A stretch of DNA of 52,826 nucleotides from a virus (Duplodnaviria; Caudoviricetes). How positions within the stretch are numbered: position 1 is the first letter of the stretch; every line of letters begins with the position of its first letter. Below the pieces are notes generated by a model. That model saw nothing but the letters and a program-made list of their open reading frames with translations, did not search any database and was not told where the DNA came from. Where the stretch lies: positions 1 to 52,826 of IMG/VR virus record IMGVR_UViG_3300046323_000202; one strand, written 5' to 3'. Below are positions 1 through 52,826 of this stretch, piece by piece. The position numbers were made by a program, and so were the translations under genes.

Positions 1-339
1 GCCGTTACATCCGCAATTACACGCCACGGTCTTCTGCTGAGTTATACATCAGTCACAACTGGAGCTTATGACGTAGAAACTGGAGCACCAGCGATTACTC
101 GTGTACTGTACTCTCTTTTGATGTATCCAAAGCAAATCATTGCTAACTCCTATAACTACCCTTCACTCGTAGGTAAAGAATCCTCTATGTTCTATCTTAG
201 TGCTGCTGGACTGGCGTTCACTCCTAAGATGAACGATGAGATTATCTATTCAGGGAATACCTACAGAGTTCAGTCCTATCAATCCCACGTAGCAAATGCT
301 AGTACTGTCCTTTACAGGATTATCGCAGTAAGGGGTTAA
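1..339 (+). CDS. Head-tail joining/head closure protein (5' partial)
   Basis: Frame +1 is open from base 1 (AVTSAITRHG...GAYDVETG...), so the gene starts before the window; GxYDxxTG motif and position upstream of neck/tail genes. Confidence 0.7.
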   Translation, partial: AVTSAITRHGLLLSYTSVTTGAYDVETGAPAITRVLYSLLMYPKQIIANSYNYPSLVGKESSMFYLSAAGLAFTPKMNDEIIYSGNTYRVQSYQSHVANASTVLYRIIAVRG

Positions 340-348
340 GGGGTTAAT

Positions 349-834
349 ATGCTTTCTATTGACGTATCTAAGTTAATACTTGAGTTAAAAGAATACAAAG
401 TAGATGTACAAAGAAGATTAGAGAATATGGTAAGTGGATTCTCTTATGAGTTAGCATTGACTGCTATTGATAACACTCCCCTTGGTGATTCCGAGGCTTA
501 TATCAAGCTCTATAAACGCAGAGAGAAAGCCTACGGGTTACTTCCAGAGGAAGGTCTAGCTAGAGGTGGATGGCAAGTATCTCTTGATGGTTCTTTGGAC
601 TTTCAACAGATATATGGCTCTGGCTCTGGAGATACTGCTGGTGCTGCTGTGAAGATTCATATGATGAACTACAAGCTCGGTGAAGAAGTAATCATCGGTA
701 ATAAAGGGCCGTACATTAAGTACCTAGAGAATGGTAGTTCAACTACTCAAGCTCCTGATGGTATTATGCAGCCAACAATAAATGACATAATGAGCGCACA
801 TAAGATTAGTCTAAACCGATACTACAACGAATAA
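349..834 (+). CDS. Neck/tail completion protein (HK97 gp10-like)
   Basis: TPxG...G.ARGGWQVS, IGNKGPYIKYLENGSSTTQAPDG motif; synteny. Confidence 0.8.
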   Translation: MLSIDVSKLILELKEYKVDVQRRLENMVSGFSYELALTAIDNTPLGDSEAYIKLYKRREKAYGLLPEEGLARGGWQVSLDGSLDFQQIYGSGSGDTAGAAVKIHMMNYKLGEEVIIGNKGPYIKYLENGSSTTQAPDGIMQPTINDIMSAHKISLNRYYNE

Positions 835-842
835 GGGGCAAT

Positions 843-1253
843 ATGTCAGAAATACTGAATATAAAGAAAGCAGCAGAACGAAAATTGTCCTTGATTACTC
901 CAACCGTACCTACAGGATATGAAGCGGTTGATTTTAATCCTCCGGTTGATTCAATGTACCAACGGTGTCAATTCAGGATTGACTCTCCTGATGACCCTAG
1001 TTTACCTGTTGGGTTCCACAGAGAACAAGTGCAGATGCAAGTGTTCGTTTGTGATATTAAAGGACACGGTACAGGTTTAGCTCTTGCTCGTAGTGAGTTG
1101 ATCCGTAGTACTTTCAAACGAGGTCTAAGTATGATTGAAGGTAATGCACGGATTCGTGTCTTGACTACACCTCATATTGGTTCAGCATTCATATCAAATG
1201 ATAGGGTGATTGTACCAGTGATGATCGAGTTAACTTGTGACATAGATACATAG
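843..1253 (+). CDS. Tail terminator protein
   Basis: Size and position between neck gene and major tail protein; motifs FNPP, QVFV...G.GT, F.RG. Confidence 0.7.
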   Translation: MSEILNIKKAAERKLSLITPTVPTGYEAVDFNPPVDSMYQRCQFRIDSPDDPSLPVGFHREQVQMQVFVCDIKGHGTGLALARSELIRSTFKRGLSMIEGNARIRVLTTPHIGSAFISNDRVIVPVMIELTCDIDT

Positions 1254-1358
1254 GTTACTGAAAAGAATACAGCCAGTTGGCTACGTATGAATTGCTCTAG
1301 GCAATTATGGCAGCTATGCCTGAATAGCATTATTTGCAAATAATTAAGGAAAATATAA

Positions 1359-2576
1359 ATGGCAACAAAAGCAAAAGGCGTAAGTAAATTAGTCGCCTAT
1401 AAGAAAGAAACTACTTTCGGTACAGCAGCCGGTACTTCTGGCGGTAAACTCCTACGTAGGACTACCGCTGATTTTACTAGTAATCGTGAAAGTTATGAAT
1501 CCTCTGAGATTCGTGCTGATCGGCAAGTAGCTGATTTCCGTCTAGGTACTAAAAGTACTGATGGCTCATTGTCTGGTGAATTGTCTCCGGGTTCTTACTC
1601 TGATCTGATTCAATCAGTCCTAGCTAAGGATTTCGCAGTCGGTGGTACAGCCGCTGCTATCAGTGTTACTATTGCAGCTTCTGGTTCGTTCTTCACTTTG
1701 ACTCGTGGTACTGGTTCTTACTTGACTGACAACTTCAAAGTTGGTGAAGTCGTTCGTATGACTGGTGCTGGTTTGAACGTAGCTAACGTAGGTAATAACT
1801 GCCTAGTAGTCGCTGTGTCTGCACTCGTGTTGACTGTACGTGTTATCAGCGAAACTACTCTCATTGCAGAAGGCCCGATTGCTACAGTTACTATTACTGC
1901 TGCTGGTAAAGAGTCTATTGTACCTTTGACTGGTCACACTGATGATTCTTACAGCGTAGAAGAGTTCTACTCTGATATTGCTCAATCAGAACTCCACACT
2001 GGTGTTAAGTTCGGTAACTTCTCAGTCAATGTGCCAGCTACAGGATTGGTTACTACTGACTTTACAGCGATGGGTAAAGGGCTGGCTCTAACAGGTACTA
2101 GTGCTTATTTCGTAGCACCTGCTGCATTGTCCACGACTGGTGTAGTTGCTGCTGTTAATGGTGCAGTTATTATCAACGGTTCAGCTACTACTGCTTGCGT
2201 GACTTCGTTTGATCTGTCAATTGACCGTGAAATGGAAGCATCTCAGTGTATCGGTTCTAACTCCGCAGAGGAAATTTTCACTGGTGTTATTCGTGCTACT
2301 GGTAATCTCTCCATGTATTTCGAAGACGGTGTTGTGCGTAGTCTCTTTGAGAATGAATCACTGGTTACTCTGGTGTTGGCTCTCGCTACAGGCACTGAAA
2401 AAAATGCCGGCGTTATTACATTCACTATCCCTAAAGCAAAGCTTTCCAGCTTCTCTAAGGCAGATGGTTCAATGGGTATTACTGCTACTTCCGCATTCAC
2501 TGCTATGTTGAATGATGTTAGCACTGCTGGTCTGCCATTGACTACTATCCAAGTTGTTGATACCGCTGTAGTTTAA
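1359..2576 (+). CDS. Major tail tube protein
   Basis: AYKKETTFG, ESSEIRADRQ, G.LSGELS motifs; strongly biased codon use; SD AAGGA; followed by terminator and chaperone. Confidence 0.9.
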   Translation: MATKAKGVSKLVAYKKETTFGTAAGTSGGKLLRRTTADFTSNRESYESSEIRADRQVADFRLGTKSTDGSLSGELSPGSYSDLIQSVLAKDFAVGGTAAAISVTIAASGSFFTLTRGTGSYLTDNFKVGEVVRMTGAGLNVANVGNNCLVVAVSALVLTVRVISETTLIAEGPIATVTITAAGKESIVPLTGHTDDSYSVEEFYSDIAQSELHTGVKFGNFSVNVPATGLVTTDFTAMGKGLALTGTSAYFVAPAALSTTGVVAAVNGAVIINGSATTACVTSFDLSIDREMEASQCIGSNSAEEIFTGVIRATGNLSMYFEDGVVRSLFENESLVTLVLALATGTEKNAGVITFTIPKAKLSSFSKADGSMGITATSAFTAMLNDVSTAGLPLTTIQVVDTAVV

Positions 2577-2590
2577 TAACTAGATGAATA

Positions 2591-2630
2591 AGCCCCGGAT
2601 ATCTTAAGTGATATCTGGGGTTTTCTATTT
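2591..2630 (+). terminator. Rho-independent terminator
   Basis: Stem CCCCGGATATC/GATATCTGGGG followed by TTTTCTATTT. Confidence 0.85.
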
Positions 2631-2648
2631 GAGCCTATCACATTTCAC

Positions 2649-2677
2649 TTGCATATTAATACCCTCAATGCTATAAT
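2649..2677 (+). promoter_or_regulatory. Sigma70-type promoter with extended -10
   Basis: TTGCAT-17 bp-TATAAT with TGn before the -10, upstream of the chaperone gene. Confidence 0.75.
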
Positions 2678-2754
2678 AGATTTTGACGAGATATACATCC
2701 AGTATACCTCAATTTAACCAAGGAATAAAACCCTGAACAATAAAGGAAATAACC

Positions 2755-3156
2755 ATGCTTGACTTAGCAGTAAAGAACCTAGCCGACCAATCCGAAGCAG
2801 GATATGAATTTGAGCTTACTTGGCCTCCAACTGGCGAGAAGACCGGGGCTTTTATTAAAATTCGTGGAGCGCAATCCAAGGTTGCCCGCGCATTCGCCCG
2901 TAAGAAGTACACTGAGTTTCGACAGAAAGAGCAGATGGCTAAACGTAAGGGGCGCGAAGAAGAAATGTCATTGGATGATGCTGAAGATATGGCAATTGAA
3001 ACTGCTATTACTCGGATCATTTCATGGAAAGGTATTACTAATGCAGGAGTGGATGTTCCTTTTAATAAAGAGAATGCAGAACGTATCCTTCGTGAACATT
3101 CATGGATCAGGGAATCTATCGTGGAGGAGAGCGATCAGCTCCTGAACTTTCAGTGA
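2755..3156 (+). CDS. Tail assembly chaperone (gpG-like)
   Basis: Between major tail and TMP; G.FI.IRG..S and IISWKGI motifs; ends NFQ*. Confidence 0.85.
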   Translation: MLDLAVKNLADQSEAGYEFELTWPPTGEKTGAFIKIRGAQSKVARAFARKKYTEFRQKEQMAKRKGREEEMSLDDAEDMAIETAITRIISWKGITNAGVDVPFNKENAERILREHSWIRESIVEESDQLLNFQ

Positions 3157-3538
3157 AGAGGACATTCTAGCTCTTAAAGAATACGCTGAGCAAGAGTTCA
3201 AGTTAAGTGCCCATCAAAAGGATGGGTCTACTTTAAGACAACAGCTAGAAGCAGTCGAACGTATCACTAAGAAGAAACCCAAGGAATTACTTGATCTAGT
3301 AGAGATACCAGATACTATGCGTGAGTACTGGCAGTGGTTCCTTGATTTGAATACTACTAGACCGAGTTCAATGAACGGTATATCTAGCATTCAGTATCTT
3401 GAGATGATGGCTTACTTTACTCTTAATGGCATCTGTGCTGAACCACAAGAGGTGCAGATAATTAAAATGCTTGATGGTGTAGCTATTAGTGCTGCACGCG
3501 AGCAAGAAGAGCAGAATAAGACCAAGAATAAAACGTAA
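3146..3538 (+). CDS. Tail assembly chaperone frameshift extension (gpT-like)
   Basis: Frame +2 is open from 3146 with no ATG until 3317; W..F..L...R motif; reachable by +1 shift at AAC TTT CAG TGA. Confidence 0.75.
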   Translation, partial: TFSEEDILALKEYAEQEFKLSAHQKDGSTLRQQLEAVERITKKKPKELLDLVEIPDTMREYWQWFLDLNTTRPSSMNGISSIQYLEMMAYFTLNGICAEPQEVQIIKMLDGVAISAAREQEEQNKTKNKT

Positions 3539-3547
3539 TAACTAACT

Positions 3548-3573
3548 TAAGCTCCTTCGGGGGCTTATTTTTT
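3548..3573 (+). terminator. Rho-independent terminator
   Basis: TAAGCTCC-TTCG-GGGGCTTA followed by a T run. Confidence 0.85.
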
Positions 3574-3631
3574 AATTAAATTCTCTGAGTCTAATTAAGA
3601 AATAATGCAAGAAAAGAAATAAAGGAATAAC

Positions 3632-6600
3632 ATGTCCCTCGACCTAAGCACGATAAAATTTCAAGTTAATACAGACGATTTAGTTGAAGCAGTTAAAAAG
3701 ATTGAGACACTGGGAAAGAGTGTTGAAGGACTAGCTACGTCCCTTGGAAAGTTAGATAAGGCTACTGCTGAAGCTAACAAGGAACAATCTCAAGCTAACC
3801 TTAACAACGCTAAGACTGAAGCAATTAATATCAAGAATGCTAAAACTCTTCGTGATTCAGCAGCAGCAAGTGACGAGCTAACAGACGCAACACGGAAGCG
3901 TCAATCCGTAGAAGAGCGTCAGGCTGCGATTACACGTCTTATGGCCGAAGGTAACTCCAGAGGCCAAGCGTCGATCCTAGCCACCGCTGAAGCCCTTGGT
4001 GAAGCTACTGAGAAGACCAATGAGTATCTTAAAGCTCAACGTGCAATGTCGAGCAACAATCCGTTCGACCGCAGTTTAGGTGCAGCTACTGTATTCGCTA
4101 ACGAGTTAAAGGTAGCCACAGTCGCCAGTGATCTCTACAATAAAGACTTAGGATTTACCAAGAATCAACTTCAAGAGTTGGGGCGTGAGCATGTTCGTCT
4201 GACTGAGCAATTCAAAGTCCAAGGTAAATCCTTGTCTGGACTTGATGCTGAATTCAATAAGATCGTCCAATCCGCCCAGCAAGTAACTCAAGCTGAAAAT
4301 GCAATGGCAGCATCCATGAAAAATGGACAGAAGGCCACAGTTGACGCAGGTAAAGCAAACGCATATATCGAAAGCGAACTCCAGAAAGTACGATTTGCTT
4401 TACAGGCTAATAACGAAGAGTTAAACCGCAGTACAGCTAACTCATTAGTGCGCTTTGAGAACGCCCTGAAGAAATCAGGTTTAACCCTAGATCAACAGAA
4501 GGTTAAAATTGATGAGTACCGTAAGGCTCAAGTAGAACTACAGAAAACTACCTCCGCAAATCAAACTGACTATATTACACGGGCAGTAGGTCCACAAATT
4601 ACGGATATTGTCGTAGGATTATCCACGGGTCAATCACCCCTAACAGTGATGATGCAGCAGGGTGGTCAGCTACGAGATCAGTTCGGTATGATGGGTATTG
4701 CTGCTAAGGATATGGGCGATGTAATGCGCAATGCCATGAAGGGTATGGCTCAGTCCGTTTTTGATACTGGCAAGGCTATCGGTAGTATGCTTGTTGGCGG
4801 TATTTATGATGCTGGTAAAGCTGTAGTTGATTTCGGAATGAATCTGACAAAAATGAATTCATTACTAGAAGGTGGAAAGCGTCTATTGGCAGCACAAGGT
4901 GAAGAGGGATTTAAGTACATTGGTATGCTTAATCGTGCTGGCGCAGTATTAACTGGTGTATTTGCTGTAGGTATTGCTGCTGGCGCATTAGTGGTAGTAG
5001 CTTTGGGTATTGCCTTTGCTCAAGTTACTAAAGCCCAAGATGATTTGACTAAAAGCTTAGTAAGCTCTGGTGCTCAACTTGGATTATCTAATGTAGATGC
5101 AATCGCACTAGCTGAATCATTAAGGGGTGTAGGGTCTACATCTGTTGAAATTCTTGCTGCATTTACACAAATATCAGAGTCTGGTAAGATCAGTCGTGAG
5201 TCTTTAGTTGCTGTTGCTGAGGCTGCATTACTTCTTGAAAATGCTGGTGGTAAAGCCGCATCAAAGACTATAGAGATGTTCACTAAATTAGCTGATAAGC
5301 CAATGGAGACATTATCAGAGTATGCACAGAAAACAGGGTTAGTAGATCAGGCAGAAATGCAAAGGATTGATACTTTAGTTAAGCTCGGACAGGAAATAAC
5401 AGCTACAGAAGAGTCAACTAAGATACTCACTAAAGCAACTGAAAATGAGGCAGCTATCATGGTAGCTAGTCTTAGTGATGTGTCACGCCTGTGGTTAACA
5501 GTCAAGGCTGGTACTAGCGAAGCATGGAGAGCAGTACAGGAGTTTGCTAGTTCCGCTGAAGTAATGAGTGTAGTCAAGGTTGTACTACAGACTGTAGCAG
5601 TATTGGCTACTGAAGTATGGTATGGCATTAAAGGTATTGGAGAATCCCTTGGTGGGCTAGGCGCAATAGCTGCTGCCGTGATGACTGATATTAAGAACTT
5701 AGATACTAACTTTACAGCTTCTAAGGGAATGTTGGGAATGATTGAAGAGCAAGATAAGGCTCGTGCTTCCTCCTATAATGATTCAATTGCTCGCATTATG
5801 CAAGAAGGTAAATACTCCAGAGAAGAGTTAAATAAAACCGCTGCACTTGCTGCTACTGGTCGTAAGGTTACCGCAGATGCTGAAAAAGATCGAGTAGCGC
5901 ACGAACTAGCTATGAAACCTTGGAGAGAGCAAGAGCAAAAGAGTCTAGCTGATAATCTGACTAAACAGGAATTCATTAAGCAAGCCATTGACAAGACTAA
6001 CAAAGCTCTAACAGAGGGTAAGACTTTACGCGCTGAAGAGATTGCTCAGATTACTAAATTGGCCGGTGCTGACTGGGATAAGTCCAACAAACCAAAGAAA
6101 ACTAAGTTAACTGATGAGCAGAAAGAAATAAATAAAGCTCGTGAAGAATATATTGATATTCAAAATAAAGCTATTGGTGTAAATAAGGATTTTAATAACC
6201 AATTAGAACGCCAGAATTTATTATTTACTAAAGGTGAAATCTCCGAAGAGGCTTACATTAAAGTAGTTCAAGATTTAATCAAGACTCAACCTTTCTATAT
6301 CAAAGGCTTAGCGGACGAAGAAAAGGCACAGAACGCTGCTAAAAAAGCGGCTGAAGATCACATGAAATTAGTGGAAGAATTCACTAAGATTAAAGCTAAG
6401 TTTATTGCTACTACATTAACTAATCAAACAGATATTACTAATGAGACTGCTTCATTAAAACTCCGTAATGAATTATTGGGTAAAACTGAAGAAGAACAAA
6501 AGAAGATTAATCTGCAATATAAAGCGCAAGGTGATATTACTAAGATTAATCTTAAGTACGATAAGCAACGTCTTGATTTACAGCAGGAATACTTAAAGTT

Positions 6601-9600
6601 ACAAGCCGATGGTTTTGATGTTGACTATGATACATGGAATGCTCAAATCAATGAGTCAGTAAGACAACAAGGTGAGGAAGCTAAACTAGTATGGGCTGGT
6701 GTAGCAATGAGTGCTGCTGAAAATTTACAAAAAGAATTCGAGGCTATTAAATCAACAATCACTGACACAATTGTCACTGCCCTTTTTGACGGCGGTAAAG
6801 CTGGTAGTAAAAAGCTCAGAGATCAAGTTGTAGCTGCATTCCGTAATAAAATCACAGTTGTAATTGACGCTGTAGTTAACACTGCATTGTCTGGAGGAAT
6901 GAACGCGCTAGGTATAGGTAAAGGCGCTGGCGGTTTAATGTCAGGTGTTGGTACTGCTGCTAATTTGTACAGCATGGGTAGTGCTACTCTTGGTGGTTTA
7001 GCCTCTGGTGCTACAAGTTTAGGCGGCATACTGTCAGCGACTGGAGCGTCTGTTGGAACTGCTGCCACTTACGGTACAGCTATTGGCTCTGCACAGACAG
7101 CAATGTTAGCCGCACAAGAAGCAGGAATGGGTCTTGCTGGTGCAGCTAACGGAATAACTGCTGCGCTCGGAAGTATACCAGTATGGGGGTGGTTAGCTAT
7201 GGGTGGTTTAGCCCTAGCAGGTGCCCTTCAGGGTGGTGAAACACGCTCTGGTGGTCAGTACTCAAGTACAGCTACTACAGGTGCATCATTAGTTTCTGGA
7301 CCTTCTGGTGGAGAAATAAACGGTGCTGTTGCGCGTCAAATGCTTGATATTACCCAAATGGGTATTAACGCTATGTTTAAGGCTGTTGGTTCTACAGCAA
7401 CTATTGCAGCATTTACTGCTGGTTTAGAAAGCTCAGAAGCTGGTAAAGGTTTTGCTTACGCAGGTGGTACTTTATCAACAGGAGCAAAGTTCGGGGACTT
7501 AAACAGTTACATGAATAATCGTGGTAATAAAACACCCGAAGAAGCAATGGCTGCTTACAAGACTGAATTATTGCAGGCTACCCTTGGTGCCCTTAAAGCT
7601 GCAACCGATGTACCTCGGACAATTCAGAATATCATTGGTGATACTGATATTGGTACATTGACTGAATCAGCGGCTACGGCATTAATGAGTCAGATCAGTA
7701 CAATTATTACAGCAGTTGATTCTTTGAAGTCTTCACTTCTTGTACTTCCATTTGAATATCTAAAGAGTCTTAGCTTTGATGCTGCTGCTGGTTTAATTGC
7801 CGCTGCTGGCGGTTTAGAGACATTAAGCAATAACCTTTCTGGTTTCTATGATAACTTCTATACTGAAGCTGAAAAGACAGCTAATCTAACAAAGAACACA
7901 TCTGATGCATTCGCTGCAATGAACATTGAGATGCCCAAGATTGATGAGAATACACGTAATTGGTACAGGTCAGAAGTTGAGCGATTAGGCGCGATGGACT
8001 TGAGCATTGAATCAAACGCTCAAGCCTACGCTTCAGTACTGGGTCTACAAGGCGCTGTAAATACCCTAGCACCTGCGTTTGATTCCGTTGGTACATCTGT
8101 TAGTGATTTGGCAGAAAGCGCTAGACAAGCTGCTGCTACTATGGTTAGCTCTTGGGCTAGTATTATGCAAGCTCGTGGAGTAGCTAGTTCAGATGTCACT
8201 AGGTATACAGCACAAGCTAGTATTGATGCTGCTTTCACTCAGTACAAAACAACTGACAAGGCTGGTATTAAATCCGCAGAACAATTCAGTACTATTACTC
8301 AGGCTGATTTCAAGAACTATACATCAGAACAACAGGTATTAATTGCTACTATTTTGACGGGTTTTAAATCAATCGCTGATTCTAATGTACTAGTTGAAAC
8401 TCAAGTTCAGGACTCTTATACACAAGTTAAACAAGCCTCAGAGAATACAGCCGGAGTTGTAAAGGATGCATTTGAAAGCATCAGAGAGAATCTCAGGGGT
8501 ACTTCAGCATCTTTAGAAGTTGATCTGCTTAATGTTCAAGGTCGTACTGCTGAAGCTAAAGCTGCTCAAGTAGCAATTGATACTGCATCTTTTTCTACTG
8601 ATGAAGCTTCTATGGCTTTGTATAGTTATAACCAATCATTAAAGGATCAAATCAGTCACTTCAGTACATTAAAAGGACTGCAAGAAGAGTACGATAATTT
8701 AACACTTAGTCAAGCTGAGAAAAGAAATAAAGTCCTGAACGCTTTAAATAAGCAAGACCCTACAGGTTCTCTTGGTGGAAAGCAAACTGAAATATGGAAC
8801 AAGCAAGACTCTGAACTGGTCAAGCAATCAGTTTTTGATTTCAATAGAGCAATTCTTGAAGCTTCTGGTAATAGCTCCGGTCTTGAAGCATTTGATAAAG
8901 CGGTAACTGATGCTGCACTTATAGCTAAAGGTTGGACATCTGAACAGATTAAAGCTGTTGATGCTGCTAAAGCTAAGACTACTGCTGATACTAAGACTCT
9001 TGAAGACAATAAAGCGTTAGCTCAAGTCCAGTCCGACTATAACAGAGCTTTATTAGAAGCCCAAGGTAATAGCTCCGGTCTTGAAGCATTTGACAAAGCT
9101 ATTTCTGACGCTGCACTTATAGCTAAAGGTTGGACATCTGAACAGATTAAAGCTGTTGATGCTGCTAAAGCTAAGACTTCCGCTGATGCTAAATCAACTG
9201 AGAATGCCATCACAAGAAATTCATGGAGAGATAAGCTCGATGTTCTAATGGGTGCTCGGACTCAAGAACAAATGGATACTCAAAATGCTCTCGCTGGTGT
9301 AACTGATTTAGCCACGGTTGAATTGATTATGCTTGTACTTGGTCTTGAAAGAACTCAAGCTGCTGCTAAGAAGCTAGCTGAAGAGAATGAAAGAGTAGCT
9401 CAAGTTACTTCAGAATTCAATAGGTCACTTCTTGAAGCGCAAGGTAATACATCAGGTTTAGCTGAATTTGACAAAGCTATTTCTGACGCTGCACTTATAG
9501 CTAAAGGTTGGACTCAGGCCCAAATAGATGCTATTGATACTGCTAGAGCTAAAACCTTAGCTGATACTAAAGCAATTGAAGACAATAAAGCGTTAGCTCA

Positions 9601-12313
9601 AGTCCAGTCAAATTACAATAAAGCTTTACTTGAAGCTCAAGGTGATACTAAAGGATTAGAAGTATTTAATAAAGCTATTTCTGACGCCGCTTTAATTACG
9701 GAAGGTTGGTCATTAGACCAGATCAAAAATATTGATGCTGCTAGGGCTAAAACCTTGTTTGATGCTAAGACTATTGAAGACAATAAAGCGCTAGCTCAAG
9801 TTACGTCAGATTTTAGTAGAGCTTTACTTGAAGCTCAAGGTGATACGGCAGGACTTGCTGCATTTGATCGGAAGTTATCTGACGCTGCTTTGGTAGCTTC
9901 TGGTTGGACTCAAGTTCAGGTAGATGCTGTAAATGCTGCTAGAGCTAGTGCTGAAGCAATTCAAGTTCAGTCTAATTATAGTAGAGCTTTACTTGAAGCT
10001 CAAGGTGATACGTCAGGACTTGCTGCATTTGATCGGAAGTTATCTGACGCTGCTTTGGTAGCTTCTGGTTGGACTGAGAGTATGGTTCTAGCTGTGAACG
10101 AAGCTCGTACTAAAGTTGAAGCTGATCTTAAGTTAAAAGAACAAACTCAGACTCAATCTGACTTTAATCGTGCTCTTCTGGAAGCTTCAAATGATACCTC
10201 TAGTTTAGCTGAATTCGATCGGAAGTTATCTGACGCTGCTTTGGTAGCTGCTGGTTGGACTCAAGTTCAGGTGGATGCTGTAAATGCTGCTAGAGCTAGT
10301 ACTGAAGCTAAAGCTAAAGCTGATACTTTAGTTCAAGTCCAGTCTGACTATAGCAGAGCTTTACTTGAAGCTACTGGAGATAACTCTGGTTTAGCTGAAT
10401 TCGATCAGAAGTTATCCGACGCTGCACTTGTTGCTTCTGGTTGGACTCAAGTTCAGGTGGATGCTGTAAATACTGCTAAAGCTAAGACTGCTGCTGATAC
10501 TAAGACTATTGAAGACAATAAAGCGTTAGCTCAAGTTCAGTCTGACTACAGTAGAGCGTTGCTAGACGCTACTGGAGATACTTCTGGTTTAGCTGAATTC
10601 GATCAGAAGTTATCCGACGCTGCACTTGTTGCTTCTGGTTGGACTCAAGTTCAGGTGGATGCTGTAAATACTGCTAAAGCTAAGACTGCTGCTGATACTA
10701 AGACTATTGAAGACAATAAAGCGTTAGCTCAAGTCCAGTCTGACTATAACAGAGCTTTATTAGAAGCTACTGGAGATAACTCTGGTTTAGCTGCATTTGA
10801 TAAGGCAGTATCTGACGCTGCACTTGTAGCTGCTGGATGGACTGCTGCTCAAGTAAAGAAAGTTAACGAAGCTAAAGATGAATTACGAGTTAAAACAGGT
10901 ATTGGTACATGGCAAGAAAGACTTAATTCACTAAGTGAAGAGGGTATTATATTAAACAGACTAATCCAGTTACAACGTGACTTATCAGCAGCATCTAGTG
11001 ATACTGAAAAATCCCTGATTAGACAAGTTTATGCTCAAGAGGATTTGAAATCAGCTACGGATAAGGCAACTGCTGCTTCTAAAGAAGCTGCTAATTCTGC
11101 TTTTAGTGCGCTGCAACGTGCAGTTGATTCCCAGCGTCAAATCTACGAAAAAGCAAAAGAAAATGCTACTGAGTTAGTATCTGTACTTAAGGGTTTATTT
11201 GATTTACTAAGAAGTAATATTAAAGAATTGTACAGTGAAGTAGATAGCACAGCAAAGATGCAAGCACAGGCAGGTTTAGCGTTTATTAAGAGTTCTTTAC
11301 AGAAGGCTAAAACTACAGGTGTCCTTCCTGAAACAGAACTTCTTAGTGAGGCAATTAATGCTGTCAGGAATGATACTAAGTTATATGGAACTAGGTTAGA
11401 ACAAGAGTTTGCTAAGTTAACTCTAGCAAATGATTTATCAGAACTTGAGAAGTTAACTAAAGGTCAATTGACTGATGCTGAAAAAGCCCTAGCAAATGCT
11501 GAAGCTCAACTAGCAGCACTTAACAATGTTCTTATGCTAGCTCAGAAACAGTTAGATGCTGCTAACGGTATTAATACTTCCGTTATAAGTGTAGCAGACG
11601 CTGTTAATAATCTAGCTATAGCCCTTGGGGTTGATGCAAGTACTATTATGGGTGGTGGTTCAGTCAGCAATCCATACGGCACATATAGCATAGGAGGGAG
11701 GGACTATACTGGTAATCAAAGTGAGTCCATAAACTTAAAGAAAGCTAAGGAAATTACAGCAGGTTTAACTGACCCTAATGATATTGCTTATGCTCTTTTA
11801 AAGAAAACTGGAACATGGGGAGATACTATACTTTATAACGATTTACGTGAATCAGGAGCCAAGGGGGCTGCGAGAGCAACTTCAGAGAAAATGGCGGAGG
11901 ATATCGCTAAGAAGTACGGCTCTATTGAGAACTTGAAGGAAAAAGCAGCAGCTTTACCTGAGAACTACGGGTCTAACCCTTATCAAGACATCATTGATAA
12001 TTTAAATAATCAGAATGAAATTGCAGGACTTCCAGCATACGAGATTGGTACTAACTACGTACCAAACGACGGGTTGGCTTTCCTACACGAGGGTGAAGCG
12101 GTTATCCCGAAAGCCTACAACCCGGCTGTCAGTGATTTAAATAATTCCTCAAGTCTAGTAGAAGAGTTGAAATCATTGCGGATTGAAGTTCAGATGTTAA
12201 GAATTGAAGCAAGAGCTACAGCTATTAACACTTCTAAATTAAACAACAACTTTGAAAGAAGTATTGTCCCTACTACCGAAGGTGATGCACTCTTGGTAAA
12301 AACAGCGGTGTAA
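3632..12313 (+). CDS. Tail tape measure protein (2893 aa)
   Basis: Lambda-H-like [26 protein letters not shown] motif; Ala-rich helical; C-terminal [21 protein letters not shown]; follows the chaperone. Confidence 0.95.
   Translation: [2893 protein letters not shown]
8820..10880 (+). repeat. Ten in-frame 55-66 aa repeat units inside the TMP
   Basis: GW codons at 8930, 9128, 9506, 9704, 9902, 10067, 10253, 10439, 10637, 10835; 10385-10536 identical to 10583-10734. Confidence 0.95.
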
Positions 12314-12321
12314 TTAAAGAT

Positions 12322-12348
12322 AACACGGACTAACCATCCGTGTTTCTT
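12322..12348 (+). terminator. Putative terminator after TMP
   Basis: AACACGGA...TCCGTGTT stem then TCTT. Confidence 0.55.
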
Positions 12349-12377
12349 AATAAATAAGGTAAATATGAAAGATTACA

Positions 12378-13265
12378 ATGAAAGTAATTAAACCACTCCA
12401 GTATCAAGAAAGTCAATTAATCTCTTCATCAGCAGTAGAAACAGTGCCGTTGTACGTAGCAGGTACTACTTATGCTGTTGGTGCTATTGTTCGATACGGA
12501 TTTAGATTGTACACAAGTCTATCCAGCAGTAACGTAGGTAATCAGCCAGATATTAGTCCTACTAAATGGATTGATTCAGGCCCTGATAATACCCACGCTA
12601 TGTTCGATAATGAAGTTAGTACTGTTAGTACAGCTACTTCACCTTTCGTTGTAGTGACTAAACCCACTGCAATTTTTGATTCAGTAAGTTACTTGAACTT
12701 AACAGGAACTTCATTGAATGTCAAAGTTCAGAATGGAATAGGAGGTACTGAAGTTTATAATCGAACAGTACCACTTGACGACACTGATATACTTGATTGG
12801 TTCATGTACTATTTTGAACCCTATGATTTATTGACTGAAGTTGTCTTGACCGATATCCCACCTTATGCAAATGGTGTTATCACAAGTACATTAACGGGTT
12901 CAGGTACAGTTCAAATAGGCAGTCTAATCTACGGTACTGTCTATAAGATAGGTGGTACACAGTACGGTGCCTCAGTTGGTATTAAGGACTACTCAGTAAA
13001 AACTACTGATGATTTCGGAGGTACTACTTTTGTGCAACGTGCATTCAGTAAACGAATGGATGCTGAAGTCTACATGGATAATGCAAGACTGAACTTCAAT
13101 TATAAACTCTTGAGCGATCTAAGGGCTATTCCTTCAGTGTGGATCGGATCAGATGATACTATGTATAAACCACTAATCGTTTTTGGATATTACAGGGACT
13201 TCAACGTAACTATTCAATACCCAACGTATTCACTTTGCTCATTGCAGATTGAAGGGTTGACTTAA
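12378..13265 (+). CDS. Tail tip/distal tail-like virion protein with N-terminal carbohydrate-binding-like motif
   Basis: Directly after TMP; TTYAVG..V.Y..RLY.SL...N.GNQP..SPTKW motif; IKDYS....DDFG. Confidence 0.7.
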   Translation: MKVIKPLQYQESQLISSSAVETVPLYVAGTTYAVGAIVRYGFRLYTSLSSSNVGNQPDISPTKWIDSGPDNTHAMFDNEVSTVSTATSPFVVVTKPTAIFDSVSYLNLTGTSLNVKVQNGIGGTEVYNRTVPLDDTDILDWFMYYFEPYDLLTEVVLTDIPPYANGVITSTLTGSGTVQIGSLIYGTVYKIGGTQYGASVGIKDYSVKTTDDFGGTTFVQRAFSKRMDAEVYMDNARLNFNYKLLSDLRAIPSVWIGSDDTMYKPLIVFGYYRDFNVTIQYPTYSLCSLQIEGLT

Positions 13266-13295
13266 TTAATGCTTAACCTAATAAGAAAGAAATAA

Positions 13296-14693
13296 ATGAC
13301 TACACTAACAGCTTTACCTGATGCACCACAACGGTCATCCCCTAGTACATTCGCAACTAAAGCAGACGCTTGGGTTGATGCAATTGAGAATGTATTCACT
13401 CCTGAAATGAATCTAATTATACCCGAGATTAACGCTTTGACTGTTACTACTACTACTCAAGCGGGTATTGCTACTACTCAAGCGGGTATTGCTACTACTC
13501 AAGCTATACTAGCTGCTAATCAGGTTATTCTAGCACAAGATCAAGTTTCACTGGCAGAACAAGCCGCACTGAGTGCAGGTTCAATTGTTTGGATATCTGG
13601 AACTACGTACGCCACAGGTGATTTACGTTACAGTCCTTTGGACTTTCAGAGTTATCGAAGAATTACAGCAGGTGCAGGAACTACTGATCCTAGCCTTGAC
13701 GTCACAAATTGGAGCAAAGCTTTTAACCCCTCGTTAATTCGCTCAGCACGTACAGCAGATATTATGCTTGGCAAATACGACAACGGCAAGATAATTGATA
13801 TCACTAGTGGTACATTTACACAAACATTTGATTCGGCTGCAACTTTAAAAGATGGTTGGTTTTGTTATTTGCAAAACTCCGGTACAGGCGACATCACAAT
13901 TGATCCAAGCGGCGCGGAGTTGATTGATGGATTGTCTGGCTTTGTGATGTACCCTGGCGAAGTGCGGCTGGTGCAATGCGATGGTGTGGCGCTGCGCTCG
14001 GTGGTGCTGAATGCTTTTTGCAAGACGTTTACAGCAAGTGGCACTTTCACAAAGCCACCGGGCTACAGTCAGTTTGGAGGATTTTTATGGGCCGGTGGTG
14101 GCAGTGGCAGACGGGGTGCGGCTTCCAGTCTGCGCAATGGTGGCGGCGGCGGCGCATGTACGCCAATACTTGTTTTGTCTACTGCTGTTGGCTCAAGTGA
14201 GTCTGTAGTAATCGGTGCCGGAGGTCTTGGCGCAACAGTAGACAGCACCAATGGTGCAGCAGGCGGAACGTCAACTTTTGTCGGTTTATCCTCGTTTGGT
14301 GGTGGCGAGGGTGACAACCTTTCAACACTGGCGAGTGCTTTGTCAAGAGGTGGTTCGGCACTTTACTCATCAACCACGGCGGCAGAGTCACCTGTTATTG
14401 GCGGATCATCATCAACAGGGGCGTACTACGGCGGTGCAAGAGGTGGGGCTGATGGGTCTACAAAATCGGGCAGCACTACTTACGGTGGCGCTGGCGGGCA
14501 GGGAATATCAGCCGCGAACGCTTTAAATCTGCAAACAACCAGCATTTACGGTGGTGCTGGCGGCACTACAAACGCTGGCGGCACTTTGCCAGTGGCGGGG
14601 ACGGCGCCCGGTGGTGGTGGTGGGGCATCAATAAACGGCACAGCATCCGGCGCAGGCGCTCGGGGCGAACTTCGTATTTGGGGGATCATCTAA
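13296..14693 (+). CDS. Tail fibre/receptor-binding protein with Gly-rich C-terminal domain
   Basis: LP.APQRSSPSTF N-terminus, FTASGTFTKP...GGGGGA, long Gly-rich tail, GARGELRIW end. Confidence 0.8.
   Translation: MTTLTALPDAPQRSSPSTFATKADAWVDAIENVFTPEMNLIIPEINALTVTTTTQAGIATTQAGIATTQAILAANQVILAQDQVSLAEQAALSAGSIVWISGTTYATGDLRYSPLDFQSYRRITAGAGTTDPSLDVTNWSKAFNPSLIRSARTADIMLGKYDNGKIIDITSGTFTQTFDSAATLKDGWFCYLQNSGTGDITIDPSGAELIDGLSGFVMYPGEVRLVQCDGVALRSVVLNAFCKTFTASGTFTKPPGYSQFGGFLWAGGGSGRRGAASSLRNGGGGGACTPILVLSTAVGSSESVVIGAGGLGATVDSTNGAAGGTSTFVGLSSFGGGEGDNLSTLASALSRGGSALYSSTTAAESPVIGGSSSTGAYYGGARGGADGSTKSGSTTYGGAGGQGISAANALNLQTTSIYGGAGGTTNAGGTLPVAGTAPGGGGGASINGTASGAGARGELRIWGII
13450..13504 (+). repeat. 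21-bp tandem repeat (2.6 copies; TTQAGIA heptads)
   Basis: CTACTACTCAAGCGGGTATTG x2 plus CTACTACTCAAGC. Confidence 0.9.
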
Positions 14694-15094
14694 TGGCACG
14701 CTTTGCAATCATTGACGCAGGGCGCGTCACCAACATCATCGAATCTGACGCAGAATTTGCAGCAAGCATCGGTGCTATCGACGCAACCGGGGCAATCATT
14801 GGGTGGCTGTGGGACGGCGAGACATTCACCGCACCGACACCGCCACCCGCCATCGTCCCGCAGTCCGTCACTATGCGCCAAGCAAGATTAGCTTTACTTC
14901 AAGCAGGGCTACTTTCAAATGTAACTAGTGCTATTAATGCGTTACCTAGTCCTCAAAAGGAGGCAGCTAGTATTGAATGGGAGTACAGCCAGACAGTAGA
15001 ACGCAACAGAGGCTTTGTGTTACTTCTAGGTGCAGCTTTGGGATTAACTGAAACTCAACTGGATGATTTATTCATCCTAGCAAGTACTTTATAA
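14693..15094 (+). CDS. Tail fibre-associated protein (assembly chaperone-like)
   Basis: TAATG overlap with fibre stop; IGW.WDG..F..P and VTMRQARLALL...LDDLF motifs common after phage fibres. Confidence 0.7.
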   Translation: MARFAIIDAGRVTNIIESDAEFAASIGAIDATGAIIGWLWDGETFTAPTPPPAIVPQSVTMRQARLALLQAGLLSNVTSAINALPSPQKEAASIEWEYSQTVERNRGFVLLLGAALGLTETQLDDLFILASTL

Positions 15095-15095
15095 T

Positions 15096-15548
15096 ATGAG
15101 ACTTGCCTTATACAAAGGCCCAACGGATGATTTAATGCACAGTATCTCTCACTGGGTTACCTGCATTGTCTTATCCGTTAGGGACATGAAAATAAATAAG
15201 TACTCTCACACTGAGATTCAAATCAATGGGATGTGCTTCAGTAGTTCTGTACGTGATGGAGGTGTAAGAGCTAAACCTATTAACCTTTTTTCGGGTAAAT
15301 GGGATTACATTGAAATACCTAAGGAGTACGAACAGAAAGCACTGGAAGTCTTCCTAGCAAAGCAAGGACGTAAGTACGATTGGTTCGGTGCATTAGGGTT
15401 TGGTTTACCTTTCCTTAAACAAGATAACGCTAAGGAATACTGTTTTGAGATCAATGCAGAAATGCTAGGAATGGATACATCAAAGATGCACTCACCAATG
15501 GATTTTATTGAGCACTTCAAAGATTACGATGTAGTAGAAATTAACTAA
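15096..15548 (+). CDS. Permuted papain-like (NlpC/P60, YiiX-like) hydrolase
   Basis: YSHTEI (His) precedes GRKYD...YCFE (Cys), the permuted order. Confidence 0.65.
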   Translation: MRLALYKGPTDDLMHSISHWVTCIVLSVRDMKINKYSHTEIQINGMCFSSSVRDGGVRAKPINLFSGKWDYIEIPKEYEQKALEVFLAKQGRKYDWFGALGFGLPFLKQDNAKEYCFEINAEMLGMDTSKMHSPMDFIEHFKDYDVVEIN

Positions 15549-15560
15549 GGAACTTTAAAT

Positions 15561-16184
15561 ATGAAACTGAATAAAACACTCACAGCATCAATCATAGCAC
15601 TTAGCTTAGTTGGGTGTGCTTCACCTGATTACGCGCAATACAGTAAATCCATGCAAGAGATAGCTGCTTCTAAGAACTCAGCGGATACCGAAAAGTACAA
15701 AGCACTTGCTTCTATCGCAGCGTCTGGGGACAGTACAGCCAAGGTGGCCGCTGTAATGGCTTTAAGCTCACTAGGTGGTGCTACCCAAGGGCAATCAGCT
15801 CTAATGCAGCCACAGCCCAATGTAGCCCTTCAGTGGGCATCTATCTTAGTACCGGGTTTAACTCAGGTTGCAGGTATGCGATATAACTATATGAGTCAAT
15901 CAGTTAGCTCCAATAATGCTACAGCCCTAGGAATGAGCACTAATACAACTTTCAGTGCTATCGCAGGTAAGATTCAAGCACCTACTACGATCACTACATT
16001 AAGTGGAACTGGTACTCTTGGTTCTGGTGCGTATAGTACCTCTGATAACCACTCTATCTCAACAGAAGCACCTTTTGCTGTTCCTACTGTTGTTACTCCT
16101 ACAGTTATTCAACCAGTCACTATTATCGAACCCACTGTTGTTACTCCTACAGTTATTCAACCAGTGGTCAATTCAGTTAAGTAA
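15561..16184 (+). CDS. Lipoprotein of unknown function
   Basis: Signal peptide with lipobox LVG-C; Thr/Val/Pro-rich repeated C-terminus. Confidence 0.75.
   Translation: MKLNKTLTASIIALSLVGCASPDYAQYSKSMQEIAASKNSADTEKYKALASIAASGDSTAKVAAVMALSSLGGATQGQSALMQPQPNVALQWASILVPGLTQVAGMRYNYMSQSVSSNNATALGMSTNTTFSAIAGKIQAPTTITTLSGTGTLGSGAYSTSDNHSISTEAPFAVPTVVTPTVIQPVTIIEPTVVTPTVIQPVVNSVK
16086..16165 (+). repeat. 32-bp direct repeat, 48-bp period (PTVVTPTVIQPV x2)
   Basis: ACTGTTGTTACTCCTACAGTTATTCAACCAGT at 16086 and 16134. Confidence 0.9.
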
Positions 16185-16195
16185 TAAGGTGCAGT

Positions 16196-16663
16196 ATGTT
16201 AGTGACAGAGATTATTCAAATAGTAGGTGCTGTCATAGCATCAATAGCTGGTGTAGTTTTTACGTACCAACGATATATAGCATTAAGAACAAAGGAGATG
16301 ACAGTAGAGGCGAGTGAACATGCAATTAAATCCCAATTCCAGAATCTAAGAGATGCTATTGAAGCTAACCGAACAGAGGCGAGTGATGCACGTAAAGAAG
16401 CTCAAGAAGCCCGTAAAGAGACTGCTGAGTTAAGACATGAGTTCGCTCGCATGGATAGGATTATTCATGTACAACAACGAACCATTACACGTATGGAGTT
16501 ATTGATTCGTCAGTTCTCTAAACTAGTACAACAAAACGGTATTGATGTACCTTCACATATGCAAGAAGAGCTAGAGGACTTGATTATTGATAATAAAACA
16601 CTGGCTAAACGTATTCAAGATGCTATGCATAATGATAGTAAAGTTGAAGGTTACGAGTTCTAA
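16196..16663 (+). CDS. Membrane-anchored coiled-coil protein, putative holin/lysis accessory
   Basis: One N-terminal TM helix then coiled coil; inside the lysis cassette. Confidence 0.55.
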   Translation: MLVTEIIQIVGAVIASIAGVVFTYQRYIALRTKEMTVEASEHAIKSQFQNLRDAIEANRTEASDARKEAQEARKETAELRHEFARMDRIIHVQQRTITRMELLIRQFSKLVQQNGIDVPSHMQEELEDLIIDNKTLAKRIQDAMHNDSKVEGYEF

Positions 16664-16674
16664 CAAGGAATAAT

Positions 16675-16965
16675 ATGGAACCAAAACAAAATTACACTCT
16701 TCAGGTACTTCAAGAAAGGGTTAATTTCTTGAGTAAAGAAGTACAAGAAATACAACTAGAACTAAAGGACGACACTACAATTCAGCGTACTTTTAATTCA
16801 ATAGAAAAGTTAGATACTAAACACAATGAATTAGACCAACGAGTAGACGCTCTTGAAAAAGAGCAACCAATGAGTAAGTTAGTTCATAAGTGGGTAATCG
16901 CTGCTGTGTGGACTGCGGCTAGTGCTGCTGTACTACTATGCGCTAAGTTTCTTGGTATTATGTAA
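16675..16965 (+). CDS. Putative holin-like membrane protein
   Basis: Coiled coil plus C-terminal TM helix; TAATG-coupled to the endolysin. Confidence 0.55.
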   Translation: MEPKQNYTLQVLQERVNFLSKEVQEIQLELKDDTTIQRTFNSIEKLDTKHNELDQRVDALEKEQPMSKLVHKWVIAAVWTAASAAVLLCAKFLGIM

Positions 16966-17444
16966 TGAAGACAAGGACTAAAATAGCTGCATTGGTACTC
17001 AGTGTAGCAGGCCTAGGTGGAATTGCTAGTCATGAAGGGCTAAAGCTCCAAGCGTACCGTCCAGTACCTCAAGATGTACCGACTGTAGGCTATGGTAGCA
17101 CTTTCTATGAAGATGGTTCCCCTGTAAAAATGGGAGATGCCATTACTAAAGAACGTGCTACTGTATTACTAAAGAACACTTCACTTGGCTTTGAAAGTAA
17201 AATCAAGCAATGCATTAAGGTTCCTTTGTGGCAATATGAGTACGATGCTTATGTTTCTTTGAGTTTCAATATAGGTACAAGTGCATTCTGCGGTAGTACT
17301 TTAGTTAAACGCTTGAATCAGTACGATTACGCTGGAGCTTGCCAAGAGATACTAAAATGGGATAAATTTCAAGGTCTACCTTTACGAGGGTTGACTAACC
17401 GTAGAATTCAGGAGAACCAGCAATGCCTTGGTATTATCAAGTAG
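16965..17444 (+). CDS. SAR endolysin (GH24 lysozyme)
   Basis: Weakly hydrophobic N-terminal SAR, HEG...D.PTVGYG.T, FNIG..AFCGSTL, GLTNRR. Confidence 0.92.
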   Translation: MKTRTKIAALVLSVAGLGGIASHEGLKLQAYRPVPQDVPTVGYGSTFYEDGSPVKMGDAITKERATVLLKNTSLGFESKIKQCIKVPLWQYEYDAYVSLSFNIGTSAFCGSTLVKRLNQYDYAGACQEILKWDKFQGLPLRGLTNRRIQENQQCLGIIK

Positions 17445-17977
17445 TAATTATTCTTACATTAAGCCTATCATTAGTCCTAGGGTTTAAGTCTTGGCATAAC
17501 CAAGTATTGAAATCCGCAGTAACTGATGCTGTGCTGATCCGTACTCAAGAGATTAACGCAGAGTACACCCAAAGACTAGCTGATCTAAAGATTGAGCAAG
17601 ATAAGAACCAGACTATCCTTGATAACAAAATCAAAGATACATTAAAGGAAAAACAAAATGCACTTCAAACTAGCACTAATAAGTACAATGATCTTCTTAA
17701 GTGGGTGCAATCACAACCCTTCCGTACCAATGGTTCCACCAGCGAAGGTAATCTCATTAGAGATACCAGTAATCCAGAAGGCACCAGAGGAGTATCTTTC
17801 AACGGATTACTACAACAAGATGCAATTAATCTTGTTGAATACGCTCAACGAACAGAAGAACTAAAGGTTTACTTGAACTCGTGCTATAGACAGTACGATG
17901 ATGTAAAGAGCACAGTGGATGCTTTTGTTCTGAAGCATAATAAGCAGGTAACCGTAGAACCCTCTGAGAAGCCCTAG
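17423..17977 (+). CDS. Rz: Inner-membrane spanin (Rz-like)
   Basis: N-terminal TM plus periplasmic coiled coil after the endolysin; contains an embedded lipoprotein gene. Confidence 0.8.
   Translation: MPWYYQVVIILTLSLSLVLGFKSWHNQVLKSAVTDAVLIRTQEINAEYTQRLADLKIEQDKNQTILDNKIKDTLKEKQNALQTSTNKYNDLLKWVQSQPFRTNGSTSEGNLIRDTSNPEGTRGVSFNGLLQQDAINLVEYAQRTEELKVYLNSCYRQYDDVKSTVDAFVLKHNKQVTVEPSEKP
17658..17864 (+). CDS. Rz1: Outer-membrane spanin lipoprotein (Rz1-like), embedded in +1 frame
   Basis: SD AAGGA, signal peptide with lipobox LSG-C, Pro-rich mature part, fully nested in Rz. Confidence 0.8.
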   Translation: MHFKLALISTMIFLSGCNHNPSVPMVPPAKVISLEIPVIQKAPEEYLSTDYYNKMQLILLNTLNEQKN

Positions 17978-18078
17978 AACAGCCTAGGATGGATTTAAAG
18001 TACCTAGGTAATACAACCATAGCCACCTTGTGTTTAAATCCACTGTAGCCCTTGTAAACAACTCTAGGTTCACAAAGC

Positions 18079-18120
18079 AGAAAACCCCAGACGCCACTTA
18101 AGGTATCTGGGGTTTTTCTA
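18079..18120. terminator. Bidirectional terminator at the convergence of the two modules
   Basis: AGAAAACCCCAGA...TCTGGGGTTTTTCT with A/T tails on both sides. Confidence 0.85.
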
Positions 18121-18129
18121 TATCTGTAC

Positions 18130-18450
18130 TTACTGGTACGTTCGTTTCTCTTTAATCTTTTGGTTAGCCCACATATAAAAACTCACTGAAGCATCATCAG
18201 TTAACTCAATTAACTTAGCTGAGTGATACTCAAGATAGCAACAACGGTTGTACTCTTGGTTGTGCTTCTGAATCTCCTTCTGGATTAACTCAGCATAATC
18301 ATTAAGTGATTTAGTGTTCTCTTCTTGCATTAAACCGCTGGAGATAATCATAGTAGTACGCTGGAGTTCTTGGCGTAGACCTTGGACTAATTCACCAAGG
18401 TACGATGAATACTCCGCTAGGTCAACGTAGTGTTTTACCGATGAAGTCAA
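18130..18450 (-). CDS. Hypothetical protein
   Basis: ORF overlapping the thioredoxin stop; TTG start. Confidence 0.6.
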   Translation of the reverse strand: MTSSVKHYVDLAEYSSYLGELVQGLRQELQRTTMIISSGLMQEENTKSLNDYAELIQKEIQKHNQEYNRCCYLEYHSAKLIELTDDASVSFYMWANQKIKEKRTYQ

Positions 18451-18704
18451 TCTGTACCTCCTAGGAATTTCATGAGTTCATCTTTGTTAAACGCTCCACT
18501 CTTTCGCTTGATTTCCTCTCCAGTCTCGTCAAGGTAAATGAGAGTTGGTAATCCACGAACACCGTAGGATTTTGCACTGACTGTATCTGCGTCGATGTTA
18601 ATAGGTACTACTTCAATTCCAGTCAAGTCAACATCCTTGAGTAGATTGGAGAGTACCTTACAGCCGCTGCACCACGGGGCCTCAAATTTTAGTAATGTTT
18701 TCAT
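18447..18704 (-). CDS. Thioredoxin
   Basis: F.APWCSGC, YGVRGLPT; downstream of RNR. Confidence 0.9.
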   Translation of the reverse strand: MKTLLKFEAPWCSGCKVLSNLLKDVDLTGIEVVPINIDADTVSAKSYGVRGLPTLIYLDETGEEIKRKSGAFNKDELMKFLGGTD

Positions 18705-18717
18705 ATTTCCTTTCGTT

Positions 18718-18739
18718 AAGAAAAGGCCGAAGCCCTTTC
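18718..18739 (-). terminator. Terminator after nrdA
   Basis: Minus strand AAGGGC-TTCG-GCCTTTTCTT. Confidence 0.65.
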
Positions 18740-18741
18740 AG

Positions 18742-21441
18742 TTATTGGCAAGCTTCGCATTCGCCTTTACTTGCTTGCACACCCGCTTGAGTGTACACGT
18801 AGTACAGAGCCAGAATGTTAGGATCAGCAAATGCTTCCTGATGAACTTCAGCAATCCAGTTAGGGGATTCATCAGCAGAGAAGAACAAGTTCAGTGACTG
18901 CCATTGATCAATATATGCAGACCTTGCTGACGCTAATCGTAACACAGCTTTCTGGTTAATCTCGAACGCTGTCTTGAATACTTGTTTCTCTTCATCAGTT
19001 AACCAATCTACCTTCTGAACTGAGCCTTGATTATCTGTCATCTCCTGAATGTGTTTCTTCGTGTATACGCCTTTCTTTTTCATAAGTTCAAGCAACACAG
19101 GATTAGTCCTATCCATTTCACCAGCAGATGTTGTCTGAGTATAACTCATAGCTGGATCAGGATTGATACCCTCTGATACACCACCCATCAGTAAAGCTGT
19201 GGACTTAGTAGGAGCAATCGCAATCAAGTGAGTATTCCGTACTCCATAACCTTTGCACCATTCTGGTTCACCTAATTCTACTGCCATTTCAGACGTAGCT
19301 AATGAAGCACCTTCCATAATACTAGCTGAGATTTCTTGGCTTAACATGTGTGCATCAAAGGATTCAAACGGTAACATCTTCTGCATAAACAATGTATGGA
19401 TACCACATAGACCTAGACCAAGTGCCCTTGATTTCTCAGTGAATTTAACTGCCTTTTCTAATCCGCGAATACCCTTAGCTCGTTCAATGAATTCTCCAGC
19501 TACACAGTCCAAGAAAATAGTAGCCCAGTAAACAGCGTCAGTATCTTTCCATTCGTTGAACTTAGCTGCATTCATCGAAGAGAGTACGCAAGTGTAGGTC
19601 AAGTCTTTACTGTTATGAAGAATAATTTCTGAACATTGTCCTGTCAATAATCCATTGAATACCCCCATTCCTCGTTTTGGTTCTGTAAAACAGTAGGTGT
19701 CATCAATTCGTCCCTCGTCAATTACCTCCATGACTTTAACAAAGTGATTACATTCCCGATTTGGGCGGTGATCACTTAGAACCAACCTGTGAGTCTTAAA
19801 TCCAAGGTCTTGCAAGTTATTTATACCAGTTTGACCAAACATGATTCTCCACGAGTTCTGACAGAAGTACTCCTTGTTTAGCCCCGTACCATCATTTGCG
19901 GGTAAACTGCGCATTCCTTCATCAGCAGCCCACATTACCTTAGAGGATACCCCCATCGTTTGTAGCATCATTTGTATTTCTAGTAAGAAATTCTTATTAA
20001 TACTCCCTGCTTGAATACTTTGAGTAGGTCCATTACGACAAACAACTCCATCACCATCTAAGAATCCAGCAAGCCACTCAAGTTTAGATTTAATTGTATA
20101 GTTCCCAGAGGGTACAAAGAATTTATTCTTCAATAGTTTAGTTGTCTTGTACTGACGATTCATATCCTCTTGCACGTACCATTTACCACCAAGGTCATCA
20201 AATAGGTTTTCAAGTTTACGTTTTGCATGATAAAGGTAGATACGTTGTCCTGCTTTTTCAATACACCCGTCCGCGCTATAAAATCCATTAGCATACGCAA
20301 AATCAAGTGTATCTTCACCTTCAATGATAGGAAAATCGCACTTAATTAGTTTGTCGCCTTTCTTTAATTCATTTGCTCGTTTTTCAATAATCCAGCGATT
20401 ACCACTAACATCATTTCGCATTGCTACATAGAACTTGTGGTAAGGAGTGCATTCTAATTCAAACCCACTATTCGTAACTACCCGAACTAACTTCTGATTC
20501 TCACCAGTTTTCTTTACAACTACACTAGAGAACTCTTTACCATTCCATACATTTACGGTTTCATCTTCAAGATCAACAATCTGTTGATACCCCTCATCTG
20601 TTAGAACTAAAGTTTCAGGTGCTACACAAAGTTGACTGTTGTTAATAAACAACCCTCTATCCTTGTACATAGCTGGACGTTTTTCGTTGGCTTTGTCAAT
20701 AAAGAAGAAGTAGCCCTTACCAGTTACCATCTTGACTTTCATGGCTTTCTGGAAACGCTCTACAGCTTCAGAATCTCCTTTGTTTAAACGATCAATAAAT
20801 GTTTGCTTGATAGTCCACCCAATATTTAAATCATCACCATCTGCGGATAAGTGGTCAATCAGTTCATTGAAGTCCCCGTGTTCAATATCTAGATAGCAAG
20901 CCCAAGCACCTCTACGTGCTGTACCTTGAGCGATATTTCGCATTGCACTTACATGTTCTTTAACAATCGGCATCACCCCGGAAGCCTTACCACCTACACT
21001 GATCTTAGAACCACGAGGACGAATTGAACTCAAATCCGTAGCAGTACCAAAGCCGTACTTGGTCAACATAGCTACTTCGTGTAGATTGCTGTAGAAGCCA
21101 TCCACAGAGTCCTCTGCGACTGTTCCAGAGCATGATACTGGCATACCCCTTGCTGTACCCATATTAGCCAACACAGGAGTACTAGGAGACAACCAACCGT
21201 TCCACAGCAGTTCAAAGAATTTATCTTTCGCTTCAGCCTCAAATACAGTACCTTTTAGATGCTTAGCTGCTGTAGCTGCAATACGCTCAAATTGCCCTTT
21301 AACTGATTTCCCGTTCGTATCGTACTCGTACTTATCAGCGAACATTTGATAGCCGCCTGTGGTATACCAGCTAGGAACAAGACCTTGCTCTTGTAGTTCT
21401 TTTCGTTTCTCACTTAAGTCCTTGTATAGATTCTTACTCAT
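18742..21441 (-). CDS. nrdA: Ribonucleotide reductase class I alpha subunit, intein-containing
   Basis: SPSTPVL.N, PVSC, G.ARRGA, QL[intein]CSEI, IAPTKST, LYY, C-terminal CEAC. Confidence 0.95.
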   Translation of the reverse strand: MSKNLYKDLSEKRKELQEQGLVPSWYTTGGYQMFADKYEYDTNGKSVKGQFERIAATAAKHLKGTVFEAEAKDKFFELLWNGWLSPSTPVLANMGTARGMPVSCSGTVAEDSVDGFYSNLHEVAMLTKYGFGTATDLSSIRPRGSKISVGGKASGVMPIVKEHVSAMRNIAQGTARRGAWACYLDIEHGDFNELIDHLSADGDDLNIGWTIKQTFIDRLNKGDSEAVERFQKAMKVKMVTGKGYFFFIDKANEKRPAMYKDRGLFINNSQLCVAPETLVLTDEGYQQIVDLEDETVNVWNGKEFSSVVVKKTGENQKLVRVVTNSGFELECTPYHKFYVAMRNDVSGNRWIIEKRANELKKGDKLIKCDFPIIEGEDTLDFAYANGFYSADGCIEKAGQRIYLYHAKRKLENLFDDLGGKWYVQEDMNRQYKTTKLLKNKFFVPSGNYTIKSKLEWLAGFLDGDGVVCRNGPTQSIQAGSINKNFLLEIQMMLQTMGVSSKVMWAADEGMRSLPANDGTGLNKEYFCQNSWRIMFGQTGINNLQDLGFKTHRLVLSDHRPNRECNHFVKVMEVIDEGRIDDTYCFTEPKRGMGVFNGLLTGQCSEIILHNSKDLTYTCVLSSMNAAKFNEWKDTDAVYWATIFLDCVAGEFIERAKGIRGLEKAVKFTEKSRALGLGLCGIHTLFMQKMLPFESFDAHMLSQEISASIMEGASLATSEMAVELGEPEWCKGYGVRNTHLIAIAPTKSTALLMGGVSEGINPDPAMSYTQTTSAGEMDRTNPVLLELMKKKGVYTKKHIQEMTDNQGSVQKVDWLTDEEKQVFKTAFEINQKAVLRLASARSAYIDQWQSLNLFFSADESPNWIAEVHQEAFADPNILALYYVYTQAGVQASKGECEACQ
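19636..20628 (-). mobile_element. Intein (331 aa) with LAGLIDADG homing endonuclease, C-terminal Gln
   Basis: Starts CVAPETLVLT, block B LECTPYHKF, LAGLIDADG motifs ANGFYSADG and LAGFLDGDG, block F DTYCFTEP, ends GLLTGQ before catalytic Cys. Confidence 0.93.
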
Positions 21442-22402
21442 TGATAGCCTTCCATTTAAATTCTGATTGATCCCAGTTCCGATTGTACTCTCTTCCTACT
21501 CCGCTGAAAAAGTCATTGAACTGGTATTTATTGATCCCATCGTAGAATGTTTCAGCAATTGGATTGTACTTTACATCGTACTCTTTTTCATACCCTAATT
21601 CCTTCAGACACTCATTGACTCTTGACTGAACAAAACACTCAAGCTGATGCGCCGTGATTCCGGGAATAGTTCCTTTCTCAAATAGCATAGAAATGATCTT
21701 GCACTCGTGTTCATAAATTTTACGACCAGCTTCTCTTACTTTATTTTCAAGCTCTGCTAGTTCCTCTTCGGAATGGTCTTCTAATGATAATTTGTATTTA
21801 AACGCCCAAGCTCCACCGATTGAGTGGAGGTGTTCGTCCCTACAAGACATATTTATGCCACGAACTACGTTCATTAGTTTGTTCTTACCTTGGGATTGAT
21901 AGTGCTTCAAGAAAGCAAAACTACTATACAAGATAACACCTTCGACCATACTAAACGCTGCAAGTGAAATCAAATCATCAGGGTGATCAATGATCTCTCC
22001 AATGTGTTCAACCCTTGATTTAAGGATAGGATCATCCAAGTAAGACATATAGAACTCTGGAGTATCAATATGAAGTAACTGATTAATCTTGTTGTAGAAC
22101 GGTGCATGAATAGCTAGTTCAACCATACTAAAAACAGAAGCCATTCGGTGAAACTCCGCACCATTGAACATTTTCTTAAAGCGTCCACCCCAGTATTCAG
22201 AACCAGCATGAGTCTCATAGATACTGAATAATTTTAGAGTAGTAATAACTGCGTGTTTCTCTGATTCAGTGAAGTTAACCAGAACGTCCTGAATATCTTT
22301 AGCTACATTGATCTCGTCAGCAGTCCAGAATACTTTAAGTTGTTGATCTGCGAACTCAATTGGTTCTTCTCGTTCGTTAATTGGTAGTAAGTAATTTTCC
22401 AT
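21434..22402 (-). CDS. nrdB: Ribonucleotide reductase class I beta subunit
   Basis: FWTADE, E...H...Y, VEGVILYSSF, RDEHLH, DFF; coupled to nrdA. Confidence 0.93.
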   Translation of the reverse strand: MENYLLPINEREEPIEFADQQLKVFWTADEINVAKDIQDVLVNFTESEKHAVITTLKLFSIYETHAGSEYWGGRFKKMFNGAEFHRMASVFSMVELAIHAPFYNKINQLLHIDTPEFYMSYLDDPILKSRVEHIGEIIDHPDDLISLAAFSMVEGVILYSSFAFLKHYQSQGKNKLMNVVRGINMSCRDEHLHSIGGAWAFKYKLSLEDHSEEELAELENKVREAGRKIYEHECKIISMLFEKGTIPGITAHQLECFVQSRVNECLKELGYEKEYDVKYNPIAETFYDGINKYQFNDFFSGVGREYNRNWDQSEFKWKAINE

Positions 22403-22415
22403 TATTTTCCTTTAT

Positions 22416-22748
22416 TTATTCTGTCATTCCACGCAAGGAATATAAATCCTTGACTAAATTATTCCCACTTGATTTATCCTTAGCCTCTTGGCTGGAGTAC
22501 TCTGACTCGATCCACTTCTGATCTAAGCGTTCATTTCCGACAAACCTGCTACAAGTATTGATATTTCCGAACCGATTACGATGAGTGTTGAACTGAACCT
22601 CATAGGGCTGATTAACATCTATTCCAAGGTCATATAACACCCCTTCTAGCTGCTGTGGATTGCTCTGAACCCATTCCTCAGTGTAAAGAGGATTAACCGT
22701 CCATAGCTCGCTTTGGCTAATGTAGACTAGTGCAATAATTGAACTCAT
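22416..22748 (-). CDS. Hypothetical protein
   Basis: ATGA overlap with thyX, SD present. Confidence 0.7.
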   Translation of the reverse strand: MSSIIALVYISQSELWTVNPLYTEEWVQSNPQQLEGVLYDLGIDVNQPYEVQFNTHRNRFGNINTCSRFVGNERLDQKWIESEYSSQEAKDKSSGNNLVKDLYSLRGMTE

Positions 22749-23407
22749 TGTTTATCTCCTTGTTTAACTAATGCCTTCCATGCAACGGGAAATAAATCAA
22801 GTGCTTTTATGTTAATCATTTCAGCAACCTCTGTAGCCTCTTTCTGAGTATGAGGATCAAGCCTTAAGCTACACATCTTTGCAAAAGCAAATAAACTTCC
22901 TGACCAAACCCAATCAGTGCATGTATCTAGAAGTAAGGCTGCTCGTGCTTGCTCAGGTGCGACATTCAATGCTAATAGTTCATTATAAGCCTTCAATGAG
23001 TGTTCAGCTAAATCCCAAAAGATTTTATCCGCTAATTCAAAATCATTGTTATTCAATAAACCACCCGAGCCTTGTTTAATTGATTTATCAGGACGGTATC
23101 GCCATTCTAATTTAAAGAACTCCGGCACGTCATCAACATATCGGCGAGATGTTTCATTCCAAGGTAAATATTCGTGTTTTACTAGTTGTCGTGCTACAAA
23201 AATAGGTGCCTTTACTCGAAATGACATAAAAGCATGATTGAAGCAACTCTTATGATTGTGATCAGATAAATACCGAATCAGCTTACTATTCTGCTCATCT
23301 GAATACAAACCAGATGTTTTGTTAAATGAAACCCTTGCTGCATTGACTACTGAATTATCATTACCAAAATGGTCAATATACTCTACTTGTGTTGTTGTCT
23401 TAATCAT
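22745..23407 (-). CDS. thyX: Flavin-dependent thymidylate synthase
   Basis: VVNAARVSF, APIFVARQLVKH, NETSRRY, APEQAR, LRLDPHTQKE. Confidence 0.93.
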   Translation of the reverse strand: MIKTTTQVEYIDHFGNDNSVVNAARVSFNKTSGLYSDEQNSKLIRYLSDHNHKSCFNHAFMSFRVKAPIFVARQLVKHEYLPWNETSRRYVDDVPEFFKLEWRYRPDKSIKQGSGGLLNNNDFELADKIFWDLAEHSLKAYNELLALNVAPEQARAALLLDTCTDWVWSGSLFAFAKMCSLRLDPHTQKEATEVAEMINIKALDLFPVAWKALVKQGDKQ

Positions 23408-24044
23408 TTAACTCCTTAATTACTCTGTTGTAGATATCTGGAAAACTATAACCACTGCATATTGCCTGAAGACATTGGCGGCTATACTTATGATCCTCCA
23501 TGATCATATCAATCGCCCCTTGTTTGGCACGATTTAAGTCTCCTTTAATTTTTAAATATTTCCTGAGAATTATTTCTACCTCTTCGTCCTTAACTACAGA
23601 GTTAAGTGGACGTAATCCTTGAGATTTTCTAGCATGCGCGGAAATTCTGCACCTATCGGCGGCAGGTTTATCTAAATTATTATCCCTAGAACTACCAATC
23701 GCAATGTTGTTTTTACTTAAATCAAGTTTATTTGCGTTAAGGTGTCTTACGTTAACCCCTTTTCTTAATGCAATTTCTCCATATAGTAAATATGCAACAA
23801 ATTTGTGAATGGCAAAAGAGACATTTTTCTTTCTTCCTGTATTGTCATTCATAGTTAAGAACGGATACCTTTGAGTACCGTACTGTTTTGGTTTCATTCT
23901 TGTGCCCAACGGTGTAACAACTTCTTGAGAGTTAAAATCAAAATAGTAACCTCTTTCTACTGCTTTAATTATGTTAAGACAATTGCTGCTGTACTCTAAA
24001 GGATAGTTGATTATACTCTCAGGAATTTCTGGTAGAAATGTCAT
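23400..24044 (-). CDS. Free-standing HNH homing endonuclease
   Basis: IHKFVA...VRHLNANK...N motif; AT-rich; overlaps thyX start. Confidence 0.7.
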   Translation of the reverse strand: MTFLPEIPESIINYPLEYSSNCLNIIKAVERGYYFDFNSQEVVTPLGTRMKPKQYGTQRYPFLTMNDNTGRKKNVSFAIHKFVAYLLYGEIALRKGVNVRHLNANKLDLSKNNIAIGSSRDNNLDKPAADRCRISAHARKSQGLRPLNSVVKDEEVEIILRKYLKIKGDLNRAKQGAIDMIMEDHKYSRQCLQAICSGYSFPDIYNRVIKELND

Positions 24045-24052
24045 AGTTCTCC

Positions 24053-24256
24053 TTATTCTGCGTTAGTAATGTCTGTACTTTCACCTGTGTTAATCCAATA
24101 AGAATCAAAGGGTGCATCTGTGGCTTTCACATGAAAGATTCCTTGTGCTTGAAGCTCCACTACTTGTACGTTGCGTCCGTTATGAAGGAATACTTCACCT
24201 AGTGTGTACTGCTTAATAGGTGTATCTTTTGTTTGTGCGTTTGTATTCTTAGTCAT
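24053..24256 (-). CDS. Hypothetical protein
   Basis: SD AAGGA, downstream of a promoter. Confidence 0.65.
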   Translation of the reverse strand: MTKNTNAQTKDTPIKQYTLGEVFLHNGRNVQVVELQAQGIFHVKATDAPFDSYWINTGESTDITNAE

Positions 24257-24303
24257 ATTATTCCTTTATTCATTCTGATATTAGCTTTTAAAAGTGGGCA
24301 GTT

Positions 24304-24332
24304 ATTCTAACACACCCAACGAGGGACTTCAA
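24304..24332 (-). promoter_or_regulatory. Sigma70-type promoter
   Basis: Minus strand TTGAAG-17 bp-TAGAAT with TGn extension. Confidence 0.65.
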
Positions 24333-24658
24333 GTGAAGTATTGCTTTGATTTACCTTCTTTGTAACCCTTCATCTCAAACCAAAGTAAAAACAATACATT
24401 AGTACAAGCATGAGCCAAGTGATGTAGTCCTGATTCTTGATCGTTCTTCTCACCGTCCCACCATGCAGTAATGTGCCGCATCAAAGCACTGTAGTACCGC
24501 TTCTTAGCGTTAGGTACTTGCTTCCAGTTACATCCATCATCTGCTGGATACTTCTTATCACCGTAGTGCAGCACCTTTAGGACTTCTTTGATGGGTTCAA
24601 TTGGCAGATACCACCATTGAAGCTTACCATCGTCGTACTTGATTCCTTTATTTTCCAT
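24329..24658 (-). CDS. DUF5664-like dATP/dGTP diphosphohydrolase domain protein
   Basis: G.KYDDGK, VL.YG..KY...NW, A.MRH..AW..GE..D.ESGL.HLAHA; start re-assigned to SD-preceded ATG at 24658. Confidence 0.8.
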   Translation of the reverse strand: MENKGIKYDDGKLQWWYLPIEPIKEVLKVLHYGDKKYPADDGCNWKQVPNAKKRYYSALMRHITAWWDGEKNDQESGLHHLAHACTNVLFLLWFEMKGYKEGKSKQYFT

Positions 24659-24671
24659 CGTACTCCTTTTA

Positions 24672-25142
24672 TTAATTCCAGCAATCACTCAAGTCGTTTT
24701 CTATGAAACCTTTGGGTTTTCTGTACTTACCACTCGAGTCTCGTATCACCCACTTATTGTACATCAGATCAAGACTCGCCTTGGTTTCAATTCCTTTGTT
24801 TTTGTAGAATTCTACAGTCTCTTCTACCACCGTATGATCAGTAGGGAACTTCGTTAGGTTATTCTGACCTGTCTTAACTAACGCTTTACCTAAGTCAGCA
24901 CCTTGACGTTCTAGTTTAATCATATAACCAAAGATCGTTACAAGCGAATCAACACAACCATCAAGCTGTTCTGTGAGATCATCACTGTCGAGTGCTTCTT
25001 GAATCTCTTGGACTTCCTCTTTGATTAACTTTAGTTGCTGCTGCTTTGCCTCTTTAGTAATCTCTTTGGACTGTCCTGCAATATTACAGCACATTTCACT
25101 GTCCTTAAATAGACTCCAGAGTGCATCTTGCATTTTATTCAT
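24672..25142 (-). CDS. MazG-like all-alpha NTP pyrophosphohydrolase
   Basis: LIKEEVQE...E.LDG.VD...NNLTKF...GK.RKP..F. Confidence 0.75.
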   Translation of the reverse strand: MNKMQDALWSLFKDSEMCCNIAGQSKEITKEAKQQQLKLIKEEVQEIQEALDSDDLTEQLDGCVDSLVTIFGYMIKLERQGADLGKALVKTGQNNLTKFPTDHTVVEETVEFYKNKGIETKASLDLMYNKWVIRDSSGKYRKPKGFIENDLSDCWN

Positions 25143-25218
25143 TCGTATTCCTTTGTAAACGTAACCGCAGGTTGCAGTTACTTGTGTTAAGTATTAGTCT
25201 AAGTTCTCGGTAGTTCAT
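25135..25218 (-). CDS. Possible 27-aa bridging ORF (MNYRELRLIL...)
   Basis: TAATG overlap with the upstream stop; its own stop overlaps the next gene's start region. Confidence 0.3.
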   Translation of the reverse strand: MNYRELRLILNTSNCNLRLRLQRNTNE

Positions 25219-25517
25219 TACCCGTAAATCTGGATTACTTTTTGACTGCGTGTACTATTATTCTCATTATAGTACCCAACAGTAATTTCAACACTTTGTG
25301 GACTTTGAATAGTAGCATTTAAGTCCCATAGTACTATTCCTTTCTTAGTCAAACCAGTAGCATTCAGTATTTGTTGAAATAAATGTGCATTCACCCCTTC
25401 TGGCTTAACCTCAGTTTTTAACTTGGGCTTATCCACAAATACACCTTCACTGATCCACTTATCGTTCCCTTCAGCATCCACGATAACACTGAAGATTTTA
25501 ACTTCGTTCTCTTTCAT
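25218..25517 (-). CDS. Hypothetical protein
   Basis: ORF with SD in operon. Confidence 0.65.
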   Translation of the reverse strand: MKENEVKIFSVIVDAEGNDKWISEGVFVDKPKLKTEVKPEGVNAHLFQQILNATGLTKKGIVLWDLNATIQSPQSVEITVGYYNENNSTRSQKVIQIYG

Positions 25518-25775
25518 TTACTCTCCTTTGATTAAGTATTTAATAACGGTATAAGCAGCTTGAGTAATCCGAAGAATAATCATAGCTGAAAACCCAAGAA
25601 CTACTCCGATGATTCCTCCCATTGGGAATAAGTAAACACCATAAAGTAAAAGACCAAGGGTTAGTCCTAGAGTAACTACTAGAAGACTAGTATAAGCGTC
25701 TTGTACTTTATTGGGTGCATAGTCGCCTCTGATTGCTGAAAATCTACTTAGTATTTGTTTACTGATCATTTTCAT
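25518..25775 (-). CDS. Small membrane protein (2 TM)
   Basis: Two hydrophobic helices; SD AAGGA. Confidence 0.65.
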   Translation of the reverse strand: MKMISKQILSRFSAIRGDYAPNKVQDAYTSLLVVTLGLTLGLLLYGVYLFPMGGIIGVVLGFSAMIILRITQAAYTVIKYLIKGE

Positions 25776-25781
25776 TTTCCT

Positions 25782-25967
25782 TTATTCGTTAACTTCAGCG
25801 CAATCGGAGTATAACACGTAGTTTTTAGTATTGTACATTCCAGCAGTCCTTACCCACACTGACATATCTTTTGGTTCTTTCAGAACATATAGAACATCGA
25901 ACACTTCACCAACGCGGTCATGATACCACATAAGACTGTCGCTGCACTTCATAATTTTGATCTTCAT
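25782..25967 (-). CDS. Hypothetical protein
   Basis: Start moved to ATG after SD AAGGAG; MKIKI..C.D.L.WY...VG motif. Confidence 0.65.
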   Translation of the reverse strand: MKIKIMKCSDSLMWYHDRVGEVFDVLYVLKEPKDMSVWVRTAGMYNTKNYVLYSDCAEVNE

Positions 25968-25985
25968 TAATTCTCCTTTGGACGT

Positions 25986-26015
25986 AGAAAAACCCTCGCT
26001 CATCACGAGGGTTTT
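25986..26015 (-). terminator. Terminator
   Basis: AAAACCCTCG/CGAGGGTTTT stem with T tail on the minus strand. Confidence 0.75.
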
Positions 26016-26018
26016 ACT

Positions 26019-26945
26019 TTAGTTAGCTAACAGACTCTTGCGCTTAGTCTTTGTATTGACTAGCACTTTACCACGAGAGCGAGTACCGCAGTTTCCGCAC
26101 TCAATTTCTGTGTACTCACAAGTCGGAGTATACACTGAATTCAGTGTCTCGTGCAGATCATCAGAACCACACACAGGGCAACGTGGGGTTTCATCAGGAA
26201 CGAACAATGCAGAGTTCAATGGACGTACATCAAACGCTCGTAGACGCATGTACACACGATACAGTAAATCAACATCCTCTAAGTTATACGTCAGCATTTC
26301 ATTTAGTGAATCTTGGTTTCCAGCCATGCATCCAATCCACGTATTAATCCCAGAATGGCTTGCTTTATCACCTTCACCTAGGATGACACCCAAAGAACCA
26401 AGGCGATTACTCGGAAAGCGCATTTGACGAGCAATCTTCAGGGTGTCAATAGTCTTGATCTTCTTTGGTGGCTGGAACTTATTAATCACTAATCGACTCT
26501 TGATCATTGGTAGATCGAAGTTGTCAATGTTATGACCAATCAGTGCCTCAGCTTTCTCAATCAAAGCGAATAGAACTGCACATAATCGTGAATCATTACC
26601 CTCAATAGCCTCTGCTGGTGTCAGCGCCAGTCCTTGTGCTGTTTTATCACCCATCCAGCGCCAGCTAATACTGACGATAGTACCACCGTCTTTTAGGATG
26701 TTATCCTGCCCTAGATTAGCCTTAAATCGCTTGAATGTAACAGCAATATCAGGGAGTGTTTCAATATCAATAAAGCAATACCGTTTAAGACTGTCTGGTA
26801 CTGGTACTTGAGTTTCCATGTAGCGGTTAAATACATAGTTCACACTGGACTTAGATACACTGAGGGCATTGGCTATATATCTGGACTTAAATCCGACTTT
26901 CTTAAGGTCGATAATCTTTTGGGTAATTTCTTGTGAATGTTTCAT
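26019..26945 (-). CDS. DEDD/RNase H-like 3'-5' exonuclease with N-terminal HTH and C-terminal Zn ribbon
   Basis: FIDIET, GHNIDNFD, IDTL, YNLEDV; CPVCG...CGNCG. Confidence 0.85.
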   Translation of the reverse strand: MKHSQEITQKIIDLKKVGFKSRYIANALSVSKSSVNYVFNRYMETQVPVPDSLKRYCFIDIETLPDIAVTFKRFKANLGQDNILKDGGTIVSISWRWMGDKTAQGLALTPAEAIEGNDSRLCAVLFALIEKAEALIGHNIDNFDLPMIKSRLVINKFQPPKKIKTIDTLKIARQMRFPSNRLGSLGVILGEGDKASHSGINTWIGCMAGNQDSLNEMLTYNLEDVDLLYRVYMRLRAFDVRPLNSALFVPDETPRCPVCGSDDLHETLNSVYTPTCEYTEIECGNCGTRSRGKVLVNTKTKRKSLLAN

Positions 26946-26981
26946 TCATTTCCTTTATGTTAATTAAGAATCTACGCAGTA

Positions 26982-27473
26982 CTACCTGAACTTCTTGATC
27001 AAGTCCATTACTTCATTATAGCTGAACTTACGTGTCATCAGTGCTTTACTGAAGTTCTTTTTGCGTTCTAGTGCGTTCCTGCCAACTGTACTTCCTAGCT
27101 CAATCAAGACAGCATCTTTGGAGCTTTCCTTAAGCGCACAGAACTTAGTGGTGACTTTAGCCAGCCAGCCATTGTGCCTGTACCTACGATCTACCCCACG
27201 CTCAATATAATCAGCTACAAGCCTAAGAAACTCAGGATAGGTGCCATCGTACCAGTACCCCACGTAACGAGCGTACAGCCCCTCTATACGACCCAGTGCT
27301 ACGTTCTCTTTACTGTTGATCACTGCACGTACTAACTGCTCATCATCGTGCAAATGATCAACGCAAGGATTCTTCAAAGGCAATCCAGTCATTGCACTTG
27401 AGCCGTTCTGCTCTTTGGTTAGTAGAGTACGTACTTCAGTTATGTCTTTTGTTGTGTATAAATCTTCTGTAAT
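26982..27473 (-). CDS. Endonuclease VII-like resolvase (probable ATT start)
   Basis: VDH.H....VR.V....N..LG core; frame open upstream to SD AAAGGGG plus ATT at 27473. Confidence 0.75.
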   Translation of the reverse strand: MTEDLYTTKDITEVRTLLTKEQNGSSAMTGLPLKNPCVDHLHDDEQLVRAVINSKENVALGRIEGLYARYVGYWYDGTYPEFLRLVADYIERGVDRRYRHNGWLAKVTTKFCALKESSKDAVLIELGSTVGRNALERKKNFSKALMTRKFSYNEVMDLIKKFR

Positions 27474-27488
27474 GTTAGTTCCCCTTTG

Positions 27489-27665
27489 TTAATAACTACT
27501 TAGATCATCGTGAACGTAATTACCCCAAGAAGTACAGTCACAGCAGCACTCACTTGGTTCATGAGCAAAGCACAGGCAAATCTCTTCTGGGATTTTACTT
27601 CCGTCTTCATTGCGGTAGTACCTTCGGTTTGAATCGTCATAATGATAACCGTTCTTTATGCTCAT
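27489..27665 (-). CDS. Small Cys-rich protein (58 aa), not in the ORF track
   Basis: MSIKNGY...ICLCFAHEPSECCCDCTSW...; ATGA overlap with upstream gene; fills the gap. Confidence 0.7.
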   Translation of the reverse strand: MSIKNGYHYDDSNRRYYRNEDGSKIPEEICLCFAHEPSECCCDCTSWGNYVHDDLSSY

Positions 27666-27856
27666 CTGGTACTTTCAATAAAAGCTAATCTTAACTCGTG
27701 TATTTCCATTGCTGCCTGTTCAAGTAAATCAGCAATACGATCTGGTTCACCTTTAATAACGGATTTACGCAAAGGAATAGACCTACGTATTAAACGGTGT
27801 ACGATATCTCCTTCAGGTAAGGAATCTTTGATTTGCTGTAGGTTTGTTAGGTTCAT
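27662..27856 (-). CDS. Hypothetical protein
   Basis: RKSV..GEPDRIADLLEQAA; overlaps both neighbours. Confidence 0.7.
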   Translation of the reverse strand: MNLTNLQQIKDSLPEGDIVHRLIRRSIPLRKSVIKGEPDRIADLLEQAAMEIHELRLAFIESTR

Positions 27857-28824
27857 AATTCTACTCCGTATTTATTAAAGAAATTCACGACATTTAAAAC
27901 ATCATCCCGAGTTTCTTTCATTCTTACACAAGAATGGTAGAGTTGCATCATACCTAACCAGTCTGACTCCGTGCTATCACCATTGCAGTCCACATATGTA
28001 AATTCTGAACTGTACCATACTTTGTACTGCTTCTGAACAGCGTGAAGTATATCTTGTTCTGTTTTACAATCCTTCAAGATTTTATACGCTGACTTCTCAC
28101 CGAACTTAACCCCACATATCTCCGTTGGTCTGTATGAATCAACGATGTCCCCAATGCACATTTGCAGACCGTACTGCATCATACCATTGGCACGTACCTT
28201 GTTCTTATCATCAATAAATATTTCACCCAAAGTAGGTATCTCATTTACACCCTCTTGTGGTTTATCTGGATTGAACAAAAAGAGTCCACTGTACGCTTTA
28301 GCATCCTTGTCTGAGGCTACTAGTACTGGCTTATTACCTTTAGCTAACTCTTCGTACCCCATCCACACTTGCATATCATCACATTCCTCCATATCGCTCT
28401 GTGTTGCATTGAATTTCTTCTTGGCATACTGACGTAGCTCTTTGAGTAAAAGCGGTCTAATGGGGCTTCTAGTGCCTTTATATGGGCTTGGTAGAGGTAG
28501 GTCATTTCTGAAGTTCTTGGGACCGGATAACATGTATATAGTGCAGTCAGGCCAGATGCACTCAAGAGCACTCTCTACTTGTGACTTCAGAAGTTTGATA
28601 GCGTGAGACAATGGTTCAGCCTCTTGTTGATCCTTAATCTCGTATTGTTCAAGAAGCTGAAGTTTATCCTTGGACTTAAGAAGTTCTTTCAACTCTGTTC
28701 TGTTCTTGAATATTTTTGTAGCACCTGTCGGTCTATGGGTTACTTCAATAGTTCGTTGTTCACAAGCTGCTGCTGCTTTGTAGATAGGGGTATCTAGGTC
28801 GAATAGTGCGATTGTTTTATTCAT
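27853..28824 (-). CDS. 5'-3' exonuclease/flap endonuclease (T7 gp6-like)
   Basis: FDLD...Y.AA, NFR, YKG.R, ECDD, SDKD, GD.VD, G.K.A. Confidence 0.85.
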   Translation of the reverse strand: MNKTIALFDLDTPIYKAAAACEQRTIEVTHRPTGATKIFKNRTELKELLKSKDKLQLLEQYEIKDQQEAEPLSHAIKLLKSQVESALECIWPDCTIYMLSGPKNFRNDLPLPSPYKGTRSPIRPLLLKELRQYAKKKFNATQSDMEECDDMQVWMGYEELAKGNKPVLVASDKDAKAYSGLFLFNPDKPQEGVNEIPTLGEIFIDDKNKVRANGMMQYGLQMCIGDIVDSYRPTEICGVKFGEKSAYKILKDCKTEQDILHAVQKQYKVWYSSEFTYVDCNGDSTESDWLGMMQLYHSCVRMKETRDDVLNVVNFFNKYGVEL

Positions 28825-28834
28825 GTATCTCCTT

Positions 28835-29053
28835 TCAATAAACCCATGATCTTACTATCTGATCTCTATTGGGCATGAAATCACCCTCCTTTGCATCGCG
28901 CATCAATCTAAGGTCAAACCACTCGGACTCCGGTAGGTCGTGTTTCATGATCGTTACTAGTGCATTGTAGTACGTAATAGCCTCTTGGGAATCATTGAAT
29001 AGTTTTCCATTGTAATCTGTGTACTTTCTGTTTGTTGTTTCTAGCCAATACAT
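28835..29053 (-). CDS. Hypothetical protein
   Basis: ORF with SD AAGG. Confidence 0.6.
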   Translation of the reverse strand: MYWLETTNRKYTDYNGKLFNDSQEAITYYNALVTIMKHDLPESEWFDLRLMRDAKEGDFMPNRDQIVRSWVY

Positions 29054-29068
29054 ACTAACCTTTCATTC

Positions 29069-29100
29069 AAAAAGAAACCCTCCGTATTAAGGGAGGGTTC
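29069..29100 (-). terminator. Terminator
   Basis: AACCCTCC/GGAGGGTT stem, minus-strand tail TCTTTTT. Confidence 0.75.
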
Positions 29101-29112
29101 ATTGTATCCTGA

Positions 29113-29331
29113 TTAACTGCGTACTACTTCGATAGCGTCCAGAACATCGTTGGATTTAGTCTTGAGTTCATCCACTTTATTACTTACGATAGCCTTAGCG
29201 ACTGCTGAGAGTACAGCTACATTTAACTCGCTTGCTTTGGCTTCATCTTTGATTTCTTTCAAGGACTCGTTCAGAGAATCAATCTCACTAAGAATCTTGA
29301 CCATTTTCTCAATTGCTTGTTTTGCGTTCAT
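29113..29331 (-). CDS. Small helical DNA-binding protein (GapR/DUF2312- or T4 DsbA-like)
   Basis: EI..L.E.LKEIK.EAK...L....L..V helical pattern. Confidence 0.5.
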   Translation of the reverse strand: MNAKQAIEKMVKILSEIDSLNESLKEIKDEAKASELNVAVLSAVAKAIVSNKVDELKTKSNDVLDAIEVVRS

Positions 29332-29360
29332 ATGTTTCCTTTAGAGTTACTGATTAATGA

Positions 29361-29552
29361 TTACTTAGAATTGAACTTAACTTTGTTAGCAGCAACAATC
29401 ATGGTTAACCAAAGTACTGCCAACCAGTTCCAGATGGTAATACCAATAGCTAGACCGAATACAGCATTGAGGGAAATGATGGTAAGAACTGGGCCAATAC
29501 CAATGAGGAAAATACCCAAGAGAATAAGAGCGATAATTCCGAATGTTTTCAT
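29361..29552 (-). CDS. Small membrane protein
   Basis: Almost entirely hydrophobic; GP..TI.SLN..FG motif; SD. Confidence 0.7.
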   Translation of the reverse strand: MKTFGIIALILLGIFLIGIGPVLTIISLNAVFGLAIGITIWNWLAVLWLTMIVAANKVKFNSK

Positions 29553-29666
29553 GTGGTTCCTTATATTAAATGATGAACTGATTATACCTAAGAAAGAACC
29601 CGGTAGGTTTCGATTCTATCGAACCGATTCCGGAATTAACCGGATTCTCCTTTTATTTACGTAACA

Positions 29667-30353
29667 TTAAAATGGAATGTCATCGTCCATGTCATCAAAT
29701 GATGGCCGTGGTGCAGCTTTCGATTGAGCCTTTGGTGCTACCTTGGTTTTTGCAGATGCTGGAACCTTAGTAGAACCTCCATTACCGTCACTTGCAGAGT
29801 CATCACCGAATTCACTTCCAGCTTCGTAATCTGAGTCTTGCTTGACGTACTCGATCATGTTAGTAACTAAGAGATTCTTCAGGAACAACGAAGAGCCTCC
29901 AGCAGTACGATCAAACTTATCAATACTTACTGTACCGTAACTTCCGTTGCCCGGTAGCTTAGTTGTAGTGACCTCTACCATTGTATTCTTTACTTTCTCA
30001 AATACTTTAGGCTGGTATTGAAACGGCACGGGCTTGCCTGTCTTACCAAGCTCAGTTGATTTACGAAGAGTAAAAATCCATACATTCTTACCTGCACCTT
30101 CTGGTACTGCACATTTGTATTTCTCTTCAAACTCAGCAGTCTTTACTTTCTTCATACTCAAGAGTGTATCCAGTGATTTACCGTAGGCTTCTAGCTCGTC
30201 AACGTAATCTTCGTCGGTTAGTACAATTGAGCATTTCCATTCGTCGGGTTTAGACGGTGTACCGGGCTTAACGTACGCTTTAACTGGCTCAGCCATTTGA
30301 CAGAATACAATAGTACCACTAACCTTGCTGAAATCATTATTTGTGTTTGACAT
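29667..30353 (-). CDS. ssb: Single-stranded DNA-binding protein
   Basis: GNGS.G motif of T7 gp2.5-like OB fold; acidic tail DDMDDDIPF. Confidence 0.85.
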   Translation of the reverse strand: MSNTNNDFSKVSGTIVFCQMAEPVKAYVKPGTPSKPDEWKCSIVLTDEDYVDELEAYGKSLDTLLSMKKVKTAEFEEKYKCAVPEGAGKNVWIFTLRKSTELGKTGKPVPFQYQPKVFEKVKNTMVEVTTTKLPGNGSYGTVSIDKFDRTAGGSSLFLKNLLVTNMIEYVKQDSDYEAGSEFGDDSASDGNGGSTKVPASAKTKVAPKAQSKAAPRPSFDDMDDDIPF

Positions 30354-30426
30354 ATATTTCCTTATAGATAATTAATAAACAATAAACAATTAATCTCAAT
30401 TGAATTGTAGAGATAAACCAAGTATT

Positions 30427-30503
30427 TGGTGCGAGTGGAGAGACTTGAACTCCCGACATGTTGTGTAGAAGACAACTGTTCTATCCAACTGAACTACACT
30501 CGC
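30427..30503 (-). tRNA. tRNA-Arg(UCU)
   Basis: Cloverleaf: acceptor GCGAGTG/CACTCGC, D arm with A20, anticodon stem GTTGT/ACAAC with loop CT-TCT-AC, TTCAAGT T loop, encoded CCA. Confidence 0.95.
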
Positions 30504-30516
30504 TTTCGTAACCTGC

Positions 30517-30544
30517 ATTGTACCATAACTTGCTCCAGATACAA
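30517..30544 (-). promoter_or_regulatory. Promoter for tRNA/ssb
   Basis: Minus strand TTGTAT-16 bp-TACAAT with TGn extension. Confidence 0.6.
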
Positions 30545-30561
30545 CACAGCTTCTATCTTAT

Positions 30562-30921
30562 TTACAATCGAAAGAACTGAGTAACTACAACAGCCTTTGG
30601 TTTAACAAAGAAGAACTCATCAAAGTCAGCACCATCGTATGACTGATAGCTTCCATTAAACTGAGCATAAACACTAGCACTTTCTTGTGTGAACTTAAAG
30701 ACTGACCAGTACTCTTCTCCTTCACCTTCTCCTCCGTGATTATCAACGAATTCGTACTGAATATTAAGACCCTCACAAGTCCTAACGAACACTTCTGTTT
30801 CGCTTCCTTCGTCTGTCCATTGGTTGATCTCTGGCGTATCTGAACCAAAGAAAGTATTCAGTACTTCTGATCCTGCTGTATCCAAGAGAACTTGGACTTT
30901 ATCCTGTAAAGTTGTTTTCAT
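30562..30921 (-). CDS. Hypothetical acidic protein
   Basis: GGEGEGEEYW.VF...G.Y.SYDG motif recurrent in phage small proteins. Confidence 0.7.
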   Translation of the reverse strand: MKTTLQDKVQVLLDTAGSEVLNTFFGSDTPEINQWTDEGSETEVFVRTCEGLNIQYEFVDNHGGEGEGEEYWSVFKFTQESASVYAQFNGSYQSYDGADFDEFFFVKPKAVVVTQFFRL

Positions 30922-30953
30922 ATTTACCTTTCTGTTGTTGACTGATTAGGACT

Positions 30954-31757
30954 TTATTGTACTTCACTAAGTAACTTATTTTTCACTTCATTGAACTTAT
31001 TTTTACTGAATAACTCAACTGCACTTGGGTAATTGTCCAGAGTAAAATCTCTGAACCAGCCAGAGGTCAACGTAGTGCAAACCTTCTGAAGTGCTTTCAT
31101 GTAAGCTGCCTTAGCTGGATAATTCCAGTCCTTAGGAACTAGAAATCTTTCAGTAGCTATTACCTGTGTTTCTTCAGCTACACATTGTACCTTTTGCTCA
31201 TGGGTAAGATTATCCCATAAATCCAGATTGCATTTGGCTAACTCTGGATTCCTTTGTAGTTTAGTGTACAGAGGTCTATCTTCATAAGCAAATAACTCAT
31301 GTAGATAATCATGATTATACCTCTTATACACTGCGTCATTGAAGAAGGAATCAACTGACTGATTCAAGTTTGGCTTAACCTGAGGAAATTCCTCCAAAGT
31401 CATTTGAGTTCTTTGAGCTAAGAAAGCCAAGTCGCTCTCGTTCCAGAACTTACTCTCGTACTGGAGATATTTCCAGTAGTGAGTTATGTGCTTATTGAAG
31501 CTCAAATCACGGTGCAAGTGGCTGCGTTTTACTAGAGATAGCCCCTTCATTGAAAGCACATGAAATGTATTTCCATTGAATTGAAGTTTCTCGTCTGTGC
31601 AGTACCTGAACAAATCATCATTGTTCAAGAGGAACCTATCGTGAAATTCTACGCCCTTTATTGGTGAACAACTAATGACATCCCAATCAGAGTCACTCTG
31701 AATAGGAACAGAAGGGTTCCAGTAGTTCATTGCTCTTGATCCGATTAGAATGTTCAT
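30954..31757 (-). CDS. Putative nucleotidyltransferase-fold protein
   Basis: N-terminal IGSRA...SDWDVI (GS...DxD) Pol-beta-type signature. Confidence 0.55.
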   Translation of the reverse strand: MNILIGSRAMNYWNPSVPIQSDSDWDVISCSPIKGVEFHDRFLLNNDDLFRYCTDEKLQFNGNTFHVLSMKGLSLVKRSHLHRDLSFNKHITHYWKYLQYESKFWNESDLAFLAQRTQMTLEEFPQVKPNLNQSVDSFFNDAVYKRYNHDYLHELFAYEDRPLYTKLQRNPELAKCNLDLWDNLTHEQKVQCVAEETQVIATERFLVPKDWNYPAKAAYMKALQKVCTTLTSGWFRDFTLDNYPSAVELFSKNKFNEVKNKLLSEVQ

Positions 31758-31785
31758 TAGTTTCTTTCTTTAGTTATGTTCTATC

Positions 31786-32817
31786 TTATTTCACATGAGT
31801 GTAAGTCAAACCGTCCCGAATACGTGCAATAGTCCTTGGACTAACTAAGTAATACTCAGCGATTTTAGCTAGACTTCGTTGACCAATCAGACCACGAATT
31901 TCACGCACCTCGTACTCTTCCAATATACCAACGAAGTTATTTGGTTTGTCTTGAACGTATTGTACCGTGTTTTCTTCGATTCCATTCAACTCTTCTACTT
32001 TAACAAAATCAGCAGCAACTTCCGCTTCATTGTACCAAAAATCCAACGTAAAGCCTTCGTCTAGTTTATTGTGCGGAAGTTTGTATCCGTTTAACTCAGA
32101 CTCACCCACGACTTCATATCTGCAAGTACGTCCTTTGCTGTTATTATAATCCGCTGGAATAGCCACAACATCCTTCGGATTGATCTTCACGATCACGATA
32201 CGTTCACCACTGAAGCTCTTCAAGTAATCAAACGAACAAAAGTGCAAACCAGCAGAGCAAGTACGGTTCTTATCGTCATCTACAGCATTACGATCCATCT
32301 CAAGTACATTACCCACTGAATTATCCATTGTACCCGAATGACAATCCAGATAATCCTCACGTACTCGCTTGTAAGCCAAGAAATGACCATCTGGTGTAAT
32401 AGGTAAAGTACAAGCCTCCAAGAACCCAAACAACTCATCTACGGCTCGTTTGGATGGGTTCTGCATGAGGTTCTCAATGAACTTAACCATTGGTTGAACA
32501 TCCAGTCCTAGACGAATAACCTCAAATACACGAGAAGCAATCAATCCAGTTACTTCACGATCTTTGTAGAAGATAGATGCACCCTTAATACGAACGTCAG
32601 TGCTGGCATTACTCAGGCTACTCACGATAGTCTCCTTGATCTTAACAGCAGAGCGAACTGCGTTGATATCCTTAGAGCGAACTGCTTGGAGTACTAGCTC
32701 GTATGTCTTGGCTTGTTTATTAATGGTGTATGAAGCTCCATCTACAAAGACTGTGAGACTATCAGAGCCAAGGATGAAATTCAGGGTGTTGTTCAGTGAG
32801 GTATTCAGTGCTGTCAT
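31786..32817 (-). CDS. rIIB: RIIB-like protein
   Basis: L.FL....PIT.DG.FLAYK.V..DY.D.H, VDDD...TCS.GLH, VKINP.DVV.IP.DY..KGR.C.Y. Confidence 0.92.
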   Translation of the reverse strand: MTALNTSLNNTLNFILGSDSLTVFVDGASYTINKQAKTYELVLQAVRSKDINAVRSAVKIKETIVSSLSNASTDVRIKGASIFYKDREVTGLIASRVFEVIRLGLDVQPMVKFIENLMQNPSKRAVDELFGFLEACTLPITPDGHFLAYKRVREDYLDCHSGTMDNSVGNVLEMDRNAVDDDKNRTCSAGLHFCSFDYLKSFSGERIVIVKINPKDVVAIPADYNNSKGRTCRYEVVGESELNGYKLPHNKLDEGFTLDFWYNEAEVAADFVKVEELNGIEENTVQYVQDKPNNFVGILEEYEVREIRGLIGQRSLAKIAEYYLVSPRTIARIRDGLTYTHVK

Positions 32818-32902
32818 ATGTTTCCTTTAAGGTAAAGAGGGTTACTACTGGAGAGCCCTGATTGTACATCGAATTGGGCTCTTTTGAAAATCTTAGAGAG
32901 AC

Positions 32903-34996
32903 TTAGAGAACTTTCTGCATTTGCTTCAAGTACTCGCACAGATGCACGTCAGAAATATTCCGGTGCATTTCCCAAGCTGATACCTTCAGAAGAGGGTACT
33001 TATCTAGAATGTTAGCATAGAATGTTTTCATCTTGTACTTACGTTCAGTGGGCACAGAATGAACCAAAGAATTGTACTTCATGAAGTTGACCTTAGCATT
33101 GAACTCAGGTGTAATCTTGCTATCACTATAGACTGAGCTTTTCTTTACTTTGTTAGCAAACGCAATCAAACGAGCCAATTCATTATCTGGTGCTTTGCTT
33201 GTAATCATCTTCGCTTTACTATTCCAATCGTGAACTTGAGATTTAACAGCAGTATAAAAAAGGTTCTTCTTATAGATAAAGAAATCCTCGTCTGACTGAT
33301 GCTCTTCGGTCTTCTGATTGATGTATTGCTCCAATGAAATACACTCACTATTCAAGTGCTTAACTGATGCTTCACGCAGAGCAATCAAGTCCAATACATC
33401 GTCGAATTTCTTCAGTTCTTCGTATTGGCTAACACGAGCAACATCCTGAAAATTCACTAGGTTAGCATCCTTCACTATAACATAAACCATAGGCTCAGTA
33501 ACATCCTTCAGTGACTCGTAGGACTTATCCCAATCTCGGATATTGTTACCTTCATTGTATTCGTAGTAACTAACCACTGAACTCTTAGAACGCACTCCAG
33601 AGGCTACGGACGGTAAAACAATACTGCTCATCAAGATAACGTTATCGAAGCCTCCTAGGGCTGTTTTAACGACCTGTACATCGTATTGCTTATCGAACAT
33701 TTCGATCTCGTACACCTGCTGTAGTTTTGGGTTCGTTTTAAGCACATGCTTAATCTTCGTAGCTGATAGGTGTGTTTTATCCCGTAATACTACCAGCAAT
33801 TGATCCGAAGGCATAGGCCGAATTCTACCAGCACTGCGCTTTTTATTCTTCATTGAACGATCAATAAAGTAGACCATTCCTTGCAATAAAACACCACCGG
33901 CGGGGCGCTTCATGATTGCCTCAAGATTGAAGTACCAATCAGAGCCGAACTTTGTAGCTGTGGTGAACACTGTATCTTTTGCCAAGCGACTGAGTACTTG
34001 GCTTGAATTCAAGTACTCTGTGCGTTCCCATTCCGTTACTTTGCTCTTTAACTGAGCATTAATATACTCTTGAACTTGCGCTCGTACCAGCGTCATCTTG
34101 GCGTTGATATTAGCCAACGTAGTAGCGTTGTATTCTACGCCCTCACGAGAAGCAGTTACACCAATCTGACCAATCTCAAAATTCAACTCAATGTAAAGCC
34201 CCAGGTTACTCTCAAAGAACTTATAGTGTTCTGGCATTGCCTCTTTAAGATTATCAATAGCCAAAGGATAACCTACATTGCCTTGGATAATGTACGGAGC
34301 TTTCTTGTAGTAAGAATTACCAGTATCAATAATCCGAGCATCCACTGTCTCGAGAATGACAACACCACCTTGTTCTTGGTAAGTACAAGTTCCATTTTCA
34401 ATCCGGGGTTTGACCTTGAAGAATTTCAACTGTTCTTGAACTTCATTCTTGAACTTCACGTAGTCTTGACTCTTGACTGAGAGTTTAATCTCTACACCTG
34501 ATGGTTCTGTTGATTCGCTGCTGTACATTTCAATGATGTTCGGCACACCTGACTCAGTGATAAATGCAGAGTAGATCGTGCAGATACCATCTTGGTAAGA
34601 AGTTACCGTGAACTGGTCGGTGTAGCTGAAAGGTGTCTTTGCTCCGAGTCCTAGCATACCTGTACACTCATTAGATTGGTCTTTTGTACTTGCAAAGTAC
34701 ACGGTAAAGACATTCTTGATATCGCTTGCGCTCAGTCCTTTACCGAAGTCACGAACAGAAAACCAAGGAGAGAAATTATCAGGAAGATGAATGACGAACT
34801 CTTGATCGGCTTTATCAGCTTGAACGTGTGCATCATTTGCATTACAGGAGATTTCACGAACAATCGCTCCAATTTTATTTTCATAGAGCGTGTCGGAAAG
34901 TACACGGAAAGCCTTGGAATTGAACGCTATAGTGAACGCACCTGTATTGTTACCACCTTGGACTTCGACTGGAGAGGACTGATTAGTGAGCTTCAA
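32903..34996 (-). CDS. rIIA: RIIA-like protein (GHKL ATPase N-terminus)
   Basis: AF..LS..LY.NKI.A.VREISCNA.DAH, VRDFG.G, STK..SN...G.LGLG.K.PF.YTD; upstream of rIIB. Confidence 0.92.
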   Translation of the reverse strand: MKLTNQSSPVEVQGGNNTGAFTIAFNSKAFRVLSDTLYENKIGAIVREISCNANDAHVQADKADQEFVIHLPDNFSPWFSVRDFGKGLSASDIKNVFTVYFASTKDQSNECTGMLGLGAKTPFSYTDQFTVTSYQDGICTIYSAFITESGVPNIIEMYSSESTEPSGVEIKLSVKSQDYVKFKNEVQEQLKFFKVKPRIENGTCTYQEQGGVVILETVDARIIDTGNSYYKKAPYIIQGNVGYPLAIDNLKEAMPEHYKFFESNLGLYIELNFEIGQIGVTASREGVEYNATTLANINAKMTLVRAQVQEYINAQLKSKVTEWERTEYLNSSQVLSRLAKDTVFTTATKFGSDWYFNLEAIMKRPAGGVLLQGMVYFIDRSMKNKKRSAGRIRPMPSDQLLVVLRDKTHLSATKIKHVLKTNPKLQQVYEIEMFDKQYDVQVVKTALGGFDNVILMSSIVLPSVASGVRSKSSVVSYYEYNEGNNIRDWDKSYESLKDVTEPMVYVIVKDANLVNFQDVARVSQYEELKKFDDVLDLIALREASVKHLNSECISLEQYINQKTEEHQSDEDFFIYKKNLFYTAVKSQVHDWNSKAKMITSKAPDNELARLIAFANKVKKSSVYSDSKITPEFNAKVNFMKYNSLVHSVPTERKYKMKTFYANILDKYPLLKVSAWEMHRNISDVHLCEYLKQMQKVL

Positions 34997-35111
34997 GATA
35001 TTCCTTTGTATTTAATTCGATGTAGTGATTGTAGTGCACTTTAGCTGCCTTCTTGCATAATCGCTTTGATTAAATACCATTTAACTTTAGTCTGATTTCA
35101 GCATTCCCTTG

Positions 35112-35453
35112 TTAAACCCGAGAATCTGGATCACCTAGTAATTCAGGCGTAATCTCAGGTATTTCATTGAAGTCCCAACATTCAGAACCATTGTATTCAA
35201 ATCGACTACTCCACGTTACACCGTCATTGTACCAGATAGTGCCATAGAGATTCTGACCGCCGTAACCATCATTGTACTCTAGATTGATCTCCTTCAAGAA
35301 CTCTTCTAGGTCTTCTGGAGTGTATCCAACGGGTAGAATGGCCTCTACTTTGTTCTTTGCATTGTAGAGTTTGATCTGAGCGCAACGGACGGTTCTACCA
35401 CCTACGCAGCGTTCAGAGATGTGGTCTAGAAATTCTTGTTTAGCGTTGGTCAT
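35112..35453 (-). CDS. Hypothetical protein
   Basis: YNDGYGGQ.L.GTIW..DG.W..R.EY.GSE.W motif; start after SD AAGGA. Confidence 0.7.
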   Translation of the reverse strand: MTNAKQEFLDHISERCVGGRTVRCAQIKLYNAKNKVEAILPVGYTPEDLEEFLKEINLEYNDGYGGQNLYGTIWYNDGVTWSSRFEYNGSECWDFNEIPEITPELLGDPDSRV

Positions 35454-35466
35454 GGTTTCCTTTCGT

Positions 35467-36015
35467 TTAACTTGTAGTGATTGTAGCATCAATCATATCT
35501 GTAATGTCTTTTCTACTCCTCTTATTCATAATGCTACTGATCGTTGTCCTTGGCTTACACATACTCCTAGCTACCTCAGCAACGCCTTCACCGGACTTGA
35601 CACGAGTGTAGCAGTCAATGACTTGTTCTTTAGTAAGAATCACAATTGAAGCATCAGTTGACCGCTTAATCATCCGTCCTTCCTCGTGCGCGTGTTTGAT
35701 GTTATCTGAACCTGAAATCCACTCAAGGTTGTCAACGTGGTTGTTGGACTTGTTGCAGTCTTTATGGTTCACTTGAGGGAGATTATCTGGATTGTCCAAG
35801 AAATGTTTAGCGACTAAACGGTGAATGTAATCGCGTTTGCTTTTAGTTTTACCAGAGTCAGACCTATAAGTTGCAACTTGCACTGAGAAATAACCCGCGC
35901 CATTGTCAGTTAGCTTTCGATGCTCTCCTTTTGTGTTAGTGATAAATCCTGTGTTAGATACTCGTGATGTAATAACCCCATTGAAGTAGACATCTTTCCA
36001 AATTTCTGTTGTCAT
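35467..36015 (-). CDS. Free-standing HNH homing endonuclease
   Basis: EIWK...VSNTG (NUMOD4-like), IHRLVA.HF, VNHKD.NK.NN..DNLEW....N..H, C-terminal HTH-like region. Confidence 0.9.
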   Translation of the reverse strand: MTTEIWKDVYFNGVITSRVSNTGFITNTKGEHRKLTDNGAGYFSVQVATYRSDSGKTKSKRDYIHRLVAKHFLDNPDNLPQVNHKDCNKSNNHVDNLEWISGSDNIKHAHEEGRMIKRSTDASIVILTKEQVIDCYTRVKSGEGVAEVARSMCKPRTTISSIMNKRSRKDITDMIDATITTS

Positions 36016-36032
36016 ATAAGCCCTTTAAATAA

Positions 36033-36191
36033 TTAGTGAACATCACGCCAGCTACCTTCGTAGCTTATCTTACCTTCTCCGTTAAGTGGCAATGCTAGCT
36101 TGAGTAATTCGCCAGCTTTAACAATAGCCTTAACACTCATTTTTTGGATAGCTTCCTGTGCACCATCTTCGACTTCAAAGCTGTATTCGTC
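36033..36191 (-). CDS. DNA polymerase family A, exon 2
   Basis: DEYSFEV...AIVKAGELLKL.LPL.GEGKI...GSWRDVH*, the normal PolA C-terminus; no own start. Confidence 0.92.
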   Translation of the reverse strand, partial: DEYSFEVEDGAQEAIQKMSVKAIVKAGELLKLALPLNGEGKISYEGSWRDVH

Positions 36192-36421
36192 CTTACTGTT
36201 GTGTACTTCGTTAGAGTACGCCCAGATTGCTCCGGGTGTCGGGCTAGCTCACCTTCCACCAGGGAAGTCTTCCATTTCGGATTCACTTGAACCCTACTCC
36301 CTTTCGGGATAGCCTCCACACGTTCCCTGCTAAGGGCTTCGCTCGGTATTGCCCACGAGGGGTTTCACCGAATTAGAAAGATTATTCGACTGATATTACT
36401 ACCAGAAGGCACCACAAATTA
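36192..36421 (-). ncRNA. Group I self-splicing intron (230 nt, ORF-less, IA2-like)
   Basis: Splits motif C VH|DE; exon ends in U, intron ends in G; P AAUUCGGUGAA, Q AAUACCGAGC, P7 GGCUA/UAGCC, P3, P7.1/P7.2, P8, GNRA-capped P2 and P9. Confidence 0.92.
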
Positions 36422-38386
36422 ATGCACCATTGAAATACGCTTAACTACTTTACCTTCTAGCAAATAGTAAGGTCTGCCTAACTCATCCAAATACATATCC
36501 CCAAGCCAAGTATCCATCAGACAAGCTGCATAGGACATTGCAATAGCACCACAACCTTGCCCTAGACACGATAGTAGCACGTTCTTACCACGAACAGAAA
36601 CAATACGTCCATCAATAGCTGGAATGTACTTTTTCTTACCAGTTGTCTCAAAGTACCCCTCGACTTGTTTCTTGAGTAACCCCAGACCTTTATTACTTTC
36701 CCAGTAGTTATCAAACGCTGCTTTGCCTGCACTCTGAGATAAACCAAGACTACTTGCTAGCTTAGGCGCTCCACCACCGAATGCCAGAAGGTATGCTCCA
36801 GTTTTAGCCTTGTTCCTCCATGACTTGAACTCAGGATTCTCTTTGTTAGTCTGGTCATTAATATCGAACTTCTCGTGCAATGCAGGAAAGAAAGCAAATG
36901 CGTTAAAACTATGAGGATCGCCCTCAGTCTGCATCCTAGCAAAAGCGCCATCATCGTACTTGTATGTGTAGCTACTGAGTGTTCTATTTTCAAGAGCGGC
37001 AGCATCAGTTCCACAGTACCAATAACCATTGTCAACATAGAACAAATCCCGCATTTCATTTCCAAGTAGAACCTTTGGGTCAGCCTTGGGACAATTCACT
37101 ACTGTCTTGTGCTTAACCCTTGACGTTGGTGCATAGCCAGAAATCTCAGCAGACAATCTCCCATCGAATTCAATACGCCAATTAGATAACCAACCATTGA
37201 CTACCCCTAATCTGTTTCTTAATGAAAGAAACTTAACTACCTTACGAGGAATCTCCCCATTTAGTTTCTCAAGATTAGGACAAAGCTGGCCTTGATTTTG
37301 AATCTTTGGTGTTGTCTTAATGAACTTATTCTTTTCGTCACGTATTGGCTTACCGTCTGGACCTTTCTTTACATTCCAGAAATCCTCATGAGGCTCCCAC
37401 CCGGAATCAATAAAGTACTGTTTTAACTCAGCGTTATCATCAATTTCCATTGGGAGTTCAATCGGTAGTACAGCATTCGCTTCGAGCTTTACCTTTAATC
37501 CATAGGCTTCAATCCAGCCATTACTCAATGTAGCACTGTGCTTCTCTAACCATTTAACCATCAACGCAGACATCTCACCGTTCTTTGTGAAGGGCTTACT
37601 TGGCTGCTTATAGAATGCTTGCTCTGCGGTCTTTAAAGCCCTAGGTGGTAGCTTAGGGTCAACCTCTAGCTTAATTACCTGCATAGCCTCTTCTACGTGC
37701 TTTACAAGGGCTTGTGCTTTGTCTACATTGAACCTAACACCAGTGTAAGCTTGCGCTGAGTACAGAAAGTAATCCTTCTGCATTTGACGAAAGCTAGGAT
37801 GCACCCAGTTCTCGCCATATAGAACTTGCGCTTGACCCCAAAGATTATTGAATACTTTAATCGTAGCATCCACGTCACGGTTACAGTAAGGCTCCATTAA
37901 CTCGTGATAAAAACTGAACTCGGTTCCCTTGGGTGAATCACGTTCTAACGCTCCAGCATCAATTAGACTTTTCCTATAGTCAATCTTACCTTCTTCATCC
38001 TCTGAACCAGAGAGGTACTCAAGGGAATGCTTAATTGAATTAGGATTCAAGTACATACTCAGAACGTAAGTATCCACGAATTGTACGTGCTTATCCTCAA
38101 TCCAATCCTTGCCGCCTTTACCTACCCTTGGCTGAATTCCAAGGAGCTTCCAGAGTACCCATAAATCGTACCCAAGACCATTATGCTGTACTACATAAGC
38201 ACCATCGTCGAATGAGTTCACCCACTGCATGATCTTTTCATAGTTCACTTCAGTACTATCACGAAATGGATGAATGCTTATTTCTCGTGCTCCGCCCAAT
38301 GACTTGAACTTGATGTACCAAATCTTCTTTGATTGTAAGTACAAATTATCAGCTTCAATGTCAAAGCACCAACCGTTTATGCTCAT
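36422..38386 (-). CDS. DNA polymerase family A, exon 1 (spliced product 707 aa)
   Basis: Exo motifs FDIEAD, HNGLGYD, YCNRDV; motif A GTDAAALENR; motif B RNKAKTGAY; ends ISMVH at the intron. Confidence 0.93.
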
Positions 38387-38410
38387 ATCAACCTTTCAGT
38401 GTTTAAAAAT

Positions 38411-38450
38411 AAAAAGACAGTCTACCACAAGATGATAGCTGTCTTTTGTT
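38411..38450. terminator. Hairpin/terminator between helicase and polymerase
   Basis: AAAAGACAG...CTGTCTTTT stem with A/T flanks. Confidence 0.55.
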
Positions 38451-38457
38451 TACATGC

Positions 38458-40230
38458 TTAAAACGTATCCATCCCATTCTCTTTCTTCCATTCTTCTAAA
38501 TCATACATTTGATGTGTATCGGAACAATAGTACAAATCCCCTGCCGCCCCAGTAATACTTCCTCTACGATTCTTACTAAGAACTACGTGAGTTGTATTTC
38601 TGACAATAGGATCAGTATTGTACTTGTCCCTACTTAACATAGCTACCCATGATGCACTCTTCGTTAAGGCTCCAGAACCATAAATGGCTTCCTCTGGTAC
38701 AAAAGCTCCAGAACTAGCAGCACCTTTATTGTCAGAGGACTTTCTAATGTGAGCAAGTAGCAAGAAACTAACCGGATAAGTTTTCATCGTACTTTTCAAA
38801 AACTTCATAAAACCAGCAGCAGCTTCGTGTGGAAGTGATTCGAATAGGTCGGATACCGGATCAAGGATAATAATCTGACACCCACCGGAGATAATCATTT
38901 CGAGTATCTTATCTTCCATAACTTCAATGCTGAAATCACGTTCATCAAGCACCATAAACCTATCAGCACCAGTCTCTGTTTTAAACAACTCATCAGACTT
39001 AGCTTTAATATCAGGTGTCTTCAAGTAATTAATACGCTCTACTGGATCATTAATTGATGAAATTCGGTTGTGGATATGACGAGAAAGAAGAGCCTGTGCA
39101 TACTGTCCTGCATCCAATTCAAGACTAACAATACCTGTCTTGTACTGTGTATTAAATAGTAAGTGATAAATAATCTCGTTAGCTATTGTTGTCTTGGCAG
39201 CACCTGTTCCTGCTGCGATAACTCCACAAGTCTGCAACTCAAATGATCCAAGCATAGTCTCTAACTTGGACATAAAAGGTGGAAACGGAATACGTTCACG
39301 TCCAGCTTGCTCCAAAAGTTTTTCATACAATTCAGAACTACCTACTACACCTGCGGGTACGTATGCCTTAGCATTGTAGTAATCACTAATAAACAGTTTC
39401 TCAAGATCATCCTCTAACATTTTATTAGGGTCTTTACGACTCCACTTAGCAATGAATACTTTACCTTTTGGGAGCGCAGCGATAGCCTTTTCTGTCGCTT
39501 CAATACCAGCATCATCCTGATCGAATCCCAGTACAATACGATCAAACCCATCATAGAATGCATAATTCTTAGCTAATTGTTTGGCGCAACCAGTCTCACC
39601 AACTGTAGGAGAAACTACCGGAGTCTCGTAATCCCAGCCTTTACTTTTATAGTAGTTCTGAAGCATCTGATATGCGGCTAGTGCATCGTGCTCTCCACCT
39701 ACGATAAGAACGAACTTACCTCCAGTTTTGAACTTAAATTGGCCGAACATATCACAAGTATTTCCAGTACGTCCGATACTTCCACCAAAGATTTTCGGAT
39801 GTACCCTTGGCTTCCAACCTGAAAGTTCCCCATCTTCTGTACATGGATAATAAACAGCAGATACATCCCCGGACTCTTCATCGTACTCTGTACGTACACC
39901 GTAGGCTTTCAGAGTGGCATCTGAAATTCCACGGTAGTTATTCCCTTTCAGTGAAGTACGGGATTTCAGTTCTTCAGTTTGTTCTGGTGTAACTGCTGCT
40001 TTACTCTTTTGTTTATCTTCACTCATAGTATCCTTTGTTTTATCTTGTTTAATATTCCGTTTACCTTTAGTCTTCTCTGCGTTCTTACTCTCAATGTACT
40101 CTTTACTTGCTACAGTTTTACCGCAGCTAAAGCAATGAGAGTTCTCACTTCCGTCTTCATCTTGATAGACGGCTTTAGCGTCAGAGCTTCCACAGCTATC
40201 GCAGCCTTCGTGTCTCAATAAAACACTCAT
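38458..40230 (-). CDS. T7 gp4-like DNA primase-helicase
   Basis: N-terminal CDSCGSSD...CFSC Zn finger, TOPRIM GEHDA/FDQDDAG/KDPN, Walker A AAGTGAAKTT, ILDP, HIRK, YGSG, KNR. Confidence 0.93.
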   Translation of the reverse strand: MSVLLRHEGCDSCGSSDAKAVYQDEDGSENSHCFSCGKTVASKEYIESKNAEKTKGKRNIKQDKTKDTMSEDKQKSKAAVTPEQTEELKSRTSLKGNNYRGISDATLKAYGVRTEYDEESGDVSAVYYPCTEDGELSGWKPRVHPKIFGGSIGRTGNTCDMFGQFKFKTGGKFVLIVGGEHDALAAYQMLQNYYKSKGWDYETPVVSPTVGETGCAKQLAKNYAFYDGFDRIVLGFDQDDAGIEATEKAIAALPKGKVFIAKWSRKDPNKMLEDDLEKLFISDYYNAKAYVPAGVVGSSELYEKLLEQAGRERIPFPPFMSKLETMLGSFELQTCGVIAAGTGAAKTTIANEIIYHLLFNTQYKTGIVSLELDAGQYAQALLSRHIHNRISSINDPVERINYLKTPDIKAKSDELFKTETGADRFMVLDERDFSIEVMEDKILEMIISGGCQIIILDPVSDLFESLPHEAAAGFMKFLKSTMKTYPVSFLLLAHIRKSSDNKGAASSGAFVPEEAIYGSGALTKSASWVAMLSRDKYNTDPIVRNTTHVVLSKNRRGSITGAAGDLYYCSDTHQMYDLEEWKKENGMDTF

Positions 40231-40249
40231 TAATCCTCCTTAATCTTTA

Positions 40250-40438
40250 TCAGAAATAATTCTTTATTATTTCTTGGATATCTCTAGCATAAATCGCTGC
40301 TACAGCATCACTTACACCAGCACGACTGAACCTATTCAGTAAGAATTCTAGCATCTCCTTTGGTGTATCTGCGACAGGCTCATTACAACCACATTCACAA
40401 TCAGTAAATATTGCAATGTTACTTCCTAGTGTATTCAT
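40250..40438 (-). CDS. Hypothetical protein
   Basis: SD AAGGAG; CECGC motif. Confidence 0.6.
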   Translation of the reverse strand: MNTLGSNIAIFTDCECGCNEPVADTPKEMLEFLLNRFSRAGVSDAVAAIYARDIQEIIKNYF

Positions 40439-40467
40439 AGAAACTCCTTAAATCGTAGCATTGTACA

Positions 40468-41484
40468 TCATCCCTTCTTGATAAGGTACGAGGCTCCGAT
40501 AACTTTGAAACTTTCGTTCGTCTCTAGGTTCTTGTACACATAACCTTCCCTGATAGCTTTCGTATTAACGCACGATGTCCCATCTGCTGAATCAATAAGC
40601 TCCTGCATAGTGCTGTAGAACTCGCCTAAGCAAAGATTACCCTCGTGTGGTACGTGAGGTACACCCAAGACCAACGCGACCCTGTAAGCCTGATCTGGTG
40701 GCAAATAAGACTGGTCATCAATGTCATAGATGGAGTACAGTGCGAATCGCTGGTCATCAAGACCGTAGAGATTACCATTGATACCCGTTCCATAAATCTC
40801 ACCTTGAATAGCGAGATTACGCCCAGTGCTACGAAGGATTTCAAGTAGTTTGTACTTCTTGGTCATTTTCCAGTACGTGTTATTTTCATCCTCCAGTAGC
40901 TCAAGATTACGCGAGCAAACACCAGAGTGATCTGCATTAACGAATACTGTCATAGAACTACCATCTAGTTTCTCAGTCTTCTGCCATACTGAACCGTTAC
41001 CTAACCAAATATTAAAATCCCTAGAAAGATTCTGTACTCGTTCCTGATCTGTTTTGGGAATAAAACTAGGAAAGTTACCCTTGGCATTAGCTGGAATGAA
41101 TTCTTCTGGTGCTTCCCATTTGATGATACCTAGAATACCTGTAATATCTAGTCCTTCAATCAACTCTACGTTGTCCAGTACATAAGGAGATAATGGAAGA
41201 ATTAATCCTTGACTAATCTGCTTCTTGAGCTTGACAGTCTTCAGCCGTTCACCACGAATACTCATGTACTCCCTTGGCTCTTTTCCTTTACTAAGGAACG
41301 ATGCAAGTTCAGTTGGTACGAAAGAATCAATTTCGATGTACGTGACTAATTCTCCAACAGTGAACTCACCTTTCTTACCTACGACCCACCAGCCTTGCAC
41401 ACGATATGCTTGGATCAGATCAGCATCTGGAATATCTTTGACTTCAGCGATACGCTGGATGCTTGCTAGTTTACGTTCTGTCAT
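40468..41484 (-). CDS. RNA ligase (DRB0094/Rnl5-like)
   Basis: RKLASIQRI..., YIEIDS, SQGL, FP.FIPKTDQERVQN, TEKLDGSS, QGE..G.GI..N, EG.V.K, SFKVI. Confidence 0.88.
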   Translation of the reverse strand: MTERKLASIQRIAEVKDIPDADLIQAYRVQGWWVVGKKGEFTVGELVTYIEIDSFVPTELASFLSKGKEPREYMSIRGERLKTVKLKKQISQGLILPLSPYVLDNVELIEGLDITGILGIIKWEAPEEFIPANAKGNFPSFIPKTDQERVQNLSRDFNIWLGNGSVWQKTEKLDGSSMTVFVNADHSGVCSRNLELLEDENNTYWKMTKKYKLLEILRSTGRNLAIQGEIYGTGINGNLYGLDDQRFALYSIYDIDDQSYLPPDQAYRVALVLGVPHVPHEGNLCLGEFYSTMQELIDSADGTSCVNTKAIREGYVYKNLETNESFKVIGASYLIKKG

Positions 41485-41494
41485 TGTAATCTCC

Positions 41495-41914
41495 TTATTC
41501 CTTAGCGGTTTCTTCTACGGTAATTCCGTGTTGCTTCCTGTATTCTACTTCATTCAAGAACAATTCCTTGATATGAGCAGGAATGTGAGTCTGCGTATCT
41601 AGGATTGCTTGGATGTGTGAATCTCCGAGCTTAAACAAAGGAATCCATACTTTATCATTACGGTAGTCACGCAAGAAGGAACCCCAACAGAAGTACTTAC
41701 GGATTTCCTCGTGTTTATCGTCAGTGTACAAGCAAAGGCTTGTGAGTTTACCGGATACACGACTCATCAAAGTGCCACCATCAACTGCCGAATATTCGTT
41801 GTTAGCATCTACGTAGTCAACGTAGTCGTAACGGTGCTTTGATTGCAGAATATGACCATCAGCACATAACCAACGGTTTACTAGGAGTTTTGGAGTATCA
41901 TCTTCACTGTTCAT
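41495..41914 (-). CDS. Hypothetical protein
   Basis: LQSKHRYDYV...VDGG motif; coupled to denV. Confidence 0.7.
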   Translation of the reverse strand: MNSEDDTPKLLVNRWLCADGHILQSKHRYDYVDYVDANNEYSAVDGGTLMSRVSGKLTSLCLYTDDKHEEIRKYFCWGSFLRDYRNDKVWIPLFKLGDSHIQAILDTQTHIPAHIKELFLNEVEYRKQHGITVEETAKE

Positions 41915-42312
41915 TATTTACCTTTCAGTTGTTTCTTAGCTGCACTATCAGCTAATCGTTCGTTAATTCTAGCACGATTCAACGCCAGTGCAGCATCCGT
42001 AACTTTGTAGTTCCAGAATAAACTCCGATCAATCCCTCGTTCTAGTTCAGCTTGATCTACGCGATTACAGACGTAGCCTCTGTGCTGCATTTCGGTACAA
42101 AGGGAGTTATACCGTTCGGTGATGTACTTGAGCTTGTCAAAGAAAAACAAACAATGGCCAGTACCTAACGTGTAATCATTCGGAATCTTCTTCTTGTGAA
42201 TCTCGTACTGAGCTTTACGGGCTAATCCAAAGATGCGTGTGATTTCATGTACCTCTGCGACAAGATGTTTGCCAGTTAATTCGGAAGGCTGTACTACGTT
42301 AATACGGGTCAT
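41914..42312 (-). CDS. denV: Pyrimidine dimer DNA glycosylase (T4 endonuclease V)
   Basis: MTRIN...L...HL.AE..EI.R, YTLGTGH..FF.DKL..., N..RI.ER. Confidence 0.92.
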   Translation of the reverse strand: MTRINVVQPSELTGKHLVAEVHEITRIFGLARKAQYEIHKKKIPNDYTLGTGHCLFFFDKLKYITERYNSLCTEMQHRGYVCNRVDQAELERGIDRSLFWNYKVTDAALALNRARINERLADSAAKKQLKGK

Positions 42313-42329
42313 TCTAGTTCCTTATTTAA

Positions 42330-43220
42330 TCAAAGATCAATCTTATCACGGATGCCCTTAAAAACCCCAAACCGGGGCACATCATACCCGCCCACATCGA
42401 AATATTTAACAGTAGCCAACTTACCAACTAGACTGTCGCGCACAGCCCACAGTTCATCCCTTGTTTTATCATCAAAGCCACTACCGCAACCGAACTCTTT
42501 ACCTTCTGGTGTACGCAAATAAAGTACTCCAAGTGTGTCCAGTGCAACCATACCTTCTTTATTGGTCGAACGTGAGGTTCTGCCTAGCTCATTAACTTTA
42601 GCTTCATTTGAATTATGGTACTTGCACTCAAATCCTACGATTTCGAATTCAGAGTCTCTGAACAATTTCATTTTCAGTAGCAACCCTTCCTTGATACTTG
42701 ACCTTCCGAACTTGTACTTTCCAGTCATTTTCTTAACCATAGCACCCTCATAACCCTCTTCCACTGCTTTAGTCCTGTAAGCCTCCAGTTCAACCTCAGA
42801 TCGTACAACAGTCTGCTTCAGCACTACTACCCTAGGAATCAATGGAAGAGCTTCTAGGGCTTCCTGACGCTCTTGTGCTGTGGATGTAATATTCACTCTA
42901 TCAAAAGCAAAGAACTGGAATTCCTCGACTTTATCAATTGACATTACGAAACTGGTTGTATCCCGAAATACTGTCTCGGACGTAGGTGAACCGTTAATGA
43001 ACTCTCCGTCAAGTCCTTCAAGATTCTGAGCATTCTCCTTAGCCCATTTCTGGATGGAAAGATTAGGAATCAGCTTAAGACTACGAGAATAAGCTACACC
43101 GTTGAAAATGGTTGCTCGAATACCGTCTAGCTTTTTACTAACATACAAAGGGTAACTGAGCTTACTCAAGTCATCAATTTGTGTCGCTAACATCGGGGAG
43201 AACTTACGATCTTTATTCAT
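42330..43220 (-). CDS. ATP-dependent DNA ligase
   Basis: PMLA, KLDGIR, LDGE, FD, GYEG, Y..GRS, LLK.K, GSGF, PRF. Confidence 0.93.
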   Translation of the reverse strand: MNKDRKFSPMLATQIDDLSKLSYPLYVSKKLDGIRATIFNGVAYSRSLKLIPNLSIQKWAKENAQNLEGLDGEFINGSPTSETVFRDTTSFVMSIDKVEEFQFFAFDRVNITSTAQERQEALEALPLIPRVVVLKQTVVRSEVELEAYRTKAVEEGYEGAMVKKMTGKYKFGRSSIKEGLLLKMKLFRDSEFEIVGFECKYHNSNEAKVNELGRTSRSTNKEGMVALDTLGVLYLRTPEGKEFGCGSGFDDKTRDELWAVRDSLVGKLATVKYFDVGGYDVPRFGVFKGIRDKIDL

Positions 43221-43756
43221 TTTCCATGCCTTTCTGTATAATCACCAATTGTGCTCAGCTTGTCTTCTCTCCAGTTGATTGCCAACTCCAGAGCGGCCTC
43301 TTCACCAAGTTTTAAAAGATTGAAAGATTTACTTCTGGTTTTACCGTCATGTTTGATTGTAGCAATAACATACTCGATAGTGTTGACAGTGTAAAAACCT
43401 ATCCCAGTAATACCTGAGATATTATTAGATTGCTTTCTTCTATTCCTAGTGTTAACTTTTTGAGATGTCACTCTTATATTCTTTATATTGTTATTATAGG
43501 GATTTCCATCTAGATGGTCTATAATAAAATTATTTAGAATTTCTTTGCTATTTAATATAGCAATAATTCTATGTACTAACCACCTTCCACTATTAAATGA
43601 AAGCATCCATCCTATACGCCCAAGCGACTTCGCTTTTTTAGAAGGTATTCTACCAACTGGTTTATTATTTAAGTTACTTAAACCAGTTGGACTATCACTA
43701 TCTAATTTAAAATGCAATTTCCAATCTACTTCATAGTAGTCTCTTGTTGTTTTCAT
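43217..43756 (-). CDS. HNH-AP2-type homing endonuclease
   Basis: VHRII, IDHLDGNPYNN.I.N.R, N.SG..G and AP2-like C-terminus; very AT-rich; start at SD-preceded ATG 43756. Confidence 0.85.
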   Translation of the reverse strand: MKTTRDYYEVDWKLHFKLDSDSPTGLSNLNNKPVGRIPSKKAKSLGRIGWMLSFNSGRWLVHRIIAILNSKEILNNFIIDHLDGNPYNNNIKNIRVTSQKVNTRNRRKQSNNISGITGIGFYTVNTIEYVIATIKHDGKTRSKSFNLLKLGEEAALELAINWREDKLSTIGDYTERHGK

Positions 43757-43807
43757 ATTTTCTCCTGTTAAAACTAGAGTATACCTCAAAAGAGCGCGAG
43801 TCAACCT

Positions 43808-43848
43808 CAAAAACAACAAAAGCTCCTATCCGTTAGAACAGGAGCTTT
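43808..43848 (-). terminator. Terminator
   Basis: AAAGCTCCT/AGGAGCTTT stem with minus-strand T-rich tail. Confidence 0.7.
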
Positions 43849-43851
43849 AAT

Positions 43852-44016
43852 TTATTCTTGAGATTGAACCTTTGGATCAGTTCCAAGAACATGAATCAAA
43901 CGATTGATTGAGTCAATAATTAACTGCTGATTCTGTAGCCCTAGATCATGCCATGAGCGAGAATCATTAGTCTTTTCTTTGATTGCATTCCAGTAATCAA
44001 TTACGTTAAAATTCAT
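43852..44016 (-). CDS. Small hypothetical protein (54 aa), not in the ORF track
   Basis: MNFNVIDYWNAIKEK...; SD GAGG; ATGA overlap. Confidence 0.65.
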   Translation of the reverse strand: MNFNVIDYWNAIKEKTNDSRSWHDLGLQNQQLIIDSINRLIHVLGTDPKVQSQE

Positions 44017-44195
44017 TGTTCACCTCGTTTCATCGAACGCTGTACCTTGAAATCATCCTTGGATTTGATGCGTTTCTTATCTTTGGGTTCGTACTGCTCT
44101 TTAGCTGGCGCTGGAGTCTTCTCCTTGGAATCCTGCGCGTATTGACGTGAGCTAAACATAAAGAAATCCTCTTCCTCAATGAATTTAATCTTCAT
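44013..44195 (-). CDS. Hypothetical basic protein
   Basis: ATGA-coupled on both sides. Confidence 0.6.
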   Translation of the reverse strand: MKIKFIEEEDFFMFSSRQYAQDSKEKTPAPAKEQYEPKDKKRIKSKDDFKVQRSMKRGEQ

Positions 44196-44440
44196 TCTGT
44201 TTCTCCAGTATCACTATTAAGTGCTTCGTTGTCGCTTGAACTAGCGTTCAACGCTTCTACCATCATAGCAGCGTCCTCGAAGTCCAGATCAACTTGGACT
44301 GTAGCAAGTAGCTCTCCTTTACGATCTACTGCCACTACATTGAACTTCTGAAAACTCGTAGGACTGCGCGTAATCGTAAAGGCGTGAACGCTGGATTTAT
44401 TGGGCTGAGTAGCTTGTACTGATTGGATGGATTGATTCAT
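44192..44440 (-). CDS. Hypothetical protein
   Basis: ORF in operon. Confidence 0.6.
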   Translation of the reverse strand: MNQSIQSVQATQPNKSSVHAFTITRSPTSFQKFNVVAVDRKGELLATVQVDLDFEDAAMMVEALNASSSDNEALNSDTGETE

Positions 44441-44456
44441 GTGTTCTTTCTATTAG

Positions 44457-44639
44457 TTAATTACTGGAGTCAGAATTACAGCCCGAAAATTCCCTGTGTT
44501 GTATTCTATATTCAACACCGATAGAACTCTTTGCTTCTCGTTCATCTTCTTTGGTGTTGAAGTACAAGTAGTCCTCATCTGGAATATTCTGAGAGGTTTT
44601 GGGTTTCATTTTGGGATTTATTTTGGATTTATTCTGCAT
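44457..44639 (-). CDS. Hypothetical protein
   Basis: SD AGGAG. Confidence 0.5.
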   Translation of the reverse strand: MQNKSKINPKMKPKTSQNIPDEDYLYFNTKEDEREAKSSIGVEYRIQHREFSGCNSDSSN

Positions 44640-44758
44640 CAGTTCACTCCTACCTTGATTATCCTGTACCTTTTATTGTTGATCTTAAGGTACAAGCCAG
44701 CCCAAAGAAACATCCTTGGTGATTGCCAGATTAATCTAACCTTAGGAAACTGCATCAT
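44639..44758 (-). CDS. Small hypothetical protein (39 aa), not in the ORF track
   Basis: MMQFPKVRLIWQSPRMFLWAG...; SD AAGGAG; TGATG coupling. Confidence 0.5.
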   Translation of the reverse strand: MMQFPKVRLIWQSPRMFLWAGLYLKINNKRYRIIKVGVN

Positions 44759-45068
44759 TTTTCTCCTTTGTATAAGCCTTGATTCTCTTCTGCAATGAAA
44801 CAGCAGGGGTGAACTTCAGTGTTGTGCTTTCAGGATAAGTACAAGGTTCACCTGAAGTTAAACTCGCTGTAGTAAAAGAGGGATTAATCTTGGGTTGGAA
44901 CGTACCAAAACCATCAAGTGCAATTGTACGTCCTTCTTTTACTAATTGTTCGATTACTTCAGTAAAAATATTCAGCATATCATCACACTCGTAAACAAGA
45001 TAATCTTCGCTCCATTCAGACATCAAAGATGCGAGAGTCTTACGGTTGATATTTGCTTTAGAAGTCAT
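44742..45068 (-). CDS. HU/IHF-like DNA-binding protein
   Basis: L..G..I.L.GFGTF......GE...P....KF.P...L.K. Confidence 0.8.
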   Translation of the reverse strand: MTSKANINRKTLASLMSEWSEDYLVYECDDMLNIFTEVIEQLVKEGRTIALDGFGTFQPKINPSFTTASLTSGEPCTYPESTTLKFTPAVSLQKRIKAYTKEKNDAVS

Positions 45069-45444
45069 TATCATCTTCTCCAGCGGAAGGATGCACCACA
45101 ACTTCAGCCAACAGGAGTTTACCAGTAACTCCACAGAATGTTAACTTAAGGTTGTCCGTTGAAATGAATTTAGTACTGAAGTTACCTACTAGCTCGTTAG
45201 CTAATACAGCATAAGAAATGTCAGTACCTTTGTACATTTCAGCGTTAGCATAAAGCTCAATGTCCTTTGGTGGTTTTGGCTTAACCCTGTAATGATTATC
45301 TACAGAAAAACTAGGATTACCAGTACAATCCTCCCATTTAATACCATCGAAGCTGTGCTGAATTCGTGCGCCCATAGCCCAAGCTATAATTACTTCAGCA
45401 TGAACGTGAGGTTGAAGTTCAGTTTTTACTTTATCTTGACTCAT
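45058..45444 (-). CDS. Hypothetical protein
   Basis: PH.HAE.I.AWA.GA.IQ...W....P......YRVKP phage motif. Confidence 0.75.
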   Translation of the reverse strand: MSQDKVKTELQPHVHAEVIIAWAMGARIQHSFDGIKWEDCTGNPSFSVDNHYRVKPKPPKDIELYANAEMYKGTDISYAVLANELVGNFSTKFISTDNLKLTFCGVTGKLLLAEVVVHPSAGEDDNDF

Positions 45445-45456
45445 ATAATTCCTTTA

Positions 45457-46050
45457 CTAGTCTGTTGTTACGTAATTCTTATGGTGATCTACTACATTGA
45501 CTGCTCGTTCCTTCATGTAGTTCTCCACATCCATCAAAGAGAAGAACTTGTGTTCTTGGTACTGATTATATGCTGAATCCAGTCCAACATCCAAGGATTT
45601 TCCAATTGATTTATGATTTCCATGAGAATGTCCATAAAGATGCCAAGCTCCATATCCTTGTTTATGCCAAGATGAAATCGGAAAATGAAACAGATCAATA
45701 TGTTGGACTTCTCCAGTGGACAACGGGACTTTAATCTCCTTGTACATAAACCAGTTCTCAATGAGGTTGTCATCCTTGAGCTTCTTCAGGTTCACTTCAC
45801 GATCATGGTTACCTTTCAGCAAAACGATACGACCGTTTAGCCTAGATACAAAATCAGAAATTTCACTGTACTTTGTAGCGAAGGAGAGATCACCCAAGTG
45901 ATATACAAGGTCATTCTTTTGTACTGTCTTATTCCAAATGTCAATCAACCATTCATTATGCTGATCTTTAGAAGTAGCTTTGCCTCGTTCAGTGAACTCC
46001 ACGATATTCTTGTGAGAATGATGCAGATCGGATGTGAAATAAATTGTCAT
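45457..46050 (-). CDS. Calcineurin-like metallophosphoesterase
   Basis: SDLH, LGD, GNHD, H.P, GH.H. Confidence 0.9.
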   Translation of the reverse strand: MTIYFTSDLHHSHKNIVEFTERGKATSKDQHNEWLIDIWNKTVQKNDLVYHLGDLSFATKYSEISDFVSRLNGRIVLLKGNHDREVNLKKLKDDNLIENWFMYKEIKVPLSTGEVQHIDLFHFPISSWHKQGYGAWHLYGHSHGNHKSIGKSLDVGLDSAYNQYQEHKFFSLMDVENYMKERAVNVVDHHKNYVTTD

Positions 46051-46129
46051 AACTTTCCTTAATTAACTAAGATAACGAATGATACCACAGAAATTAAGAC
46101 CATCAGTGCATAGAACACGTATTCTTTAT

Positions 46130-46564
46130 TCAATTAGCCTCCATTTGTTCAACTTGAACATTAGCTTTTGATAACAGGAGTACACCAGTTGTATCTCTAT
46201 AGACTTCACTGTACACCAACCTCTTAATCCCAGCATTAATCAGCATAGCCGAGCAAGGAACACACGGTGAAAGTGTAGTATAGATTGTAGCGCCAAAGCA
46301 CGATACACCTTCCTTTGCAGCCTTGAGTACACAATTTAGTTCTGCGTGTATGGTTGAATCTTTAGTAACTAACTCACCATTAACTCCACCAATGTATTCG
46401 CACGCATTAGAACCACCTGTAGGTTGTCCGTTCACTCCTCCAAGTACTACCCCGTGCTCTGTGACTAAACACGCCCCTACTTGCTTACGTTCAGCCTTGG
46501 ATAACTTAGCGTACTGATATGCAATACCCATGTACAACCCATCTGTTTCTTGTTTAGTTGGCAT
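46130..46564 (-). CDS. dCMP deaminase
   Basis: S.A.R.QVGA, NG.P.G, HAE.N, SPCVPC, AGI..VY...Y. Confidence 0.9.
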   Translation of the reverse strand: MPTKQETDGLYMGIAYQYAKLSKAERKQVGACLVTEHGVVLGGVNGQPTGGSNACEYIGGVNGELVTKDSTIHAELNCVLKAAKEGVSCFGATIYTTLSPCVPCSAMLINAGIKRLVYSEVYRDTTGVLLLSKANVQVEQMEAN

Positions 46565-46943
46565 TGCACTTCACTTCACTAAAGCTGTACTCAACTTCAT
46601 CAACGTAGTAATAAGTCTTGGCGTGACGGTTGTACTCCACCTTGATTTTACCTTCATAAACTACATCTGAGTCAATCAACTGGTACTCTTGCGTGTACTC
46701 TGATTGTCCATAGCAGTAAGAACCTTCGCAATCATTAGATGCTTTATCTTCGAGTACACCTGCAATCAAATCCTGAGCTTCTTCATGAGTCTTGAACTGA
46801 AAGAAGCAAATGTTTGATTTTATACTCTCAAGATTGCACTGTACTTCCTCTAGTGCTGTAGTCAGATAATCTCTCTGTGCATTAAAGAATTTAATCTTGG
46901 TATTTAATAAATCACACTCTGTCTTTATTTGTTTTTTATTCAT
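46554..46943 (-). CDS. Hypothetical protein
   Basis: DCEGSYCYG...YNRH.K.YY; start after SD AAGGA. Confidence 0.7.
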   Translation of the reverse strand: MNKKQIKTECDLLNTKIKFFNAQRDYLTTALEEVQCNLESIKSNICFFQFKTHEEAQDLIAGVLEDKASNDCEGSYCYGQSEYTQEYQLIDSDVVYEGKIKVEYNRHAKTYYYVDEVEYSFSEVKCNAN

Positions 46944-46944
46944 G

Positions 46945-47148
46945 TTAATCCTTAAATACAATAAATACAGAAGTCTTCAGTACTTCCCCTGTAAAGAAGA
47001 TTTTACCTCCGTTGTAATCAAATCGAAGATTATTGAAATTCCCTCGGGTTGCTTTATCAACCCAATCAATTGCTTCAGGATAACTTACTGCTGTGAATTC
47101 GTCAGATAGAAATTCACCCTGATCTTTTGTTATTACCTTAATTCTCAT
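46945..47148 (-). CDS. Hypothetical protein
   Basis: SD AAGGAG. Confidence 0.6.
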   Translation of the reverse strand: MRIKVITKDQGEFLSDEFTAVSYPEAIDWVDKATRGNFNNLRFDYNGGKIFFTGEVLKTSVFIVFKD

Positions 47149-47157
47149 ACTAGCTCC

Positions 47158-47511
47158 TTAATTTGTGTTTAACCGTTTCTCTATCCATCCGTCATCAGTC
47201 GTGTATCTTACCACAGATACTCCCCACATTTTCATGGCCTCTTTGCACATAGCACAAGGTTCTGCTAGCTTAATCTCACCTTCACTATTATATCGCTCAA
47301 CAGTCAACATGTACGGTACTTTATCCTTGCATTTCAACAATGCAACGATCTCCGCATGAAGATAGATCATTTTATTGGGGTAGGGTGAATACTTGGATAA
47401 GTAAAGCATCAACGGATGCGTCTTAGAATAAGAATTAAAACCCATTGAAAGTTGCCTACCTTTCTTATCAAAGGTAGCAGCTTTAAGTAAGAACTTCTTA
47501 CGACTGCTCAT
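47158..47511 (-). CDS. Second, divergent Zn-dependent cytidine deaminase-fold protein
   Basis: G.N..KTHP, LHAE..A, PCAMC, V.YT. Confidence 0.75.
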   Translation of the reverse strand: MSSRKKFLLKAATFDKKGRQLSMGFNSYSKTHPLMLYLSKYSPYPNKMIYLHAEIVALLKCKDKVPYMLTVERYNSEGEIKLAEPCAMCKEAMKMWGVSVVRYTTDDGWIEKRLNTN

Positions 47512-47813
47512 TACCGCATCCGTTTAATCTTTCGTTGTAGTTCAGATAACTTAGTAATCTTGAGCTTAACCTTCTTGATATCACTGTAGCACATATCAGA
47601 ATACAAAGGGTTTACTTCCTTTAGTACTTTGGCTTCATCCTTGAGATGCTGTACTACTGTTTCAGTCTGAGTGAGAAACGCACTGAATACATCCTTCATA
47701 AAATCAATGTCACTCTTAGTCAAGTGGACTTTCTCGTATTTCTCGCACTCTTTAACTGAAGTGAACTCTGTGCCATCTTTGGCGAGGTAAAAACGGCGAA
47801 TTTGAACTTTCAT
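47511..47813 (-). CDS. Hypothetical protein
   Basis: Y.A.DGTEF....EC..YE motif. Confidence 0.7.
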   Translation of the reverse strand: MKVQIRRFYLAKDGTEFTSVKECEKYEKVHLTKSDIDFMKDVFSAFLTQTETVVQHLKDEAKVLKEVNPLYSDMCYSDIKKVKLKITKLSELQRKIKRMR

Positions 47814-47826
47814 ATGATCTCCTTGA

Positions 47827-48234
47827 TTAATTACTGTTGCTACGGAAGGTGTCAGGGCAGTGTAACATCAAAAGAGACTTCAGGTTCTCTCCTTTGTAAA
47901 TATTACGTTTAGCCAATCCGAAGTAAAACAACTCTTCGACACTGGCTTTAAATGCAAAATCAGCTTCTGCTGCATTCATAACTGAATTATGCCTCGCTAC
48001 AGCTTGTGTTTTGTCTTTGATCTGAACCCATACGTAGATAAGTTCAGTTAATTCAAAGCACATCTTAGAATAGGACGAGTCCGGTAAGCGAGAAGATGCA
48101 TAGGACGCACTAGGAATGGCTACAGCGCACGATAGTACTGCCACTGATACCAGTGTAGCCATCTTGCGTTTAAATCCATTAGAGAACGAATTAATTGATT
48201 TCATGTTTATGTTGATCCTTTGTTTGTTTAACAT
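47827..48234 (-). CDS. Hypothetical exported/membrane-anchored protein (start uncertain)
   Basis: Signal-peptide-like KRKMATLVSVAVLSCAVAIPSASYA. Confidence 0.6.
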   Translation of the reverse strand: MLNKQRININMKSINSFSNGFKRKMATLVSVAVLSCAVAIPSASYASSRLPDSSYSKMCFELTELIYVWVQIKDKTQAVARHNSVMNAAEADFAFKASVEELFYFGLAKRNIYKGENLKSLLMLHCPDTFRSNSN

Positions 48235-48240
48235 GATTGA

Positions 48241-48269
48241 ATGTTAGCACGTTAATCCATCTTCTGCAA
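48241..48269 (-). promoter_or_regulatory. Sigma70-type promoter
   Basis: TTGCAG-17 bp-TAACAT with TGn extension. Confidence 0.55.
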
Positions 48270-48443
48270 AAGAACAGGAACTTTCTTCTCTTTATTGTTC
48301 TGGAACGATGCGCCTAGCTCAAACGCCAGATAAACATACTCAGCCAAAGAAGCATCCCCGAGAGACGAACGTAAGACCTGTTGTAGCTCTGTCTTGTGTT
48401 GTTCCGTCATACAATAGGATTTGTTGATACGTTGAATTTGCAT
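48252..48443 (-). CDS. Hypothetical protein
   Basis: SD AAGGA; first gene of the leftward unit. Confidence 0.6.
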   Translation of the reverse strand: MQIQRINKSYCMTEQHKTELQQVLRSSLGDASLAEYVYLAFELGASFQNNKEKKVPVLLQKMD

Positions 48444-48593
48444 TGGTTCCTTCGCTGTGGTTGGTGAGTAACGTACGTAGAACTTCAGCTATACGTATGT
48501 TGTAACTTGCATTGTAACTTACGTTATACTTTAGTTAAACAGTATTAAGTATTAATCTATAACTTACATAACTTCCGTATTCCGATAAATCGG

Positions 48594-48622
48594 ATTGTAG
48601 CACAGGAATGCTAGAATTTCAA
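48594..48622 (-). promoter_or_regulatory. Leftward sigma70-type promoter
   Basis: TTGAAA-17 bp-TACAAT with TGn extension. Confidence 0.7.
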
Positions 48623-48699
48623 CATTTACGTAAATAGTCCAGTAGGAATGAATTCGTTGTGCAGAAACAACAGTTAGCTACGATTTAATTTACGTAGTA

Positions 48700-48727
48700 C
48701 TGAAGTTAAATGATTTTGTGCTAGACT
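48700..48727 (+). promoter_or_regulatory. Rightward extended -10 promoter candidate
   Basis: TGTGcTAGACT upstream of the RNA ligase; weak -35. Confidence 0.4.
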
Positions 48728-48757
48728 TCATCCATCTTAAACAAACAAGGAAATTAA

Positions 48758-49849
48758 ATGCAACAACCAATGCACGTTCAAACTTACCTTCGTACTTTCG
48801 GTCTTGAAAAGATTCAGTCTGAACTAGGAATCAAAGTAAAAGTCTACGAAGACGAAGGATTAATGGTGTTGAACTACTCTCAGATTGACTCTCCAAAATC
48901 TCACCCTGTTGTTGTGGAGTGCCGTGGATTGATTTTGGATTTGGACTTCAACGTAGTCAGTCGCTCAATGGATCGGTTCTTTAACCTAGGAGAAGTGCCA
49001 GAGTCTCAGGCTTGTATTGATATGCAAAAAGCTGTGTGTTTCCAGAAGGTAGATGGGAGTCTAATCCGCATCTATAATCATAAAGGAACTTGGTACATTG
49101 CTACTCGTGGTATGGCGTGCGCTGAAGCTACAGTTAACGGCTTCAATGTTACATTCAAAGAGCTTGTACTAAAAGCCCTTGGTTTAAATGAACAGGAATT
49201 CCAAGATAAGTGCAATGTGTTCCTTCTTCCTGATGTTACATATATTTGTGAGATTACATCAACTGAGAATAGGTGCGTGAAGTCCTATAGTGGTTATACC
49301 TTGTGGTACTTGACTGCACGTTCTAACGTAACATTTGAGTACCTTGACCAGTCATCTAATGCTAAAGTGATGAATATGTCATTTCCTCGTGCTTATTCTT
49401 TTGACTCAATGGAAGACATCAATGAAGACGTTCGTAATCTCAAGAACCTTGACGAAGGTTATGTGATGTACCAAGATGGTGTGCCCATCTGCAAGATCAA
49501 ATCTCCTGCTTACTGTGCAGTTCATCTGCTGAGAGGCGAAGGATTGAACCCAAAGCGAGTATGTGAGCTTGTATTGACTGGTGAACAAGAAGAGTACTTA
49601 ACGTACTTTCCAGAAGATCGTGCATTCATTCAAGAGTACGTAGATAAGTTCAATGAAATCCTACAAGGGTTGGAGTTGGCTTATTTCTCCACTAAATCCA
49701 TTCAAGATCAGAAGGAGTTTGCTTTGGCTATTCGTTCAGTACAGGGTAATAGTGTCTTGTTCACAGCACGTAAGATGAGCATCAGCCCGAAGGAAGCGTT
49801 CAAACTAATGCCAGACAGTGCTAAACTCAAGATGTTACTAGGAGCTTAA
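48758..49849 (+). CDS. RNA ligase 1 (T4 Rnl1-like)
   Basis: LNY.QI, ECRGLI, FFNLGE, KVDGSL, ATRG, EG.V, KIKSP.Y. Confidence 0.88.
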   Translation: MQQPMHVQTYLRTFGLEKIQSELGIKVKVYEDEGLMVLNYSQIDSPKSHPVVVECRGLILDLDFNVVSRSMDRFFNLGEVPESQACIDMQKAVCFQKVDGSLIRIYNHKGTWYIATRGMACAEATVNGFNVTFKELVLKALGLNEQEFQDKCNVFLLPDVTYICEITSTENRCVKSYSGYTLWYLTARSNVTFEYLDQSSNAKVMNMSFPRAYSFDSMEDINEDVRNLKNLDEGYVMYQDGVPICKIKSPAYCAVHLLRGEGLNPKRVCELVLTGEQEEYLTYFPEDRAFIQEYVDKFNEILQGLELAYFSTKSIQDQKEFALAIRSVQGNSVLFTARKMSISPKEAFKLMPDSAKLKMLLGA

Positions 49850-50410
49850 TTGAAATCAAACATCCCTTATAAATTCCTCATTGGAGCGTCAGTTGTACTC
49901 TCCTTGACCTTTTGTTCTTTGCAGAGTAAGCACGAAAGTGTTCCTGTGATTACACCAAAGCAACAGCAGCATATCATCAATGAAGATGCGTGTATTCGTG
50001 AATCCCTTTTTCATGAAACAAGGGGTGAACCCTTGGAAGGTCAACTGGCAGTTCTCTCCGTAATTCAGAACAGGAAGAACTCAGGGTTGTACCCAGATAC
50101 ATTCTGTGGAGTCATTAAGCAAAAGAATCAGTTCTCTTATCGTAATGGGAAAGGGCAAGGACTGATTAAAACGCTCTACAATCCCACGGAAGAGCAAATC
50201 AAGGCAACCATAGCCCAATGGTCGTTTCAGGCTGCTGTAGGCCGTTTTAAGGGTACTGTGGAGGATTCTGTAATGTTCTATCATGCTGCCTCAATGAGGG
50301 TGCAACCAAAGTGGGCTACTGAAAATAAATTCTGTGCTAAATGCAAATTGAAATCAAAAAACCCAAGGTTCTATTGTACAATCGGTCAACATCACTTTTA
50401 CAGGAGTTAA
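49850..50410 (+). CDS. Cell wall hydrolase (SleB/Hydrolase_2)
   Basis: N-terminal TM, ETRGE...GQ.AV..VI.NR, QFS, FYH, IG.H.FY. Confidence 0.88.
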   Translation: MKSNIPYKFLIGASVVLSLTFCSLQSKHESVPVITPKQQQHIINEDACIRESLFHETRGEPLEGQLAVLSVIQNRKNSGLYPDTFCGVIKQKNQFSYRNGKGQGLIKTLYNPTEEQIKATIAQWSFQAAVGRFKGTVEDSVMFYHAASMRVQPKWATENKFCAKCKLKSKNPRFYCTIGQHHFYRS

Positions 50411-50411
50411 T

Positions 50412-50549
50412 ATGACTGATCCTCACTGGCCATTTCCGAGCTTGAAATACCCGTTAACACCTCCTAAACCTATTGAGTACGCGGACTATGCACTCTTGGT
50501 TAGTGCAGAAATAAAAACTCAAGCCACAACGCAGGATGCACTTTTATAG
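50412..50549 (+). CDS. Small hypothetical protein (45 aa, WPFP motif), not in the ORF track
   Basis: SD AGGAG; MTDPHWPFP...QDALL*. Confidence 0.6.
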   Translation: MTDPHWPFPSLKYPLTPPKPIEYADYALLVSAEIKTQATTQDALL

Positions 50550-50590
50550 TACACTTAAGTACATTAATGTTTAACTAACGGAATAAAGCA

Positions 50591-50914
50591 ATGAAAATAT
50601 ACAAAACGATCTGTCCAGAGACAGCAGAGAATGAATACAGGATTGAACTAGATATTGACGTTTCAGTCACTCTCCCGGACTACTCCAATGATGCTTCTGA
50701 CATTGATTACTATGGTTGCGTGGAGCTAAGGGATTTTGAAATAATTTCTGTACAAAAACGAAAAGGAATTGAAAATTCTAATGCACCAAGGCAAAGAAAG
50801 GATGTTCTGGGCTATACTTACGATGACGTTCTGATTGAGGATATTCCACTTGAAGAACGCGAAGAACTAATGCAAGAAATTAACAAAGAGGTAATGAAGT
50901 ATGTCAATTGCTAA
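50591..50914 (+). CDS. Hypothetical acidic protein
   Basis: SD.DYYG motif. Confidence 0.7.
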   Translation: MKIYKTICPETAENEYRIELDIDVSVTLPDYSNDASDIDYYGCVELRDFEIISVQKRKGIENSNAPRQRKDVLGYTYDDVLIEDIPLEEREELMQEINKEVMKYVNC

Positions 50915-51158
50915 AGAAAACAGTAAAGTAACACTAAGACAAGCAGCGCACAAGGTTGAGCGTGATTTCTTGACTATGGCAAACAAGGACTTGTCAGAAG
51001 CTATGAATCGGTATCAACAGTTGCAACAGGCTGCAAAGCTGGCATTGGATGCGCTGTACACGGCTAAGTGTTACACATCTGCGCTACCCGAATACCACCT
51101 TAGTGATTTAGAGGTTTCAGAAGCTATTGAAACACTCAAGAAAGCGGGGGTTAAATGA
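50901..51158 (+). CDS. Hypothetical protein
   Basis: SD GAGG; overlaps neighbours. Confidence 0.65.
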   Translation: MSIAKENSKVTLRQAAHKVERDFLTMANKDLSEAMNRYQQLQQAAKLALDALYTAKCYTSALPEYHLSDLEVSEAIETLKKAGVK

Positions 51159-51352
51159 GGTTCCCAGTAGTAACCACTATCAATTCTGATAGCGGCTATA
51201 CAAAAGCTCAGATTCAAGCCTACGGCCAGCAATGCCGAGCCGAGGCACTGGAGGAAGCTGCACAAGTTTGTGAATCTTTGGCTTGCACAGATGACCATGC
51301 CGCAACAGTCACTCGGCTTGAATGCGCAGAAAAAATCAGGAGCATGAAATGA
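51155..51352 (+). CDS. Hypothetical protein
   Basis: ALEEAA..C...CA..IR.MK phage motif; ATGA overlaps. Confidence 0.65.
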   Translation: MRFPVVTTINSDSGYTKAQIQAYGQQCRAEALEEAAQVCESLACTDDHAATVTRLECAEKIRSMK

Positions 51353-51600
51353 TCAACATACAGGATAAAGTACATGTCAGGCTAACGTCCACAGGCGCTA
51401 CTACTCTGAACGATCTCAATCGCCGAGCTAACACAGGATTCCTCCTTAGGTCATCTGTGCGTTTCAGGATTGATTACAAAGAAGGTGAAATCTACAGTGA
51501 TCAGCTATGGCATTTGATGAAGGTCTTTGGTGATAAGTGCGACCTTGGATTGGAAGCACCGTTCGCTGATTTGTGGGTAAAGGATGAGGAATTGAAATAA
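51349..51600 (+). CDS. Hypothetical protein
   Basis: V.V.LT..G...QLW.LM..FG motif; ATGA-coupled start. Confidence 0.7.
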   Translation: MINIQDKVHVRLTSTGATTLNDLNRRANTGFLLRSSVRFRIDYKEGEIYSDQLWHLMKVFGDKCDLGLEAPFADLWVKDEELK

Positions 51601-51670
51601 TTCTACAGGGATTTCATTCTGGATTCAAAAATCCGTTACACTACGACCTTACCACTAAGAAATAAAGATC

Positions 51671-51871
51671 ATGAAACTCAAGCTAAAACCGCAGTCAGTA
51701 ATCGAAATGGAAATCCATTCTTCGCAGGATGAACTCAGGTTGCTCCGTAAAGCAATAGGACGATTCTGCCTACGGGATTTTGTTCGTGTAGGTATGACAG
51801 AAAAAGAGCAAGAAGTGTTTAGGCAGTTTCATCAGGATTTATCAGAGATTGATACTGTCGTTGGGAAATAA
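51671..51871 (+). CDS. Hypothetical protein
   Basis: ORF in + strand early region. Confidence 0.55.
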   Translation: MKLKLKPQSVIEMEIHSSQDELRLLRKAIGRFCLRDFVRVGMTEKEQEVFRQFHQDLSEIDTVVGK

Positions 51872-51930
51872 AATGGAATAATCCTGTTAGAATCTAGTCT
51901 CACTTCAACGTTAACAACACAAGGGTTTAT

Positions 51931-52185
51931 ATGTACAGGCAGAACCAAGATAACATCGGCAGCTTCATTGAGAAGGAATTCAAGAATGAGTTCACTTATC
52001 GTTTGACTAAGGATGAATGGGCGATTTCTCAGGGTTATGAACACGAGATAGACGTGGGTTTCTTTGGGGAGATTCGCTTTGGTACAGTGAAGAAAACTGT
52101 TGCGTATGTACTGTGTGAAGACCAAGATGGTAATGTAGTAGAACAGAAGTGGCTTCTGGCTCGGAATACAGTGTTTAACAAGTAA
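51931..52185 (+). CDS. Hypothetical protein
   Basis: R...VKKTVAYV...D..G..V..KW motif. Confidence 0.7.
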   Translation: MYRQNQDNIGSFIEKEFKNEFTYRLTKDEWAISQGYEHEIDVGFFGEIRFGTVKKTVAYVLCEDQDGNVVEQKWLLARNTVFNK

Positions 52186-52193
52186 GGAAATAT

Positions 52194-52508
52194 ATGAATA
52201 AGCTAAGTGACTTCTTGATTGGTACACGAGTCATCTACACGTACAACGACGGTAGAATTGATCTAGGTACAGTTGTGGGACAATATGCAGAGAACATCCG
52301 TGTTCAATGGGACGACGAAGACGAGTGCGAAATAATGGATTATCACTACAATAACACCCACATTACATTGGCTAATTCAGCATCAGTTACTAAAGATAGT
52401 GAATCAACAGAAGAAAAGATCAAAAGTCTAATCGTGCATCTTGTTGCTGTTAATGAAACTGATCGTGCATGTGAAGTTATAGAGGTACTGAAGAGGTACT
52501 TAAAATAA
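52194..52508 (+). CDS. Hypothetical protein
   Basis: SD AAGGA; G.RV...GTVV....V.WD SH3-like pattern. Confidence 0.65.
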   Translation: MNKLSDFLIGTRVIYTYNDGRIDLGTVVGQYAENIRVQWDDEDECEIMDYHYNNTHITLANSASVTKDSESTEEKIKSLIVHLVAVNETDRACEVIEVLKRYLK

Positions 52509-52615
52509 AAATCCCATTCGGTATTTGAAATAAAAATCCCACTTGATTACTGTAGGAATAATGACAGTATCTTCTTGAATAAAAATCCGACTCCGTAAAG
52601 ATAATCAAAAATCCA
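52504..52615 (+). repeat. Four phased copies of AAT[A/C]AAAAATCC
   Basis: Copies at 52504, 52529, 52578, 52603. Confidence 0.75.
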
Positions 52616-52749
52616 TTCTTACATTTACGTATTAAAATGCACTTTAGATGCAGGAATCGGAAACACAAATAAGCAATTGCTTATATAATGATATTCGAAA
52701 TTAATTATGTCCGAATATAAGCAAGAAGCAATGCACTGATATGGTGCAG

Positions 52750-52826
52750 AGTGAAGGAAGCGATAGCGACCCAGTGAAGGAAGCGATAGCGACCCAGTGA
52801 AGGAAGCGATAGCGACCCAGTGAAGG
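52750..52826 (+). repeat. Perfect 23-bp tandem repeat, at least 3.3 copies, truncated by the window end
   Basis: AGTGAAGGAAGCGATAGCGACCC at 52750, 52773, 52796, partial at 52819. Confidence 0.95.

Follow-up and report, generated by a model that had tools for sequence, protein, structure and literature searches.

The polymerase locus of an uncultured freshwater phage raises the question of whether a group I intron that encodes no nuclease and a free-standing endonuclease gene next to it spread together as a single mobile element. Mobile introns are usually explained as arising when a nuclease gene that stands alone and an intron with no ORF converge on one conserved site and later fuse, and to our knowledge the two-part stage is represented by few direct examples. 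In the window analyzed here, meaning the whole stretch of 52,826 nucleotides, a family A DNA polymerase (PolA) gene, its intron and an HNH gene all lie on the minus strand (Table 1). A first-pass annotation had proposed that the intron and the HNH form a collaborative homing pair, with the nuclease cutting intron-less polymerase alleles and the intron conferring immunity.

The interrupted polymerase gene and its neighbor

Exon 1 of the polymerase gene matches PHROG 17 'DNA polymerase' with an E-value of 1.2e-71 and Pfam DNA_pol_A with 23.7 bits, a score under the cut-off of 34.3, and its product shares 42.7% identity with that of Pseudomonas phage vB_PsaM_M1 (M1). The intron opens with an in-frame TAA directly after exon 1 and has G as its last base; its insertion point lies between the His and the Asp of the catalytic motif VHDE, and the catalytic Asp-Glu of motif C is carried by exon 2. 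Joined in silico, the exons encode 707 residues that align without gaps with the uninterrupted polymerases of M1 and D22 and restore the VHDE motif, and the regions corresponding to the two exons are contiguous in 25 of 26 close relatives. On this reading of the gene, splicing of the intron must be required for an active polymerase. If the intron were missed, the polymerase of such phages would be called as a truncated gene and a small ORF, a hazard for annotation.

Table 1. Positions of the polymerase, intron and HNH features in the window
Feature	Position	Strand	Details
Family A DNA polymerase gene	38386..36033	-	Interrupted by the 230-nt group I intron
PolA exon 1	36422..38386	-	ORF, 655 aa, ends ...ISMVH, last codon CAT
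Internal guide sequence GUGC (intron nt 10-13)	36409..36412	-	Pairs with exon GCAU (36425..36422), U.G at the splice site, helix P1
Group I intron, 230 nt, no ORF	36192..36421	-	RF00028 match, covariation with homologous introns
PolA exon 2	36033..36191	-	52 codons plus stop (36035..36033), DEYSFEV...SWRDVH
Free-standing I-HmuI-like HNH endonuclease gene, 182 aa	35467..36015	-	ATG, AAAGGG 8 nt upstream
HNH_3 core, residues 63-105 (...HRLVA...PQVNHKDCNKSNNHVDNLEW...N)	35701..35829	-	Pfam match
HNH 'cassette' missing from X4 contig, 546 nt	35494..36039	-	Last polymerase codons, spacer and HNH minus its last 27 nt

A gathering-level Rfam scan of the window reported tRNA only and did not report the intron, and the only match that megablast gave for the locus in the phage collection covers 41 nt of the intron core. 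Compared with positions 36431 to 36220, the group I model RF00028 aligns over its full length at 32.4 bits (cut-off 50; E 1.5e-6 on 501 nt). The homologous introns at the same site in relatives L131, L155, L038 and L005 score 80.9, 79, 77.5 and 46.5 bits with this model, and that of L036 was not reported at E <= 0.001. The intron folds into helices P2-P9 with P7.1/P7.2-type hairpins, and its alignment with four homologs inserted at that codon boundary (alignment A1) contains 60 pairs in 12 helices. In this alignment 96.9% of cells are paired, against 38-47% in slid controls, and 38 of the 60 pairs carry compensatory changes on both sides, a count reached in none of 500 shuffles. On the strength of this pairing and compensation across five same-site introns, the group I intron within VHDE is real. 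A group II intron was rejected (RF02003, 12.8 bits, E 1.8), as was an intein, given the in-frame stop and the RNA-type structure.

The internal guide reads GUGG in L036, L038, L131 and L155, where the exon ends in CCAU, and GUGC in the window, where it ends in GCAU; guide and exon therefore covary. The His codon at the insertion site is CAT in all seven intron-bearing alleles described below, every intron ends in G, and in the intron-less alleles of clade A this codon is CAT in 12 and CAC in 13. The intron is predicted to be self-splicing. Its 230 nt leave no room for a nuclease ORF, none appears in it in the ORF list, and neither an ORF nor an ORF remnant is present in any of the seven introns (228-263 nt).

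The HNH gene sits past exon 2, on which ground its placement inside the intron was rejected. The layout given by the first-pass annotation is borne out, in that the intron has no nuclease gene and an intact HNH gene begins 17 nt past the polymerase stop and 176 nt (about 175 had been claimed) from the insertion site. Scanned for promoters and terminators, the gap between the two genes contains no site resembling either, and the HNH gene is predicted to be co-transcribed with the polymerase gene. Its product matches PHROG 59 'HNH endonuclease' at E 5.4e-37, falls just below the cut-off for Pfam HNH_3 (24.2 against 24.8 bits), and has I-HmuI (1U3E) as its sole match in the PDB, with an E-value of 4.6e-8 for the single sequence and of 6.5e-16 for a profile over positions 5-125. 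Residues H84, N91, N92, N96 and N105 are invariant across eight relatives and are the putative His and Asn residues of the catalytic motif. The conserved residues align with the DHKD...NN...N of I-HmuI, with Asn here in place of Asp before the catalytic His. The PDB alignments end at residue 115 to 125, leaving the C-terminal 55 or so residues unaligned to I-HmuI by sequence, and a match to Pfam HTH_SB is weak and below the cut-off (E 0.0071). With dN/dS of about 0.08-0.12 against relatives where measurable, the gene is, judging by its sequence, intact and under purifying selection, and the enzyme is probably a nickase.

Occurrence of intron and HNH in relatives

In assembled PolA alleles with an intron between CAT and GAY-GAR, an I-HmuI-like HNH gene adjoins the polymerase gene in seven of seven cases (the window, L005, L036, L037/L119, L038, L131 and L155), starting 0-60 nt past the polymerase stop in six and lying directly upstream in L131, whereas no such adjoining gene (>=100 bits) was present in any of the 56 intron-less relatives found through their polymerase (25 + 22 + 3 + 6). 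Within assembled genomes, the intron thus occurs only beside such an HNH. For these counts L118, the same DNA as L036, and L145, the same DNA as L038, were each counted once with their duplicate; L017, L028, L031, L138 and L144, in which the insertion site is not reached, and L207, with a tandem HNH in an unrelated context, were left out.

The seven intron-bearing alleles fall into five PolA lineages whose mutual identity is 24-29%, and intron-less sisters exist for L038 (L146), L131 (L129 and L130) and L155 (M1). The intron requires at least six changes on the PolA tree. Over five independent contrasts on this tree the HNH is concordant in about four, discordant in none and tied in about one, and with only four phylogenetically independent contrasts informative (4:0) the sign test gives p 0.125. 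HNH and polymerase relationships are incongruent: the window HNH is 61% identical to that of L036 and 58% to that of L005, the corresponding polymerase identities being 26% and 80%. Between L036 and L037 the polymerase protein is 99% identical, the intron 95% and the HNH 80.5%, with an HNH pS of 0.68 and near-saturated synonymous sites.

Each partner also occurs alone. An I-HmuI-like HNH stands behind an uninterrupted PolA gene in seven cases (L154, L156, M1, D22, Liucustia, D'Alembert and VH-8), that of L154 being 54% identical to the window HNH and following a polymerase with HDD for HDE. The two closest relatives of the window HNH (76% and 70% identical; L034 and L035) follow a family B polymerase with neither an intron nor VHDE codons. 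A different HNH_3 or HNH_3-AP2 gene occupies the slot behind the polymerase gene in nine intron-less relatives, and the slot is, to judge by its occupants, a hot spot for nucleases in general; at PolA sites other than this one, relatives carry inteins and further introns. One metagenome contig (run X4, record 9) carries the 3' end of the window phage's polymerase gene and the intron with the HNH absent: it matches positions 36040 to 36587 (548 nt, 3 differences), continues with GC and then joins position 35493, a junction that would still encode ...DVH-stop. None of the listed contigs of four freshwater runs (X3-X6) skips the intron, which is not evidence of absence. Co-occurrence in relatives, the check that the first-pass annotation had put forward, thus points in the direction it predicted as far as the intron is concerned, every assembled intron-bearing allele being matched by an HNH, and the HNH is for its part distributed partly independently of the intron.

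Signals of a common target or of co-conversion were also sought around the site. No 9- to 12-mer near the HNH, upstream or downstream, is common to at least four of nine HNH-bearing loci, and a common target, if there is one, is therefore degenerate. Profiles of nucleotide identity around the site contain no clear co-conversion tract; the window and L005 become only mildly more similar close to the junction, and the comparisons of L038 with L146 and of L131 with L129 give a mosaic pattern with no clear tract. A tblastn search with the window exon 2 found no match in L036 or L038. Exon 2 is thus not common between PolA lineages, and the intron and HNH have therefore not simply moved between lineages as one block.

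Comparison with known phage elements

The first-pass annotation was apt in naming the psbA intron of cyanophage S-PM2 and its nuclease F-CphI as precedent, and a closer one, by analogy, is provided by gene 5.3 of phage T3 and I-TslI of phage PhiI. In work by Bonocora and Shub from 2004 and 2009, the PolA intron of the T7-like phages PhiI and W31 reportedly encodes the HNH endonuclease I-TslI, and T3 is said to have a free-standing HNH gene, 5.3. What has been called site 881 is presumably the boundary between His881 and Asp882 of QVHDE in E. coli Pol I numbering. The PhiI and W31 introns are placed at PolA 'site 881' in PMC3428280, and the PhiI/W31 and T3 work is cited in that paper and in PMC3984707, PMC2988022 and PMC10448857. 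The resemblance to our locus lies in the host gene, a family A polymerase, in an apparently identical insertion site, and in the position of the HNH directly behind the polymerase gene, 166 nt from the His-Asp boundary in T3 and 176 nt here. The arrangement differs in that one genome here holds both a free-standing HNH and an intron without an ORF, whereas T3 has the HNH only and PhiI has it within the intron. Aligned pairwise with T3 gp5.3, the window HNH is only 27% identical across 82 residues (E 2e-5), and from this alignment it is a member of the same HNH superfamily in another subfamily. The host phage, at about 84 kb and with Felix O1-like gene content, is not T7-like.

For S-PM2, Zeng, Bonocora and Shub are said to have described in 2009 a psbA intron with the free-standing nuclease F-CphI. 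The layout is the same as here, and it is the one for which the term 'collaborative homing' was coined; the host gene differs, and cleavage at the intron site is demonstrated for F-CphI and putative for the window HNH. F-CphI has an Endo VII-type motif according to the abstract of PMC6083498, in contrast to the I-HmuI-like HNH here. The S-PM2 study is cited in the reviews PMC3984707 and PMC2790892, which describe two phage systems in which free-standing nucleases target the sites of ORF-less introns. I-HmuI itself, from Bacillus phage SPO1, is the closest solved relative of the window HNH and is likewise tied to an intron in a family A polymerase gene, although it is encoded within its intron and at another PolA site (PMC3428280). 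In phage T4, the free-standing HNH MobE adjoins nrdB, a gene with an intron that lacks a working nuclease, and the two are co-inherited, as described in PMC2790892.

Explanations of the pairing and their meaning

Our findings suggest that collaborative or trans homing is the best reading of this locus and that its two parts spread together. We prefer it because of the contrast between intron-bearing alleles (7/7) and intron-less relatives (0/56), weighed against the HNH-only and intron-only cases and the p value of 0.125. In its specific form, to which we give a slightly less than even chance, the locus would be a two-part element whose HNH cuts at or near the intron insertion site of intron-less polymerase alleles. 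The first part would be the ORF-less 230-nt intron within VHDE and the second the free-standing HNH 17 nt behind the polymerase gene. When such a phage and a relative lacking both parts infect one cell, the HNH would cut the relative's polymerase gene, most likely at, or a few bases from, the intron insertion site, and repair off the donor genome would copy a block of about 780 nt comprising the intron, exon 2 and the HNH. The intron would split the donor's own target; it would thus be mobilized in trans and might, in addition, protect the genome that carries it. We infer where and on which strand the HNH cuts, as well as self-protection, co-conversion and any attack by the HNH on competitors. 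I-HmuI is reported in PMC3428280 to cut intron-plus as well as intron-less alleles; equal cutting of both would therefore be compatible with mobilization, and homology to I-HmuI does not imply protection by the intron.

The same layout could also arise if the HNH acted by proximity in the manner of MobE, its target lying at some other point within the final few hundred bases of the polymerase gene or where the HNH itself is inserted, and the intron being a co-converted passenger 176 nt away that gives no protection. MobE mobilizes the nrdB intron without cutting the intron site (PMC2790892), the HNH holds the same slot without an intron behind both PolA and family B polymerase genes, and its presence and absence on a polymerase-intron background that is 99.5% identical indicates that it moves on its own. 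Yet intron and HNH recur together in five lineages between which exon 2 is not common, and an intron that was purely a passenger should be found elsewhere too, whereas all seven introns occupy one codon boundary; we consider this explanation rather unlikely. The slot's unrelated HNH_3-AP2 occupants in nine intron-less relatives, the HNH genes without an intron, the contig with an intron and no HNH, the inteins and other introns elsewhere in PolA, and a contrast test short of significance would all fit a recombination hot spot occupied by two selfish elements independent of each other, whose co-occurrence reflects common history or sampling. The intron would then be a long-established resident of a conserved polymerase motif, and the HNH one among many nucleases that settle in the gap behind polymerase genes. 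A split of seven of seven against none of 56 over five lineages, with sisters lacking both intron and HNH in four, is hard to obtain by chance or common descent, and we regard independence as unlikely. An origin by nuclease turnover, in which the intron lost an endonuclease gene of its own, comparable to I-TslI in PhiI and W31, and the free-standing HNH came later, would make the locus a product of decay and replacement and not a pre-fusion stage. This alternative has been put forward for such loci (PMC10448857), and the divergence of the HNH between L036 and L037 on near-identical polymerase and intron points to HNH replacement. The lack of any ORF or remnant in the seven introns argues against turnover, which we think very unlikely; moreover, it concerns origin and is compatible with present-day mobilization in trans.

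Returning to homing in trans, the two parts might be more tightly bound still, as a mutually dependent module in which this HNH subclade and the ORF-less intron have repeatedly colonized PolA genes less than 30% identical, the guide being retuned each time. The HNH would then be tolerated only where the intron interrupts the polymerase target of the nuclease, or where that target is altered (as in the HDD of L154) or absent (as with the family B polymerases of L034 and L035). We offer this extension as doubtful, though if true, the series would document in nature the stage before fusion through which mobile introns originate, along with nuclease-driven swapping of whole polymerase genes at a nuclease boundary.

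In summary, our findings suggest that the intron and the adjacent HNH are a further example of a two-part element already known from phages. The locus places the two-part stage at the polymerase site where the nuclease-only state of T3 and the fused state of PhiI were studied. Together with the HNH-only, intron-only and empty alleles, the five polymerase lineages make up a comparative series that provides a basis for testing specificity, protection and co-conversion.

Anatomy of the polymerase locus

The genes around the finding all lie on the minus strand of the 52,826-base stretch, an entire IMG/VR virus record that is an estimated 63% complete. Among cultured phages, Pseudomonas phage vB_PsaM_M1 (Ounavirinae) has the most similar polymerase (42.7% identity). 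Exon 1 of the family A polymerase (PolA) ends ...ISMVH, its last codon, CAT (36424..36422), being followed by an in-frame TAA; the frame restarts 230 nt on as DEYSFEV... and stops at 36035..36033. Joining the exons in a script brings back the motif VHDE and gives a 707-aa protein that aligns without gaps to the M1 and Acinetobacter phage D22 polymerases, both uninterrupted. Because exon 2 holds the catalytic Asp-Glu, the phage would need splicing for its polymerase. The HNH reading frame starts 17 nt past the polymerase stop, at a distance of 176 nt from the intron boundary, so the layout in the first-pass annotation (17 nt and about 175 nt) proved exact. A promoter and terminator scan of the polymerase-HNH gap found no promoter-like or terminator-like site. 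Read by eye, the 60-nt gap before the HNH gene of the relative L036 holds a near-consensus sigma-70-like promoter (TTGACA, 17 nt, TACAAT), whereas the window's 17-nt gap is without one.

The intron is real. The Rfam group I model RF00028 matches it over its full length at 32.4 bits (E 1.5e-6 on 501 nt), and it was missing from the gathering-level scan because this score lies under the cut-off of 50. Polymerase and HNH queries retrieved six further introns at the same codon boundary, CAT/GAY-GAR. In alignment A1, comprising five complete copies, RNAalifold placed 60 pairs, 36 with compensatory changes; once the P7 pseudoknot had been entered manually, pairing reached 96.9% of cells, and 38 of the 60 pairs change on both sides. 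None of 500 shuffles reached the intron values, and slid partners were 38-47% paired. Between P7 and P3' are two hairpins, as is typical for phage introns of subgroup IA. The 3' terminal base is G in all introns, and the guide sequence tracks the host exon, being GUGC for exons with the 3' end GCAU (window, L005) and GUGG for those with CCAU (L036, L038, L131, L155).

Two further identities touch the intron. Seven Vibrio phage genomes of 129-139 kb share a 41-nt piece of its core at 100% identity; the PS17B-2 match falls where no gene is annotated, flanked by a portal-protein fragment and an HNH endonuclease gene, and is probably part of a portal-gene intron with its own nuclease. The window and L005 are identical over the 33 nt leading up to the splice site and the first 11 nt beyond it, against just 77% identity for the introns and about 73-85% for the polymerase genes; candidate explanations are a nuclease site, gene conversion or a constraint on the RNA.

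The HNH protein scores 24.2 bits against Pfam HNH_3, slightly below the 24.8 cut-off, and matches PHROG 59 'HNH endonuclease' at E 5.4e-37. Its sole solved relative is I-HmuI (1U3E), matched over roughly residues 5-125 at E 4.6e-8 with the single sequence and 6.5e-16 with a profile of eight relatives. Among eight relatives, four Asn residues and the NHKD His never vary. The conserved C-terminal 55 residues (KPRTTISSI.NKRSR.DITD), with a weak Pfam match, look like a putative DNA-binding helix-turn-helix. Where synonymous sites are unsaturated, dN/dS against relatives is about 0.08-0.12, and the gene is therefore maintained. T3 gp5.3 is distant (27% identity over 82 residues).

Features of the window and of related loci (L-numbers)
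Feature	Locus	Coordinates	Strand	Remark
Primase-helicase gene	Window	40230..38458	-	First in gene order, then family A DNA polymerase
HNH gene	Window	36015..35467	-	182 aa; between polymerase and PHROG 3972 genes
PHROG 3972 gene	Window	35453..35112	-	After HNH gene
rIIA and rIIB homologues	Window		-	After PHROG 3972 gene
tRNA-Arg (anticodon TCT)	Window	30427-30503	-	Sole RNA gene found at Rfam thresholds
Further HNH_3-type ORF	Window	43220-43825	-	Weak AP2 match
Further HNH_3-type ORF	Window	23403-24062	-	Weak (17.1 bits, below cut-off)
41-nt intron core	Window; L149	36272-36312; 3001-3041		
33 nt before splice site	Window; L005	36422-36454; 4930-4962		
Intron	L005	4963..5194		RF00028 46.5 bits
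Intron	L036	1828..2063		RF00028 not reported at E <= 0.001
Intron	L119/L037			Split between the ends of one circular contig (31-nt overlap)
Intron	L038	3445..3707		RF00028 77.5 bits
Intron	L131	4283..4510		RF00028 80.9 bits
Intron	L155	about 1015..1268		RF00028 79 bits
Promoter-like site	L036	2225-2260		
HNH genes compared	L036; L037	2280-2852; 379-951		
HNH gene upstream of polymerase	L131	1923..2492		NUMOD4 match
HNH_3 or HNH_3-AP2 in slot	L010; L015	5170-5769; 5125-5667		
HNH_3 or HNH_3-AP2 in slot	L020; L021	5072-5734; 5091-5675		
HNH_3 or HNH_3-AP2 in slot	L032; L120-L123	5336-5911; about 4300-5020		
Polymerase insertion	L026	4477-5412		In frame, about 309 aa
Insertion elsewhere in PolA	L142	1786-2013		Group I match 33.4 bits
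Extra nt within PolA exon 1	L238	about 2972-3982		About 700-1000 nt

Co-occurrence of intron and nuclease

Four polymerase-based IMG/VR scans sampled the locus without bias as to the HNH, counting alleles that reach the insertion site and leaving out the query's own locus and short loci. The window polymerase returned 29 loci, 26 reaching the site (intron in L005, 25 intron-less); that of L036 returned 27, with 24 reaching it (introns in L119 and L131, 22 intron-less), that of L038 four, with three reaching it, and that of L155 six, all reaching it, the last two sets being entirely intron-less. When an HMM of the HNH subfamily was applied to all six-frame translations of these loci, its scores were 271-296 bits for L005, L036 and L038 and 113.6 bits for L131; none of the 56 intron-less loci, five of which (L009, L128, L146, L147, L148) extend less than 600 nt behind the polymerase gene, exceeded 39 bits. 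The first-pass annotation had proposed co-occurrence in relatives as a check on its candidate homing pair, and from intron to nuclease it holds: an I-HmuI-like HNH adjoins the polymerase gene in 7/7 assembled intron-bearing alleles (downstream in six, directly upstream in L131) and in 0/56 intron-less loci.

The reverse association fails, as the HNH does not imply the intron. Relatives about 40% identical lie behind uninterrupted PolA in M1, D22, Liucustia, D'Alembert and VH-8, as do those of L156 (44%) and L154 (54%; motif HDD). The closest relatives, L034 (76%; 1779-4540) and L035 (70%; 1762-4567), follow a family B polymerase (PolB) after a gap of 8-15 nt, in the same order of primase-helicase, polymerase and HNH, followed in L035 by the PHROG 3972 gene, and no intron was detected in these two polymerase loci. 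HNH proteins at least 51% identical to that of the window, which is included in the count, thus follow intron-bearing PolA six times, uninterrupted PolA once and PolB twice. By this placement of its close relatives, the HNH marks a boundary of PolA/PolB exchange. The slot behind the polymerase gene is a nuclease hot spot, nine intron-less loci carrying a nuclease of another type there (HNH_3 or HNH_3-AP2, mostly with AP2).

Polymerase genes of relatives carry other insertions. Three close relatives (L026, L030, L017) share one at GDPH/C...GN/T that reads like an intein, a place where the window polymerase is uninterrupted (DPHSFNAF); L142 and L238 also have additional sequence within PolA. In the cultured T7-like Erwinia phage phiEa1H (L150) and Acinetobacter phage APK44 (L152) the polymerase is split at another site, by an intron with a small ORF and with an intron-encoded HNH, respectively, and each carries another HNH gene immediately downstream of its polymerase.

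The two parts across lineages and metagenomes

On a PolA tree (C-terminal 330 residues, 64 rows, IQ-TREE quick mode, LG+G4, L234-L239 left out), the seven intron-bearing alleles represent five lineages, with minima of six changes for the intron and eight for the HNH. Five independent contrasts fall on well-supported branches, and among these the HNH is concordant in about four, opposite in none and without difference in about one (L155 vs M1), giving a sign-test p of 0.125, the best value possible with four pairs; the association recurs and is consistent, though we acknowledge that it is formally unproven. HNH relationships depart from those of the polymerases, the window HNH being 61% identical to that of L036 and 58% to that of L005, against 26% and 80% for the polymerases. 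L036 and L037 have polymerase proteins 99% and introns 95% identical beside HNH proteins 80.5% identical (pS 0.68, near-saturated), which indicates that the HNH is exchanged on its own, the nuclease being replaced by another allele.

The stretch is best represented in runs labelled freshwater metagenome, and contigs of four runs (four studies) were compared with window 34900..38500. Contigs from runs X3 and X6 hold HNH pieces with zero differences. One X4 contig (1643 nt, depth 7.76) matches 36040..36587 with three differences, a span taking in the last part of exon 1, all of the intron and exon 2. It then skips to 35493 across two intervening letters (GC) and continues through about 290 unplaced letters to a PHROG 3972 gene at about 91% identity. 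It may be an assembly chimera, but its junction, read against the window, would still encode ...DVH-stop, which argues for a real intron-bearing allele without an HNH in the slot. So delimited, the HNH cassette is 36039..35494. No intron-skipping contig was among those listed for the four runs.

Proposed two-part homing and its alternatives

The data fit a putative two-part homing element, and the observed one-sided dependence of intron on HNH matches the prediction of trans mobilisation. Both parts recur in polymerases less than 30% identical that have no exon 2 in common, which favors a functional link over a single inherited block. We tentatively favor collaborative homing, with a putative HNH cut at or beside VH/DE, as a credible but far from assured reading. 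Homing in trans by proximity, in which a MobE-like nuclease cuts nearby and not at the intron site (outlined in excerpts of PMC2790892), is rather unlikely, and we doubt somewhat more that the two are independent elements coinciding at a hot spot. Both stay alive because the HNH occurs behind intron-less PolA and PolB, the slot is a hot spot and the X4 contig has the intron only. That the locus is mainly a relic of turnover (excerpts of PMC10448857) seems improbable, though such an origin would be compatible with either the MobE-like mode or coincidence.

Excerpts of the literature define collaborative homing on S-PM2 psbA with F-CphI and on T7-like polymerases (PMC3984707, PMC2988022) and place the PhiI/W31 introns at polymerase 'site 881' (PMC3428280). 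In T3, gene 5.3 begins 166 nt from the H/D boundary, ten fewer than the window HNH. We take 'site 881' to be His881/Asp882 in Pol I numbering, the boundary that holds the window intron. Bonocora and Shub reportedly found in 2009 that polymerase genes lacking the intron are cut at the same position by I-TslI and gp5.3. The locus is a well-documented case of an already known type, with a putative homing mechanism. Our literature search, which covered papers outside their supplementary files, found none on this intron-HNH locus. What is new is the combination of an ORF-less intron and a free-standing HNH at this polymerase site, the I-HmuI-like character of the nuclease there, the occurrence of the pair in a freshwater Felix O1-like phage, and its recurrence across polymerase lineages.
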